NCBI GenBank assembly: GCA_030867685.1
Contig: JAQOWU010000008.1
Location: 3,038,001-3,102,000, forward strand
Direction: 5' to 3'
DNA: 64,000 nt
Source of the DNA: Wickerhamiella versatilis
Lineage: Eukaryota
The notes under the pieces: generated by a model
Databases searched by the model: none
Told to the model about the DNA's origin: nothing
What the model saw: the letters and a program-made list of their open reading frames with translations, nothing else
Made by a program: the position numbers and the translations under genes
Shown here: piece by piece, positions 1 to 64,000 of the stretch
How positions within the stretch are numbered: the stretch's first letter is position 1
Layout: each line of letters opens with the position of its first letter

Positions 1-142
1 TGACTCACCAAGAGGTGATCAGAGCCAAGAGATTATAGTTTCGGAATAGCCTAGCCAAATTAAAATATAAGATGGGCTACTAAATTTTGGTTAAATTTAA
101 AATATCGTGAAATCGTGATCATATACAAAAAACATAATGACC

Positions 143-1552
143 TCAAGCATGTAAAGAAGGATATCCGGAGCCTACAAGAAGTCTCCTGCCTGTCAAGAAT
201 AATACTGCAAAAAGAATTCCAAGAACAGCAAATGGAGATTTCACCCAATTGTCAGCCAGAAACCCCCCAATCTGAGTCACTAGTAGGATTCCAGCACTAC
301 CATATAGCGAATAAACGCCGGCTACACTCCCATTATGCTCTCGCCTTTTGTCCGTAGCCATCGACATGGAAACTGTCAATGTCCCAATTTGAGCAATACC
401 CAGTAGAGAGCAAAAAACAATTGCAGCATTAGACTCAACATTTGTGAGCTTTAGGAGACCTGCCATTGAAAATATACCAACTAAACTGCTGTAAAGTATC
501 ACTCGGGTTGGTCCCACGCGATCAGATACCCATCCTGCTATTGGTGCTGAAATGAGAGCGACAGTATTAGCAATACCAGTGAGAATTGCTGCTCTGACGA
601 CTCCATCACGGCATCCACTGCCATCACGAACTTCGCAGCGACCTATTTTGTAATACCAATCATTAACTACGAGAGGCACGAACAAAGAAAGCACTATTGA
701 AGATGCACGAGCGACAAGAGAACCAAAATAAGATACTTGAAGCCTGAAGTCCTCCTTTGCCGCTAAAAATCCTGCACGCAGCAATTCCACATAAGAAATC
801 ATAGGACCACCAGCATCTAAAGCTGCCTCATCGAAAATAGATATTTCTGCATTCCCAGTAAGCACAGATATTCCCTTCACCGGGCTCTGGTATAGAGTAA
901 AAAAAAGCATTGCACTCACCAAAAATCCGGAAATGCCCACAATAGAGAACGCCTTGCGTAAAGCTTCCGACGCATGAGCATCATATCCAAGACGAATAGG
1001 TAGAGGAAGCAACAAAACAACGGCAAATATAGCTCCCAATCCTGAAGAGAACCCTACCAATCCCGACAATTTACCGTTAAATCTCGAAGTTACGGTGGGC
1101 TCATCTGCTTGATGGTCATCTGTGGTGGGTTCAAGCAAAGGCATGTGATCAAAATACTGCAAAGGCATATTTACCTGACTAGTTTCGCCAAGTATTGCAG
1201 TCATCATTGATGTACAGGCCGCAACACCTAGGGCAAATAAAACTCTGCATAACAACAAGCCAGGATAAAGCGATGGTGCCCTAGGGTACAGAATCAAACC
1301 TAGAGACATCAGCCCAAGCCCAAATACAGCTACATAGCGAGTGCCGACTTTGTCACTTAGAGCACCCCAGAATGGAGCTGCGGCAATACATACCGACTCA
1401 TCGGCCAAAGCTAAAATGCTGCTTGTTGCACCCTGACGAACTTGCCCAAATATTTGAGATATAACAAATGGCTGGGTACTGTTCAGAAATACCATAAATG
1501 CCACCGTTATCGCGCAGAAGCATAAGTATGCACCAACATGGATAACTGCCAT
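143..1552 (-). CDS. Major facilitator superfamily transporter, substrate unknown
   Basis: 469 aa with about 12 hydrophobic segments and MFS motif A twice (GALSDKVGTR, GWVSDRVGPTR). Confidence 0.85.
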   Translation of the reverse strand: MAVIHVGAYLCFCAITVAFMVFLNSTQPFVISQIFGQVRQGATSSILALADESVCIAAAPFWGALSDKVGTRYVAVFGLGLMSLGLILYPRAPSLYPGLLLCRVLFALGVAACTSMMTAILGETSQVNMPLQYFDHMPLLEPTTDDHQADEPTVTSRFNGKLSGLVGFSSGLGAIFAVVLLLPLPIRLGYDAHASEALRKAFSIVGISGFLVSAMLFFTLYQSPVKGISVLTGNAEISIFDEAALDAGGPMISYVELLRAGFLAAKEDFRLQVSYFGSLVARASSIVLSLFVPLVVNDWYYKIGRCEVRDGSGCRDGVVRAAILTGIANTVALISAPIAGWVSDRVGPTRVILYSSLVGIFSMAGLLKLTNVESNAAIVFCSLLGIAQIGTLTVSMSMATDKRREHNGSVAGVYSLYGSAGILLVTQIGGFLADNWVKSPFAVLGILFAVLFLTGRRLLVGSGYPSLHA

Positions 1553-1765
1553 ATGGTTATGTAATTATAACTTGAATTGTTTTCAGTTATTGAAAGGCTG
1601 GTGATCACCCGCTGAGCACACAATTAATTAGCAATTAGTTTTCCTATTATAATATTTACTTCTAAGGGATCATAGAAGCTGCGAATCCTTCGGACTTTTA
1701 TGGGAGCCTAAAAGCACCAAGAGTCGATCCACATCTCGCTTACTAAGCGTGTTTACTCTCCGTAG

Positions 1766-4700
1766 ATGCGCGTTCAGAACCTGTTTATTGATGGGTTTAA
1801 AAGCTACTCGCGGAGGTGCGAAATAGATGACTGGGATCCACAGTTTAATGCCATTACGGGACTTAATGGTAGTGGTAAGTCTAATGTCCTGGACGCAATA
1901 TGCTTTGTTTTAGGCATAACATCTATGTCAACGGTTCGTGCAGACAAGCAGCAGGATTTGATCTATAAGCGTGGCCAAGCCGGTATTACCAAGGCAAGTG
2001 TAACAATTACTTTCGACAATACGGATAGGAATCGAAGCCCGTTTGGTTATGAGGATTTTCCTACCATCACAGTGACGCGACAGGTGGTATTGGGTGGTAG
2101 CAGCAAGTACCTCGTGAATGGACGTCGGGCTCAGCAGAGGGATGTCCAGTCTTTATTTCAAAGTGTGCAACTTAATATCAATAATCCAAATTTCCTTATA
2201 ATGCAAGGACAAATAACCAAAGTTGTGAACATGAAACCTCAGGAAATTTTAGGATTGATAGAGGAGGCAAGTGGTACACGTATGTTTGAGGAGCGTCGAG
2301 AAAAAGCTGAAAAGGATCTTGAAAAAAAGATACCAAGGTAGCTCAAATACGGCAATTGCTACTCGAAGAAATTGAGCCTAAACTTGCAACGCTGCGCAAA
2401 GAAAGAAGTGAGTTCTTGGAATTTCAGGAGATCCAGACAATGGTGGAGCGTAATGAAAAACTCATAGTTGCCTGGGATTATCTTGCACTACAAAACGAGC
2501 TTAATGCACTATTAGAACAGAAACAAGCAGCAGAGGTGCAGGTCCAGACATTAGGGGCTCAGCAGCATGAAGCGAAACTACGTTGCGAACAAATTGAATC
2601 AAGCCTTATAGAGCTACGGCAGACAACTGAATCATCAGAAATGGCGGTCAGCCTAGAGCAAGATCTTCAACATCAACAGGAGGAATATGCACGACTTCAA
2701 ACGAGCTTCGATGGGTCTAATGAGTCCCTTCGTGAAACCGAACAGAGAATCAAGTCACTTGTCCAGGAACGTGAATTTTTTGAGAGAGATCTTTCTACCA
2801 AAGAACATGACTCGAGAAAGTTTCGGGAGGAGTTCCATTCTCTGAGCTCACGACTTGAACAGTGTCAAGCTGAACTCCGGCAAAGACGTGATTTGCTGGT
2901 GTCACTAGAGACCGGATTGAGCACGTCAGTTGAAAGTGAGTCTGGATTTGCCCAGGCTACTAAGAGGGCAAGAGAAGGTGTTCTTACAGCCGAAGATCGC
3001 ATTCGCACTCTGGAAAGAGAGAAGTCAGAACTTGAGACGTCGCAAAGTAATAAACTGACTCTGGAAAACGAGCTCAATCAGGTTTCTAGCGATCTCCATA
3101 AGCGAAAATCTGAGATAAAAACCATAGAGGCCAGTCTTCCCTCAGATAGTGCGTCATCCGAAGCCTTTCACAAATTGAAGCAGGAGGCGAACAATGTTGA
3201 GAGGCAAATTCAACAATTAGAGCATGACCGTGAAATTATTTTGACCTCAGAGTCACGTTTGGAACTCCCGCCTCTTGGAAATGTGCCGCGTCAAGAAGTT
3301 TTTGGTCGCGTTGCCTCTTTATTTCGTGTCAAAACAGAACACAGAAATAAAATGGTAGCATTGGAAGTGTGTGCTGCCCATCAACTTTGGGATCTTGTTG
3401 TGACTTCCGATGCAATAGGAAGCCAAATATTGCAACAAGCGCAAAGACGTCTAACGGTGCTTCCACTAAACCAAATGTATAAACACAGACGTGATGGTGA
3501 AAATTTCCCCGTGAATAAGATACCTGGTGCTTGGATGGCAGTTACTCTACTGGACTTTGATAAAAAGTTTAGGCCAATTATGGACTATGTTTTCGGTAAC
3601 CATATCATTTGTGAGACACAGGAGCTCGCTATGGAAATGTGCAATAAGCACAGACTCAAGGCGGTCACTTTTGAAGGTGACGTATTTGACCCGCAGGGAA
3701 CCGTATCAGGTGGTTCAAGTAATAACCACGGTGGAGAAGAAAAGCTAGCTGTGGTAGAAAGATTTGTTGGAGTATGCGAAAAGCTTCAGAGTATTTCTGG
3801 ATTAAGAAAAAGTATGCAAGCGCAATTACTTGAAGCAAATGGCCATATGGAAAGTGCTCGACGCATCACGGAGGAACTAGCGATAAAATGCCATGAAGCA
3901 GAAGCTATAGAGGAACGGGGTGAAGTGCTCAAAGGTCAACTGAAATCTATAGAAGGCAAAAAGAATGACATCAAGAGGTTGGATGTCGAAATATCTCAAG
4001 CAACGGCGCTGCTTTCCAAAGCCAGAGATCTTCTCACGCAGACTGAACGTGAAGGCGATGAGTTCCAGCAAAATAAGTCTGGGAAGCTCGATGAAATAAG
4101 AGCCGATATCGCTCGTCGCGAGAAAGAGATAAAATCTCTTCAGATGGAGTATGACAAGCAAGAGAGGCAGCATACAGAAATCGAAATCGATATTGCTGGC
4201 TCTCGAGAGCGAAAGGAGCAGCTCTCCAACGAGGAGAGAGATGCGAATTTGCTCTTGAATGAACTTAAGGGTTCAGTCACGAGATGTCAGGCCGAAATGA
4301 GTCAAACTCAAACGATAATTGCTGAGCTTGAAGGCAGACTAGAGGTAGAACAACAACGTCTGTCGAAACATAATCAGGAAATATCCAAGATGGAGCAATC
4401 AATTACAAGCACTAAAGCCGCAGTAACCGAGTTTGAGTTGCAAGCGAAGCGAAGCCAGCAGTCCCTACAAGAAACGGATGAGCAGATAAAGCATCAAAGG
4501 CTAATGTTTGAGCAAATTGTGAAGAACAACGAATGGGTTGCTGATGAGAAGTCTCAATTTGGCCAAAGTAATGGGCCCTATGATTTCAACAGAGTCGATA
4601 TTTTGTCTGTAAAATCACAGCTTGGTGGTTCCCGAGAGCGTCTCTCAGAACTTTCTCAGAATGTGAACTTCCGTGTGGTTGCTATGATCGAGCGCCTCGA

Positions 4701-5244
4701 GAAACAGGAGGCAGAGTTGCAGCCTAAGGTAATGAAGATTGAGCACGATCGCCGGAAGATTAAGGAGACAATTGCAACGCTGAACGAACACAAGTCTGCG
4801 GCCCAGGAACAAACTTGGCACAACGTGAGCGAAGAACTCGGTAATATTTTAGGTGATCTGTTACCAGGAGCTTCTGCAGAGCTTGCAATGGCGGGGAAGT
4901 TCCTGGCGGATGGTCTCACTGTACGCGTACGTTTGGGACAGACGTGGAAGGATTCCTTGAATGAACTAAGTGGCGGACAACGGTCCCTGGTTGCTCTATC
5001 GCTTATTTTAGCCCTCTTACAATATCGGCCTGCACCTATGTATATTCTTGATGAAATTGACGCGGCGCTGGACGCCCACCATACCCAGAATATTGGACAT
5101 GTCATTCGAACGAGGTTTAATTTTGCTCAGTTTATTGTTGTGAGCCTCAAGGATGGGATGTACTCTAATGCCAATCAAGTTTTCCAGGCACGCTTCGAAA
5201 ATGGCTCTTCCACAGTACGATCTGTAAAATCTAAGCGTACCTAG
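1766..5244 (+). CDS. SMC2: Condensin subunit Smc2. The reading frame is interrupted by a 1-nt shift in the A-run at 2322-2328; about 1159 aa when rejoined.
   Basis: N-part has [21 protein letters not shown] (Walker A) and [15 protein letters not shown]-part has the hinge [13 protein letters not shown], signature LSGGQRSL and Walker [12 protein letters not shown]. The -1 frame continues seamlessly as [22 protein letters not shown]. Confidence 0.93.
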
Positions 5245-5544
5245 TTCTGGGGTCATGCTACCATTAAATTATTCTAAGTAGATTATGGAACTCTCTATCT
5301 ATGTATTAATAGATCACTGATTTTGACACGAAAGCGCTTGTCTTTATTCACTTTCAGTCATATAACGAACAAAATAATTTCTCGAAATCTTGGGAAACCC
5401 TCAATTTTTTTATTTTTCTACTAACTCCCGAGCGTTGGCGAATTTTGACTGCGCTTAGCGAATAAAAGAAGAAACATATTATTACGTAATAAAATCACTG
5501 TAATCGCTAGGAGCTGTTGATATCATAGAAGTCTGGCTCTTCGC

Positions 5545-8500
5545 ATGCCGTTTTCTTGCCCTGGTGATGTGTGGGAGGTAAGTGGGCTTGAAATATGCCA
5601 TAGAGAGCGGTATTTCGAGCTACTTCCTCTATCACTAATCCTTGTTATTCTGGTAGGATACTCAGCATACGCTTTTTCAACGAATCGTGCTCCTCGATCA
5701 TCAAATGAACCCAATGTCGAGCGCCCTGCAAATCGCTCAAATCCTGATGCTTTTATTGTTCTTCGTTCCCTTGGAATTCTAGGTAGACTGCGCTTGACTG
5801 GTGAACTACTACTTACATTTATACAAGTTGCGTTAGTGACCTATATGTGCTTCGCGAAGACTGTGAGAGAAGAATACTCCAAGTGGGCGCCCACCGTTCC
5901 TCTCGTTTATCTTCTGGAAAACTTTTACACGTTTATTCTCGTGCTCTATCGTTTTAAACATCGTCTCGACGTTGGACCTCCGTTGGTTGCGCGGCCATTC
6001 AATCAGTGCGCTTTCATATATACACTAAATCTTAGTGTTGTGGCCACTGTCTGGTATCAGCATGTCGTTTTTCCCTATTCTAATGCTTCCTCTCATCTAA
6101 GTACGTTGATGTTGATTGTTTCAGTAGCCTTGTGGCTCATACTTTTTACTAGCCCTATAGGTGATGGAGCCGCACGTGTGTACACAACTAAGGATTCACA
6201 TCCAGGGACTGAGACCGACAGCTCAATCCTTCGATATTTGGTCTGTAGCTGGAGCACAGACCTAATCTTCTTGGCAAAAAGAAAACAGCTTGAACCAAAT
6301 GACGTGTGGGAGCTTTCTGAGGATGCCCATGCCTATCGGTACTTTTCAAAACTTGCAGATGTCCCTGAGGAATACAGTTTTTTCCATAAGGTCATCTCTG
6401 TTTTAAAGTGGACTATCTTGGCAAACGTAGGTTTTGGGGTTGCAGCAGCTCCTCTATCTCTTGCGCCCACCATGTTTGTCAATCTCCTTCTTAAGTATAT
6501 TGAGGATCCTTCTCCTCCACGTCCTGTGGCATGGTTGTATGTTTTCGGTCTTGGTTTTGCCCAGCTTCTTCATAATGTAATTGTGAACCAGGCATTTTAC
6601 CATGGACGGCGACTCTCTGTCGGTATAAGGGCTTTAATTATTTGCAGCGTGTATCGCAAGGCGTTATATCGCAAAGTGGCGGTAACGTCCCCTGATTCCG
6701 ACGATAGCTCTAACAATCAGCAGGATGATCAAGATGAAGGGGATTCTGCAGAAGAAGAACATGAGTTTGATCCTAGCAGTACAGGAGCGGTACTCAATCT
6801 GATGTCAGTGGATGCATTTAAAGTGGCCGACTTTTGTGCATATCTTCATGACGTGTTTGCTTCACCGTTAACTGTGTTGGCATCAATATATTTCTTGTAC
6901 CGTATTCTAAGCTGGTCTGCATTTGCTGGGCTCGTTGTGCTTGTGACTTCCCTTCCACTGAACTACATTGTTGCAGAGAAAATAAGTAAAATTCAAGATA
7001 AGCTCATGGCAGTCAGCGATCGCCGTATTGCAAAAACCAACGAGCTGCTTTCGGCAATAAGGATTGTGAAGTACTTTGCCTGGGAGCAGCATTTTATTGA
7101 GTCTATATCTGAAACCAGAAAGAGAGAGTTGCATCTTTTGTACAAACGTTATGTTTATTGGTCACTAGGAGCTTTGTTGTTTCTGTTAATGCCAATGCTA
7201 ATCCTAGTAGCATCTTTCTGGTGTTTCGTTAAGATTCAAGGTGGTGTACTCACTTCATCTCGAGCATTTACTGCCCTTTCGATATATCAGATCATGCGTT
7301 GGCCCCTGGATGACATGCAGAATATCGTCACGAATATTGCAAATCTCCGGGTATCAACTAAGAGAATAAGCACCTATCTTCGCGAAGAGGAATCGCCACG
7401 CCAATCTAATCTAAGTGTGCCCACGCACCCTGATGATCCGGAGCTAGGATTCAAGCATGCGTCCTTCACGTGGGATAAATCAGCAACAAAAGGTGAGGCA
7501 TTCAAACTTCATGACCTAGATTTTGGGTTTGTTGTCGGCGATCTAAATGTAATTGTTGGGTCAACTGGAGCTGGAAAGACCTCACTCCTCCTGGCTCTTT
7601 TAGGAGAAATGCATCTTGAGAGTGGTGAGGTGTTTTTGCCACATACTGATCGTCCTGAAGCGCCTATCGACCCTACCACTGGACTCGCCAATACGGTGGC
7701 CTATTGTAGCCAGCAAGCTTGGTTGGTCAACGATACAATCAAGAACAATATTATTTTTGCTGCGCCTTATGACAGGCACCGTTATAAGCTTGTACTGGAT
7801 GTCTGCGAGCTTGGGCGGGATTTTGATGTTTTGAGTGATGGGGATCAGACACTGATTGGTGACAAGGGTATCGCGCTTAGTGGTGGCCAGAAACAACGTG
7901 TTTCTCTTGCTCGTGCTTTGTATTCAAACTCAAAGCATCTGATCCTTGACGATTGCCTGAGTGCTGTTGATTCTCACACTGCAGGTTCTTTATATGATAA
8001 TGCGTTGGCTGGATCTCTAGCCCAGAATCGCACGATAATTTTAGTCTCGCATAATGTTGCGCTCACCATATCGAAGGCTGCCAAGGTCGTTGTTCTTCAA
8101 AATGGACGCGTTGTGTCTCAAGGATCACCATCTGAAGTGAGCAGCTCTGGTCACTTGGGAGATGATGAGCTTGTAATTCGAAGTGCAGCCCAATCTATCA
8201 AAAGTCGCGCTAATTCACGGGCTGATTTGGTAGCCTTGCAAAATCCAGATCCAGAAGAGGCTTTAGGAATTGAAGTTCAAGCGAATGAAAACAAGCTATC
8301 TGAAGAAGAACGTGCTGTAGGGAAAGTTGACTCCAAGACTTTTGGACTTTATTTGCGGGCATTAGGGGGGCCAATATGGTTTGCGATAGCACTGATACTA
8401 GTTGTCAGCTCACCAGTTGTAGAATACCTGGAGGCTTGGTGGCTAAAGGTCTGGTCTTCGAATTCTACAGATAACTATTCAGCTTCCCTTTTATTACATT

Positions 8501-10209
8501 CGAAAGTTCACAATCTTCTGGTTACTTCGGGGGTTGATGATGATACTGCCAAATACCTTACATATTATGTGTCGATTTATGCGACTATTGGCCTGTGTGC
8601 TGGTGTTGTTGGTGCTGTTCGAGACATTGTATGTTATTTTGGATCGGTTTCTGCTTCACGGAAATTGTTTGATCGTCTTCTACATGTAGTCGTGCATGCT
8701 CGTGTGCGATTTTTTGACAAGACTCCTACGGGACGCATCATAAATCGGTTCTCTAAGGATATGGAGGGAATTGACCAAGAGTTGATGGCTAACTGGGTCT
8801 TCTTCGTTATGTCGGGAATTGACGCGATGACTGTCACAATTGTCATTTCATACGTAACGCCTATTTTCATGCCAATGGCATTGTTCCTTTTCTATATTTT
8901 TGCAAAAATAGGACAAACATATCTGAGTTGCTCTCGTGAACTTTGGAGGTTTCAGTCAGTATCTCGCTCTCCGATATTCCAACAATTCGGTGAGACTATC
9001 ATTGGAGCGGTCACAATACGGGCCTATGGATTCACTCGTAGATTTTATACGGAGAATATGAACCTTGTCGATTATAATCACCGGCCATACTTTTATCTGT
9101 GGCTAGCTAACCGGTGGCTTGCCTTCTGGTCTGAGTTCACAACAATGGCTGCTCTATTGTTCAGTGCGTCTCTCCTCGTCTGGAATTCTTCTGTTATTAG
9201 TGCTGGTATGGCTGGTGTAGCGCTCTCATATGCGATGAGCTTTGGAGATGCTGTACTATGGGTTGTTCGGCTTTATTCTGAAGTTGATATCCAAATGAAC
9301 TCTGTCGAGCGTATCGCAGAGTACTTTGATATTGAGCAAGAAGCTCCGCAACAGATCCCAGAATCACGCCCTCCGGTTGATTGGCCAGCTAGTGGTAATA
9401 TTGAGTTCCGCAATTTGAGTCTGCGTTACGCCGAGGAGCTTCCATTGGTTATCAAAAATGTTAGCTTCAAAGTGGACGGAGGATTGAAAGTTGGTGTCGT
9501 AGGTCGCACGGGTGCAGGAAAGTCCACAGTCATATCAGCGCTCTTCCGTATGCTGGAGGCGGATTCTGGATCTGTCTGGATAGACGGTGTCGATATTTCG
9601 ACGATTGGCTTGCGAGATTTGCGCCAAGCCCTCGCCATCATCCCGCAAGATCCAACCCTGTTCAAAGGGACACTACGCTCAAATCTCGATATGTTTGGTG
9701 AATACGAAGATAATGAAATCTTCGCAGCATTGGCTTGCGTTCGTCTCGTCCCTCAAGGAACTACTCGAGAAACCGCAGCACTCAATGACACCGAGGTTGG
9801 CGAAAATGCTAACCGCTTCCTCGATCTGGATAGCGCTGTTGCTGATGGTGGTTCCAACCTAAGCCAAGGTCAAAGACAGTTGGTATGCCTGGCACGTTCT
9901 ATACTGAAACACCCTCGTATTCTTTTATTGGATGAAGCAACGGCTTCAATCGACTATGACACAGATGCTATGATCCAACGTACGATCCGCTCAAGTTTCC
10001 ATGATGTCACTATTCTGACTATTGCGCATCGGCTGCGAACCATTGCCGATTATGACTTGGTATTAGTTCTCGAAAAGGGTAACCTTGCTCAATTTGGCAC
10101 ACCAGCAGAGCTTTTGAAGGACATAAATGGAATCTTTTACAGTATGTGCGAAAAATCAGGAGAAATGGATGCCCTGATTGACCTTGCTAATGGCCATAAA
10201 AGCCAATAG
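5545..10209 (+). CDS. YBT1: ABCC/MRP-type ABC transporter, Ybt1/Vmr1-like vacuolar bile-acid/xenobiotic transporter
   Basis: 1554 aa with an N-terminal TM extension, two TMDs and two NBDs (GSTGAGKT/LSGGQKQR/ILDD and GRTGAGKS/LSQGQRQL/LLDEAT). The ortholog call within the ABCC family is less certain than the family call. Confidence 0.8.
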   Translation: MPFSCPGDVWEVSGLEICHRERYFELLPLSLILVILVGYSAYAFSTNRAPRSSNEPNVERPANRSNPDAFIVLRSLGILGRLRLTGELLLTFIQVALVTYMCFAKTVREEYSKWAPTVPLVYLLENFYTFILVLYRFKHRLDVGPPLVARPFNQCAFIYTLNLSVVATVWYQHVVFPYSNASSHLSTLMLIVSVALWLILFTSPIGDGAARVYTTKDSHPGTETDSSILRYLVCSWSTDLIFLAKRKQLEPNDVWELSEDAHAYRYFSKLADVPEEYSFFHKVISVLKWTILANVGFGVAAAPLSLAPTMFVNLLLKYIEDPSPPRPVAWLYVFGLGFAQLLHNVIVNQAFYHGRRLSVGIRALIICSVYRKALYRKVAVTSPDSDDSSNNQQDDQDEGDSAEEEHEFDPSSTGAVLNLMSVDAFKVADFCAYLHDVFASPLTVLASIYFLYRILSWSAFAGLVVLVTSLPLNYIVAEKISKIQDKLMAVSDRRIAKTNELLSAIRIVKYFAWEQHFIESISETRKRELHLLYKRYVYWSLGALLFLLMPMLILVASFWCFVKIQGGVLTSSRAFTALSIYQIMRWPLDDMQNIVTNIANLRVSTKRISTYLREEESPRQSNLSVPTHPDDPELGFKHASFTWDKSATKGEAFKLHDLDFGFVVGDLNVIVGSTGAGKTSLLLALLGEMHLESGEVFLPHTDRPEAPIDPTTGLANTVAYCSQQAWLVNDTIKNNIIFAAPYDRHRYKLVLDVCELGRDFDVLSDGDQTLIGDKGIALSGGQKQRVSLARALYSNSKHLILDDCLSAVDSHTAGSLYDNALAGSLAQNRTIILVSHNVALTISKAAKVVVLQNGRVVSQGSPSEVSSSGHLGDDELVIRSAAQSIKSRANSRADLVALQNPDPEEALGIEVQANENKLSEEERAVGKVDSKTFGLYLRALGGPIWFAIALILVVSSPVVEYLEAWWLKVWSSNSTDNYSASLLLHSKVHNLLVTSGVDDDTAKYLTYYVSIYATIGLCAGVVGAVRDIVCYFGSVSASRKLFDRLLHVVVHARVRFFDKTPTGRIINRFSKDMEGIDQELMANWVFFVMSGIDAMTVTIVISYVTPIFMPMALFLFYIFAKIGQTYLSCSRELWRFQSVSRSPIFQQFGETIIGAVTIRAYGFTRRFYTENMNLVDYNHRPYFYLWLANRWLAFWSEFTTMAALLFSASLLVWNSSVISAGMAGVALSYAMSFGDAVLWVVRLYSEVDIQMNSVERIAEYFDIEQEAPQQIPESRPPVDWPASGNIEFRNLSLRYAEELPLVIKNVSFKVDGGLKVGVVGRTGAGKSTVISALFRMLEADSGSVWIDGVDISTIGLRDLRQALAIIPQDPTLFKGTLRSNLDMFGEYEDNEIFAALACVRLVPQGTTRETAALNDTEVGENANRFLDLDSAVADGGSNLSQGQRQLVCLARSILKHPRILLLDEATASIDYDTDAMIQRTIRSSFHDVTILTIAHRLRTIADYDLVLVLEKGNLAQFGTPAELLKDINGIFYSMCEKSGEMDALIDLANGHKSQ

Positions 10210-10274
10210 GAATATATGTCTTATATGTACCTAATCACTAATTCTGAAAATAAAATTAAAGGCTTCTATTGCTG

Positions 10275-12038
10275 TCAAACAACGCCCGCTGCAACTGCTG
10301 CAAGCCAAACTCGTGAGCTCACCTGGCCCGCGCCCACCTGGGGGCGAGAAAGCTCAGAAACTTCGACGTCTTTAAGCCTTGCGACAATGAGAACTTCGAG
10401 GGCTGCCTCTGCATCAAGTTCAGCCACACATTTCTTGACCAATTTTTCCTCTCCGTTAAATGCTGCTTGTAATCCAATTGTGCGAACTATTTCTTTGATA
10501 CCCCACACCGGTAGCGTTGCTACTTCTGCAATGGAAATAAATCGCGAAAGTACTAGTATCTGCATGGTATGGGGTTGAATAGCATTGTCTGCAATATCAC
10601 TCTGTGATCCAGGTGGACCAAGGGCTGTAGCTAGCTGGATGCGTACCTCTGAGAGCATGGCTTGCAAGGGTGCTCGACGCAGGTCTTCGGGTATTTCCTT
10701 AAAGACATCCGAGCAGGCTTCAAGAACCTCTGGTACTGGATGTTCGGTAAATACAGCATCTAAAGTGATCATTAGTGTTTCAACCGGTTTTTCCAGTCCG
10801 GCACGTAAAACGCCATAGATATCTACTGCTGAAGTGACCGCGACACTTTTAGCCAAGAGAGCATCATTATGCAACATTCTCTCACACAAACGCGGGATAA
10901 GAGAAAGAAGATCCACACCGAGTCTTACCGATGAGTCTCTTTGCGTTTTCGTCTTATTGGCATGTGTCCTCTCGCTAACTGCATACCCATGCAGTAAAAC
11001 TAGCAGGCCATCATAGTTTGCGGTCTGCATTCCGGCCAATCGTCGATTTTTGGCTGCGATATCGGTCATTATTGAGTCGCAAACATCAGATATACTTATA
11101 TTACCTCTGGTGGCATCAGCAATTGCTGCGGCTGCTTCAACACTCCGAGGCTTTACCTTATCAGCAATCCAAAGCACCTTATTGATGTGAGGATTCATTC
11201 CAAGCTGTTTGGTGTCTGGTTGAATATTCATCAGGCGCCAACACGCTACTGCTGCTGCTCTTCTCACGCCCACATCAATATCTTCTACCAGGCCTAAAAC
11301 TTTCTGTGCATCGGCAACTGGAGCATGCCGTGCCACCAAACGACAAGATTCTCTCCTCACCCTGATATCTACATCATTTTTTGACATTTCCACCAGACGC
11401 GACCAATTCTCTACCTGAGCTTCAGGAGCTTGCAGCGCGCGCACAGCAGCCAAGCGCCCGGCAGAAACTGTATCATTCAAATTCCTCTCTACCACTTTGA
11501 AATCAAGACAGGCCCCTACAGCCAGCTCTCTGATGGCAGCCACTGCATCGCTCGCACGATCAGCCAAATATGGATTCCCTTGGTCACATGCTGCGAGTAA
11601 TTGCGTGGCGCAATGTCTCAATGAACGCAAAGAGGACTGCGTTAGATACTCAAGGGCTTTTGTTACAGAGCCTGCAACCTCTTTTGACTCTGAACTGTAT
11701 ATAACTTCCTTTAAAGTATCCGAAACCCGATTCGCGTAGTCACGACGTTGCATTGGATAATTTATAGGTGCTGTCGGAATGCAGACATCATCAAGAGCTT
11801 CCAATGTAGTTATTTCAACATCAACACAACCAATACTTCGAGCGATAAGAGCTAGTAATTCTTGCATTCCAGCCTGTCCTTCGTAGGCAAGTGCTCTTTG
11901 AAGATTCTCAGCAGCCAATTCAACTGGATATTCTGGATCCACTAGCATTTCATAGGAAGCACAATCAGACGCATTTGTAGCAAGCTTAGTTCTCTTAGCT
12001 TCATTTGAGCCTACATTGGCACGAGCTCGACGCGTCAT
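10275..12038 (-). CDS. Divergent, shortened Scc3/Irr1/Rec11 (STAG/stromalin) cohesin subunit
   Basis: Helical-repeat protein with STAG-like blocks in the expected order: SSLRSLRHCAT, DRASDAVAAIRELAV, LNDTVSAGRLAAVRAL, SRLVEMSKNDVDIRVR. MCB elements lie at its start. Confidence 0.65.
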   Translation of the reverse strand: MTRRARANVGSNEAKRTKLATNASDCASYEMLVDPEYPVELAAENLQRALAYEGQAGMQELLALIARSIGCVDVEITTLEALDDVCIPTAPINYPMQRRDYANRVSDTLKEVIYSSESKEVAGSVTKALEYLTQSSLRSLRHCATQLLAACDQGNPYLADRASDAVAAIRELAVGACLDFKVVERNLNDTVSAGRLAAVRALQAPEAQVENWSRLVEMSKNDVDIRVRRESCRLVARHAPVADAQKVLGLVEDIDVGVRRAAAVACWRLMNIQPDTKQLGMNPHINKVLWIADKVKPRSVEAAAAIADATRGNISISDVCDSIMTDIAAKNRRLAGMQTANYDGLLVLLHGYAVSERTHANKTKTQRDSSVRLGVDLLSLIPRLCERMLHNDALLAKSVAVTSAVDIYGVLRAGLEKPVETLMITLDAVFTEHPVPEVLEACSDVFKEIPEDLRRAPLQAMLSEVRIQLATALGPPGSQSDIADNAIQPHTMQILVLSRFISIAEVATLPVWGIKEIVRTIGLQAAFNGEEKLVKKCVAELDAEAALEVLIVARLKDVEVSELSRPQVGAGQVSSRVWLAAVAAGVV

Positions 12039-12054
12039 AACTTCCCTTACGCGT
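12030..12054. promoter_or_regulatory. Two MCB (ACGCGT) G1/S cell-cycle boxes at the start of the Scc3-like gene
   Basis: ACGCGT at 12030-12035 (just inside the ORF) and at 12049-12054. Cohesin genes are typical MBF targets in yeasts. Confidence 0.45.
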
Positions 12055-12160
12055 CTGAGTAAGAAACGCAGTTGTAGAATAACTAATTCTATATCACCTG
12101 GGACTCTTCTATCAAAAATGCATAGGTAAAGAATGCCCCCTATAATCTCTTTAATTGCAA

Positions 12161-12340
12161 CTAACTAAAGTCTCGAGCATTGGTACTTCGAACTGCCGTT
12201 CTCAGCCCGATTCTTTCTTCTTTTGAAACAGATGGAATGGAAAATGGAGTCTGAGGGGTTTGCGCCTTGTTATTTGCATCGTCATACTGCAAGATGTCCT
12301 CTGTTGTAAGGCGTATCGCGGTTGGTTGACGTCGTATCAT
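12161..12340 (-). CDS. CDC26: Anaphase-promoting complex subunit Cdc26 (59 aa)
   Basis: The ATG at 12340 gives MIRRQPTAIRLTTEDILQYDD, the conserved Cdc26 N-terminal motif M(L/I)RRxPT. The longer 108-aa ORF call overlaps the neighbouring gene. Confidence 0.8.
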   Translation of the reverse strand: MIRRQPTAIRLTTEDILQYDDANNKAQTPQTPFSIPSVSKEERIGLRTAVRSTNARDFS

Positions 12341-12388
12341 GCCGCTAAGTGTCGGCCGTATGCTACTGACGTAATCGAGTGAGAAATT

Positions 12389-14908
12389 ATGGCAGAGGAC
12401 GTTTGTCGTATATGCTTGGCTCCCGGTAGCCCCGATGAACCTCTTTTTCATCCATGTAAATGTCGAGGGAGCATCAGGTATGTGCATCAGGATTGTTTAT
12501 TTGAGTGGATAAAGCATGCACGCATCGATAATCAATGTGACCTTTGTCGTTCGAAATTGCAATTCGAAAATGTTTACCGTAGCAATATGCCACGTCATAT
12601 TCCTCCATGGGTTTATCTTTGGTGGATACTTCGTCGTTTGCTGTATGCTGGACGTATGGCATTCGCGTTGATTTTGCACCTGGCAATTTCACTTTGCATA
12701 ATTGTTGCTCTGAAATATGGCTTTGAGCTCACTACAATTCATGCCGAGATGAGCATGTCGACTCTGCTTCCACGAACGCCAGAAGCACTTGTTCAACGTA
12801 TCTCCACGGCTCGGCTTCCCTATGTCAATCCGCCAATCAATCTAGACTGGCCAAAACATCGGCAGTTTCAAGAGCTAGCTGTTGCCATTAGTGATGGTGG
12901 GTTTATTCTTGGTATATGCTTGGTTTTAATTGTACTTGTTTGGGTCGTGACAATGTGGACTTTTACTGACCCGGCCATGCTCGATGATATAGACCACCTG
13001 TCCCGTGGCGAGCCAGGACACATGGATCTTGGTGATTATCTTGATGATGACACTCTGATAGAAGATGAGAATATTGTAGCTCCAGATAATGCACCGGCGG
13101 AGAACGCTGAGGCTATTCGTGAGGAAGTACGCCGAGAAGCTGAGGACGCCGCAATAGCGGCAGGATTGGGGGACCTTCTGGATCAGGATGAGGATGAAGA
13201 TGGAGCTTTGGGAAATTTGGTATGGGACACAATTGTGGAATTAGCTACAGGCCCGATTTTCAACAATGTTGCATCGGTTGTCGTACTTGGTACAGTTGCT
13301 ATAGCCATATTCTTAACAGCTTATGGCTTACCATTGATAAGTCTAAGTCTACTCAATGCAGCCGTGTCTTACATTTCAAAGAGGCAAAGCGTTTTTCCAA
13401 CAACACCCGAGGCATGCGTTGGATGTGTGGTGTTGGTATATATATTTTCCTTCACTGCTGTGAAGCAGTGGGAACAGCATAATCTGGATAAATTGCTTCA
13501 GTCTCAAAGTGGCCGCTGGTTTCTGGTTATCTTTCGCCGTGTACATACGGCTGCTAAGTGCTTCATGGTTGTAATAATCGAACTATTTTTATTCCCAGAG
13601 ATGTGTGGAGTAGTGCTGCATATTGTTGCCTTGCCAATATTGCCGTCTAGCAAATCCTGGATGCTTCAACATTCTTGGGTTGTGATAAGCACACAATGGC
13701 TTATGGGTTTCAGTTTTATGTACTTACTTGTGGCTTTTATGAATTCTTGCCGCACTTTTCTGCGTCCCGGAACGCTCTATTTTGCCCAAGACCCTCGCGA
13801 TCGCGAATTTGCTCCTCTGCATTCCGTTATCAGCCAACCACTTCTCGAGCATTTGAGAAAGATTGGTATGTCTGCGGTTGTGTACTCCGGACTAATTATC
13901 AGTGGTTTACCCTTGTCACTATTCATCAGTTACTTGATACCCTCACAATTGCCCCTTCAACTCTCAGCTACACCGTCCGTCGCCGCAATTACCAGGCTTT
14001 GGCCTCTCTGGCTACCAGCTCATGCTCTTTGGACACAGCGGCTTATTAGTACAGCCCGAGTCTCTGAGATATATAATAATATATGCCGAAGCACGTTTGC
14101 TTTCGCTGCACGCAGGTTTGATCTTGAATCCTGGTTGTTTCGTGGCCCACGTCACGGAAATAAAGGCAAGTGGGTACGTGTACCTTCACGGGATAATTTT
14201 AAAAGTCGTAAAGGGCTACGTATATTTGTGGATGTCGATGAACATAATAACCGTGTTGACGGTCTTGGTCAGGAAGTTCAGGCTAACGAGCTGCGGGATT
14301 ATTATGTTGTATGGCGCCCACAACACTTTTGGTGGAGACTTTTAGGTCTCTACGTATGCATATGGACCGTAGCCGCTTGGATATCATTATATTTCACCCT
14401 CGCTCCGATTGTGGTAGGGCGTGTTCTTGACAATATAGCCTTAGGAGGCCTACTACGGAATGATGCTTTACGTTTCATTTGTGGCTTACTTATTACCACT
14501 CCAGCGCTTGCTTTCGTGACTGCACATGTACCGCCGCTTCCTGCTAAGTCATTTGTTTACGCGCTACGAAGAGCGGTGGAATTGAGAGTAGTGTATTTGC
14601 GATCGTCAACTACTTTAACGCCATATTCGATTTTTGACGTTTTTTTGATCACCATGATGATATATTGGTTTGATTATGGTGGCTTTTTCTGGCTCCCTTT
14701 TGGCATATCACTAGCTCAGCTTTTCCTAGGGCGTGATAATTACCCAACTTTTTTGCAATTTGTTGCGCTTATTATAGCTCTTCATCCAATGCTACCCGAT
14801 TTAACTTCCGCCTTGAAGACCTGGGGAAATTCTGCACGGGATGAAACATATCTTGAAGCCAGTAGGTTGAAAAATCATCCAGATGAAGAGCCAGTTTCTA
14901 GTGATTAG
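12389..14908 (+). CDS. SSM4: ERAD RING-CH E3 ubiquitin ligase Doa10/Ssm4 (MARCH6 family)
   Basis: N-terminal RING-CH (CRIC...LFHPCKCRGSIRYVHQDCLFEW...CDLC), many TM helices, TD-domain motifs IELFLFPEMCG and LRPGTLYF. Confidence 0.88.
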   Translation: MAEDVCRICLAPGSPDEPLFHPCKCRGSIRYVHQDCLFEWIKHARIDNQCDLCRSKLQFENVYRSNMPRHIPPWVYLWWILRRLLYAGRMAFALILHLAISLCIIVALKYGFELTTIHAEMSMSTLLPRTPEALVQRISTARLPYVNPPINLDWPKHRQFQELAVAISDGGFILGICLVLIVLVWVVTMWTFTDPAMLDDIDHLSRGEPGHMDLGDYLDDDTLIEDENIVAPDNAPAENAEAIREEVRREAEDAAIAAGLGDLLDQDEDEDGALGNLVWDTIVELATGPIFNNVASVVVLGTVAIAIFLTAYGLPLISLSLLNAAVSYISKRQSVFPTTPEACVGCVVLVYIFSFTAVKQWEQHNLDKLLQSQSGRWFLVIFRRVHTAAKCFMVVIIELFLFPEMCGVVLHIVALPILPSSKSWMLQHSWVVISTQWLMGFSFMYLLVAFMNSCRTFLRPGTLYFAQDPRDREFAPLHSVISQPLLEHLRKIGMSAVVYSGLIISGLPLSLFISYLIPSQLPLQLSATPSVAAITRLWPLWLPAHALWTQRLISTARVSEIYNNICRSTFAFAARRFDLESWLFRGPRHGNKGKWVRVPSRDNFKSRKGLRIFVDVDEHNNRVDGLGQEVQANELRDYYVVWRPQHFWWRLLGLYVCIWTVAAWISLYFTLAPIVVGRVLDNIALGGLLRNDALRFICGLLITTPALAFVTAHVPPLPAKSFVYALRRAVELRVVYLRSSTTLTPYSIFDVFLITMMIYWFDYGGFFWLPFGISLAQLFLGRDNYPTFLQFVALIIALHPMLPDLTSALKTWGNSARDETYLEASRLKNHPDEEPVSSD

Positions 14909-15203
14909 CGAGTGGCTTATTTATTCTCGGCTGCAAATGAATCACTATGGAGGACTTTGCAATTTAGTAACCTTGGTCAAGTCTGGATAAATGCCACATT
15001 AGGGTGAAAACGAATAAACCATATTTAAGAGCAGATCAATTTGCATTTTCTACTTTGTTGCAATAAAGTACTTTGGCCTCAAAATTTAGATGTTATTTAG
15101 ACGAAAATATCTACTAAATCCTTTTGTGTTCACTAAGTTTGTAGACAATAAACGGTGGAATGCATACTGATATGCTAAGGATCTTCACTAGTGATCTAAG
15201 ATA

Positions 15204-16661
15204 TTAAAAGCCACTGAAGGGGTCATTCTCTGAAGGATGATAGGAAGGTATGCGTGGTGGTGCATCTGGTACAGGTTCTTGATGAGCTGATGGCTCGGCA
15301 GGTAGTGTCCTTGGCTCGGCAGACGGCGGTGCTTCGGGCTCATGGGCAGCGGAAGGTGCACTAGCAGGTGCATTCCTTGGTTCCGACAGTCTCACATTTT
15401 CCATGGTCTTAGTAGGAGGCTCTACCGGTGTTGCAGGAGCTGAATCCTCCCCTTCGTCATCAGCCTGGTCCGTTGGTCGATTGCCAGTTACTCTCGCAAT
15501 CGCATTATACCAAGCCTCGAGCTCAACAATCGACGTTGTTTTAAAGACATACTTATGTCGACCACCTAGAACCTTTCCAGCTTCCTTTCCAACAACTCTA
15601 AATGTGTAATTGTCGGAGTTGCCTGAAAGTTGGCAGTCAGGCAAATACCAACTAAGCTCCGGCTGGGCATCAGCTGTAGCATCCTTAGACTTAAACTGAT
15701 GCATGTATCCAGCAGGTGTAACAACAAAGTAATGCTGCTGGTAATTCTTGAGTACTGTTGTCTTACGCGAGAGTACGCCTTCGATGATAGGTTTCGTGGA
15801 TGAATGGTTTTCATTTGGGAAATGAACATGGGACACAGTACGCTGATAACCTGTGTCTGGAACCAGATTTTCCTTATTCACCGCCTTGAAATAATTCAAT
15901 TCCTTCTCGACATTAATAGATTGGAAGTTCTTTGTGACCTGCTTCGCACTGTCACTTTCATAGATAGCGAACCCAGAAATAAGTTGATCCAAATTGGATA
16001 AGCATTGCTGCAGAATTTGGAGTATATGGGTCTCGAGACTCGCAAAACTCCTTTGAACACTGAGAGCAGCTTCCGCTTGTGTATTCTCCTTTCCTACTTG
16101 ATCCCAAATATTCGCCTCCACACGTCTCTTAAGTACATAAGGATCATCCTTGTGATCTATTCCACGTGTACCAAAACTGGATGTCACTCTACCAAGAGTC
16201 TCTATTAGCTTTTGGCTGGAATCCCGAGCGTTTTTAATCTCTTTCATCCCCTTGCTACCCTGCGTACGCAAGGTCTTGTAATGTTTCTCTATTTCCTCTT
16301 CTAGAGAATCAAGCTGGGGAACTACAGTGCCCTTAATACCTTGTAGGACGGTCTGATTTTTCTGCGCTAACGAAGTGGTCTGGGTACGGAGCGATAAAAA
16401 AACATTGGCAAGTGTTGGTGTATCAGACGCCGCTGAACCTCGGGCAGCACCTGAATCCGGAAATTGAGGTCCTTCATTTGTTGCCTTAGCAGTTCGCTCG
16501 AGGTTAGACCCGATATCGGTATGAAGGCGGTGGTATCCATCAACATAGGCACGAGCTGCCTTCACACCTTGGTGCCATTGTTCAAGACGGCTGATTAGAA
16601 CAGCAGTCGAATCAACGTGTTCCTGCAGAGCATCCGTATCGTAATCCTGCACAGCGCTCAT
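15204..16661 (-). CDS. BAR-PH domain protein of the Slm1 / Ask10-Rgc1 family
   Basis: Helical N-terminal region with DPYVL, followed by a PH domain (GVLSRKTTVLKNYQQHYFVVTP...PELSWYLPDC...ELEAWYNAI) and a Pro-rich tail. Confidence 0.75.
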   Translation of the reverse strand: MSAVQDYDTDALQEHVDSTAVLISRLEQWHQGVKAARAYVDGYHRLHTDIGSNLERTAKATNEGPQFPDSGAARGSAASDTPTLANVFLSLRTQTTSLAQKNQTVLQGIKGTVVPQLDSLEEEIEKHYKTLRTQGSKGMKEIKNARDSSQKLIETLGRVTSSFGTRGIDHKDDPYVLKRRVEANIWDQVGKENTQAEAALSVQRSFASLETHILQILQQCLSNLDQLISGFAIYESDSAKQVTKNFQSINVEKELNYFKAVNKENLVPDTGYQRTVSHVHFPNENHSSTKPIIEGVLSRKTTVLKNYQQHYFVVTPAGYMHQFKSKDATADAQPELSWYLPDCQLSGNSDNYTFRVVGKEAGKVLGGRHKYVFKTTSIVELEAWYNAIARVTGNRPTDQADDEGEDSAPATPVEPPTKTMENVRLSEPRNAPASAPSAAHEPEAPPSAEPRTLPAEPSAHQEPVPDAPPRIPSYHPSENDPFSGF

Positions 16662-16850
16662 GATTGTGGGTAAAGGATGGCAGGGTTGCGGTGGTAGGTT
16701 TGCGATTGGTGAATGCTTAGTGTTGTGTTACCTCATAAATTTGCCGATCTATCCGAGCTTGACCTCAGCGCAAGCAACCGTTGTAGATAAAGTTGCAGAT
16801 AACATTGGTCGGTAACCGTATTTAAGCAGAGTTGTATTGCCTACCTATTC

Positions 16851-17174
16851 ATGTCGAGCACCCAGCGTGCCAACGCCTTGCTGGAGCAGATAGATGATGC
16901 AACTACTCGGCTTTTATCGAATCAGCTTCAACTGGTTAAGCTTGCGTCTAATAAGGATAAGCCTTTACCAACAGTGGCTGCTGAGACAGCAAGTATACAT
17001 GCGGCCGCATCATCACTAGTGAGGGCGTGTGAGGATTTACTAGTACTAACGAGGAATCTAAAAGAGGCCTGGGTGCTGGGTCAGGTGCGCTCACATATAC
17101 CTGAAGTATCACCTTCTGAAGTTGAAGAACGCAAAAAGATGGCTAGCTTATTGCTCGAAAATCTCAAGCATTAA
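16851..17174 (+). CDS. SRB6: Mediator head subunit Med22 (Srb6)
   Basis: 107 aa with the motif SLVRACEDLLVLTRNLKEAWVLGQ. Confidence 0.85.
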   Translation: MSSTQRANALLEQIDDATTRLLSNQLQLVKLASNKDKPLPTVAAETASIHAAASSLVRACEDLLVLTRNLKEAWVLGQVRSHIPEVSPSEVEERKKMASLLLENLKH

Positions 17175-17202
17175 TGCAAGTTTTGCAAATATATATATTT
17201 AT

Positions 17203-18318
17203 CTATGATGGATCGATTATAGGTTTATTGTTGTAACGCATGTTAGGCGCTGTTGTGAATACTCTTCCAACGGTTTTTTCGTCAATTGCAGAATGCGAGA
17301 GCCTAGCGCCGACATCTCTAAGCTTAGGTGGGTAAAGATTTGGACTTGACCTAGAGCGCTTCCGTGAACCTACGGGGAGCAACCTAGGAGAAGTTGCTTC
17401 AACAGCGGATTCGTCTTCTGTTGGTATAATATTAGAAATGCGAATTATTCGCCTTCTGTGTTTTCGAGGTGAACTTGACGGACTTGTCTCTTCAAGAGGT
17501 TCTAATATGTCATCTACTCTCATGAGGTTGCCATCTCGAGAAATCTCGGGTAACTGGTTTCGTGAAATAATGGCATGCGGGATTTTGGTATCTTCATCTT
17601 TTAGACTCAACGTATTAAACGGCTCAATCATAGGCAGAGGCTTCTGAGAAACGCCCAGCGTGGCTAGACGAGTATGCTCTACGTGGTTCTGACCCCATCT
17701 TCGAGGTCCAAGAGCTGGGTCTGGTGGCTTGCCATTTGTGACTTCCCAGACTGTCTCGGGGATATCTTCATCAAAGGACTCACTGAGCTGGATTCGCAAT
17801 ATTTCTGTAATCATTTGATTCACACCTGGGATCATATCAAGGGAAGAATCAGCGGAAATATGTCTGAGAGGATCGCCCCGGAATTGGACGCAGAGCCCGT
17901 GGGGGGTGTAAACCACATCAACTAGTGCATCAAGATGGATGTCATGTAGTTTAAGCGAGAAAGGCAATATTAGGCTTGCATCCGCTCCAATTAATCGAGG
18001 CTTGACCCACGCGGGCAAGTCTGGGCTATCCATTGGCTCACGTAGGGGATTTCCCTCGATGCGAGTGGATAATGCTAAGGATGCCGATCCTGAATATTTT
18101 AGTGCAAATACCACATGTGCTCTTTGCGTTGTCACTTGGTTTATTGACTGAAAAGCCAGGTGTGGGGGGGTCGTGCCAAAATCGATGGCCTCAACCCTGA
18201 GCGGTTTCACCATTATTGGAGGTCGTTTCGACTTAGATATGGCCTCAGTCATCGTACATTTCGTACGCTCCTGGAGGTCTGGGACGTCGAAAAAGCGCCA
18301 ATTAAAGCGAAAGCTCAT
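17203..18318 (-). CDS. MDM34: ERMES complex subunit Mdm34 (SMP domain)
   Basis: Starts MSFRFNW; contains SKRPPIMV, DFGTTPP, EGNPL and FRGDPL. Confidence 0.88.
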   Translation of the reverse strand: MSFRFNWRFFDVPDLQERTKCTMTEAISKSKRPPIMVKPLRVEAIDFGTTPPHLAFQSINQVTTQRAHVVFALKYSGSASLALSTRIEGNPLREPMDSPDLPAWVKPRLIGADASLILPFSLKLHDIHLDALVDVVYTPHGLCVQFRGDPLRHISADSSLDMIPGVNQMITEILRIQLSESFDEDIPETVWEVTNGKPPDPALGPRRWGQNHVEHTRLATLGVSQKPLPMIEPFNTLSLKDEDTKIPHAIISRNQLPEISRDGNLMRVDDILEPLEETSPSSSPRKHRRRIIRISNIIPTEDESAVEATSPRLLPVGSRKRSRSSPNLYPPKLRDVGARLSHSAIDEKTVGRVFTTAPNMRYNNKPIIDPS

Positions 18319-18414
18319 TTTTTAGGCCAGATTCTCCCGGTTGGGGAGCTTGTTTGAGGATTACTACGCATCACATAACTCGGTTCACCTGTGATCCTTG
18401 AGCTCAGATTTCAG

Positions 18415-18840
18415 CTAGAAGTATTTTCGACATAATTGCTTCACCTTTGTGTCGAATGAAATGCTATCGATATAAGTATTTTGCTGGTAAAATGGGCTCA
18501 TAAGAGTTTTGACATATAAATCCCAGATGTCTGTCAAAAATTGTCTAATTGCCTCTTCATTTCGCATCTCGTGCAATAAAAGAATCCGGACATTCCCTGG
18601 AGTAATAAACGCGCTCACGATAAAGTTGTAAAAACTATCGACTGATTTTTGGTAAAGCACATCAGATGTCCACTGCAACTCGTCCACTATATCAAGGGAT
18701 GCATGCAGTATGAAGGGGTTGAGTTCTCGCATAGCAGGTGCAAAATGCGAGTTTCCGTCATTACCATGACGTGCACTACCAAATTCGAGTTCGTATAGTG
18801 GCTTGTCCTCCTTCCCAACGATTGCAAGATAATATGACAT
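18415..18840 (-). CDS. TRS20: TRAPP complex subunit Trs20 (sedlin)
   Basis: MSYYLAIVGKEDKPLYELEF, NPFILHASLDIVDE, LYVKTLMSPFY. Confidence 0.93.
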   Translation of the reverse strand: MSYYLAIVGKEDKPLYELEFGSARHGNDGNSHFAPAMRELNPFILHASLDIVDELQWTSDVLYQKSVDSFYNFIVSAFITPGNVRILLLHEMRNEEAIRQFLTDIWDLYVKTLMSPFYQQNTYIDSISFDTKVKQLCRKYF

Positions 18841-19150
18841 GTATAAGCTGACCCAGTCAGCGTGGACGACTAAGTTATAGATAGATATGTACTGGACCCA
18901 TATTACTTGTAGTCCTTGCGGTGTTTTTCTTTTTCGCTTCTTTTTATTTTTATTTTTATTTTGGTAAAGTGACCTAGTACTTCCCCATTTTCTCTCTGCT
19001 TAGGTTAAGTATAGAAAGATATGATGCTAAATCAAATGACATATATTTCAGGTCCAGCGAACAGTGAACAGAACAGACCATCTACTAGTATTTAGAAAAA
19101 CAAGCAAGTAACTGAAATATGTCCGCAGACTTTCTTGTTGAATGAACAAA

Positions 19151-19174
19151 CAACCAAACAACCAAACAACCAAA
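19151..19174. repeat. Short tandem repeat (CAACCAAA)x3
   Basis: Directly visible: caaccaaa caaccaaa caaccaaa. Confidence 0.8.
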
Positions 19175-19886
19175 AATAACATAAAGCCTCTAAGCATAAA
19201 ATCCTATAAGTGTATCACAAGTGGCGCATCACACCGTCAATTAGCTGCAATTTATTCCAAGTAAAGGATTTTCCTCTTATAAGGGACTTATCAAATAGTC
19301 GGGTGAATCAGCATTACCAGAGTTCTATCAAGAAAGGATAAGCAGAGACGTAACAAGCCGCATGTCGCTAAAAAGGGTCACAACCAAGGTGGATTAATTT
19401 TCTAATAAAAAAAGAAACTGCAGGATGCAATAAATAAGGGGGTGCACCTAGAATACGACCTACTACTTTTAGAATATACAGAAGCCCTTGCCCTATTGAT
19501 TAACCTGGGTACGAACATAATTTGACCAATCTCGAGTGAGTGGCAGTATAAACCAATTGGAAAAGAGCCGTGGTCTCGGTCAATATTCCAAGATAATCTG
19601 CCACGTGTGCAAGGTTGGAAATCGCAATAATATTTTATTGTTTGGTTGTCAGTCGAAGATGACATATCAACATGCAGAAGGAGGCGTATTGGACACGGTT
19701 TATATTGCACAAACAAAATAATAAAGGGGAATCAGTGCTCAACAATATGTGATGCCTAATACCAGGATATCCTACTTTACCCACCACAAGCTTTTGCAGT
19801 CGCATATTAACTGCAATTAATTCCCTGAAACCAAACCCTGTTAGATAATCCACAGTTTCGCAATCTCACCCTGTCTTTATTTTGGT

Positions 19887-21539
19887 ATGTCTCTCAATGA
19901 CGACAGGGACCAAGGCGGATTGTCGTCTTTCCAGTATTCCAGAAAGGGATCTGAAGGGTTAGAATTAATGGAAGAGGGTGCAGAGGGATTGCCGGTACTG
20001 GAGGAATTGGGTTTCAGCAGGGCAGTTTCACAAGTAGAGGAAGAGCTACCCGAAGCCGTTCAATATAGCAGTGCCAAGAATTCAAATTTCTGTAATACGC
20101 CAGTAGGAGGGCGCTCAACAAGGACGAAAGCAAAACGGCTAGCATCTGTGCTGTCTCGAGTACAGTATGCAATGGAGGACGATATCCGCGCTACCCCGGC
20201 AATGCGGCCACCACCTAGGGCAGATTACTGGAAGACTAACGTTGAGTCCAATGCACAGAAAGTAAGGAATAAATTGGGACTTAGATCTCAGTGTCTTTCA
20301 ATATACCGCGACCTGGGGTATGCATGGGATCCACTTCAAATCATTCGAAACCGAAAAGCTCGGAACCACTCACCGCCGAAAGGTAATATGTGGGAAATAC
20401 GTGTCTCTGAAATTTATAACGATATTATGTGGCTCAAGCATAGGGCCTTGGTGGGCTCATCACCACCAACAGATGCTGCTCCAAATGAGGGCCGCTCTAG
20501 TCCCCAATCCAGTACATCTTCACCGGAAATAATGGAGCCCTCAACTCCGCCACCTGACAAGACGGAGGATGACTGGTGTTGGGGCAGTGTTAAAACCCCA
20601 ACACTTCTCACGCCAAGCGCACAGAAACACGTCGGCGGATTGCAGTCTCGCTCCTCAGAGCTGATAGAACGGCTCCAATCCAGGCATATCACAGACAACA
20701 GCTCACAGAGTGGCGACGATATGGTACCTGCTCATCCCAAATTTAGCCGGAAGTCCTCAGGACATCTTTCGAGCCGCCCAAGCCTGGCAGACCTCTCGAA
20801 TGCAGAGGCTGTGCACACAAATACTGAGAACGGTCTTTTGGCGCCTCCAGTGCAAATTGGTGAAGGGAGACATATGTCGTCAGGATCAATAGGTACTGTT
20901 TCGTCAGAGTCGAATATGTCTGATCGGCTTTTACAAACAGAGAGCAGTTCTCATAGAAGTTCTTCATCGCCGTCGGCACCTGTGGATTTTGATCTTTCGC
21001 ATTATAGCTGCTTCAAGCGACCCGAGGAAGCCAATTGCAACAACGCGGAGGCGGCGGAGCTTGAATTCATGTGCACGGTACTCAGAGAACTTTTGCGAAG
21101 GATCCGCTACCTCTGTAAATCTGTGGAGAGTAAGGTGGTTCCGCCCACTTGTGACATATACCGTGTACAGGTGAAGCGGGAGATTGTACCGAAGTATTTG
21201 GAATATCTTGCTGCTATGGAAAAAACAGCAATTGATAATCATCATCAACTTGATCAAGAGGTGGTAGGTGCACTTGACTCCTTAATGGTGGTGTCTGATA
21301 TGATGAGCTCCGAAGTGAACACCACCCTGAATCGACAATTAAGGGAGACGAGTGCCCAGCTCGATCACCTTTGTTCTTCTCATCAGCAATGTCTTATGCT
21401 TAATATAGGATTTGGCATTCTGGAATATTTAATGGTAGGAATCATGTGGACTTATTGGGCCATTGTGACATTCTCTCTCAACCTCGCGCGGACTGTTAGC
21501 GCTTCGTATTCGTTTGCGTCTTGGGCTTGCTTGATATGA
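19887..21539 (+). CDS. Mtc4-like protein (low-complexity Ser-rich region, C-terminal TM helix)
   Basis: 550 aa. The motif WDPLQIIRNRKAR resembles the (Y/W)xPLQxIRNRKxR block recalled for Mtc4-like fungal proteins; C-terminal LEYLMVGIMWTYWAIV. Confidence 0.55.
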   Translation: MSLNDDRDQGGLSSFQYSRKGSEGLELMEEGAEGLPVLEELGFSRAVSQVEEELPEAVQYSSAKNSNFCNTPVGGRSTRTKAKRLASVLSRVQYAMEDDIRATPAMRPPPRADYWKTNVESNAQKVRNKLGLRSQCLSIYRDLGYAWDPLQIIRNRKARNHSPPKGNMWEIRVSEIYNDIMWLKHRALVGSSPPTDAAPNEGRSSPQSSTSSPEIMEPSTPPPDKTEDDWCWGSVKTPTLLTPSAQKHVGGLQSRSSELIERLQSRHITDNSSQSGDDMVPAHPKFSRKSSGHLSSRPSLADLSNAEAVHTNTENGLLAPPVQIGEGRHMSSGSIGTVSSESNMSDRLLQTESSSHRSSSSPSAPVDFDLSHYSCFKRPEEANCNNAEAAELEFMCTVLRELLRRIRYLCKSVESKVVPPTCDIYRVQVKREIVPKYLEYLAAMEKTAIDNHHQLDQEVVGALDSLMVVSDMMSSEVNTTLNRQLRETSAQLDHLCSSHQQCLMLNIGFGILEYLMVGIMWTYWAIVTFSLNLARTVSASYSFASWACLI

Positions 21540-21707
21540 CCGCATGTAAAATTTTATTTATTTTTATATTATCTTTATTTAGTATTGAAAGATTTTCTGT
21601 TGATTTGTTTGTCTCTTTATTGCTGCCTCCCTCCAATCTTGTGGCTAACACGGTTAACACGGGTAGTATAATGTCAGCTTTTACATAACGACGGAAGACA
21701 AAACGGT

Positions 21708-23441
21708 ATGCCCGATATCATACCGCCGACGACAGCGAATGTCCTCAGGCGCCTAGGGGACTCATCAAGACCACCTTCGCGGCCTATTAGTCGTGGAGTT
21801 AGTCGCCAAGGTAGTTATTGTGGCGGTGGAGAGAGTATATACTCCCTTCGCTCCAAAATGGATAGTCCTGAAAATATTGGCTCCATCGATGATAGCGAAA
21901 CAGCTGCAATGAACTCATCTATTGAAACTTTGAAGCCTTCAGTAACAGTCTTTCTTCTCGCGATACTTACATCCTTTTGTGGGTTTATGTTTGGCTATGA
22001 TACAGGGTACATCTCAAGTGCACTTGTAATGATTAAAGACGACCTTGGCACAGAGCTTAACTCGAAGTGGAAGGAGTTAATTACATCGGCTACATCGCTG
22101 GGTGCATTTATTTCTGCATTAGTTGCAGGTGGATTGGCAGACGCATTTGGTCGTAAGTGGGTGATAGCCTTTGCCAATGTGATGTTTCTAACTGGTGGTG
22201 CGATGCAGACTGGTGCTCACAACATGTGGACCATGATAGTTGGTCGCTTTATTATGGGCTGGGGTGTTGGCGTTGCTTCTTTGGTTGCTCCGATGTATCT
22301 GAGTGAAGTTGCACCCACACGATTCAGGGGCCGCCTGGTGGTTATGAATGTTTTGGCAATTACTTTTGGACAACTTATATCATATTCAATTGGCTATGGG
22401 TTGAAAAATATCAATAACGGCTGGAGAGTTTTAGTGGGGCTTTCCATGGTGCCCTCCGCTGCACAAATGATTATGTTTGTTTTTATGCCCGAGACGCCTA
22501 GATACCTGATGTTGCGGGGACGCCGAGAAGAAGCTCGGGAAATTCTTGACCGGGTATATGTGGGCGCGTCTGACTCAATGCTGGATACCAAATTAGCGGA
22601 GATTCAGAGCGATGTCCCAGAATCGGCAATGGTTTTCGAATCAAATCCGGATCACAAGACTAAAATAAAGTCTGCATTGATCACTTTCCGTCATAATCTA
22701 CATGAGTTGTTTGTTCAGCCTCCGAATTTGCGTGCCCTGGCAATAATCGTCGGTCTCCAGCTGCTCCAGCAATTTTGTGGTTGGAATGCACTAACTTATT
22801 ACTCGAGCACTATTTTTGAAATGGGAGGTTTTCGTGATCCACAAGCAGTCTCAATCGTTGTTACGGCCACAAACTTTGTATTCACTATTGTAGCATTTCT
22901 CTGTATCGATCGCATTGGCCGCCGTATACTACTGCTGTCCACCATGTGGATTATGGGTGTAGGGCTTATTTTGTCGGCCGTCGCATTTGATCATCTACCG
23001 TGGCGGGAGCTAGTCAATGGAAACTCCACTGCAGCAGTAAACGAGGCAAAAGGCTCATGGGCAGATATTTTGATTGTATTCACATTCGTTTTTGCGGCAG
23101 GATACGGATCTGGTATTGGCTGCGTACCATGGGTTCAAAGTGAAATGCTTCCCATGGAGGTACGTGGTATGGGTACATCCTTTTCCACGGCGGCAAATTG
23201 GGCTGGCTCACTTATTGTATCGGCCACATTCTTGACCATGTTTCAAAATATTACTCCCATGGGTACTTATGGGTTTTATGCTGGCATGTGTTTCTTAGGG
23301 GAACTCTTGGTTTTCCTGCTTTATCCTGAGACAGCAGGACTCAATTTGGAAGAAATACAAGGTCTCCTACACGGTGGATTCCGAGTCAGTGACTCTCTCA
23401 AATTGAGCCGCCAAAGAAAACAGTTATACCGTAACTATTAA
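21708..23441 (+). CDS. Myo-inositol transporter (sugar porter family, Itr1/Itr2-like)
   Basis: GFMFGYDTGYISSAL, KELITSATSLGA, LADAFGRK, PETPRYL, QQFCGWNAL, PETAGLNLEE. Confidence 0.9.
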   Translation: MPDIIPPTTANVLRRLGDSSRPPSRPISRGVSRQGSYCGGGESIYSLRSKMDSPENIGSIDDSETAAMNSSIETLKPSVTVFLLAILTSFCGFMFGYDTGYISSALVMIKDDLGTELNSKWKELITSATSLGAFISALVAGGLADAFGRKWVIAFANVMFLTGGAMQTGAHNMWTMIVGRFIMGWGVGVASLVAPMYLSEVAPTRFRGRLVVMNVLAITFGQLISYSIGYGLKNINNGWRVLVGLSMVPSAAQMIMFVFMPETPRYLMLRGRREEAREILDRVYVGASDSMLDTKLAEIQSDVPESAMVFESNPDHKTKIKSALITFRHNLHELFVQPPNLRALAIIVGLQLLQQFCGWNALTYYSSTIFEMGGFRDPQAVSIVVTATNFVFTIVAFLCIDRIGRRILLLSTMWIMGVGLILSAVAFDHLPWRELVNGNSTAAVNEAKGSWADILIVFTFVFAAGYGSGIGCVPWVQSEMLPMEVRGMGTSFSTAANWAGSLIVSATFLTMFQNITPMGTYGFYAGMCFLGELLVFLLYPETAGLNLEEIQGLLHGGFRVSDSLKLSRQRKQLYRNY

Positions 23442-23464
23442 CTTAAGATGATGCCAGCATATAT

Positions 23465-23692
23465 CTACGTACTAAGCTTTTCCATAACTTCCTCATCTGT
23501 AGGTTCCACAGAAATATCACCATTGTCGAAAACAACCACAGGTATGTTACGCCGACCACTGAGTTTTTCGGCAACAATTTTTTGATCAGGATGTGCAACA
23601 AGATCTATATATTCATATTCAATCCCATGTTTAGATAGTAGAGCCTTGGTACGACGGCAATCTCCACACCAATCAGCACCATACACTTTCAT
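23465..23692 (-). CDS. Small bacterial-type glutaredoxin-like redoxin (NrdH/mycoredoxin class), 75 aa
   Basis: The ATG at 23692 gives MKVYGADWCGDCRRTKALLSKHGIEYEYIDL...SGRRNIPVVVFDNG...VEPTDEEVMEKL, with a CxxC motif and the cis-Pro motif NIP. Confidence 0.85.
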   Translation of the reverse strand: MKVYGADWCGDCRRTKALLSKHGIEYEYIDLVAHPDQKIVAEKLSGRRNIPVVVFDNGDISVEPTDEEVMEKLST

Positions 23693-23702
23693 TCTTAGTG
23701 TA

Positions 23703-23738
23703 TTCTGGAAGAATCTCGAAGCATTACATAATATATAA
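23703..23738. promoter_or_regulatory. Heat-shock element plus TATA box between the redoxin gene and SSE1
   Basis: TTCtgGAAgaATCtcGAA at 23703-23720 is four alternating nGAAn units with one mismatch. TATATAA at 23732-23738. Confidence 0.65.
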
Positions 23739-23803
23739 GTAACCACCCATCTTTGCATACTAAGGGACAAAGCTCGAATTTTTCATTATTTAACACACAA
23801 AAT

Positions 23804-25894
23804 ATGAGTGTGAGTGTTCCTGTTGGTATTGATTTGGGAAGCGGGAAGACAACTCTGGGAGTTGCCCGTAACCGCGGAATCGACATTGTTGTTAATGAAG
23901 TGTCTAATAGAGCGACGCCCTCGCTTGTGGCCTTTGGCCCAAGGTGTCGCTTCCTTGGCGAAGCAGCAAAGAGCCAGGAGACCAGTAATTTGAAGAATAC
24001 AGTTAGCTCGTTGAAACGCTTGGTTGGACGTAGAGGGGACGATCCCGGTATTGTACGCGAGCGCGCATTTAACGGAGCAACCCTCGAGCCGGTTAATGGC
24101 GAGACTGGTGTCAAGGTTTCTTATCTTGGTAAACCAGCTGAATTCACATTCACGCAGCTGACCGCTATGTACCTCGGTAAGATGCGTAGCACTTTGCTTC
24201 AAGATACTAAGGGCAATATCAATGATGTTGTTATTGCTGTGCCTTCATACTTTGTTGACGCGCAGCGCCGGGCAGTGGCTGATGCGGCAGTTATTGCTGG
24301 TCTGAACCCAGTTCGCATCGTAAATGACGTTAGTGCTGCAGCTATCGGGCATGGTGTTTTCCGTACCGACCTGCCTGAAGACAGCTATAAAAAGATTGCA
24401 ATTGTGGATATCGGCTACTCTGATTACACGGTGAGCATTGTTGCCCTGAAGAAGGGTGAGGGCAAGGTTCTTGGAACATCATGTGAGCGCAATTTCGGCG
24501 GTCGTGACCTTGACCTGGTTATCACCCAACACTTTGCTCGTGAGTTCGCTAGCAAGTATAAGATTGATGTTGCATCTAATCCTAAGGCGTTTGGCCGTGT
24601 TGTGGCACAGTCCGAGAAGCTCAAGAAGATTCTCTCAGCGAACTCTTCTGGTATGTTCAACGTTGAAAGTCTGATGAATGACATTGACGTCTCATCAAGT
24701 CTTACTCGTGAAGATCTCGAGAGTTATCTCGCTGATAGTTTGGCACATATTAAGGACCCCATTTCTCAAGCACTCAGTCAAGCCGGGTTAACTCCAGATG
24801 ATCTGGATGCTATCGAGCTCATCGGTGGATGCACTCGTGTGCCATCAATCAAGCAAAAGATCAGCGAGGCATTTGGTGGCAAGCCTTTGTCTTATACTAT
24901 GAACCAAGATGAAGCAGTGGCTCGTGGTGCTGCCTTCTTGTGTGCCGCTCACTCCCCAACTGTTCGTGTGAGGCCTTTCAAGTTTGAGGATATCAATAAT
25001 CACAGTGTCACATTCAAATGGGATAAGACGGAGGATGAGGATACCGACTCTCTCGAAGTGTTCCCTCTCGGCTCTCCTTTCCCTGTGACGAAGGTTGTCA
25101 CTCTCTTCCGCAAGCAGGATTTCGAGATTGAAGCATTCTACACGCATCCCCATCATATTGAGGAGGGTATCTCCCCACATGTCGGCAAGTGGTCGATTAA
25201 GGGTGTAAAGCCTGCTTCTAACGGTGATGCCGTCGCAGTCAAGTTGAAACTCCGCCAGGACCCTTCAGGACTCTACACTGTGGAGTCTGCTTATACTGCC
25301 GAGGAACAACTTGTGCAGGAGCCCGTGGAGGGATCAGAGGAAGGGGAGACGAAGGAGGTCAAGAAGTGGGTTAAGAAGGATGATCTTACCATCGAGCATT
25401 TCGCCCCTATCCTTAGCCCCGAGCAGCGTGATTTGTTGTTAGAGGCCGAATCTAAGATGGTGGCCGAAGACAAACTCGTTGCAGACACCGAAGACCGAAA
25501 GAACGCACTGGAAGAGTATATTTACGATATCCGAGACAAGGTGGAGGGTCCGCTTGCCGAGTTCGCCAGTGAGGAGGAGAAGGAGAAACTTTTCAATATG
25601 GCAATGGAAACCGAAGACTGGCTCTATGGTGATGGCGAAGACGCATCCAAGGGTCAATATGTCGCCAAGTATGATGAGCTTGCGGCACTTGGTAACTTGA
25701 TTAAGGGCCGTAAGACCTCTAAGGAAGAGGAGCAGCGTCAAGCAGCCCGTGCGAAGCAAGAAGCTGAGCAGCAGCGTAAGATGGCAGAAAAGATGCAAGA
25801 GCAGAAGGCTGCGCGTGAGGCAGAGCAAGCCAAGAAGGCAGAGCAAGAAAAGGAGACAGCAGGTAACGATGAGGAAATGCCTGATGCACAATAG
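23804..25894 (+). CDS. SSE1: Hsp110 chaperone / Hsp70 nucleotide-exchange factor Sse1
   Basis: The first ATG at 23804 gives MSVSVPVGIDLG; RGIDIVVNEVSNRATPSLVAF, NQDEAVARGAAF, DTEDRKNALEEYIY. Confidence 0.93.
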   Translation: MSVSVPVGIDLGSGKTTLGVARNRGIDIVVNEVSNRATPSLVAFGPRCRFLGEAAKSQETSNLKNTVSSLKRLVGRRGDDPGIVRERAFNGATLEPVNGETGVKVSYLGKPAEFTFTQLTAMYLGKMRSTLLQDTKGNINDVVIAVPSYFVDAQRRAVADAAVIAGLNPVRIVNDVSAAAIGHGVFRTDLPEDSYKKIAIVDIGYSDYTVSIVALKKGEGKVLGTSCERNFGGRDLDLVITQHFAREFASKYKIDVASNPKAFGRVVAQSEKLKKILSANSSGMFNVESLMNDIDVSSSLTREDLESYLADSLAHIKDPISQALSQAGLTPDDLDAIELIGGCTRVPSIKQKISEAFGGKPLSYTMNQDEAVARGAAFLCAAHSPTVRVRPFKFEDINNHSVTFKWDKTEDEDTDSLEVFPLGSPFPVTKVVTLFRKQDFEIEAFYTHPHHIEEGISPHVGKWSIKGVKPASNGDAVAVKLKLRQDPSGLYTVESAYTAEEQLVQEPVEGSEEGETKEVKKWVKKDDLTIEHFAPILSPEQRDLLLEAESKMVAEDKLVADTEDRKNALEEYIYDIRDKVEGPLAEFASEEEKEKLFNMAMETEDWLYGDGEDASKGQYVAKYDELAALGNLIKGRKTSKEEEQRQAARAKQEAEQQRKMAEKMQEQKAAREAEQAKKAEQEKETAGNDEEMPDAQ

Positions 25895-26049
25895 ATAGTT
25901 GAAAATAAGCCTTAAATTACCTCCTTGAGTAATTATAGCCTGTTTTATATTGCGTCAGGGCCATGTTTCAGCCTATAAACTCTTTAAAGTATATATAATA
26001 CAGCATAGTAAGTTTATCTATCTACTCTTCATATATTCCATTTCACAAG

Positions 26050-29000
26050 TTAAAGCAATCCAGCTGTTTGCTGAAGCTCTTCAATACGTTTGTTAGACGG
26101 GTCAAGAAGGGTTACATCGACATCCACCGTCTCAGCAGCAGCTTCAGCCATAATAGATACAGCGGCTCGAGAGAGCAGTGTGGGGGTAGGTACACTTTTA
26201 AGGGCAGACACCAAATTCAAGACCCTGTCCTTCCCAGACTTAATAGCAAGGTAGTCTTGATAGACCAAGAGCGAGGGTGAGACCTGTCCCAAGAGCTCGC
26301 TAATGTGGCCTAATGTGCCCGAAACAACTGCTCTCGGAGCAACATATCGAGCTAGGACATCATGTGCATCTTTCTTGAGGCCAGAATCTATCAATTCCTC
26401 GACCTCGCGGATATAAGCTCCAACGTAGTGCGCTCGAAGAGCTCTAGCTTTACTCACAAGTTCGGAGGGAATCGATACAGGCCCTGCCGCAGCATCTGGC
26501 ACTCGATAGAGAATTTCCTCCATGGTATGCAAAGCCAATGAATCATCGCGTATATGTGCTGCAACAAGAATAGCGCCTGAGGAATCACTACGGCCTTCAA
26601 GTAATGTGTCCAATGCCAGTGGATAGCAAATACTGTCATTCAAGCTAGCTGGTACACCAAAGTCTTCTGGTAGTGCTTGAATGAGCAGAAAGGCATCCTC
26701 AAGCGAGAGCTTTGAAAGTACCGCAGGAAGATATTCAGGACCCAGAGCCAGCTTGAGGAACGACGGTTCGACTCCATATTTAGATTCATCCTCGGCGGTC
26801 AAGCCCTTTACAATTTCGTAAAGTGGCTTGGTAGTATACCAAAGCTGCATCGCAACACGCTGTTGCCAATCTGCATTCTGCAGGACTTTAGGGAGCTCTC
26901 CTGCAGCCAACTGCGTCAAGCGCCGGACAACATTTGGAATATGATGCTCTATTGCACATTGATGCCATTCGGCAAGTTGGGCTCGAGCATTTGAAGCAAG
27001 AGACACAGAGGGGGACTCTAAAAGAGCACATTGAATTGCAAGATGAGGAAGCCCGGCTCCCATGGCCCTGGTAGCAGCCTCACGGAGACGATGACCACAG
27101 ACAAGTGCCCAAACAGCCTCGAAGGTATCATCACCAGCCAGCGCTCTGTTGCGACTGACGCTTCCACCTAGACGTTGTTCTAACAAATCACTTAATCGTT
27201 TTCGTGGGTTCGAAGACTGTATCGCCAGAGCTGCAATTTCCCAGGACTTTCCCAATTTATAAAGAGTTTTTGCTAGAGGGAGTTCCGAGGCCGATCGTGC
27301 AGTGAAGGTAGGTGGAGGCAATTGCTTCGAAATAAGTGGATGTCCCCAGAGTTGCCGCTGACGCTTGGGTTGATCTACTACAACGCCACTCGCCGTAGAA
27401 TTTGAGAGTTTTAGCGGCCACTTAATCCTGGAAACTCCCCGAGGAGGGAGTCTTAGTGATTTTGCCGCTTCATCGTATATGCTAGGCTCGAACAAAACCG
27501 ATAAACCAGGCTCTACATCACTCTTCAGGACCTTATCAGTGGCTGCCAAAGTAGTATGCGAGGCATGGTCAAGCTGTTCCAGCCATGTCTGTGGCCTGGT
27601 GCTATCCTCCATGGCCACCTCATCAACTACTTCCCCCTGGGCCGGAGGGGGTGTGGGAACCCACACAGGCGATTCTGGTTCTTCCACGATCATCTCCTCT
27701 GCGGAAATTCCCCACTTGGAAAAGTGAGGTACCCTAAAAACCCACATTCCATGGGCAAAAGTAACAAACTCTCCACCAGGTCCTTCACATGCCCGCCGCA
27801 ATCGTTCTAGATGTGTTAACATACGCGGATCAGCCATGTCTGTGATGGGCTCCTTGGTTTCGGCATCACGAGGCCACACACCCTCCAAAGTCACTGTAGC
27901 AGGGCAATTTAACCCATGACCTTGTGACCTTTTTTGTGATGCATCAGGATACACACATATTGTGCCAGAGTCAAAAACAACCAACGTTCCTAGGAGATCT
28001 CCCAGGTTTGTGATGTCTGATATATCTACAGGATTTGTCCATTCAACCTGTCCATAGCCACGTCGACCAATGACAAGATGGACTTTTTCCAGTTGACTGC
28101 TCGTCATGGAAGCAAGCTGTTCCAGGGAGGGACGTACAAAATAACCTTCCTCAAGTGCTTGCTTGTTAAACTTTACCAGTTTTAATCCAGATGGGCGATG
28201 AAAGACGCTCAGGTCACCCTCACCTTCTGTATTACTCGAAGCAGTGGCTGGTGGAGGCAACGCGGCTCTGCTGTTGCCGGCATCAGACCCAAGTAATGGA
28301 ATCGGTGAGGGGGGAGCCTCTATAGCTCGCTGTGACCTTTGAATAACCAATGAAGTTGGGCGTTCGCTGAGAAAGTCCTCATACGAATTCATCCATTTTC
28401 GCGGTTCGGTTCTTTCTTTTTTTGTAGAAGCAGGTTTTGGCTTCTCCCGCGCTACAATGGGAACCACAGGAGGTATCAAAGATCCTGCTGATGTATTTGA
28501 TGCTAAGGAAAGCGAGCCACCCATGGAGGGTAGGACTCGCGTAGAATGTTCATTTTGAGAGGATTGTGGCAATGAGTGGCCCACAGGTTGACCTTCTGGC
28601 GTAGGCTTCGGCTTCGGTGGTAGTGTTAGCGAACTATACAATTTTTGAGGGGGTTGAGTACCAGGAAGTGTGTAGCTTGACTGATCGATAGTGGTAGTAA
28701 GACGCGTTGTATTACTGTTTGTGGTTGATCCAAAAAGACCCCCAGATTGCGATGCGTTACCGAACAGGCCACTACTCTGGCCCGTTTGAGCTACAGGATT
28801 ACTTTGCTGGCCTGTCGATCCAAACAATCCACTAGGTTGCTGGTTTTGCTGGGTGTTAAATAATCCACCACCAGTAGACTTTTGGCCAAAAATCCCCGTA
28901 TTCTGCTGACCCTGATTACTCTGCGATCCCATGAATCCACTTCCCAGCTGCCCAGAGGTTCCAGAACCTAAACCATTGTTCTGTTGTTGAGAGCTCTGCC

Positions 29001-29748
29001 CGAATAGACTGCCAGTGGGACGCGGAGCGTTCTGGCTAAAAAGGCCTCCTCCAGTATTTTGTGGTTGTTGATTGCTTGTATTAGAAAAAAGACCACCATT
29101 CTGCTGTTGTGTATTAGCTTGATTTCCAAAAAGACCACCAGACTGGTTCTGATTATTCTGACCAAAAAGGCCAGTCTGGGATGGACCCCCAGAATTAGTT
29201 GTTTGCTGGGGACCTTGACCAAAGAGTCCACCGCCTTGTGGTTTTTGACCAAATAGGCTACCGCCAGTCTGAGTATTATTACTATTGTTCGTGCCAAACA
29301 GACTTCCTGTTCCCGTTCCCGTTCCCGATTGCTGTCCTGCGTTCGAAGAGCCAAATAGCCCACCCCCGGTCTGCTGTTGACCACCCAGACCGAAAGCTCC
29401 ACCTGGCTTCTGGGCACTGTTTGTCGAGCCGAACAAACCGCCCCCAGAAGGTTGTTGATTCGAAGTATTCTGTCCAAAAACTCCGGTGCCCGACGGCTGT
29501 GATCCAGATCCAAAAAGTCCACCTGAGGGCTTGGCTCCAAATAAGCCACCACCTCCAGTACTTGCATTCATACTGCCGTTATTCTGCCCAAAAAGACTGC
29601 CATTTGTTGCAGTGGACTGGCCATTATTTTGCGCACCAAACAGTCCCCCAGAGTTAGATGTACTGAACGAGTTCGAGCGCTTTGCACCAAAACCGGTGTT
29701 CTGTCCGAATCCGAATCCACCACTTCCTTGTTGTCCGAAGGCACTCAT
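26050..29748 (-). CDS. NUP145: GLFG nucleoporin Nup145 / Nup98-Nup96 autoproteolytic precursor
   Basis: Long N-terminal GLFG/SLFG repeat region, peptidase S59 domain (GRRGYGQVEW, GHGLNCPATVTLEGVWP), cleavage motif HF|S at 27718-27726 and a Nup96-like helical C-terminus. Confidence 0.9.
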   Translation of the reverse strand: MSAFGQQGSGGFGFGQNTGFGAKRSNSFSTSNSGGLFGAQNNGQSTATNGSLFGQNNGSMNASTGGGGLFGAKPSGGLFGSGSQPSGTGVFGQNTSNQQPSGGGLFGSTNSAQKPGGAFGLGGQQQTGGGLFGSSNAGQQSGTGTGTGSLFGTNNSNNTQTGGSLFGQKPQGGGLFGQGPQQTTNSGGPSQTGLFGQNNQNQSGGLFGNQANTQQQNGGLFSNTSNQQPQNTGGGLFSQNAPRPTGSLFGQSSQQQNNGLGSGTSGQLGSGFMGSQSNQGQQNTGIFGQKSTGGGLFNTQQNQQPSGLFGSTGQQSNPVAQTGQSSGLFGNASQSGGLFGSTTNSNTTRLTTTIDQSSYTLPGTQPPQKLYSSLTLPPKPKPTPEGQPVGHSLPQSSQNEHSTRVLPSMGGSLSLASNTSAGSLIPPVVPIVAREKPKPASTKKERTEPRKWMNSYEDFLSERPTSLVIQRSQRAIEAPPSPIPLLGSDAGNSRAALPPPATASSNTEGEGDLSVFHRPSGLKLVKFNKQALEEGYFVRPSLEQLASMTSSQLEKVHLVIGRRGYGQVEWTNPVDISDITNLGDLLGTLVVFDSGTICVYPDASQKRSQGHGLNCPATVTLEGVWPRDAETKEPITDMADPRMLTHLERLRRACEGPGGEFVTFAHGMWVFRVPHFSKWGISAEEMIVEEPESPVWVPTPPPAQGEVVDEVAMEDSTRPQTWLEQLDHASHTTLAATDKVLKSDVEPGLSVLFEPSIYDEAAKSLRLPPRGVSRIKWPLKLSNSTASGVVVDQPKRQRQLWGHPLISKQLPPPTFTARSASELPLAKTLYKLGKSWEIAALAIQSSNPRKRLSDLLEQRLGGSVSRNRALAGDDTFEAVWALVCGHRLREAATRAMGAGLPHLAIQCALLESPSVSLASNARAQLAEWHQCAIEHHIPNVVRRLTQLAAGELPKVLQNADWQQRVAMQLWYTTKPLYEIVKGLTAEDESKYGVEPSFLKLALGPEYLPAVLSKLSLEDAFLLIQALPEDFGVPASLNDSICYPLALDTLLEGRSDSSGAILVAAHIRDDSLALHTMEEILYRVPDAAAGPVSIPSELVSKARALRAHYVGAYIREVEELIDSGLKKDAHDVLARYVAPRAVVSGTLGHISELLGQVSPSLLVYQDYLAIKSGKDRVLNLVSALKSVPTPTLLSRAAVSIMAEAAAETVDVDVTLLDPSNKRIEELQQTAGLL

Positions 29749-30415
29749 CAACGCCTGGAGAGTCCACGCGAATGCAACACAGCAGCTGACAAATAAACTC
29801 TGGTACTAGGGACGCGAATGGTGACGATACTCTTTCCACACCTGACGGTCGGGCTATTTAGTTTAGCCTGATATTTAAAAAAACGAGATCAAAGTTGTAT
29901 AGCTATTAATATTTCCAAGAAGCAAGGATGCACTGTTTACTTGACCTCTAGACAGAATTTCAATTTTTTAAAACTTTTAAAAGAGCCTAGACATAAATCT
30001 GAAGCTTCTGGTATCGCAATTAAAGAAGCCTGTAAGCATAAAGTACACCTCGCAATTTCTAGATGGGGACCAAATGACGATCCCTCGCCGGAGCATTGCG
30101 TAGCTATGCTGACTCATAAACATGACACATACATTGGGACAGGGTGACACTATCATGCTCGATAGTGAGATTTCCATTCTAGGGATAGGTACACGGCGAC
30201 CCCTGTAGATCTGGGGATATGGTCGAATATCCTAGTGGATGCAGAGGTTTAAAAACCTTTTTATCGGAATATAGGAAGGCACTACTTGAGCTGTTTGTAG
30301 CCATAGAAACTCAGATTACGTTAGTATCAGCGATGATCTCAGATGACAGCCTCGAACACCCCACCCCCCAACAGCTAGTACCATTAGTAAACTACACAAG
30401 CAATTAATTCGCCAC

Positions 30416-32467
30416 ATGCCTCAACAGTGGAGTGTTCCAGTCGGACCGCCAGAGCGCGCAGGTGAAGGAGCACCAAGACGTAATTACAAGGCTCAAGATA
30501 AAGAGTGGGTGACTCCAGCGGGAAAGGAACACGTCACCACTGTATATGAATTAGTGAAGGACGCTGTCAAGGAATATGGCCCCAAACCATGTCTGGGACA
30601 GAGGAAATTTATTGATGTTCACAATGAGAAAAAAGTGTTTGACAAGGAAGTGGATGGCGAGATACAGAAGGTTACGAAGCTCTGGACGTACTTTGAGCTG
30701 GGACCGTACGACTGGTGGAATTTCGAGCAAACAGGCGAAGCTGTGCAGCAGCTTAGCAGCGCTTTGAGATATTATGGGATCAGACCTGGCAAGGATAAGT
30801 TTCAGATCTACGCCAAGACATGTCGGGAGTGGCTGACCACTGCTTTGGGTTGCATGTGCATAAGTGTGCCTATCGTTACAGCCTATGATACTCTGGGCTT
30901 GGAAGGGTTGGAAGAATCTATGCTTAAGACGGGCACTTCTGGTATACTTTGTGACAAGGACAACATCCCCACTCTTGCTAAGGCCTTAGAGAAGGACAGC
31001 CAGATTCGCCTTGTTGTTGTCCGTGATCACGAGGGCAAACCTGAAGGAGAGCAGTTAGAGGCCCTTGAGTCCATTAAAAAGAAAGGAGTAAATGCCATAT
31101 TTTTCTCAGAGTTTTTCGAGAAGGGAAAAGCCAATCCCTCGGACCCAGTTCCGCCTAAGCCTGAAGATCTTTGCTGTATCATGTACACCTCGGGATCAAC
31201 TGGTCCACCAAAAGGCGTTACACTCACTCATAAGGCTCTTGTTGCTGCGGTTGCTGGTGCGACCGGTAGTATTGGACACGAAACTATAAACCCAGGTGAT
31301 GTGTTCATAGGGATTCTTCCGCTTGCGCATATACTTGAAGTTGTTGTTGAGCTCTCCTCTCTTGTTTGGGGTGCTGCGACTGGGTATGGTACGCCTAAGA
31401 CTCTCACAGATTTGAGTATGCGCAACTGTAAAGGTGATATTAAGGAGCTTCGGCCAACACTTGTTGCAGCGGTACCCGCCGTTTTTGAAAGTATCAAGAA
31501 GGGCATTGTATCACTCGTAAACAAACAGTCTGGTTTAAAACAGAAGCTCTTTTGGGGCGCATACTACGCCAAGGCTTTCCTTGACAGCCACGGTTTGCCC
31601 TCACCTCTCTTCAAGCAACTTATATTCAAGAAAGTTAGTGAAGCTCTGGGTGGTCGTGTGAGATATTTCTTTTATGGTGGAGCTGCGCTCTCTACCGATA
31701 CTAAGATTTTCCTCCAGACACTTATCGGCCCGGCACTTATGGGTTATGGCCTCACTGAGACAACTGCCATGGCAGCAATAATGTCGCCCGCTAATTATAG
31801 CATCTACAACGCCGCTGAAATTGTGCCCACGGTAACTATGAAACTGGTTGATGTTCCTGATGCAGGGTATTTCGCTAAAAATAATCAGGGTGAAATTTGG
31901 ATCAGGGGCCCATCTGTGTCCAACGGTTACTTCGAGAACCCCAAGGAAACCGAGGAAGCATTTACTTCTGATGGATGGTTCATGACCGGTGACGTGGGTG
32001 AGTGGACGTCAAATGGCAGTATCAGTGTCATAGATCGGAAAAAGAATTTGGTTAAGACTTCGTCTGGAGAATACATTGCTGTGGAGCGATTGGAGAGCCT
32101 TTATAGATCCAATGACCTAGTCAACAATCTTTGTATGCTTGCGGATGGAGGTCATTCCAAGCCCATAGCGGTCATTGTCCCAATGGAGTCTACTGTAAAG
32201 GATTTGTGCAAGGAGAAAGGAATCGAGTTCCCTGAACACTCTATCTCAGAAAGCAAGGAAATTACGGACTTGATCCTCAAATCGTTACAACAAACAGCGA
32301 AGAAGTCTGGAATGCGTCCGGCGGAGACTATTGCTGGCATAGCTCTTAGCGATGAGGAGTGGACGCCACAAAACGGGTTCGTATCATCAGCTCAAAAACT
32401 TCAAAGACGAAAGATAAGAGATGCGAATAAGGTCAATATAGAGAAGGCCTTCAAGAAGGCATTGTAG
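30416..32467 (+). CDS. FAA1: Long-chain fatty acyl-CoA synthetase (Faa1/Faa4-like)
   Basis: IMYTSGSTGPPKGV, LPLAHILE, GYGLTET, GWFMTGDVGEW, IDRKKNLVKT. Confidence 0.9.
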   Translation: MPQQWSVPVGPPERAGEGAPRRNYKAQDKEWVTPAGKEHVTTVYELVKDAVKEYGPKPCLGQRKFIDVHNEKKVFDKEVDGEIQKVTKLWTYFELGPYDWWNFEQTGEAVQQLSSALRYYGIRPGKDKFQIYAKTCREWLTTALGCMCISVPIVTAYDTLGLEGLEESMLKTGTSGILCDKDNIPTLAKALEKDSQIRLVVVRDHEGKPEGEQLEALESIKKKGVNAIFFSEFFEKGKANPSDPVPPKPEDLCCIMYTSGSTGPPKGVTLTHKALVAAVAGATGSIGHETINPGDVFIGILPLAHILEVVVELSSLVWGAATGYGTPKTLTDLSMRNCKGDIKELRPTLVAAVPAVFESIKKGIVSLVNKQSGLKQKLFWGAYYAKAFLDSHGLPSPLFKQLIFKKVSEALGGRVRYFFYGGAALSTDTKIFLQTLIGPALMGYGLTETTAMAAIMSPANYSIYNAAEIVPTVTMKLVDVPDAGYFAKNNQGEIWIRGPSVSNGYFENPKETEEAFTSDGWFMTGDVGEWTSNGSISVIDRKKNLVKTSSGEYIAVERLESLYRSNDLVNNLCMLADGGHSKPIAVIVPMESTVKDLCKEKGIEFPEHSISESKEITDLILKSLQQTAKKSGMRPAETIAGIALSDEEWTPQNGFVSSAQKLQRRKIRDANKVNIEKAFKKAL

Positions 32468-32647
32468 GAATTGACTAGGGCATTATGTGCTTCATGGGTA
32501 AAATTAGGTTCTTTTCGTAGCATTTTTAATCGCTTTTTAAACTATCAAATAATTAAATTTTTACGTATTTCGTCTTTTCTTCGTGCCATTTGGCTTCACA
32601 CTCTTTAGCGAGGAGTATGCATTTTTTGATATTCCACTGGAAAAATT

Positions 32648-33730
32648 CTACTTGCGAAGGAATTCAATGGCTTCTTCATTAAAGGCATTATAATTGTCAA
32701 GGTAAAGATGATGGCCTGCATCTATCACTTCCGAAACGCGAGCGGATAGTCCTGCCTTTTGTAGAATTTTTACTGCCTCTTCACCAGCCTTTATACTCAT
32801 CCAATCGCGGTCGCCATAAAGCCACAAGGTTGGACACTGCAGACCACTCATTCGATCTATTAGAGGGAATCGTGCTCGAGCCCCTGGCTTCAAGAAGCAG
32901 TTAAGAAGAAACTCTCCTGAACCTCGAGCGTTAAAAATGGCATATGCATACCGATGTAGTGCAACTTGTTCTTCCAAAGGAAGCGACGCGAACCTGCGGG
33001 AGGTCCAGGCACTGGTCACCTTAGAGCCTAGAGGACCGGCCCAGCGTATCAGGCTAAACGGGGATCTATTCTGTTCCCATAAGTAGCTAAACCATTTTGC
33101 AACTACTGGCGTGTCTGAAAATTGCACCCCAGCTGGTGACACTAAAATAATACTCTCAACAGCTTCTGGACGAGCTACGGCATATCTCAATCCAATATAC
33201 GCACCCAGAGAATGTGCCACCAGCTTAAACTTCTTTATGCCACGTTTTATACGCCACGCCTCCAGAGCGTCTCCGAACCACGACTCAGCCGCCTCAACAC
33301 CCTCAAGGGTCATTGCATTCTTCAGGGGTAATTTTCTTCTTGCGATTCGAGTACTTCGACCATATCCCAAAAGGTCAATGGCATGTAGTCGAGTATTTGG
33401 CAAGGAGGCCAGAGCATTCAAATTTCTATAAAAAAATCCCTTTGCTGCGCCATAACCATGAATGAGAACAATATGATTCTGTGACTCAGGATTCCCTATC
33501 TCCAATTCGTTAAGATATCTACCAGGCCCAATCCTTATATCCATACTACGAACATCGGAATTGAGCAGGGGATCCAAGCCAACTGTACGCAGAACCTGGC
33601 GCTCGGCAGAAGCCAGATCACGTGACACACACCAATCCCGAATGCTCTGTCTCAATTTCAATGGAAATCGAGGGCCACCAAATGGCAGCGAGGCCGTAGG
33701 TGGGGTCGGAGTCACACTTATTTTGGCCAT
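32648..33730 (-). CDS. CLD1: Alpha/beta hydrolase, cardiolipin deacylase Cld1-like (ABHD4/5 family)
   Basis: HGYGA, the AHSLG nucleophile elbow, YGDRDWM and GHHLYLDN. First ATG is at 33730; the track start is a TTG. Confidence 0.75.
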   Translation of the reverse strand: MAKISVTPTPPTASLPFGGPRFPLKLRQSIRDWCVSRDLASAERQVLRTVGLDPLLNSDVRSMDIRIGPGRYLNELEIGNPESQNHIVLIHGYGAAKGFFYRNLNALASLPNTRLHAIDLLGYGRSTRIARRKLPLKNAMTLEGVEAAESWFGDALEAWRIKRGIKKFKLVAHSLGAYIGLRYAVARPEAVESIILVSPAGVQFSDTPVVAKWFSYLWEQNRSPFSLIRWAGPLGSKVTSAWTSRRFASLPLEEQVALHRYAYAIFNARGSGEFLLNCFLKPGARARFPLIDRMSGLQCPTLWLYGDRDWMSIKAGEEAVKILQKAGLSARVSEVIDAGHHLYLDNYNAFNEEAIEFLRK

Positions 33731-33940
33731 GTGATGACTAAGATATTTTTTCAAAGCTTTTGGCGTTATTCCATTCAATAATTCTTATTGGATTTCGAAA
33801 TGGTAATAACATCTATAGAGTGTGCCTAGTATACGCTCCATTGCTTTTCTATCGATGTTCAAATGCCTTTTGTGAAGAACGGCGATAGTGTTAAAATAAA
33901 TGTAGAAATCTTACATAAGATTTTTTTGTTACCTACAACG

Positions 33941-36900
33941 ATGGACATCACCCAGCCTGTCGGCACCACGTTGGAGTCTATAGACTTTGGGGTACTGAGT
34001 AGTGATGATATATTAAGACTCAGTGTCAAGCAAGTTGTAAGTCCAGAAGTATTCGACAATCTTGGTCACCCTGTTAGTGGTGGTCTTTATGATCTTGCTT
34101 TAGGAGCCTATGGCCGCAACCTTTGCACGACTTGTGGCCTAGATGATAGGCGATGTCCTGGTCATACTGGACATATAGAGCTCCCAATACCGTTATACAA
34201 TGTGATGTTTTTCAGTACACTTTTTCTTCTTCTTAGAAGTACTTGTGTTTATTGCCACCATTTCCGGCTTAAACAATCAGAGAAAATTCTATTCATCGGG
34301 AAGTTGCGACTAATACAATATGGTTTAATTCTTGAAGCCTCTAATCTTGAAGATATACCTGCAGATGAAAGGTCTAATTGGGTCAATAAGTGTATTGACT
34401 CTGCAGTGTCCAGTGGAGCGGTGAGTGCTGGAGGTGTGAGGTCTCCAACTTTAAATGAAGAACGTAAAAACTTGATCAAAGATTTTTACAGACTTATGCT
34501 GTCACGGCCCAGATGTGAGTCGTGCGGTATGTACAGTCCTCGGTTCCGCAAAGATGGAACCACAAAACTTTTTGAATGTGCATTGACAGAAAAGCAAATC
34601 AAGCATAATCAAGCGAAAGGAGTTGAGCGTCCACCTATCCCACTCGATGAGAAGGTTACGTCCGAAATGATGTCACTGCCTCGTGCTAAATATCAAAATG
34701 GCCATAGGTTTTTGCCGAGCATGGAAGTTTGCCAGTTGATCCGGCGTGTAATGGTCAACGAAAGCAAATTGGCCAGTGTTTTGTTTCAAGTGAGGCCAAC
34801 AAAATCTACCTATATATCTGGTGATATATTCTTCGTGCATCGCCTATTTGTGCCACCTACAAGGTTCAGATTACCCAGTGAACTTGGAGATGAAGTGCAT
34901 ATGAATCCTATGACCGAGCAACTTGCAAAAGTTCTGACAACTTGTCACAGAATTAAGGATTTGTCCGACGAAATTCTAGGACTGAGGAATGCAAAGATTT
35001 CTGGGAACGAGCGCAAAACGGCACTGACTCAATTGCTAGGACAGCTAGTCCAGCTCCAGAGTGATTATACAGCTGTCATTGACTCTAGTAAAGTGGCTTC
35101 AGTGGGTGGACCGCCTCTTCCTGGTGTCAAGCAAACGTTAGAACGCAAAGAGGGACTATTCAGGAAAAATATGATGGGCAAAAGAGTCAATTTTGCTGCA
35201 CGCTCTGTTATTAGTCCAGATCCCAACCTGGAGACAAATGAGATTGGTGTACCTCCCGTTTTTGCTGTACGGCTTACCTATCCAGAACCAGTCACTGCCC
35301 ATAATGCGGATGAGCTTAGACAGTCTGTCATCAATGGGCCTGATGTTTGGCCGGGTGCTACAATGATTCAGAATGAGGATGGCCGCTCAGTCTCGCTCCA
35401 TGGAATGAGTCTGGAGCACCGCACAGCGCTAGCTTCACAATTGCAGACACCTCCATCCAATCCACGACTTCGTGGTGTACCAAAAAGGGTTCATCGACAT
35501 ATCAAAAACAGTGATGTTGTCCTTATGAACCGTCAACCCACTCTCCATAAAGCCTCAATGATGGGCCACAAGGTCCGCGTCTTACCCAAAGAAAAGACTC
35601 TGCGTCTTCATTATGCTAATACAGGTGCATATAATGCTGACTTCGATGGTGACGAAATGAATATGCATTTCCCACAGAACGAATCAGCACGCGCTGAGGC
35701 GTTTTTACTGGCTAATACGAACAACCAGTACCTCACGCCAACTTCGGGTAAGCCTTTACGTGGTCTTATCCAAGACCATATATCTGCAGGTTTATGGCTC
35801 ACGAACAAGGACACGATGTTTGATAGAGAGGGGTACCAGCAACTAGTGTATGGAGCAGTTAGGCCAGAAACAGGCCAATTTGCGAGCGAACGTGTGCTGC
35901 TAGTTCCACCCGCTATTATGAAGCCTGTTCCGCGCTGGACTGGAAAACAGGTTATAACAACTATACTCCTTAACGTGAAGCCATCTGGAAGACCAGGCCT
36001 TAATCTCAAAGTGAACAACAAGGTGAAGGGAGATTACTGGGGAGCCCCTGGTGTGGAGGAGCAGACAGTGACTGTTTACAATGGTGAATTAGTTACGGGT
36101 ACTCTTGATAAAAGTCAGTATGGTGCTGCAGACTATGGACTTGTACATGCTATATATGAAATTTATGGTCCTGATACCACTGGCCTTCTTTTGTCAGTGT
36201 TGGGACGTCTTTTCACGAAATATATCATGCACATAGCTTTCACTTGCGGTATGGACGACCTAAGACTGACAAGAGATGGCGATACCTGGAGACAAGACTT
36301 GCTTGCTCAGTCAGAGTCTGTAGGTTTGCAAGCAGCACTGGAAGTTGCTCAGATGCCACCTGATACTGAGCCAAATAGCCCAGAGTTCAGGAAACGTCTA
36401 GAGGAGATTCTTCGGGATGATTCTAAGTTGTCCATTTTGGATGCAATCACGCAGACAAAGGCGTCAGCAATGACGACTTCCGTTGTCCAGCGCTGTATAC
36501 CTGCCGGTACAGCCAAGAAGTTCCCATATAATTCGATGCAGGCAATGGCTCTCAGTGGTGCCAAGGGGTCAAATGTGAATGTATCACAAATTATGTGTGC
36601 GCTTGGACAGCAAGCGCTGGAAGGAAGACGCGTTCCTGTGATGGTCTCAGGTAAGAGTTTGCCAAGCTTCAAACCTTTTGAAACTCACGTCCGGGCAGGT
36701 GGATACATCGGGGGAAGATTCTACAGCGGTATCAGGCCCCAGGAATACTACTTCCATTGTATGGCAGGTCGTGAAGGATTAATTGATACGGCTGTGAAGA
36801 CTTCGCGTAGTGGTTACTTGCAGAGATGTCTCATAAAACAGCTTGAGGGTGTTCATAGCGAGTATGACAATACTGTGCGTGACTTTGATGGAACACTCAT

Positions 36901-38671
36901 TCAATTCATGTACGGTGGAGATTCGATTGATACCACAAAAGAAAGCTATTTAAGGCAATTCGAGTTCTGCGCTCTCAACCAAGAAGCCCTTTTGCATAAA
37001 CACTCGCCTCAGGGAGATATTGCGAATATTAACGACAGTTCTGCACCTGCCTATGCGAAGAAAATGCGAAAGCATCTCAAAAAACACCCCGACTCCACGA
37101 AGTATGAACCTGTTTTATCGAAATTTAATCCAGCGAAGTATCTTGGTGCGGTCTCTGAGGGTTATTCTAAAGAACTTGAGGCCTTCATTGAGTCAAGAGA
37201 AGATTTGTTCTCTAGCAAGTCAAGTAAAGCGGAATTCCGAACCCTCATGCAGCTTAAGTTCCAGCAAAGTTTGGTGGACCCAGGTGAAAACGTGGGTGTT
37301 GTAGCCTCACAGTCGATAGGCGAACCCTCGACACAAATGACTCTTAACACATTCCATTTTGCAGGACACGGTGCGGCTAATGTCACTCTTGGAATACCTC
37401 GAATGCGAGAAATCATCATGACAGCTTCAGCGAAGATCAAAACTCCCCAGATGGTTTTGCCGTTGAGATCAGACATATCTGATAAGGATGCGGATATATT
37501 CGCTAAAGGCATCACTCGAATTATGCTGTCTCAATTGGTTGACAAGGTTGTTGTGACTGAGCGTCTGGGACCGAATGACTTCAACCAATTTGTTCGAAGC
37601 TATGAAGTGCGCGTACAGCTATTTTCACGTGGTGAATACGAAAGTGAATATGATGTACCCATGCACGAGGTTGAGAGAGTTCTCGCAAATAATTTCCTCA
37701 GTTTGCTTGAGGAGACCGTCAAAAAGGAACAAAGAAAACAACGGAGGGCGAATGTTGGCCAAGCACTGGCTCCCGTTGCTGAAAAACCTACCAGTAGCAA
37801 CAATGCTGATCAATCTAGTGACAGCGAGGAGAGTGATAACGATGATGCTGAGGAGGACGACTCCAAACAAAAGCAGGATCATGGTATTGTTGAGGACGAA
37901 GCTGAAGAAGCTTCTGAATCCGAGGAGGAATCCGAAGACGGAGAAGGTGTGGAGGATACTGATACTGGTAAGGAACGAAAGGATGAAGCGAAAACACCAG
38001 AGAAATCTAAGTCTCATAATTCGAGAGCACAAGCGGTATCTGGTGAGCATCAAACTGTGAATAACTTTACCTTCGATGATGAGGAAGGGAAGTGGTGCCG
38101 ATTTGAACTCGAGTACCCTGCTAACAGTCAAAAATTACTGATGGTACAACTCATTGAGAATGTTTGCAGGCGTGTTGTTGTGCGTGAAATTCCTAATATT
38201 ACTCGAGGTCTTCGACCTCCTAATCACAAAGGCGGTCGTGTACTAGTTACCGAAGGTGTAAATTTCGGTGCTATGTGGGACGAAGAGTTATTTGTTGATG
38301 TCGATGGTATTACCTCCAACGATGTAGCCGCAGTATTGCACACATACGGAGTTGAAGCTGCTCGGGCCACAATTGTTCGCGAGGTAATGAATGTGTTCCA
38401 AACTTATGCCATTTCCGTTAATCATCGCCATTTGGAGCTTATTGCTGATATGATGACGCGTGAGGGAACGTTTTTGCCATTTAGTCGTCAAGGACTTGAT
38501 TCTGGTTCCTCGCCGTTGCTCAAGATGTCCTTTGAGTCGACTTGCCAATTCCTCACCAGGGCAGTATTGGATGGTGGATATGACTCCTTGGAATCTCCCT
38601 CTGCTCGGATTGTTGTCGGAAGGCCATTTGCTGGAGGCACGGGTGCATTTGATGTTTTGTGCCCTGCATAG
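33941..38671 (+). CDS. RPA190: RNA polymerase I largest subunit
   Basis: MDITQPVG start, GGLYDLALG, LFRKNMMGKRVN, NRQPTLHK, catalytic NADFDGDEMN, acidic expander region, C-terminal GGTGAFDV. Confidence 0.97.
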   Translation: MDITQPVGTTLESIDFGVLSSDDILRLSVKQVVSPEVFDNLGHPVSGGLYDLALGAYGRNLCTTCGLDDRRCPGHTGHIELPIPLYNVMFFSTLFLLLRSTCVYCHHFRLKQSEKILFIGKLRLIQYGLILEASNLEDIPADERSNWVNKCIDSAVSSGAVSAGGVRSPTLNEERKNLIKDFYRLMLSRPRCESCGMYSPRFRKDGTTKLFECALTEKQIKHNQAKGVERPPIPLDEKVTSEMMSLPRAKYQNGHRFLPSMEVCQLIRRVMVNESKLASVLFQVRPTKSTYISGDIFFVHRLFVPPTRFRLPSELGDEVHMNPMTEQLAKVLTTCHRIKDLSDEILGLRNAKISGNERKTALTQLLGQLVQLQSDYTAVIDSSKVASVGGPPLPGVKQTLERKEGLFRKNMMGKRVNFAARSVISPDPNLETNEIGVPPVFAVRLTYPEPVTAHNADELRQSVINGPDVWPGATMIQNEDGRSVSLHGMSLEHRTALASQLQTPPSNPRLRGVPKRVHRHIKNSDVVLMNRQPTLHKASMMGHKVRVLPKEKTLRLHYANTGAYNADFDGDEMNMHFPQNESARAEAFLLANTNNQYLTPTSGKPLRGLIQDHISAGLWLTNKDTMFDREGYQQLVYGAVRPETGQFASERVLLVPPAIMKPVPRWTGKQVITTILLNVKPSGRPGLNLKVNNKVKGDYWGAPGVEEQTVTVYNGELVTGTLDKSQYGAADYGLVHAIYEIYGPDTTGLLLSVLGRLFTKYIMHIAFTCGMDDLRLTRDGDTWRQDLLAQSESVGLQAALEVAQMPPDTEPNSPEFRKRLEEILRDDSKLSILDAITQTKASAMTTSVVQRCIPAGTAKKFPYNSMQAMALSGAKGSNVNVSQIMCALGQQALEGRRVPVMVSGKSLPSFKPFETHVRAGGYIGGRFYSGIRPQEYYFHCMAGREGLIDTAVKTSRSGYLQRCLIKQLEGVHSEYDNTVRDFDGTLIQFMYGGDSIDTTKESYLRQFEFCALNQEALLHKHSPQGDIANINDSSAPAYAKKMRKHLKKHPDSTKYEPVLSKFNPAKYLGAVSEGYSKELEAFIESREDLFSSKSSKAEFRTLMQLKFQQSLVDPGENVGVVASQSIGEPSTQMTLNTFHFAGHGAANVTLGIPRMREIIMTASAKIKTPQMVLPLRSDISDKDADIFAKGITRIMLSQLVDKVVVTERLGPNDFNQFVRSYEVRVQLFSRGEYESEYDVPMHEVERVLANNFLSLLEETVKKEQRKQRRANVGQALAPVAEKPTSSNNADQSSDSEESDNDDAEEDDSKQKQDHGIVEDEAEEASESEEESEDGEGVEDTDTGKERKDEAKTPEKSKSHNSRAQAVSGEHQTVNNFTFDDEEGKWCRFELEYPANSQKLLMVQLIENVCRRVVVREIPNITRGLRPPNHKGGRVLVTEGVNFGAMWDEELFVDVDGITSNDVAAVLHTYGVEAARATIVREVMNVFQTYAISVNHRHLELIADMMTREGTFLPFSRQGLDSGSSPLLKMSFESTCQFLTRAVLDGGYDSLESPSARIVVGRPFAGGTGAFDVLCPA

Positions 38672-38816
38672 GAATAATATGGTAACCTAACTATTTGACT
38701 GAGCTCTAAGAGCTCGTAAAAGCATAAAGTGCTCTTATTTACCTTAAAATCATTTAAAGAAATACATGAAAAGGAAGTAAAAAGACGAGCGCTAGTGATG
38801 CTTACTGTACGGACTT

Positions 38817-40064
38817 ATGTTAGATGCTGTCTACATACTCGATCGCACAGGGCGTCTCATACTTGAGTTTCCATCGCATTCGGCAGTGAATGTTATGGAT
38901 TTAATACCTCGCATCGGTAGCCGTGGGCTCTTTGAGCTGTCGCCGTCGCAGCTTGCATATCAAGAGCCTTATGCAGATATGTCGATATTCGTCCCATGCC
39001 CCTCAACATGCCCACCTTTAGTGCTTCAGGTGTGGGTTCAGCGTATGATAAGCGCTCTGGAGGCTTATTTTAATCAGAAGCTAAGTAGGGACTTACTTGA
39101 ACAGAATTATGCTGTTATTCTTCAGTTGCTTGGAAAAATGGTTGATGATGGTGTGGCTAAAATAACAGAACCCGATATTTTGGGCCAAATGATCCCTCAG
39201 CAGATGAGTTTTCTGCCCAGCCTGCTTTCATCACAAACAGAACCTCGTCGTGCAGGATGGGACCATGCGTGGCGAGCGCTTGATGGCCCAAAATTTAGCA
39301 AGGAAGAGCTTCTCGTGGACGTTGTAGAGCATCTTTCTGTTGTGGTTGCCTCTCCTACCAATGATAAACAGGGATATTCGAATAGAAGCGTGGTCGCTCG
39401 CCCGGTACAAATTATTGTGAGAGGAGAAGTGCATACCATTGCCCGGTTAAATGGTGAGCTTCCCGAGTGCAAGATCGAGCTGAGTATTCCAGACCTGGAG
39501 ACACCAATTAGGCCTCGGTTCCATCCTTGTGTTAATGCACGGGCATGGGAAGAGGATCGCCAAACTATTCGGTTTGTTCCACCGAATGGGCCTTGTACTG
39601 TCGCATTATATACAGCTGAAATTAAGGACCAAGGTCTTGTTTTTGCTGAGATGAAACGTGACGTGGGCCCGGATGGTGAGTGCGAGGTCCGTCTGTCAAC
39701 GAGTATGGATACTGTTGTTCGATCTATTGCAGATCTGGCTGTTGTCATTGTATTTCCCTCAAATGTGGGAACTGTGAAAGAGACACAGATCAGTGCTGGA
39801 GATTTGGATATCTCAGATCCAAAACGATGTAGATGGAATTTCTCTACAGACACACCTCTTGGATGGACAGGTGCCCTGCGGCTACGCGGATTTACCGCAG
39901 GGGGCGAGGTAGTATATCCCTTATACTGCGAAGTAAATTATTCGGTCATCGGCCGTGTTCCCAGCAAGGCCAAGGTCCGTGCAATTAATGTATACAGTAT
40001 GCTGGGAAATCCTTATAAAGGTGTTCGTTATCAGACCATTACCGAGAGTTTTATAGTGAGGTAA
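38817..40064 (+). CDS. APM3: Adaptor complex medium (mu) subunit, AP-3 mu-like
   Basis: MLDAVYILD, EELLVDVVEHL, RFHPCV, FVPPNG, PYKGVRYQT...FIVR. Confidence 0.75.
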   Translation: MLDAVYILDRTGRLILEFPSHSAVNVMDLIPRIGSRGLFELSPSQLAYQEPYADMSIFVPCPSTCPPLVLQVWVQRMISALEAYFNQKLSRDLLEQNYAVILQLLGKMVDDGVAKITEPDILGQMIPQQMSFLPSLLSSQTEPRRAGWDHAWRALDGPKFSKEELLVDVVEHLSVVVASPTNDKQGYSNRSVVARPVQIIVRGEVHTIARLNGELPECKIELSIPDLETPIRPRFHPCVNARAWEEDRQTIRFVPPNGPCTVALYTAEIKDQGLVFAEMKRDVGPDGECEVRLSTSMDTVVRSIADLAVVIVFPSNVGTVKETQISAGDLDISDPKRCRWNFSTDTPLGWTGALRLRGFTAGGEVVYPLYCEVNYSVIGRVPSKAKVRAINVYSMLGNPYKGVRYQTITESFIVR

Positions 40065-40095
40065 CAAAGAAATCGTATCACTAGACTAAAATAAT

Positions 40096-40728
40096 TTAGC
40101 TTGCATCAGGATCTAATCGACTTTCGAGTAATGGAATTAACTCTAAGAGAGAATCTATCACCACGTCAGGGCGCTTCGAGCTAACAAGATGAGCATTTCG
40201 GGAATTGCGGAGTAGGACTGAGAGGGCACCAGCATTGGTTGCGGCCAGTATATCATCCGCGCTATCGCCCACCATGATAAGGTCGGATGGCTCTACATTC
40301 CACGCTTTGGATATCCGCACAAGACCGTCGGGAGCTGGCTTATAAGGATGAAATTCACGCGTGAGTACAGGATCTGACAATCTGAAGCCTGGCAACCATG
40401 TCTCCAAGAAATGATCTACCGGCCCCCGGGTGTTTCTCGTTTGAATTGTGAAAGGTAATTTGTGGTCACGTAGCCACGAAAACAGATCACGCAAACCCGG
40501 TTGAGGACTCATTTTCAGCATATTCCGTTGCTCAATGTCTTTAAGAATTAGATGGGCCCGCTTTCGTCGCTCCTCTGGCAGAGCATGTACGAAATCGAGG
40601 ATATCCTCCGATGGCGGTATTTCGAGCGCCTGCCTCATCTCTACAAACATATAATTTTGGGGCAGGCTCAATGTGCCGTCCATGTCAAACACGACACCGC
40701 GTACTCGTCTCATAGGAATTTTCGACAT
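40096..40728 (-). CDS. HAD-superfamily hydrolase (YOR131C-like)
   Basis: VFDMDGTL, TRN, KPAPDG, MVGDSADD. First ATG at 40728, alternative ATG at 40713. Confidence 0.85.
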   Translation of the reverse strand: MSKIPMRRVRGVVFDMDGTLSLPQNYMFVEMRQALEIPPSEDILDFVHALPEERRKRAHLILKDIEQRNMLKMSPQPGLRDLFSWLRDHKLPFTIQTRNTRGPVDHFLETWLPGFRLSDPVLTREFHPYKPAPDGLVRISKAWNVEPSDLIMVGDSADDILAATNAGALSVLLRNSRNAHLVSSKRPDVVIDSLLELIPLLESRLDPDAS

Positions 40729-40729
40729 G

Positions 40730-41176
40730 TCAGCTGGCAACGCGATAATTACTTAGTAGCCACCGCGAGTATTGGCTATCTCCCAGACAGTTCCCAAGCG
40801 CAGAGCCGAATTGACGAAGTGCTCTTTTCATCGCATCGCTGTGTGCAATGCGGCGTGCATGGTCGATTGCGTCCTCACGGGTAACACCACCCGACACAGC
40901 TGCATGCCCAACATCTTCGTGGAATGTTCCATGTGTAGTGATGCGCACAGCCACTGCAACGGCAGCGGTCCACCCGTTGTCCTCCTCAGAGCAGTAGTCC
41001 ACCTCGTGCCACCGCTCATCACACGCCCATGTTTCACGTCCACCAAAAATCTCCGTTGCTAAGGCTCGGGCTGCCTCTGCACGCAAATATAATACCTCAC
41101 GGCTACCCACTGTACGTTTGCACAATAATTCAGGACCTAGATATTGACAGAGGGCTGCGGCAACGCGCTCCCGCAT
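40730..41176 (-). CDS. Minimal Rad52/Rad22/Rad59-family single-strand annealing domain protein (148 aa)
   Basis: YLGPE...EIFG...W...VRIT...GTFHEDVG...SDAMKRALRQFGSALGNCL spans the Rad52 N-terminal domain and nothing more. Confidence 0.85.
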   Translation of the reverse strand: MRERVAAALCQYLGPELLCKRTVGSREVLYLRAEAARALATEIFGGRETWACDERWHEVDYCSEEDNGWTAAVAVAVRITTHGTFHEDVGHAAVSGGVTREDAIDHARRIAHSDAMKRALRQFGSALGNCLGDSQYSRWLLSNYRVAS

Positions 41177-41271
41177 AAATAAGTCAGCCAGCTAGCTAAC
41201 CAGTCGAGTCAAGACGAGCACGAGAGGTTTTCTAATAAAATAATAGTAAATAAAAAATTAATGTCCAAATT

Positions 41272-42525
41272 CTATTCCTTGTTTTGGCGGCCCCCAAGAG
41301 CACCGGGACGCAGGCTTGCGCGCCAGCTGCCACGCCAGCTATTACGCCAATTTCGTTTTCCACCATTAGTACTATTAGAAACTCCTCCCTTGGCGTCATC
41401 CTTTGGGTGATCAAGCCAATTCAGTAGGGATTTCAAAATAAATTTAGTAGCTTCAGTCTTATAGCTTTGGATTGTCGCATCGTGGAGGCCCCCAGGTTGT
41501 TCGAACCTCTCGACTGTCTTAGGTACAATTGACATCCAATCTCTGATACTGTCACGCAGCACCTCTGATGCGCCCCATGTACATGCTGTTCGTGGGGGAA
41601 GCTTGTACTTCCAAACCTCCGGAGACGCCTTAATGGGATTTACCCGGGGGTCGTCCAGGTGCTTATCATCACAAAATAGTGCTAACATTTCAGCCAGATT
41701 ATGAGTCCCCAGCAAATCAACTTTTCCGTTTTCCACATAAGAGCCGCTATCATAGTTCACAATACAGCACCAGGGGCTTAGCAACAACATACCCCACGGC
41801 ATAACATCAATCTTCTCGGGCACGTTGTTCAGCAAGTCTTTGGGCGGCACCGGCAAGCACTGTATTAGGCCAAGGCCGAGATTGCCACCACACGAGTCGC
41901 CCATTATGATGATGCGGTCACACGTCTGTGCCAGGTCCGCATAGCAGCGAACAGCCTCCCCCAGCTGTTCTGGGTATCGCGCGTAAGGGGACACGGTATA
42001 GTCAAGCACCAGGATAGACACACGGGCCTTGTCCGTATCTTTTGCGAAATTAGCTAGCCACTCAACATGGGGACCCGCCAGCTTGAGTGCAAAACCACCT
42101 CCATGAAAAAAAAGGATGACAGGATCCTCAGGCTTCCGATCAGGGACCTCTTTAAACCAGCGTGCACTATAAAGAGTATCCTCAGCCACTGGCCACGAAG
42201 GAAATATCTTATTGTAATTTGAAATTCCATTCTTACCCGAAAATTGTGACCAGGATGCCAGCTCCTCACGAAGAGGTTTTATAGGAACCATCATCCGGAT
42301 CTGCGAGATAGTGGACGACTTGGTGAAATGTCCATATATTCTATTCATCACGCCGGGCGAGAAGCGTCCTTGAAATTTTGCCCACACGGACTCCATGGAC
42401 CATAGGGGACACCACATTGGCACAGTACCAATGGTTCCGAACATGGTTAGGCGGTCCCTCATGGTAAGATTGTAGTTACTATGACCTTCGTGAAAATCAT
42501 AGGGCCCTATCTGATCCGCGTTCAT
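41272..42525 (-). CDS. Hormone-sensitive-lipase family esterase, Say1 steryl-acetyl hydrolase-like
   Basis: FHGGGF oxyanion motif, GDSCGGNL nucleophile, LLSPW, EVLRD and C-terminal H. Confidence 0.8.
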   Translation of the reverse strand: MNADQIGPYDFHEGHSNYNLTMRDRLTMFGTIGTVPMWCPLWSMESVWAKFQGRFSPGVMNRIYGHFTKSSTISQIRMMVPIKPLREELASWSQFSGKNGISNYNKIFPSWPVAEDTLYSARWFKEVPDRKPEDPVILFFHGGGFALKLAGPHVEWLANFAKDTDKARVSILVLDYTVSPYARYPEQLGEAVRCYADLAQTCDRIIIMGDSCGGNLGLGLIQCLPVPPKDLLNNVPEKIDVMPWGMLLLSPWCCIVNYDSGSYVENGKVDLLGTHNLAEMLALFCDDKHLDDPRVNPIKASPEVWKYKLPPRTACTWGASEVLRDSIRDWMSIVPKTVERFEQPGGLHDATIQSYKTEATKFILKSLLNWLDHPKDDAKGGVSNSTNGGKRNWRNSWRGSWRASLRPGALGGRQNKE

Positions 42526-43368
42526 GCCAGTAGTTAAGATTAAGATTTGGGAAGAACTGAGGGCTTACATTGCATACCGGGCTAATCTTCCGAGACTGAC
42601 TGATACAGAGGGTTGTGCTATTTTTCACGTGATTCCCGCAAGAATATTATCTATTTTATTATGGGCCGCGCTTTTTCCGTCGAATTATGAGGCGAACAGT
42701 GTTGTAAAACTTCTGATGGAATATCCGGGTAATCTCCCCCATTAAGGTTAGGGCGTGTAGACCCGGGTTGGTGACTACTTTTGGCATTTGTTGCATGATG
42801 GAAAACCGGCTCGCCGTAAACGCATTCTATTAACTGCTCCATGTCTCTCTCATGAACTGTTTTATATCGGTATCTCAATGCAGCCCACATTCTTATCACT
42901 CTACGAGATACCCCCGGCTGCCTCATCACGGTGGCAAGACAGTCTGAAGTAGTCTGACGATGCATGTGTAGGTTCCTGGGATTGATAAAGGGTGAGCCTG
43001 GTGCTATTGGGAGTTATTGTGCGACCAAATAAGAGGAATCCGGCCCATCTTACTATTAGAGGAATAAAATACTAACCCTACTTCGAAACGCAATCCTTGT
43101 ATGGGAATATCTACCCAAAAGAGGCAAGTAGCCGATAGCACGTAGAGCGTCCGCAGCGACTGCATCGACTGCAGCGTTCACAACGGCTCCTTAATGAACC
43201 CCACGAATACACCGCTATGACCTGGGGCAATAAATGTTTGATTAACACAAGACAAAGTATCATACGCTCTCTATATATATACCGGTATAACGATCAAAGA
43301 AAATAAATTATGACATACTCGGCGCTTCTCCGTAGTACGTGAGTCATATAAGAATAAGGTTGCCTCAG

Positions 43369-44415
43369 CTAATGTCCACTTGCATTGATAGCTGGCTGAT
43401 TAGGTGGGGTGCCGGTAAGGGTATCGGTGCCTCTCGTGACTTCTGCGACAGCCATTATTTGCTGAGGGACCGCTTGCGAGCCCTGAGCGTGCACCCATCG
43501 GGCCATCTGTTCAAGCTGAAGACGTAGGCGTTTATTCTCGGTAACCACTTCCTCGTTGACTTGCGTCAAGTAGTCCACTCTCTGCTTTAATGTGTCCACC
43601 CACTGCTTCTTCCGTCTGCGGCACTTAATTGCTGCAATGCGATTACGTTCCAGAAACTGCTTGCGCCGTTCATCACTCTCCGGGTCATCGTCCGAACTGC
43701 GATGGCGCATCTTTCGCGGCGGGCCCGCATGCTCTCCTTGGGTGTTACCTGCTAGCTCGTCACCCTCAGGTTCTGCTTTTTCTTGAACATGACTGAACTC
43801 ACCAGTCGTAGGTGCAGAATGGCGATGCTGGCCCAATGCAACAGGCGGGCCAGGGTCTCTTGCCGGACCGGCAGGAAGGGGCATCTGCTGCCGACCATCA
43901 TTTGTGGTCGGAGCAGGCGGCCTACCCTCCACAACTTCAGGTGGCCGGCTCAACATATACAAGCCATTCGCAGCTGCGGACTGGCCGCCAGTTATGAAAG
44001 GGGGCGCACCCTGGGCAGGTTGTGGCGCCTCTTGAGGGTCAAATGGAAGACCCATCAAAGATGGGCTGGGCAGTGCTGGATGGCGCAACATCTGGTGGAA
44101 CTTCGCGGGATTCTGGTGTCCGTTAGGCGTATTCAGAAATGATGGCGTCATCTGGCCGGCGCGGAACCCCCACGATCCCGGCGTCATATTACCCATACCA
44201 GGCTGCCCCGGAATACCACCCGAGATCAAAGGCAGAGGTGTTGTTAACTTGTCTATACCAGGAATACCCGCAGACTTTCCGTCTTCCACCGGCTGGCCGG
44301 ATGCACCGGGTTGCTGCAGATTTCCCGACGGTGGCAAGCCAGGATGAGCTGCTGCACCGCCTTGTTTGAACGACTGTTCGAAGGGATTAGGCTCAAGCTT
44401 CAGCGACGACTGCAT
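43369..44415 (-). CDS. ATF/CREB bZIP transcription factor, Atf1/Sko1 family
   Basis: N-terminal LKLEPNPFEQSF (Atf1/Sko1 OSA motif), AANGLYMLS, basic region RRKQFLERNRIAAIKCRRRKKQW and a leucine zipper. Confidence 0.88.
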   Translation of the reverse strand: MQSSLKLEPNPFEQSFKQGGAAAHPGLPPSGNLQQPGASGQPVEDGKSAGIPGIDKLTTPLPLISGGIPGQPGMGNMTPGSWGFRAGQMTPSFLNTPNGHQNPAKFHQMLRHPALPSPSLMGLPFDPQEAPQPAQGAPPFITGGQSAAANGLYMLSRPPEVVEGRPPAPTTNDGRQQMPLPAGPARDPGPPVALGQHRHSAPTTGEFSHVQEKAEPEGDELAGNTQGEHAGPPRKMRHRSSDDDPESDERRKQFLERNRIAAIKCRRRKKQWVDTLKQRVDYLTQVNEEVVTENKRLRLQLEQMARWVHAQGSQAVPQQIMAVAEVTRGTDTLTGTPPNQPAINASGH

Positions 44416-44484
44416 GGGCCACTACGGTTGCCGAATTTCGTTGTCCTGTCCCGCGTATTGCGTTGTAAGCTGACAGGCCGAATA

Positions 44485-44588
44485 TGACGTCACCCTCAGA
44501 CCAGCGCCACCGCTGACTAACGGCACGGTGGAGCTGGTCTGAGCTGTGGGCTGTGGGCAGTGAGCTTGTACAAATGTATTGTGACTCA
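44485..44588. promoter_or_regulatory. CRE (TGACGTCA) and AP-1-type sites upstream of the bZIP gene
   Basis: TGACGTCA at 44485-44492, TGACTAA at 44514-44520, TGACTCA at 44582-44588. Confidence 0.5.
44495..44543. repeat. 18-bp inverted repeat (17/18 match) with a 13-nt loop
   Basis: ctcagaccagcgccaccg (44495-44512) pairs with cggtggagctggtctgag (44526-44543). Confidence 0.85.
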
Positions 44589-44899
44589 TCGCCGTCGACG
44601 GGGGTGATCAGATATTCGGCCGACGAATCGGTGATAGCTAGAGATTGTGAGCCATTGGCGGTAAAATTGCATATGCATGCTAAATAAATTAATATAAGCA
44701 TCCAAGGGACCGTATTTTTAACCAACCGCCCCGACATAGTTCAAACCGGGCTCCCAGTTTTCTTTAAATATGGGAGCTCCAGAACATTAAATGCACATAT
44801 ATAATCGACTCCTGCTTGGGAGGAGAGTTAAAATAACCGGATCCGTTGATTTTCATTACATGTCACATTTCGTACGGATAGTCGGCCGATATACGGATT

Positions 44900-44944
44900 G
44901 TGGGGTAGTGCGGGGCCCGGTCAGCAATGGACCCCTTATATAAA
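44900..44944 (+). promoter_or_regulatory. ICL1 promoter: tandem Mig1/CreA glucose-repression boxes and TATA
   Basis: SYGGGG matches GTGGGG (44900-44905) and GCGGGG (44910-44915); TATATAAA at 44937-44944. Confidence 0.55.
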
Positions 44945-44987
44945 GCTGAAAAAAAGTTAAACGTTACGACTACTGAGGATTTGCATT

Positions 44988-46628
44988 ATGTCCGCAACAA
45001 TCGATCTTCAAGCTGAGCAAAGAGCATACGAGGCGGATGTGAAAGCCATGAAAGAATGGTGGTCGCAACCGCGGTGGAAACACACCACCCGTCCGTATAC
45101 CGCTGAGCAGGTGGTCCAAAAGAGTTCTTCCCTGCCACTACAGTTTCCCTCCAGCTACCAGGCAGATAAACTTTACAAAATTCTTGAAGGCAGGTGGAAG
45201 GATAAGACAGTGAGTGCGACATATGGCGCTCTCGACCCTGTGCAGGTGACACAGATGTCAAAATACCTTGATACAATCTACGTTTCCGGCTGGCAGTCAT
45301 CCTCGACAGCTAGCACTAGCAATGAGCCTAGTCCTGATCTTGCCGACTACCCAATGGACACAGTTCCTAACAAGGTAGAGCACTTGTGGTTCGCCCAGCT
45401 ATTCCATGACCGGAAGCAGCGCAGCGAGCGTTTGCAACTCCCCCCATCTGCACGTTCTAAGCTCGAGTACATCGACTATTTGCGCCCAATTGTTGCCGAT
45501 GCTGATACTGGTCACGGTGGATTGACTGCCACATTCAAACTCACTAAAATGTTCATCGAGAGAGGTGCCGCAGGGATCCACATAGAGGACCAGGCACCAG
45601 GAACGAAAAAGTGCGGTCATATGGCTGGAAAGGTTCTCGTTCCTGTTCAAGAACATATCAACCGTTTGGTCACTATCAGGGCTTGTGCGGATACCTTCCA
45701 TTCCGACTTAGTGTCTGTTGCTCGTACTGATAGTGAGGCGGCGACATTGATTTCTTCTACAATTGACTACCGAGATCATTATTTTATTATTGGTTCTACG
45801 AACCCGAATATCCCTCCTCTTGTGGATGTTATGAATGCTGCCGAAGCCAAAGGCGTGATTGGTGACGCCTTAGCGAAGGTTGAGAATGACTGGATAGAGC
45901 AGGCAGGGCTTAAGCTCTTCCATGAGGCTGTGATTGATGAGATAAAAGCTGGAAATTACCCCAACAAGCAGAAGCTCATTTCTGAAGTCACATCCAAGTT
46001 GACCCCCGTAAGTAATGTATCCAACGGAGAAGCTCGTATATTTGCCAAGCAATTACTAGGCAAAGATATTTACTTTGACTGGGAGAAACCTCGCGTTCGT
46101 GAAGGCTACTACCGCTACAAGGGTGGCACCCAATGTGCTGTCAACCGTGCTCGAGCGTACGCCCCGTATGTCGACCTTATTTGGATGGAGTCGAAGCTTC
46201 CAGATTATAACCAGGCCAAAGAATTCGCTGATGGGGTGCATGAGGCATTCCCAGACCAGTGGCTTGCTTACAACCTGAGCCCATCGTTCAACTGGACCAC
46301 AGCTATGAAGGCCGACGATCAGCTAACCTACATCAAAAGACTTGGGAAGCTGGGCTATGTATGGCAATTCATTACGCTGGCTGGAATGCATACAAATGCA
46401 TTGGCTTCAGCAAGCTTTGCTAAAGGCTTCAGTGAACGTGGTATGCATGCCTACGGACAAGACGTGCAGAAGCAGGAGATCGAGCTTGGTGTTGATACCG
46501 TGAAGCACCAGAAATGGTCTGGTGCCGAATACATCGACGATATACTCAAAATGCTTACCGGTGGTGTCTCATCTACGGCAGCAATGGGTAAAGGTGTGAC
46601 GGAAGATCAATTCAAGACTAAAATTTAA
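44988..46628 (+). CDS. ICL1: Isocitrate lyase
   Basis: [10 protein letters not shown] active-site motif, [29 protein letters not shown]. Confidence 0.96.
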
Positions 46629-47182
46629 CTTGCTGGATAAAAGATTAATCGTATCAAGCAATTATGTGAGGCACTTTTAACGATTATATATGTATTTAGT
46701 CAGTCAATCTTGTACAATTCAATAAAGCGGGGGAGACCCGACTACTCGGCGATGTCATCTATGAGTCAGCATCCGGATAATGATACGAGGCGGAATTCGT
46801 TTGACGATACGATTCTTTATATGGTATGGGAATTAACATACTAAAATACTACGTAGCTCATTGTGGCGGTAGAAGTCAGCATATATGGCTGCATTAACAT
46901 CCATATATCATAGCTAGCTAAGATATCACGCATTATAATGCAGCAGCTATGCTGGTAAGTAATAATAAAAGTCGACAATGGACATGCTGCTCCTGATAAA
47001 TATATTTAATAGAAGGGCAAACCATCTCAAAAATGCACCTAGCAATTAATTACAACTTATATAGCTTGCAACAAGGCTTATCTGGAAAACTTCAATGTTG
47101 TCATCCTGCAGCATGGGTCTTGGTAATGGGTAAGGGTACATTGGGGACTTTGTAGGCTGGACGTCTATTTGGTAAAAACCAC

Positions 47183-49027
47183 ATGAGAGACCTCATTCCG
47201 CCTTTTTCTGGCCCACATAGGGACCATGGTTCCTACGAGGTCATATCATCAGGCACCGATAGTGAGAACAGATCACAGACTATGGGCTCGCACTCCAGCG
47301 AGACATTGAGCAGTGGTGCTACGGATTCGGGCAGTATTCCACGTTCTTCGAATCAATCTGCATTCTGGCATAGCTTCCTGCCTTATTCTCCCACCACGCC
47401 GCAAGGCTCCATTGCCACAGACAGATACCCGAAAGTCGCGCAGTCGAAGCTAAAAGTGAACGCGGAAGACGACTCCTCAGTACTGAGTTTCTCACCATTT
47501 GAGAATAGTACTGGATTAGAACTTATGCTTGATCCCAATGAAAAAGAGGCCGATGACTATCTCCATAATCCAGATCCAATTGCAGACGATAAGGAGGATT
47601 TGAGGTGCCATAAGTTGGACAAACGTGGATGGGGTTGTGTGGTAGCATCACTTCTTCTACTCGCAGGGTTCATAGTTGTATTTATATTCCTTCCCATTTT
47701 GGACTTCACGGGACCAGCACAGAGACAGAAAGCACCAAACCAAGTTACCTCGGCCAGGTTGTCCCCTTACAGTTATAAGAAGCTTTCAGCTGTCAGGCCA
47801 CTTATAGATGACGATACACCAGAAAGTGCAAAAACACACACTTCTCATGATGGATCCACCTGGGACTTGGTATTCAGTGATGAATTCAATGTTGACGGTC
47901 GCACGTTCTATCCTGGTGATGATCAGTTCTGGGAGGCTCAGAACTTTTACTATCAAGCCACCCAAGACCTCGAATGGTATGATCCAGATGCAATTACAAC
48001 CGCCAATGGGACACTGCGTATTCGTCTTGATGCTTTCAATAACCATAATCTGAATTATCGTTCAGGTATGATTCAGTCATGGAACAAGCTCTGCTTCTCC
48101 CAAGGATACATTGAGGTTGGCGCAAAGTTACCTGGTCATGGCAGTATACCGGGACTATGGCCAGGAATATGGACAATTGGGAACCTGGCACGACCAGGTT
48201 ACACAGCAACCTCTGAGGGTGTATGGCCGTATTCGTATAATGAGTGTGATGCGGGCATAACTCCTAACCAAAGTATGTATGATGGTACATCTTATCTTCC
48301 TGGCCAGCGTCTCAACAAGTGCACGTGTAAGAATGAAGACCATCCAACTCCTGGAAAGGGTAGAGGTGCTCCAGAAATAGATCTGATAGAAGGGGCAGTC
48401 TCAAGTCCTCCGCAAGTTGTCACAGGTGTGGCATCTCAGTCCCTACAGACTGCTCCTATGGATATCTGGTGGATGCCTGACTATGATTTCATTGAAATTC
48501 ACAACTACAGTGTCACTAAAATGAATCCATGGAATGGCGGTCCCTTCCAGCAAGCTGTTAGTGGTACCACGATGTTGAATGATAATTGGTATCAATATAG
48601 TGAGAATCCCTCTTTCCAAAGATATGGTCTTGAATACCTTGCCAATGATACTGATGGGTATATTTCTTGGCACGTCGGAAGCGAGGAAACGTATTCTATG
48701 TATCAAGGTGCACTATCACCGAACGGAAATGTTGGACAGCGAGATATATCGAGGGAACCAATGTCAATTGTTATGAACTTAGGTCTCTCAAATTCTTGGG
48801 CGTACATTGATTGGGTCGAACAGCTTTGGCCAAATGTTTTGGAAATTGATTATGTTCGCGTATATCAACCACCTGGAAACCATAGCATTACCTGTGATCC
48901 AGAGGGTTATGAGACAACTGGATATATTGCGAAGCATCCAAAAGCCTATCGAAACCCCAATGCCACGTCCTGGACTGGGGCGGGATATGAGTGGCCAAAG
49001 AATTCCCTCATGAATGGTTGCCAGTAA
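47183..49027 (+). CDS. KRE6: Beta-1,6-glucan synthesis protein Kre6/Skn1 (GH16-like, type II membrane)
   Basis: EKEADDYLHNPDP, single TM, LVFSDEFN, YRSGMIQSWNKLCF, GRGAPEIDLIE, WPKNSLMNGC. Confidence 0.92.
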   Translation: MRDLIPPFSGPHRDHGSYEVISSGTDSENRSQTMGSHSSETLSSGATDSGSIPRSSNQSAFWHSFLPYSPTTPQGSIATDRYPKVAQSKLKVNAEDDSSVLSFSPFENSTGLELMLDPNEKEADDYLHNPDPIADDKEDLRCHKLDKRGWGCVVASLLLLAGFIVVFIFLPILDFTGPAQRQKAPNQVTSARLSPYSYKKLSAVRPLIDDDTPESAKTHTSHDGSTWDLVFSDEFNVDGRTFYPGDDQFWEAQNFYYQATQDLEWYDPDAITTANGTLRIRLDAFNNHNLNYRSGMIQSWNKLCFSQGYIEVGAKLPGHGSIPGLWPGIWTIGNLARPGYTATSEGVWPYSYNECDAGITPNQSMYDGTSYLPGQRLNKCTCKNEDHPTPGKGRGAPEIDLIEGAVSSPPQVVTGVASQSLQTAPMDIWWMPDYDFIEIHNYSVTKMNPWNGGPFQQAVSGTTMLNDNWYQYSENPSFQRYGLEYLANDTDGYISWHVGSEETYSMYQGALSPNGNVGQRDISREPMSIVMNLGLSNSWAYIDWVEQLWPNVLEIDYVRVYQPPGNHSITCDPEGYETTGYIAKHPKAYRNPNATSWTGAGYEWPKNSLMNGCQ

Positions 49028-49134
49028 TAATAGTAAAAGTATTTTTTATTAGCAGTTTTAATTTAATTATTCATCTGATATATTCTTCCCTAGAAGGTTA
49101 TTTGCATCCCGGCATACTAATACAGTCTCTCGTA

Positions 49135-50028
49135 ATGCAGCCTTGGTTCGATGACGAGCTGACTATAAGTGCCCGTGGGGTCGATTTTCATGTTCTTTAT
49201 AGTCCTCCTAGGGAATCAAAGAGTGTTATTGTATTTCATCATGGTGTTGGTGCGTGTGCCATGTCTTTTGCATTGCTGAGCCGGGAAATCAAGGCTCGTA
49301 CAAACTTAGGTGTCTTGGCATATGATATGCGGCATCATGGGTACACTACGACAGAACAAGACCTAAATTTGGATTTGCATACGTTAGCTGATGACTGCGT
49401 AGCCGTGATATCCTCTGCATTGGAGCCAGATACCTCGATAATTTTGGTCGGTCATTCGATGGGAAGCGCGGTTGTAAGTCTGGTAGCTGCTGAGAGAAAG
49501 GTCAAAGGAGTCAGAGGTGTTGTCATGATGGAGGCTGTGGAACAATATGCTCGAAATTCGTTGACGATGATGCCTAGCCTTCTCGCGACATGGCCGAAGA
49601 GTTTTTCATCACTTGATGAGGCTACTGCCTGGTATACTGGGCGTGGACATCAACTATCTAATCGTGAAAGCGCCGTTATCAGTATTCCACCTCTCCTGAA
49701 ACAAAGGGATGATGGACGCTGGGTGTGGAAACTTGACCTTATGCGAACCCAGCCATTCTGGGAATCATGGTTCACGGGCCTTGATTCTAACTTCTTAGGA
49801 TCTCCAGAGGCCAAAATGCTTATTCTTGCTGGCACTGGTAGGCTAGATAAAGAACTCATGATTGGGCAAATGCAAGGAAAATACCAACTAATCGTTTTCA
49901 ATGATTCTGGTCATTATATACAAGAGGACCAACCTTGGAAAGTTGCTGTTGCATTAAAAGATTTTTGGGATCGGATTGGACACCCAGTACCTGTCGTTCC
50001 TAAGTTCGGCAAGTTTCGCACCGACTAG
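49135..50028 (+). CDS. PPE1: Protein phosphatase methylesterase 1
   Basis: FHHGVG, GHSMG, KMLILAGTGRLDKELMIGQMQGKYQL, GHYIQED. First ATG at 49135. Confidence 0.92.
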   Translation: MQPWFDDELTISARGVDFHVLYSPPRESKSVIVFHHGVGACAMSFALLSREIKARTNLGVLAYDMRHHGYTTTEQDLNLDLHTLADDCVAVISSALEPDTSIILVGHSMGSAVVSLVAAERKVKGVRGVVMMEAVEQYARNSLTMMPSLLATWPKSFSSLDEATAWYTGRGHQLSNRESAVISIPPLLKQRDDGRWVWKLDLMRTQPFWESWFTGLDSNFLGSPEAKMLILAGTGRLDKELMIGQMQGKYQLIVFNDSGHYIQEDQPWKVAVALKDFWDRIGHPVPVVPKFGKFRTD

Positions 50029-50302
50029 TCTAGCTCGGCGCCTGTTTTTTCTCTTAACTTTTGGTCATAAGGCTTAATCTCTAAAACCTGCCTTTGCACG
50101 GCATCTACAGAGACAAATAGTGACTTGCTTAGCACACAAGCGTAGTGCATATTTATATAGTATTAGGTTGTTAAGGAGGCTTTATGATAGATACCAATCC
50201 GTACCCTACCACAGAATGGGAATTATATTTGGAATAAAGGCATATAAAGGTTAATAGTTATGAAAACGACGCCTAGAAGAATTGTTTATATGAACAATTT
50301 GC

Positions 50303-52429
50303 TCAATCAACAGTTTTCATTATCCCATCTTCGTATTTCTCTTCTTCTTCACTTGCCTTGACAGCTTTATCGATCTTTGCAAATGCCCAGGGGAAGGGCC
50401 TAATCATAAATGGCCGTAAGTCGAAGCGATTGTCATCCGGAGAGTATTGTTCCGCATGATATGCTGGAGTTAGCGTTGTCATTTTATGGCGATTGATTGC
50501 ATAGTAATAGAAGAATCGCTTAATCTTGGTTGAAATTTGCTCCAAAGTCATATGCTGCGCCCACTCGTGACTTAACCTCACAAACATCGACCAAGGGCCC
50601 AACTTCGATACCTTCCTCAGTTTACCGAATACGCTAAGCTCTTCGTAAGTTAGACCCATGTCAGCCTCGTCACTCTGGACGTAATTCTCTGTTATTGGTT
50701 CAAGTTCAGCCGTGGGAGTGGCGTCGACAAATTCAGCAAGTATTGGTAGATCAAAAGCTTTAGTAGCCCACCGCACGAAGGATTTGAGATCCAATTTTGC
50801 AATCGAGCCAATTGGGTTAATGTCTGCAGAAGACGCATCATATTTAGTGAGATACCCACGTAAACTTTCGTCCACATTCGCACTACCCAAAACCAATAAA
50901 CCACCGGGGACTCCTCTTACCCAAGGCAAAAGTAATGAGAATGTATATGCTAATACCATGCGAAGACGAGCTTGCACATTCTGCAATGCCAGGTTTTCAC
51001 GAGGGCTGCCACCATGGACCTTGAATTGTGGTCGCTTTTTCAAAACAGATGCAGCAAGAACGACCATAGCATTAACCGGCCCATCCATATTCAGGTCAAT
51101 ATGATAGGACCCAATTTGTTCAGCTAGTTTCCGAGCACGTTCACGGGTTTCTCGAGAAGAATTCTCTGTCCCCATATAACATGTGTGAAAAATTCTATTG
51201 CAGAATTCGCGAGGATCTTGTGGCAACCATGGGTCCTCTTGCCCGGCTAGCCTACGTGCGTCATTAATGACTTGCATGTTTCCTTTTGCCGCTTCCGAAA
51301 CAACCAAGCGGCACATACTGAAAACTATCAGGGCTGTTGAACAGGAATCTATGCCTCCACTCAATGGCACGAAATATCCTGCGCAGTGCGATCTACGCAG
51401 ATAATCCCATAACCAACAGGCCGGTCCAAGTGCAATCTCTTCCTCCGGATCATGAATAAAAGGTTGCTTGGATGGTGTTGGAGCGACAAGCAATCCTTGT
51501 TGGAGTGAATCCAGGGATGTATTATTAGCCTCAATACTGGGATATGCCTCACCTATCTCAACAGATTGCAAGCCAAATGACGGAGCTGACCGATATGCAC
51601 GCACAGTATTTAAATCAACCGTAGCAGTAACAACTTCCACATCTTGTAGACTAAATTGTGACCCTTGAGCGATAACTTGACCGTTAACCACTATTAAAGC
51701 AGATCCGTCATAGTATAACCGGTCACCGTCACACCCACGTTGATTTGCGTAGAGATAGACACCACCACATCTTCTAGTCGCCTGTGCAATAAGTCCAAGT
51801 CTTGTGTCGAGCTTTCGCAGCTCATGATGACTACCTGAAGAGTTTGTGAAGATTTCCACACCATCGAGAGCCAGATCAATATGTGGGCTGTGTGGCGTGA
51901 AAAGCTCTTCGCATGTCTCAAAACCAATCGAAGTTTCACTGGTTACTAGTTTGGCATCGCCAAATTTAACTTTACTCTGACCAGTCGCCTCACGAATGAC
52001 TTGCGGAAGTATAAACTCATCAACATGACGAGATTTCCAAGGACTAAAGTAACGCATTTCACGATAATTACCATCATTTGCAAGCCAAAGTTTTGGCCGT
52101 ATGAGAAGAATCTTTCCATCGCTGCAAATTACGCGGCAATTGAATCGTGTGCCCTTGTGAACGACAGGCATGCCTACATCAACAATGATCCCCCAGCTAG
52201 ATTCATCAAGCAAGATATCCCTTAGCACCTCCCAAGAATGAATGAAAGTATCGCCTTCCAAAAAGTGGTCTAAGCAGCCATATCCTGAGATTTCGAGCTC
52301 TGGTCCAGTTCGAAACTGGGCTCCTCGTTCCTTTGCCAATTTTATACTCTCGATAATACGGTCCCGATTTCCCTCAAAGTCAAGAGCCCATTGGTTCAGG
52401 TTGCATGTTGCTAGTGTCACAAGGCTCAT
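50303..52429 (-). CDS. QNS1: Glutamine-dependent NAD+ synthetase
   Basis: LATCNLNQWALDF, GPELEISGYGCLDHF, ETCEELF, LSGGIDS, LQNVQARLRM. Confidence 0.96.
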   Translation of the reverse strand: MSLVTLATCNLNQWALDFEGNRDRIIESIKLAKERGAQFRTGPELEISGYGCLDHFLEGDTFIHSWEVLRDILLDESSWGIIVDVGMPVVHKGTRFNCRVICSDGKILLIRPKLWLANDGNYREMRYFSPWKSRHVDEFILPQVIREATGQSKVKFGDAKLVTSETSIGFETCEELFTPHSPHIDLALDGVEIFTNSSGSHHELRKLDTRLGLIAQATRRCGGVYLYANQRGCDGDRLYYDGSALIVVNGQVIAQGSQFSLQDVEVVTATVDLNTVRAYRSAPSFGLQSVEIGEAYPSIEANNTSLDSLQQGLLVAPTPSKQPFIHDPEEEIALGPACWLWDYLRRSHCAGYFVPLSGGIDSCSTALIVFSMCRLVVSEAAKGNMQVINDARRLAGQEDPWLPQDPREFCNRIFHTCYMGTENSSRETRERARKLAEQIGSYHIDLNMDGPVNAMVVLAASVLKKRPQFKVHGGSPRENLALQNVQARLRMVLAYTFSLLLPWVRGVPGGLLVLGSANVDESLRGYLTKYDASSADINPIGSIAKLDLKSFVRWATKAFDLPILAEFVDATPTAELEPITENYVQSDEADMGLTYEELSVFGKLRKVSKLGPWSMFVRLSHEWAQHMTLEQISTKIKRFFYYYAINRHKMTTLTPAYHAEQYSPDDNRFDLRPFMIRPFPWAFAKIDKAVKASEEEEKYEDGIMKTVD

Positions 52430-52628
52430 ATTTCTATTATGAGTGGTATATCACACCGACGAAGAAGTAACGGAAAGTTTGGATTATTAAGGTGATTTTT
52501 AATATACCGGGACCTGGAGATATAAACTGATTTGATCTTCAAATATCGTTTCCTTTATTTTTGCTAATAATTTGAGTCTGCATACATCCTAGAAATATAG
52601 AAATACAAAAAAAATGTTCATGCCTTAT

Positions 52629-53930
52629 CTACTGCGAAGAAGATAGTCTTGTGCGTCGGATGGTAAAGTATAAGATTGGATAGAGAGATATAGCCAATGC
52701 TATGTGAACCACAAAAGCGTCTCTAAAGCACTTCGAGCCGACACATATTCCCTGTACGGCATTCGCATCAAAAGCTGCAGCCATCCGAGTGATTAATATG
52801 AATGAAACTGGTATAGGGCTGAGCGCAATAATGCCCCAATTTGAACTCATTCGATGCATTCCAAACGCATCACTGATAATACCTGGGAAGCAGCCAAAAG
52901 CTATACCATAGAAAGAACCGGTGAGCACTGTCGTGAGCCACATAGTGTTAATTGTAGAAACCAGATATCCCGATAACGATGCTGCAATGCAAAGAGTTGT
53001 AGCTACAACCAAAACGTATGCACGATCAATTCGTAGGTTATTGGCACAAAGATCGCTAAGCAAACCCCCAATGATCCTTCCAGCGCAGTTAGATAGCGAA
53101 AGTAGAGATACCTGTGCTGTCTGTGCAAGCCCCTCATCCTCGCCATGTATGGTCAAGGCTTTAACCAGGTAACCACAAGTATAAATGTAAGCCTGACCTG
53201 TTCCTGCTAGAAAGCCAAGAACAGTTGCAAGGCTCCAAAACAAGGGCAATTTTAGCATTGCCATTCCTCCAACCTCGTTTTGCTTTGTTCTTCCAGATCG
53301 ACTATGGACTTCTTGGGGTATGTCGTCCAAGTTGACCATGCCGAGGTAATCATCGTTATATTGGCGTGGTGTAGCTCGTGTTAACGGCTGATTAGCTATG
53401 ACTACCTGGCCAAACAAAATCATGAGGGATACAGGGAAAAAAGAAAGAAATGATAACAAATTGCGAGCAACACGCCCTAGCGTTGTGACAACAAAGGCAC
53501 TAACTCCATATCCAGCCATTGTCACTGCAGTAGCAAAACCACGCTGACGCGCGAAGTTCGCCGCAGCACACCTCACCGCAGCGCTAAATGCAAAAGTCGC
53601 ACCTATACCTATGAGGGCAAGTGCAAATGATAGTAATGGCATGGATGATACCGAGTTGTCATAGGAAAAGCGTACGATTGTATAACCAAAAAACGTCGTG
53701 ACACACGATACTATAACTGGAATGGTAAATCCCCAGATGTCAACGACTGCTCCAGCTATTGGTCCTGAAAGAGACATAGCCAAGTTGCCTGCCATTCCAA
53801 CTGTACCAATCTGCTTAGCCGAGAGGCCCAACTGAGAAGAAAGTTGAGGAGCATACGCACTGAAGGCATATATTGTCCCACAGCCCATAGATACAGCAAA
53901 ACACGATAGTAGGCAAGCTGGACGCGACAT
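52629..53930 (-). CDS. Mch1-like (nodulin-like) MFS transporter
   Basis: GTIYAFSAYAPQL, AANFARQRGFATA, NCAGRIIGGLLSD, FGMHRMSSNWG, CVGSKCF. First ATG at 53930. Confidence 0.8.
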   Translation of the reverse strand: MSRPACLLSCFAVSMGCGTIYAFSAYAPQLSSQLGLSAKQIGTVGMAGNLAMSLSGPIAGAVVDIWGFTIPVIVSCVTTFFGYTIVRFSYDNSVSSMPLLSFALALIGIGATFAFSAAVRCAAANFARQRGFATAVTMAGYGVSAFVVTTLGRVARNLLSFLSFFPVSLMILFGQVVIANQPLTRATPRQYNDDYLGMVNLDDIPQEVHSRSGRTKQNEVGGMAMLKLPLFWSLATVLGFLAGTGQAYIYTCGYLVKALTIHGEDEGLAQTAQVSLLSLSNCAGRIIGGLLSDLCANNLRIDRAYVLVVATTLCIAASLSGYLVSTINTMWLTTVLTGSFYGIAFGCFPGIISDAFGMHRMSSNWGIIALSPIPVSFILITRMAAAFDANAVQGICVGSKCFRDAFVVHIALAISLYPILYFTIRRTRLSSSQ

Positions 53931-53986
53931 CTCTGCCACCTGACACCCCACAACGCGCTTTGATTACCTCAGCAAGATATGACTTC

Positions 53987-54895
53987 ATGAGAATTGCATT
54001 TTTTGGTTCCGACAGATTTTCTTTTGAATCTTTGGTTGCTGTGCATCGGCTCACACCAAAAATATCAGTAATTACACGGAAGCTTAAACCTCAAGGTCGA
54101 GGCCAGCGCAATATCATGATTCCTCCGATAGTTGAGTACGCAAAAACTCATGGCCTCATGTGGAATGAAGTAGAGAATGTCGAGGACTTTGAAAATATAA
54201 ATGCAGATTTAGCAGTGGCTGTCTCTTATGGACATTTGATTCCGAGCTCATTTCTTAAACGTGTGAAAATGGGTTTAAACGTGCACCCAAGTCTATTGCC
54301 GGCTTTGAGAGGAGCTGCACCGATACAGCGTGCCATAATGCGCCAGCTGCCATATACAGGTGTTTCAGTGCAAACTCTTCATCCAACTAAATTTGACCAA
54401 GGCGAGGTCCTTTGGCACTCACGACATGAAATCCTGGGTCCACGTGAGACAACCAACACTTTAAGTGCCCGTCTTGCAGTGATGGGAGCCGCGGGGCTTT
54501 CAGACGTAATTCGCAATATTGATACTGTTGAGCCTCTATCCCCCGTGGAACATTCTTCAAGAGCACCCATCATTGCCCGGTCTGAATTTCAACTGATATT
54601 TACAAACACCGCCTCAGTTGAAGATGCCCGTGGAAGAGCACTTGGAAAGCTGTGGTTCGAGAATGAATTGCCGAATGGTAAGAGGATTAGGACCAACGTT
54701 TCAAATTTTGTCCCTGTGGCGGATACAATGAATTCTGGAGACCCACTTATACAATTGCCAGATGATGTTCTCGGTATAAGGTGCGGGGATGGACGTTACA
54801 TCGGTGCGAAACGGGTGACATTGGCAGGGTCCCGTCACGAAGGTGCTAATGGTTACCTTAAAAAGGCCTCAAAGTTGGGCAAAATATGTACATAA
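53987..54895 (+). CDS. FMT1: Methionyl-tRNA formyltransferase (mitochondrial type)
   Basis: RIAFFGSDRFS, AVSYGHLIP, NVHPSLLPALRGAAPIQ, TGVSVQTLHPTKFDQG. Confidence 0.88.
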   Translation: MRIAFFGSDRFSFESLVAVHRLTPKISVITRKLKPQGRGQRNIMIPPIVEYAKTHGLMWNEVENVEDFENINADLAVAVSYGHLIPSSFLKRVKMGLNVHPSLLPALRGAAPIQRAIMRQLPYTGVSVQTLHPTKFDQGEVLWHSRHEILGPRETTNTLSARLAVMGAAGLSDVIRNIDTVEPLSPVEHSSRAPIIARSEFQLIFTNTASVEDARGRALGKLWFENELPNGKRIRTNVSNFVPVADTMNSGDPLIQLPDDVLGIRCGDGRYIGAKRVTLAGSRHEGANGYLKKASKLGKICT

Positions 54896-54903
54896 CAATT
54901 GAG

Positions 54904-54938
54904 AATTATTATAATTATTACAATTATTATTATTATTG
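54904..54938. repeat. Imperfect (ATT)n microsatellite
   Basis: aattattataattattacaattattattattattg; it produces the spurious poly-Ile extension of the next ORF. Confidence 0.7.
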
Positions 54939-55027
54939 ATACATGCCAATTTTTCGGCTCTTTTAATTCTCCAGTATCCCATCATGCCAAATATCCTGGG
55001 TTAATTATTATTAATCACAACGACGTG

Positions 55028-56560
55028 ATGCATATTTTGATCCTATGTGCGTTGTGCATCTTGGTGGTTGCACAACTGGAACTTCCTATCAGACCGCGGA
55101 AAAAGGCCGGACTTTCCAAGAGGGCCGTTGAGATAAGTGGGAATGATATGTATTTCCTGGCCCCACTCGAAGTGGAATTATGGATTGGTGACCCCGTTCA
55201 ACCAGTAATAACGGCAATAGATACCACCCATAGCGACTTGGTCGTTTTAGGTGGAAATAACACTTGCGTTGACAATTATTCATGCGATGATCCACAGTTC
55301 TTATTCAACTTCAACGAGTCTCAGTCTATTTCTACAAATGCATCTTGGAATCGATACTTGAACAGCTACGTAAGTTCATATGAAGGTAGTAGTGCTGGCT
55401 GGGGGTCCGATAAAGTCGCTTTTGGCCCTGATAGATCCTATACATTGGATAATGTCACAATGCTTATTGTACCAAACTCTGAAACAGGATCTCTTTTAAT
55501 GCCACTTTTAGGCATCGGTCCCATCGGTGGAGAGTCTTGCGTATCGCGGGTAACTAGAGATGGGTTTTATCCCACGTACCCAAATTTTCCACAACTGTTG
55601 CAAGAAGCTGGTTATGCGTCAAGCTTATCTTACTCTATTAGCCTGAACAGTTCTGGTGGCTCGCTTCTTTTCGGCGCGTATGACCGATCGCGATTCAACG
55701 GGAATCTATCCATAGTGCCAATTGTGGCTGATACTTTACAGGGTGAGCAGTATATTACCCAGACTCCTTGGATGCTATCAGTTAATTTATACGGGATACA
55801 ACTAACGTCTGGGGGGTCTAAGCTCATTGACATTAATAGCACCCAAATTGCGATCATCGACACTTCTGCTTTTGTATTGTTAATGCCTGCATCCATGCTT
55901 AATTTAGTCGCAAGGGCTTTAGGTGCTGAATGGTTAGAGGGCTATTCAGGTTACATCGTACCATGTGATATTTCCGGCAGCATTACTTTCGAATTTGCTC
56001 CCGGCCTGCAGTTTTCAATCCCACTCAATGAAACTCTCGCCGATATAGTTGATCATGATTCCCAGTCTTTTTCTTTTGATGACAATACGAAGGCATGCAG
56101 GCTGAATATTGGTGTTTCAAATAACACCGGAGGTATACATCTAGGGCAAGTGTTTTTGAAATATGTTTATACTATCGTTCATTTGAATCGTAGCGAGGTT
56201 GCGCTGGCTTCGGCAAATCCGGAATCAAATGGAGACTCATATGTTGTACCAATTGTAAGCTCTATACCAAGTGCAACGTATGCTGACGTTGGAAAAGATT
56301 ATTTCCTTAATAAAAATGGCACCAGACATATTGAAAGCCATACTGCCTTGAGCGAACATATACTTGGATCTTCATTGGCACAAACTTTAGGTGCCCAGCC
56401 TACGGGAGCAGCTCCTGTGGGAGAACAAGGTGGCAAAAGTTCCAAAGTCGTAGCAGATTTTACAATCGACAAGTCCGGACATCTTGAAATCAACAAGGGG
56501 AGTCGTATTGGCTTGGAGCTTTTCTGGTGGATGCTTGGCGCGATATGGTTTTTTGTTTGA
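55028..56560 (+). CDS. Yapsin-like (A1 family) secreted, probably GPI-anchored aspartic protease with degenerate catalytic motifs
   Basis: Signal peptide MHILILCALCILVVA, dibasic site LSKR, IDTTHSDL and IIDTSA at the catalytic-Asp positions, YSISLN, GSLLFGAYD, HLGQVFLKYVY and a hydrophobic C-terminus. Confidence 0.8.
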   Translation: MHILILCALCILVVAQLELPIRPRKKAGLSKRAVEISGNDMYFLAPLEVELWIGDPVQPVITAIDTTHSDLVVLGGNNTCVDNYSCDDPQFLFNFNESQSISTNASWNRYLNSYVSSYEGSSAGWGSDKVAFGPDRSYTLDNVTMLIVPNSETGSLLMPLLGIGPIGGESCVSRVTRDGFYPTYPNFPQLLQEAGYASSLSYSISLNSSGGSLLFGAYDRSRFNGNLSIVPIVADTLQGEQYITQTPWMLSVNLYGIQLTSGGSKLIDINSTQIAIIDTSAFVLLMPASMLNLVARALGAEWLEGYSGYIVPCDISGSITFEFAPGLQFSIPLNETLADIVDHDSQSFSFDDNTKACRLNIGVSNNTGGIHLGQVFLKYVYTIVHLNRSEVALASANPESNGDSYVVPIVSSIPSATYADVGKDYFLNKNGTRHIESHTALSEHILGSSLAQTLGAQPTGAAPVGEQGGKSSKVVADFTIDKSGHLEINKGSRIGLELFWWMLGAIWFFV

Positions 56561-56881
56561 TTCCTTGCTATGATGTATATAATATGCCTATGGTGTGATG
56601 ACTTTGATAATTTCTAATTTATGCGTATAATATTTAATTTTTGGTACTCGGAAGTTTTTCTATTCCTCAGTCATCCTAGTATTCACGTAAAATATTTCTT
56701 TAGGACGTTGCTTGATGCTACGTTCTTCATTTTATTTATAAAAAAGTTATATGCGATAGTAGCGTGAAATACTATACGGAATTTGATGAAGCTTCTAGCT
56801 AGCTAGGCATTGTAGCCTTGCAGCACCTATGATCACTAGTCCTATGGTACTCCTCTTGAAAAAAACCGATTAACAGAGCAA

Positions 56882-59800
56882 TTAGTAGAGTGTTTGCCTG
56901 ACACGATTGAATTCAGCAACAGCCGTTCCGATATTTTTATAGAGGAACTTGCGCGTATCTTCATTTGGAGCTGGTATAAATGGACCTCGAACACCACCAC
57001 GAAGCCTCAGTGCAATACCAGTATGTTCCATTGAAACAGCTGCTAGCTGGTCATAAGTGACATCCCACTCGAGTTCCATATCGGACACTTTAGTCAAACA
57101 TATACGTTCAAGACTAATGATCACCACACGATCCTGCGTGACATTGGAATGGGCTAAGTAGTGGTCTTTGGCGAAAACTCCATCACCTGTGCTTCGCATA
57201 ATCATCTGACCGACTGCTTCGCGATTATTATAAGGCCTCACCAGACCATCCGAGCCAATTACACGAGGCAGCCTAACGCGAGCGATTGCATGAGAATCCA
57301 CAGAAGTTGCTGTGTTCCGCACTCCCTCACTAAAATTAGAAGCGAAATCGAGGACGCCAATGGCTGTCTTTGTTGGTAAACCAACCAGACCACGGCCCAA
57401 TCCACGGAAAAACCCAGAAGTCCCCCCAGAAGCAGCTCCTTGCATTGGTGCCTGGGTCAAGCCTTGAATACCAGAAGATACCGAGTCATAGAAAGAAGTT
57501 GCACCCATGCTTAGTCCATAGAATGCATGACGTGGACTGTTCCGCACCATCCTTTGATGCTGTTGTCGCTGAAATTGCGGGTCAAGTGTCATCGACGTTA
57601 GTCCTTTAGAAAGCGAACCAGTAACTTTGAAAATAGAATCTGAAACTCCAAAGACAGACTTACGCATGAACGAAAACCCACCTTTCGCCAGTCCCACCCC
57701 GAACTCCTGAGGACGATCTGATAAAGTATAACCTAAGTAAGGTTCATAGAATAGATCCATAAAGCCACTGGAAATGTTGTTGAACAGACCCACCGGGTTA
57801 CCAATGAAATCAGCACTACCGATAATATTGTGTAGCTGGTAAAGGAATTCCTGGGAATAATGCGTTTCTACGGTCTTGAATAAATGCTGTACTTGTGACC
57901 GGACGTTCTCAATGAGAAGGGCATTGAAACGAACAGGGGCATCATTAATATTTCCGATTGTCATTGTGAGAGCATCCACCATAGCAGCGAAGCTTGGATT
58001 CATTCTAGAAAATACCCCTCTCTCGGTCAAGGCGCCAGTACGAACAAATGAGAGATTCAACTGCATGGGCTGAAGATGCAGCTGCTCAAAATATATATCT
58101 TCAGCAGAGCGACTGCTAGGTTGGGGGATTTCAAGGTGGTCGAGACCTGATGAAATTTCGCCAGTATCACTATCTTCACACCATGGGTCACCTGCAGTAC
58201 TTTTTGACGACATAAATGTACCAGTGATGTCTAGCAGACTGAGAATGAAATCTTCATCGGCCTCTAACGTGAGTTCTTGAAGCAACATAGTAGCATGCTT
58301 AACGTAGGTTAAGCCAAAGCTTTGATCTGTGGAGCGAGTGACAGAGCCTGAAAATGTCGGATGCTGTCGCATTTCCTCAGGATTCTTCGGTAAGACTGTA
58401 GGGTATACAAGCACGGGAAAGCGTGAACTCGATGAATGAGCAGTACAATTGTCGACCTGTATCCATTGCGTCTGCCATGCAACAGTTTCCAGATGCTCAC
58501 TGACTCTGTACTTGACACCGACATTGCGCAAAGTTGCATAAAAAAGCTCTTGATTACTGCGGTTGATATAAGATATTCCTATACCCTTGAGTTGCAGCTC
58601 ATAAAGTATTCCCGCATCAGCAGCTTCGACACGAGGCCTGAAAGATGCCAAAGTTGATGCGACGGTAGATGCGGTTTCACGCGCAACATACCTTGATCTG
58701 TCAGGGACGTAATCTTGAATCACAAGAGCCTGTTGAATTCCATCAGCTACGACCGAAAGATCAACAACTCGACTTCCAAACTTTGCAGGCGGGAGCTCCC
58801 CTATTTCGGCGAGCTGTACTCGTCTTTTACGGTTATCGCAAACAAGGACAATCTCTTTCAGATTTGCAGCTGGAAAATCCCAGGAATAAGGCATTGCACT
58901 ACGAGGGGGGACGTGATAGACAATAGGATTGAATTCTATGTCTTCATTCTCATTAGGATTCGATTGATGTATGTGAAAGTCCAGCTCCGTAAAATTGCGA
59001 ATGGAAAAGGGCCAATCCCGGGCCTCGCGAATGTGCACAAAAAGGGTGGCAGCCTCAAGAACAATATCTATTTGGGCCAGTAGTGTCGGTTTACCCCTTC
59101 GAGCTAACCGGACATAAGTCGCACCAATATTGGTCATAACGAAAGCTGCACTCCAGTCGCCATTTTCAACAAAACGAAGACAGAGTTCACGCTCAGCAAG
59201 TGTAGAAATTAATGTCACGGGCTGCACATTATGTTCTGCAACCAGCTTAGGCTCCCCACCCGGCTCACGCATCTCGATCGGGGAGTCAAGGTTGTTACAC
59301 AGGATAAATCTTGGAGCAATAGTAACAATCTTCGTTGCTGACAACCGACCAGTGCCTTGACGGATTGATACACCGAGGTACTGTTCTTGTTGATGGCCTG
59401 GACTGCTCACAGCAACTTCAAAGTCGCTACCAACCGCATCAAAACTAAATGCTCGACTGGCTAAAGAACGACCTACCCTGACTTGTGCATTATGACCACT
59501 CTTAAAGCTCCAAAGTTTGAGCCCTGTTTGACATACAGCACGGTTCAATTTTGTCTCCACTGCTAGAGTTTCGCCAGTCTTATTCAATATTACGTATGGA
59601 GACATCAGGAAAACAGCGTGGCCACGAGTCGGACTAAAAAAGTAAGAAATACGCAAAGTCATATTCTGACCATCTGCAGTTCCACGCATTCTTATCTCAT
59701 CTTCAACTTGAAATTCCTTTTCTGATCCTGCGTTAATTATGGCGAACTCAGATTTTTCGTAATTAGGGATTGTTACAGATAATAGCAACAAATGCTGATG

Positions 59801-62800
59801 CCCACACCAGTGTACAGGCTCATGCATCCCTTGCAAAAGATGGCCTGTTCGGGATTCTTTGGTTGAGCGCGAATACAGTCTGTAGTCGATATCAAAAGGT
59901 AAATAGTTCACCAGTTGTAATGGGGCTGTAAGACAAAGGGTCTGATAAGGATAGTGATTTGCCAAAGGTACTTTAGGAACTTCCGCTGTTGCTAAAATGT
60001 AAACATCACCGGACTGTACGACTCTCTCCCTTGTTTTGAGCATATCACGCCAGTAAAGTTGCGGAGACCAACTATTACCATTATCAACAGAAAAGGTTAC
60101 TTTAGAGTCCAATTTAGACAAAGGCAATGCTATTCTTTCTCCAGGGAGTACTTTCAAACTCTTGACTCCATTCAAAGCGATATCCATTGTGAATTGGGTA
60201 GAGTTTACCAAGACATGTGTGGAACGCACGACAATTCGCTTCAAATTTCCTGAAATCGATATGTCAAAAACCAGACGATGATGTCCCAGAGCATAAAGTT
60301 GTTCACCAACTCGGCTGACTGGTACATCGTTAAGCGCCCCGAATTCTGATCCTAGAAGAAGTACTGACAACGTGATAAGCTGCGTTGTGGCAGAGAGATC
60401 TTCGCGAATAGTACGCCAGTCGTAGAATGACCATGGGATTTCTTCACCATCAGCAATCACAGTTGGGGCTGAATCGCTAGCCCATATCTTGATCGAGAAA
60501 CCAGTCTCGTTACGGATACGGTAAGGTTTACCATCTTCACTTGTAGCTCTTGATAGGTCTACATGTGAGTTCTCACTAAAATATGCTTGAATATCGTTTG
60601 CAAGAGAGAGCGTTTCGGGTGTAATTTCGATGTCTGTCAACCCACTACGTACCAGTACATGGTCCATACGTGCGTCAAGCGAGAGATCCAGAGAGTCTAT
60701 GAGAGGTTCCCAGGCAGACTTCGCAAAGCTGTAAACATTTGCGTAAGCTTTTGCGTTACCGACAACGCTGATACTGCTTCTAGACCAGTTACGTGCCTCG
60801 ACACAAAATGGCTTTACCCAAAAGTCTGCCATCGGTAGCTGATGCAACGAATCTATGATAACAACACGCATACCACCAAATTCTACTTTCATCAATTCAC
60901 CGAGAACTTCAACACTGTCAACATCCGGATCCACAAATTTATGAGCGTATGGCGATGGCTCGTATCGTGAACCATCATCCACATAGCGAGCGGCTGCTGG
61001 CAAGACGGATGTTTCCGCTTTTGTTTCATGTGGCGTTTCTGAAGACCAGAGCCGCTGCGCTGACTGTAGAATCATAAGAATCAATCGAATTTCGCGAAGA
61101 CTGAGCCGTAAGACGAGTGGTTCAATATCAGCAGACGTGCTAGTTAAAAGCCGGTCCTCCCTACATTTTGAGCGATCTATGCCGGCCTTAACACTAAAGT
61201 CGTCGAGTATACGCAACTTCGTATTGTTAAATGACCGCATACGTGTAAGATAAACACCGACTTTGCGTACTGCTAAACTAGCTGATACTGGCGATGAAGA
61301 ACATAAGAGTTGCTCGAATTTGCATACAAGTGCTTCGGTATCTTCATTAGAAGGGTCAGCCAAAATAATGAGATACATGTGCTGCAAATCCAAAGTCCAT
61401 TCTCCTTCGGTTATGGTAGACTGCTTTGGTGGATCACTGGGATTGAAAAGTATTTCTGATGACACTTCTGAATCTCCATAATCCTCTTGTAAATTCGAAG
61501 GCGATGAGGAGGTGCCAAAGTCAACAAAATCTTTAAGAGCTGTAAGAAAGTCGAGAGCCACAAATACCGTTGGACAGTTAATTATTATATTTCCTCGTGG
61601 GTGCTTATCGCCGACTTCGTAAGTTGCGTGAAACTGGTAACTATCATGAGTTGCTGGCGGAACCACTTTAGGAAACAAATTAGTACGACTCGTACGTTGA
61701 TCTTCAACCGTAAAGGCTCGCATAGATGCCTCTACTTTTATTGTACAATCTTGACCTTTGGCTCCTAAACTTGCATTTTCCACACGGAACTCTGCGAGGG
61801 GTCCGGAGTCACGGCGTAGATTCACACTAAAGAGTGGCGCTTGAAATTCAAAGTCGAAAGACTGTGCTTTTACACTAACAGGAAGCTCCCACGACTGAGG
61901 CTCCAATTCTTTCTCTTGTACAAGCTTCTGTCGCAAGTCACCAACTTCTGACTGATCCAGACCACACGAAGCTTGACTTATTCTTGATAATGCCTGGCCG
62001 AACTCTTGCACCAATCTAAGCTCATGTTCACTTAGGCGCAAAGCTACTGGAGGTACTGTTGCCTTTACTTTCATGGGTCCTGAGGAATAGTCCGCCGATA
62101 GACTGAGGTCTATGGCTTTCAGGAGATAAGAATTTTGTTGGTTAAGAACAGCTTGAACGAACGTATTACGAATGCCAGCCTCCAAACAAGTTTCTGAGGT
62201 ATGCGAAATGTAAAGTTCACCGAGTTGAGCTATTAAAGTATCATCACCCCAGGGAAAGACCACGACTGGGGCACGCATAAGCACATCGAAGTTCATCTTA
62301 CCTGGCTCCACCTGAATTGCCTGGTTGAATGCCAACATTCGCGCTTGATCATATACAGTTTTCATTTGATTGAATCGCGAAAAAAACCGGGCAATACGAG
62401 CACAGGGGAGCTCTTCCAGATTGAGACGTACCGCGCCACTTCTAAATTTCACATAAGATCGCTCTGGACTTGGTGCATCGTAAGTGAAATCAGCCAAGTC
62501 ACCACCCCCATCAATACTTAGAATTTTGTGGTCTTCCACGTCCTCTAAAGAAAGTGCACCCAATGTAGCATCGAAACGCATTCCCTGAGGTGCCATTAAT
62601 TCTGTCAACAACCGTGCATGCGTCAATTGAAAGTTACCCAGTACATCACCATCGTCATTCAAAACCACATTTATACCCTCCAAGTTTACGCAGACTTTTC
62701 GAGAACTAGCAGAGTTCTCCGAGGACGCAATACTTTCTTGTTCGGTTGGGTTCTCCTCAGTTGCCTCAGGAGGGGGGCCAGGTGGAGCAAATGTACTCAT

Positions 62801-64000
62801 AACAAAATCATAAATTGCCAATATCGAATTGGGTGTGAGAACAAATCGAATAGCTGCCAAATCAACGTCTACGGACTGTGTTTCATCAGCTTGCTTTGCC
62901 CAATTAACAATAAATAAATCCCGTCCTTGGTCCTCAGAGAGATGGCCTGCACTTTCTGCTATTTTACGAAGGTCCTCATCAGCATCGCTATTAACGTAGT
63001 CATTTATCAAGAGGTCACGAACACGAAGCTCGGTTCCCTGTTTTTGTGACTCAAGGAAGTAAGTCAAGCTGAATTGATGTAGGCACATACCTAGCAGTGG
63101 ATTCCCAGCCCATCCGCGTCGTAATGCAAGCTCTGCACGCGATACTTGAAAGCGCAACTCGAATATACGCTGATTCTGATCACTGTGCGTGCCTCCATCA
63201 GAGCGAACGTGAGGCTTCTCCTCATTCGAAACTGAACTTTCAGGGGAAGATGTAGTTGTATTGGGAATGGCAGCAGAGAGAGTCTGAAGCAGTAATGTGT
63301 ACTGAACATTGCTCAATGCCATATGCAAATCGGGCATATTTATTGACAATCGGCATCGTGTGAGCTGCAGAGCACGAGGAACTATGGAGAGTTCGAGAAG
63401 AAACTGAAGGGTGGTCTTTTCTAGTAAGCGTAGAGGCGAGTATTTTTCACTTGACAGAGTCGACAGAGCAACACCAACATCATCAGCCAATGTGACCTGG
63501 GTATTATCCAAATTGATAGTGAATCTATCGTACATCAATTCTTCCAACTTCTCCCAATCAGTCCGTTCCCGAACCTCTTGAATAACATCCGGTGGCACGA
63601 GATCAGATGACATGCCAAGAGAACCTACATCCAAGACCAAACCCGGGCTGTGAGCGGAGCCCGGAGAAAGAGGAATAATTATTACAGGTGATTTGACATC
63701 TATTTTCAGATTGAGTGTCTTATGCTCACTCAAAGCATACTCGAGGCCCATACGTGTTTGCTCTCTTAGTTCTTCGACAGTCTTATTTGCTGCTGATAAA
63801 ATAGCATCGACAGTTTCCCCCTGATCAGGTGGAGCTTTAAATAAATCAAGGATTTCTTCGAGAAAGCGTGCATTTTGTACAATTTTAACACTCTTTGACT
63901 TTAAAAATAGGTTACTGTCAGCGAGCCGATCCATCGGATGGTGCTCAAACATAAACCAGAAGAAGGGTTCCTCAGATGAAACGGCTTCATTGACTGAAAT
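56882..64000 (-). CDS. VPS13: Vps13 lipid-transfer protein; the 5' part lies beyond the window end
   Basis: The frame is open from 64000. SAWEPLID, SHR-binding/VAB repeats (SPYVILNKTG, TKIVTIAPRF), GSADFIGNPVGLF, and ATG_C and PH-like C-terminal domains. Confidence 0.95.
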   Translation of the reverse strand: MSVNEAVSSEEPFFWFMFEHHPMDRLADSNLFLKSKSVKIVQNARFLEEILDLFKAPPDQGETVDAILSAANKTVEELREQTRMGLEYALSEHKTLNLKIDVKSPVIIIPLSPGSAHSPGLVLDVGSLGMSSDLVPPDVIQEVRERTDWEKLEELMYDRFTINLDNTQVTLADDVGVALSTLSSEKYSPLRLLEKTTLQFLLELSIVPRALQLTRCRLSINMPDLHMALSNVQYTLLLQTLSAAIPNTTTSSPESSVSNEEKPHVRSDGGTHSDQNQRIFELRFQVSRAELALRRGWAGNPLLGMCLHQFSLTYFLESQKQGTELRVRDLLINDYVNSDADEDLRKIAESAGHLSEDQGRDLFIVNWAKQADETQSVDVDLAAIRFVLTPNSILAIYDFVMSTFAPPGPPPEATEENPTEQESIASSENSASSRKVCVNLEGINVVLNDDGDVLGNFQLTHARLLTELMAPQGMRFDATLGALSLEDVEDHKILSIDGGGDLADFTYDAPSPERSYVKFRSGAVRLNLEELPCARIARFFSRFNQMKTVYDQARMLAFNQAIQVEPGKMNFDVLMRAPVVVFPWGDDTLIAQLGELYISHTSETCLEAGIRNTFVQAVLNQQNSYLLKAIDLSLSADYSSGPMKVKATVPPVALRLSEHELRLVQEFGQALSRISQASCGLDQSEVGDLRQKLVQEKELEPQSWELPVSVKAQSFDFEFQAPLFSVNLRRDSGPLAEFRVENASLGAKGQDCTIKVEASMRAFTVEDQRTSRTNLFPKVVPPATHDSYQFHATYEVGDKHPRGNIIINCPTVFVALDFLTALKDFVDFGTSSSPSNLQEDYGDSEVSSEILFNPSDPPKQSTITEGEWTLDLQHMYLIILADPSNEDTEALVCKFEQLLCSSSPVSASLAVRKVGVYLTRMRSFNNTKLRILDDFSVKAGIDRSKCREDRLLTSTSADIEPLVLRLSLREIRLILMILQSAQRLWSSETPHETKAETSVLPAAARYVDDGSRYEPSPYAHKFVDPDVDSVEVLGELMKVEFGGMRVVIIDSLHQLPMADFWVKPFCVEARNWSRSSISVVGNAKAYANVYSFAKSAWEPLIDSLDLSLDARMDHVLVRSGLTDIEITPETLSLANDIQAYFSENSHVDLSRATSEDGKPYRIRNETGFSIKIWASDSAPTVIADGEEIPWSFYDWRTIREDLSATTQLITLSVLLLGSEFGALNDVPVSRVGEQLYALGHHRLVFDISISGNLKRIVVRSTHVLVNSTQFTMDIALNGVKSLKVLPGERIALPLSKLDSKVTFSVDNGNSWSPQLYWRDMLKTRERVVQSGDVYILATAEVPKVPLANHYPYQTLCLTAPLQLVNYLPFDIDYRLYSRSTKESRTGHLLQGMHEPVHWCGHQHLLLLSVTIPNYEKSEFAIINAGSEKEFQVEDEIRMRGTADGQNMTLRISYFFSPTRGHAVFLMSPYVILNKTGETLAVETKLNRAVCQTGLKLWSFKSGHNAQVRVGRSLASRAFSFDAVGSDFEVAVSSPGHQQEQYLGVSIRQGTGRLSATKIVTIAPRFILCNNLDSPIEMREPGGEPKLVAEHNVQPVTLISTLAERELCLRFVENGDWSAAFVMTNIGATYVRLARRGKPTLLAQIDIVLEAATLFVHIREARDWPFSIRNFTELDFHIHQSNPNENEDIEFNPIVYHVPPRSAMPYSWDFPAANLKEIVLVCDNRKRRVQLAEIGELPPAKFGSRVVDLSVVADGIQQALVIQDYVPDRSRYVARETASTVASTLASFRPRVEAADAGILYELQLKGIGISYINRSNQELFYATLRNVGVKYRVSEHLETVAWQTQWIQVDNCTAHSSSSRFPVLVYPTVLPKNPEEMRQHPTFSGSVTRSTDQSFGLTYVKHATMLLQELTLEADEDFILSLLDITGTFMSSKSTAGDPWCEDSDTGEISSGLDHLEIPQPSSRSAEDIYFEQLHLQPMQLNLSFVRTGALTERGVFSRMNPSFAAMVDALTMTIGNINDAPVRFNALLIENVRSQVQHLFKTVETHYSQEFLYQLHNIIGSADFIGNPVGLFNNISSGFMDLFYEPYLGYTLSDRPQEFGVGLAKGGFSFMRKSVFGVSDSIFKVTGSLSKGLTSMTLDPQFQRQQHQRMVRNSPRHAFYGLSMGATSFYDSVSSGIQGLTQAPMQGAASGGTSGFFRGLGRGLVGLPTKTAIGVLDFASNFSEGVRNTATSVDSHAIARVRLPRVIGSDGLVRPYNNREAVGQMIMRSTGDGVFAKDHYLAHSNVTQDRVVIISLERICLTKVSDMELEWDVTYDQLAAVSMEHTGIALRLRGGVRGPFIPAPNEDTRKFLYKNIGTAVAEFNRVRQTLY

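Follow-up and report, generated by a model that had tools for sequence, protein, structure and literature searches.

A probable actinobacterial redoxin gene long established between two native genes of the yeast Wickerhamiella versatilis

How did a small open reading frame (ORF) whose product resembles actinobacterial redoxins come to lie between two ordinary genes of the yeast Wickerhamiella versatilis, and what might such a protein do in its host? The window analysed here is the whole 64,000-nucleotide stretch of contig JAQOWU010000008.1 (positions 3,038,001 to 3,102,000). The ORF occupies 23465..23692 of its minus strand, from an ATG at 23690-23692 to a TAG stop at 23465-23467, and specifies 75 residues (P0001). 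It is more than a chance frame, since its product matches a Pfam family, its closest database relatives reach E 4e-42 and its GC content by codon position is strongly periodic (0.605/0.342/0.263). The reading favoured here, with a probability of about 0.8, is that this is a real gene, transferred long ago from an actinobacterium to a yeast in the clade formed by Wickerhamiella and Starmerella (W/S clade) and vertically inherited since, which encodes a 75-aa thiol-disulfide oxidoreductase. The donor bacterium was probably Micrococcales-like.

An earlier sequence-only reading had described an intact 75-aa ORF inside a longer ORF call, and the minus-strand translation is identical to the sequence that it quoted. 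The enclosing stop-to-stop frame amounts to 101 aa from a TTG (23465-23770), or to 97 aa if begun at an upstream in-frame ATG (23756-23758). The 22 additional codons of the 97-aa form, which is the one called in other assemblies (23693..23758, minus strand), are probably not part of the protein: two relatives, P0003 and P0004, are called at 75 and 76 aa without this extension, and the RNA depth over 23715-23775 is about 3-7, compared with 55-84 within the ORF.

The surroundings of the ORF are those of a eukaryotic chromosome. On one side lies a native MFS sugar-type transporter gene (21708..23441, plus strand; PF00083, 388.6 bits) and on the other an equally native gene for an Hsp70 of the Hsp110/SSE1 type (23804..25894, plus strand; PF00012, 497 bits), whose best named matches are yeast Sse1 proteins, the top one from Starmerella bacillaris (69%). 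The 23 bp between the convergent stops of the transporter and the redoxin (23442..23464) and the 111 bp shared by the divergent redoxin and SSE1 genes (23693..23803) were both re-measured and agree with the distances first reported. The former spacer is so short that the 3' UTRs of the transporter and of the redoxin must each overlap the neighbouring gene. Among the other large ORFs of the window, 21 of 23 match ordinary protein families, some of them specific to eukaryotes (SMC, the largest subunit of RNA polymerase, Nup98/96, isocitrate lyase, KRE6 and VPS13, for example); the window has a GC content of 0.456, is gene-dense and lacks AT-rich end-domain character. The same stretch is present in 20 public runs, which come from 12 studies; of the 20 rows, 12 may be the source of the window itself. 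In a second strain a contig (22800-23710) bridges the transporter and the ORF, and RNA reads cross the junction too. Independent data sets show the redoxin gene in physical linkage with native eukaryotic genes. As to the transporter, it had been named an inositol transporter; its family match is Sugar_tr, the sole family tried. A link between an inositol-type transporter and mycothiol, which contains inositol, was rejected, the transporter being native-looking and nothing connecting the two.

The product belongs to the glutaredoxin fold family (PF00462, 50.8 bits against a cut-off of 22.9, E 1.9e-13). An AF2 model of the 75-aa protein (pLDDT 96.8) shows the order strand-helix-strand-helix-strand-strand-helix, with strands at residues 2-5, 27-30, 52-54 and 60-62 and helices at 10-21, 37-45 and 66-73. 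Model and sequence together place a CxxC (C9, C12) at the N-terminus of helix 1 and P51 before strand 3, as expected of a thioredoxin-type fold. The active-site Cys-Gly-Asp-Cys is specified by codons 9-12 (23657..23668, minus strand); an alignment of 76 sequences shows no variation at C9 and D11 and very little at C12. Codon 51 (23540..23542, minus strand) encodes the proline of an Ile-Pro-Val motif, at the cis-Pro position of thioredoxin-fold proteins; I50, P51 and V52 are invariant in the same alignment and P51 aligns with the corresponding proline of Mrx-1. Foldseek retrieves glutaredoxins, Mrx1 and NrdH as top matches (query-normalised TM-scores of 0.85 for 3nzn, 0.82 for NrdH 4fiw and 0.73 for 2lqo).

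Family models separate these possibilities further. The top NCBIfam match is mycoredoxin TIGR02200, at 63.2 bits and below the curated cut-off of 89.5. NrdH-redoxin TIGR02194 scores 32.0 bits against 85.75, with CVQC and WSGFRP both absent from P0001. The suspicion that this is not a native fungal type of glutaredoxin proved sound, the eukaryote-type dithiol model TIGR02180 scoring 16.6 bits against a cut-off of 87.25; the Grx3 model also falls far under its cut-off. As the earlier reading pointed out, no glutathione-binding residues of the kind expected in classical glutaredoxins can be made out in the 75-aa protein. As judged from its motifs, it is a glutaredoxin-fold CxxC redoxin of a mycoredoxin-like GADWC(G/R)DC subfamily with a VEP...KL end.

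The best solved relative is mycoredoxin-1 of Mycobacterium tuberculosis (Rv3198A; PDB 2lqo/2lqq; TIGR02200), which a profile of 21 sequences matches over its full length (2lqo, E 8.7e-17). Both proteins share their size, the glutaredoxin fold, W-C-G-x-C at the start of helix 1, the cis-Pro position and a C-terminal P-x-x-x-E-V-x-x-K-L. However, Mrx1 carries CGYC (WCGYC in 2lqo and in bacterial locus L081) where the yeast protein has CGDC, and CGYC is the active-site motif of the characterised Mrx-1 according to PMC4360819. The nearest bacterial relatives of the yeast protein score 69.9-75.8 bits on TIGR02200, whereas the true Mrx1 in one such genome scores 97. In 10 of 24 genomes a true Mrx1 is accompanied by sub-cut-off matches of similar score, whose active-site motif was not read; this would be consistent with a subfamily of paralogues. 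The GADWC(G/R)DC proteins are apparently a sister group of mycoredoxin-1, seemingly an Mrx1 paralogue, rather than Mrx1 proper. To our knowledge yeasts do not make mycothiol, so that the Mrx1/MSH/Mtr pathway cannot operate in this host.

NrdH-redoxin (TIGR02194; PDB 4fiw, 1h75, 4f2i) is likewise a small CxxC protein of glutaredoxin fold, and the match of the yeast redoxin to 4fiw is close (TM 0.82, rmsd 1.3 Å). NrdH combines a glutaredoxin-like sequence with a thioredoxin-like reductant, and the yeast redoxin would work as NrdH does if thioredoxin reductase were its donor. In contrast, the NrdH genes of the same bacterial genomes (L087-L089) encode CVQC and WSGFRP, which the yeast redoxin lacks, and the 52 scanned neighbours of the bacterial homologues include no ribonucleotide-reductase gene.

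The distribution of relatives points to bacteria. In a genome collection, relatives are encoded by at least 534 of 589 pattern-matched stretches; 77 of the best 80 loci are from Actinomycetota, mostly Micrococcales, with 45-60% identity. The family comprises at least 5020 proteins at E <= 1e-10. Two word-index protein searches gave organism-named matches that, among the matches listed, are all Actinomycetota (7 of 7 and 22 of 22), with no fungal organism name among these 29. The nine ESM-Atlas cluster rows shown are all bacterial (100% Bacteria in eight and 81% in one). A metagenome scan with an alignment of yeast-like sequences found 206 relatives in 274 stretches; among the best 80 of the 206, none exceeds 61% identity or lies in a yeast context, and the top 36 loci have a GC content of 0.61-0.75. 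The marine loci of low GC content belong to a different subfamily (IPTL...NPG).

A careful tree of 89 rows and 87 columns, rooted on a true Mrx1, recovers a clade of 12 made up of the window protein, P0003, P0004, P0114 and eight relatives whose residue make-up is not of the high-GC kind (UFBoot 100, SH-aLRT 86). Its sister is a sequence from Pseudoglutamicibacter (92/82), both within the actinobacterial radiation and among Micrococcales, in a tree that leaves 37 of its 85 inner forks without resolution and whose bootstrap had not converged (correlation 0.975). A quicker tree places an uncultured actinobacterial group inside the yeast-like clade, and a single clade of the four best yeast candidates is not rejected by an AU test (p 0.285). 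The bacterial, especially actinobacterial, origin claimed from the letters is supported by the mycoredoxin model, the 2lqo match, the 77 of 80 loci, the named matches and the nested tree; the homology search and phylogeny proposed as its check gave only actinobacterial names, among the matches listed, and yeast sequences nested in bacteria.

P0003 has 80% identity to the redoxin, and P0117 has 88% identity to the neighbouring SSE1 protein; each is recorded from a single 57,403-bp contig, and it appears that the two share one contig. P0004 (66% identity) is seen on 13 contigs, the longest of which (53,666 bp) matches none of the SSE1 contigs listed. We infer a yeast origin of P0003, P0004 and the eight further clade members from their residue make-up and, for P0003, from the matching 57,403-bp contig. 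The family-invariant residues occur in P0001, P0003 and P0004 alike, by definition, as the 76-sequence alignment includes them; C12 is also kept. A strain diverged by about 2% differs at one position of the 228-bp ORF, at 16 positions in 642 compared bp of the transporter and at two positions of the 23-bp spacer. Codon usage is fully host-like. GC3 is 0.263 in the redoxin ORF, 0.423 in 25 window genes and 0.897 in 80 bacterial homologues, and a CAI-like index with the window as reference reaches 0.854, above 99% of 224 size-matched chunks. Conservation and codon usage suggest that the transferred redoxin is probably functional; its translation and catalytic activity are predicted.

The transfer is less surprising than was held at first, because the host clade is known for hundreds of bacterial xenologs (PMC13376923; PMC5897096). 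Like these (for example ADH1, SUC2 and the enterobactin operon), the redoxin gene is embedded among native genes, is old, has no donor above 70% identity and is apparently common to more than one lineage, as PMC13376923 and PMC5897096 describe for the xenologs. It differs from the published examples, whose emphasis in those two papers is metabolic, in encoding a redoxin, and in lying in a gene-dense, ordinary stretch free of AT-rich end-domain character. The main text of PMC13376923 contains none of the words 'redoxin', 'glutaredoxin' and 'NrdH', and that of PMC5897096 lacks 'redoxin', the gene lists of both being in their supplements. No glutaredoxin or mycoredoxin transfer into Wickerhamiella/Starmerella yeasts was found in the titles and abstract openings searched.

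The region is transcribed. An unstranded library (two runs of one sample, summed) covers most of the ORF at an RNA depth of 52-84, with about 21-23 in the last bin of the ORF and 3-7 in the promoter gap; over the ORF the depth amounts to about one tenth of that of SSE1. Going from the transporter into the ORF, it decreases progressively and then falls before the ATG. Because such a library does not tell the strands apart, the reads could stem from the 3' UTR of the transporter, whose gene is convergent. At 23677 and 23691, just inside and at the start codon, fragment ends form small clusters (5-6 molecules) that would fit transporter poly(A) sites. Two further runs are not counted towards expression: X20 gave no placed reads, and X15 is only presumed to be RNA. 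A scan of 23300-23900 for sigma-70 promoters and intrinsic terminators gave nothing above chance. The 111-bp region, which has the lowest RNA depth, holds a heat-shock-element-like repeat (23703-23720) and the sequence TATATAAG (23732-23739, plus strand). A redoxin promoter would have to fit in this space, where the TATA-like box of SSE1 also lies. The heat-shock pattern, with one mismatch allowed, has two matches in the window against 0.20 expected. Since the divergent promoter region is common to both genes and contains this repeat, stress co-regulation of the redoxin with SSE1 is plausible.

From what is known of the family, the thiolate of Cys9 at the N-terminus of helix 1 would attack a client protein at a disulfide or an S-thiolated cysteine, Cys12 would then resolve the mixed disulfide, and the oxidised redoxin would be re-reduced by a donor of the host. 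NADPH-thioredoxin reductase is the most likely donor, at odds a little short of even, and glutathione with glutathione reductase the next most likely. What favours the former is that several bacteria have this redoxin domain fused to low-Mr thioredoxin-reductase modules. An N-terminal redoxin joined to a thioredoxin-reductase-like flavoprotein occurs at 6 of 160 fetched loci (L061, L129, L130, L132, L133 and L134); the L061 fusion matches Pyr_redox_2 at 155.7 bits, and the remaining five show a CATC motif. Identity between the fused forms and the yeast proteins is only 41-53%. Counter-evidence on the donor comes from three members of the yeast-like clade (P0030, P0237 and P0238), in which CGDT replaces CGDC and which cannot make the intramolecular disulfide on which thioredoxin reductase acts. 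CxxT/S variants are found in bacteria as well (L136, L139, L149 and L169).

Several other explanations of the locus deserve weighing against an old transfer of a gene that still functions. Bacterial contamination or a chimeric assembly would account for the bacterial affinity of the gene, and nothing further was found in favour of it; it is refuted by the position of the ORF on a single contig with yeast genes 23 bp and 111 bp away, by its recurrence in 20 runs of 12 studies, by the reads and contigs of a second strain that cross the junction, by a GC3 of 0.26 against 0.90 in bacterial homologues and by a best bacterial identity of 60%, and its probability is negligible. It is very improbable, too, that this is an old, vertically inherited fungal glutaredoxin-like gene that was lost in most fungi and merely resembles actinobacterial proteins. 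Small ORFs are often left unannotated, so that named fungal matches could be missing from protein databases, and the origin of the eight clade members is not established. Yet fungal names make up 0 of 7 and 0 of 22 of the organism-named matches listed, the eukaryote glutaredoxin model is far from its cut-off (16.6 bits vs 87.25), and the yeast sequences nest within, not outside, Micrococcales (55-60% identity), in a family widespread in bacteria, with at least 534 relatives in the genome collection and at least 5020 proteins. More serious, although still unlikely, is the view that an ORF of bacterial origin is now a silent or decaying relic, with no protein made and RNA due to the transporter 3' UTR only. 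The monotonic fall of depth away from the transporter in an unstranded library, its drop before the ATG and the fragment ends at 23677 and 23691 agree with this view, as do a promoter space of just 111 bp common to SSE1 and the failure to find bacterial promoter or terminator relics or clear signals of the gene's own within 23300-23900. Against it, the frame is intact and the family-invariant residues are kept in relatives of 80% and 66% identity, when the very conserved SSE1 itself is only 88% identical in the case of the 80% relative. Moreover, GC is periodic by codon position, the CAI-like index exceeds 99% of size-matched chunks of real genes and strain-level variation is below that of the flanks. 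After the 3' dip, depth also rises inside the ORF (68 to 84 and 52 to 72), a weak effect that is not significant.

If the gene is functional, it may still not use thioredoxin reductase. A monothiol de-glutathionylating enzyme that uses glutathione, and would be a glutaredoxin by convergence of use, is a tentative alternative. The loss of the second cysteine in P0030, P0237 and P0238 (CGDT), where no dithiol cycle would be possible, argues for it, along with the bacterial CxxT/S variants; according to PMC4360819, Mrx-1, which is its closest relative to have been characterised, works by a monothiol mechanism with a low-molecular-weight thiol. The redoxin-thioredoxin-reductase fusions point instead to another donor, neither the TIGR02180 nor the Grx3 model comes near its cut-off, and the CGDT sequences are not established as yeast. 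The residues presumed to bind glutathione in classical glutaredoxins are, as said, not recognisable. More speculative is a joint reading, in which a redoxin of the mycothiol system was rewired to Trr1 or glutathione and captured by an Hsf1-type SSE1 promoter, giving a stress-induced chaperone-plus-reductase pair. Were this joint reading true, the spread of the gene and the change from CGDC to CGDT would record a new monothiol enzyme evolving after inter-domain transfer.

As a transfer, the event is ordinary for the W/S clade, no eukaryotic hotspot for the uptake of bacterial genes being better known. The probable acquisition of this redoxin extends the cases beyond carbon and vitamin metabolism to redox maintenance, with a native cofactor system that is absent from the recipient. 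A 75-aa protein open to simple assays would offer a compact case of a transferred enzyme re-coupled to host electron donors, and the locus also bears on the expression of foreign genes by sharing of a native stress promoter.

The bacterial GADWC(G/R)DC subfamily, sometimes fused to thioredoxin reductase, is seemingly uncharacterised in the searchable literature. Its neighbourhoods were surveyed through 52 of the 154 nearest flanking ORFs of 80 genome loci, hand-picked because they lie close and on the same strand. These 52 neighbours revealed no conserved partner or client gene; they vary between genera and include a GDSL lipase, an SDR, a luciferase-like monooxygenase, a PRK-like kinase, an LD-carboxypeptidase and a glycosyltransferase.

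The minus strand at 23465-23692 encodes an intact redoxin of 75 codons (P0001), running from an ATG at 23690-23692 to a TAG at 23465-23467. The residues quoted in the sequence-only reading are exactly those encoded, and the distances it gave proved correct on rechecking: 23 bp lie between the redoxin stop and that of an MFS transporter (21708-23441, plus strand; Sugar_tr, 388.6 bits), and 111 bp between the redoxin ATG and that of an Hsp110/SSE1-type gene (23804-25894, plus strand; HSP70, 497 bits). The ORF was also rightly described as hidden in a longer call, the frame being open upstream of its ATG and counting 101 aa from a TTG in the mechanical ORF list. It is far beyond chance, as judged by the match to Pfam Glutaredoxin (E 1.9e-13), by homologues to E 4e-42 and by its GC content at codon positions 1, 2 and 3 (0.605, 0.342 and 0.263). 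In other assemblies, a 97-aa form (P0002 and P0113) is called from an in-frame ATG at 23756-23758. Since this 22-codon upstream extension is missing from the called forms of the relatives and RNA depth is minimal where it sits, the 75-aa form, rather than the 97-aa form, is the likely product.

By curated thresholds, the redoxin is outside Mrx1, NrdH and eukaryotic glutaredoxin. Among curated bacterial families it scores highest on mycoredoxin (TIGR02200; 63.2 bits, cut-off 89.5), followed by the YruB-type family, NrdH (32 bits, cut-off 85.75) and then Grx3; eukaryotic glutaredoxin (TIGR02180) lies far behind, at 16.6 bits for a cut-off of 87.25. A profile of the redoxin and 20 relatives gave a full-length match to Mycobacterium tuberculosis Mrx-1 (2lqo) with an E-value of 8.7e-17, the next solved chain being at 3.7e-9. 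The AlphaFold model, for which 76 aligned sequences served as input, has a minimal glutaredoxin topology (pLDDT 96.8), and its Foldseek matches are archaeal glutaredoxin-like proteins, Mrx1 and NrdH, with query-normalised TM-scores of 0.73-0.85. Residues G5, A6, W8, C9, D11, D30, I50-P51-V52 and E63-P64 are invariant in the 76-sequence alignment, and Y4, D7, G10, C12, R14 and K16 nearly so. The active site is C-G-D-C, whereas that of Mrx-1 is C-G-Y-C (PMC4360819) and the NrdH of the same bacteria carries C-V-Q-C together with W-S-G-F-R-P.

Homology searches point to bacteria, mainly Actinomycetota. At least 111 of 118 word-index candidates are relatives, ranked from the same-species form (99% identity) through P0003 (80%, 75 aa) and P0004 (66%, 76 aa) to others at 43-60%, and all seven that carry an organism name are from Actinomycetota. 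When five sequences were used as a profile, at least 5020 of 8000 candidate proteins scored E <= 1e-10; in the best 120, all 22 named matches are again from this phylum, and the named genera include Microbacterium, Brevibacterium, Micrococcus, Timonella, Ruania, Agromyces, Serinibacter and Salininema. With one genome per prokaryote species, 589 pattern-matched stretches yielded at least 534 relatives, and the best 80 of these loci (45-60% identity) comprise 77 from Actinomycetota, two from Chloroflexota and one from a Woesebacteria bin. Among the nine ESM-Atlas cluster rows listed, eight were assigned 100% and one 81% to Bacteria.

The phylogeny agrees. A quick tree of 192 rows was built from all word-index relatives and the 80 loci, with one Mrx1 as the outgroup. 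It pairs the window protein with P0003 as sisters (SH-aLRT 95) and places both, together with P0004, in a 16-row clade (94) deep within the actinobacterial radiation. A more careful tree of 89 rows limited each genus to two loci and took in 33 hand-picked unnamed bacterial-type proteins. Here the window protein, P0003, P0004, a further relative (P0114) and eight unnamed proteins whose residue make-up is not of the high-GC type form one clade (UFBoot 100, SH-aLRT 86), whose sister is a Pseudoglutamicibacter sequence (92/82), with more rows of Micrococcales type branching next; this tree draws on 87 alignment columns only, with 37 of its 85 inner forks open and the bootstrap not fully settled. 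An AU test did not reject a single clade of the four best yeast candidates (p 0.285). The proposal that the yeast acquired an actinobacterial redoxin of the mycoredoxin/NrdH type is thus supported; the protein scores below the curated thresholds of both Mrx1 and NrdH.

The surroundings are those of a yeast chromosome. Ordinary protein families are matched by 21 of the 23 other large ORFs of the window, and eukaryote-specific families include SMC, the RNA polymerase largest subunit, Nup98/96, isocitrate lyase, KRE6 and VPS13. The SSE1 neighbour has its best named relative in Starmerella bacillaris (69%), with Trichomonascus and Sugiyamaella next (60-61%). Two ORFs, at 17203-18318 (minus strand, 371 aa) and 19887-21539 (plus strand, 550 aa), match no Pfam family at E <= 1e-5; the latter closely precedes the transporter and is rich in Ser. 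DNA of the window also occurs in metagenomes of food, food fermentation and sediment, and in runs that all bear one coded organism label. Yeasts of this clade are known to carry many bacterial genes. The Wickerhamiella/Starmerella clade has been described as a hotspot of bacterium-to-yeast transfer, with about 600 xenologs in three species and no donor above 70% identity (PMC13376923), and 211 bacterial genes were reported in one species, 52 orthogroups being common to at least two (PMC5897096). The main texts of these papers, whose gene lists sit in supplements, do not contain the words "redoxin", "glutaredoxin" or "NrdH" in the first case and "redoxin" in the second.

The gene is fully adapted to host codon habits. 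Its GC3 is 0.263, as against a mean of 0.423 for 25 large window genes and 0.897 for 80 bacterial homologues, and of 224 chunks of window genes matched to it in size, just 0.4% fall lower still; its CAI-like index, for which the genes of the window served as reference, is 0.854, above 99% of those chunks, although the two measures are not independent of each other. Such codon habits argue for an old transfer and for translation of the ORF. Moreover, P0003 and P0117, the SSE1 orthologue, are each recorded from exactly one contig, of 57,403 bp in both cases, which makes it most likely that a sister species has the two genes on the same contig. In this candidate sister species, identity is 80% for the redoxin and 88% for SSE1, a very conserved protein. 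We infer that non-coding DNA so far diverged would have lost the open frame of 75 codons or some of the family-invariant residues. In a strain about 2% divergent, differences number 1 in 228 bp of the redoxin ORF, 2 in 23 bp of the spacer, 16 in 642 bp of the transporter and 7 in 797 bp of SSE1.

The redoxin region is transcribed. In two unstranded RNA runs of one sample, with equal mate orientations and reads over 22800-24600, summed depth falls along the transporter from about 455-485 at the start of the covered stretch to about 70-85 at its stop. It then stands at 52-68 (23471-23531), 72-84 (23532-23592), about 55 (23593-23653), 21-23 (23654-23714) and 3-7 (23715-23775), and in SSE1 reaches about 400-730 (mostly 470-700). 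Being unstranded, these reads fit a minus-strand redoxin mRNA or a plus-strand 3' UTR of the transporter alike, as do the few fragment ends clustered at 23677 and 23691. A contig of a presumed-RNA run stops at 23710, and the next begins at 23773; another run gave no alignments here. The convergent stops of transporter and redoxin are only 23 bp apart (23442-23464), so that the 3' end of each transcript must run into the coding region of the other gene, which could give rise to antisense interference.

The 111-bp gap contains a four-unit heat-shock-element-like repeat at 23703-23720 (TTCnnGAAnnTTCnnGAA with one mismatch). It lies 11 bp from the ATG of the redoxin and, read in the SSE1 direction, precedes that gene's TATA-like box (TATATAAG at 23732-23739, SSE1 strand). 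The pattern has two matches in the window for 0.20 expected, and at least two occurred in 1 of 100 shuffles. Such a repeat is expected for SSE1; that the redoxin, whose ATG has an A at position -3, shares this stress promoter can be put forward only as a hypothesis.

Close relatives in five bacterial genomes score 69.9-75.8 bits on TIGR02200, under its cut-off, and a true Mrx1 (97 bits, WCGYC) accompanies them in only one of the five. Among 101 genomes sampled from one such order, 58 have an Mrx1 above the cut-off, 24 a match below it (54-87 bits) and 10 both, as counted by score and not by motif. This coexistence is most simply read as making the GADWC(G/R)DC proteins a paralogous sister subfamily of Mrx1, apparently uncharacterised, to which the window redoxin belongs. 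No shared client or partner gene was found near the bacterial homologues among the 52 ORFs scanned of the 154 nearest, and neighbours vary by genus.

By homology, the redoxin would be a small reductase of disulfides or mixed disulfides, in which Cys9 acts as nucleophile and Cys12 as resolving thiol. Mycothiol synthesis is not known in yeasts, so the electron donor has presumably changed. Mrx-1 itself uses a monothiol mechanism and is recycled via mycothiol and Mtr (PMC4360819). In 6 of 160 loci, bacterial and metagenomic, the redoxin domain is N-terminal to a flavoprotein resembling low-Mr thioredoxin reductases: L061 (2986-4164; Pyr_redox_2, 155.7 bits, the only one of the six scanned with Pfam) and, with a visible CATC motif, L129 (366-1580), L130 (5992-7200), L132 (3586-4566) and L133 (1105-1902), both cut by contig ends, and L134 (4741-6144), with two tandem redoxin-domain copies. 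These fusions suggest that the domain may be a substrate of low-Mr thioredoxin reductases, a type found in yeasts too. The second cysteine is lost in L136, L139, L149, L169, P0030, P0237 and P0238 (CGDT, CGDS, CGAT and CEDT variants). The three proteins P0030, P0237 and P0238, all CGDT, fall inside the yeast-like clade; lacking an intramolecular disulfide cycle, they would depend on a small thiol, for example glutathione. Fusions and CGDT forms are thus leads to different donors. We favour thioredoxin reductase, with a probability of about 0.45; glutathione is a somewhat weaker candidate, and any other donor seems unlikely.

L026, from an Acidimicrobiales bin, encodes at 2980-3534 a fusion of the redoxin domain with an acetyltransferase domain of the GNAT type (PF14542). 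Most of L134-L171 are low-GC loci (0.27-0.35), some on records titled marine metagenome, with a related subfamily of 76-79 aa that has the same YGADWC start and a second half (IPTL...NPG) closer to true Mrx1. The redoxin of L027, titled Streptomyces sp. L7, is identical to that of Leifsonia L029 and placed among Leifsonia sequences, which may point to a wrong genome label or to a transfer of very recent date. L056, from a bin titled Bifidobacterium breve (locus GC 0.53), groups with unnamed sequences, and its label looks doubtful.
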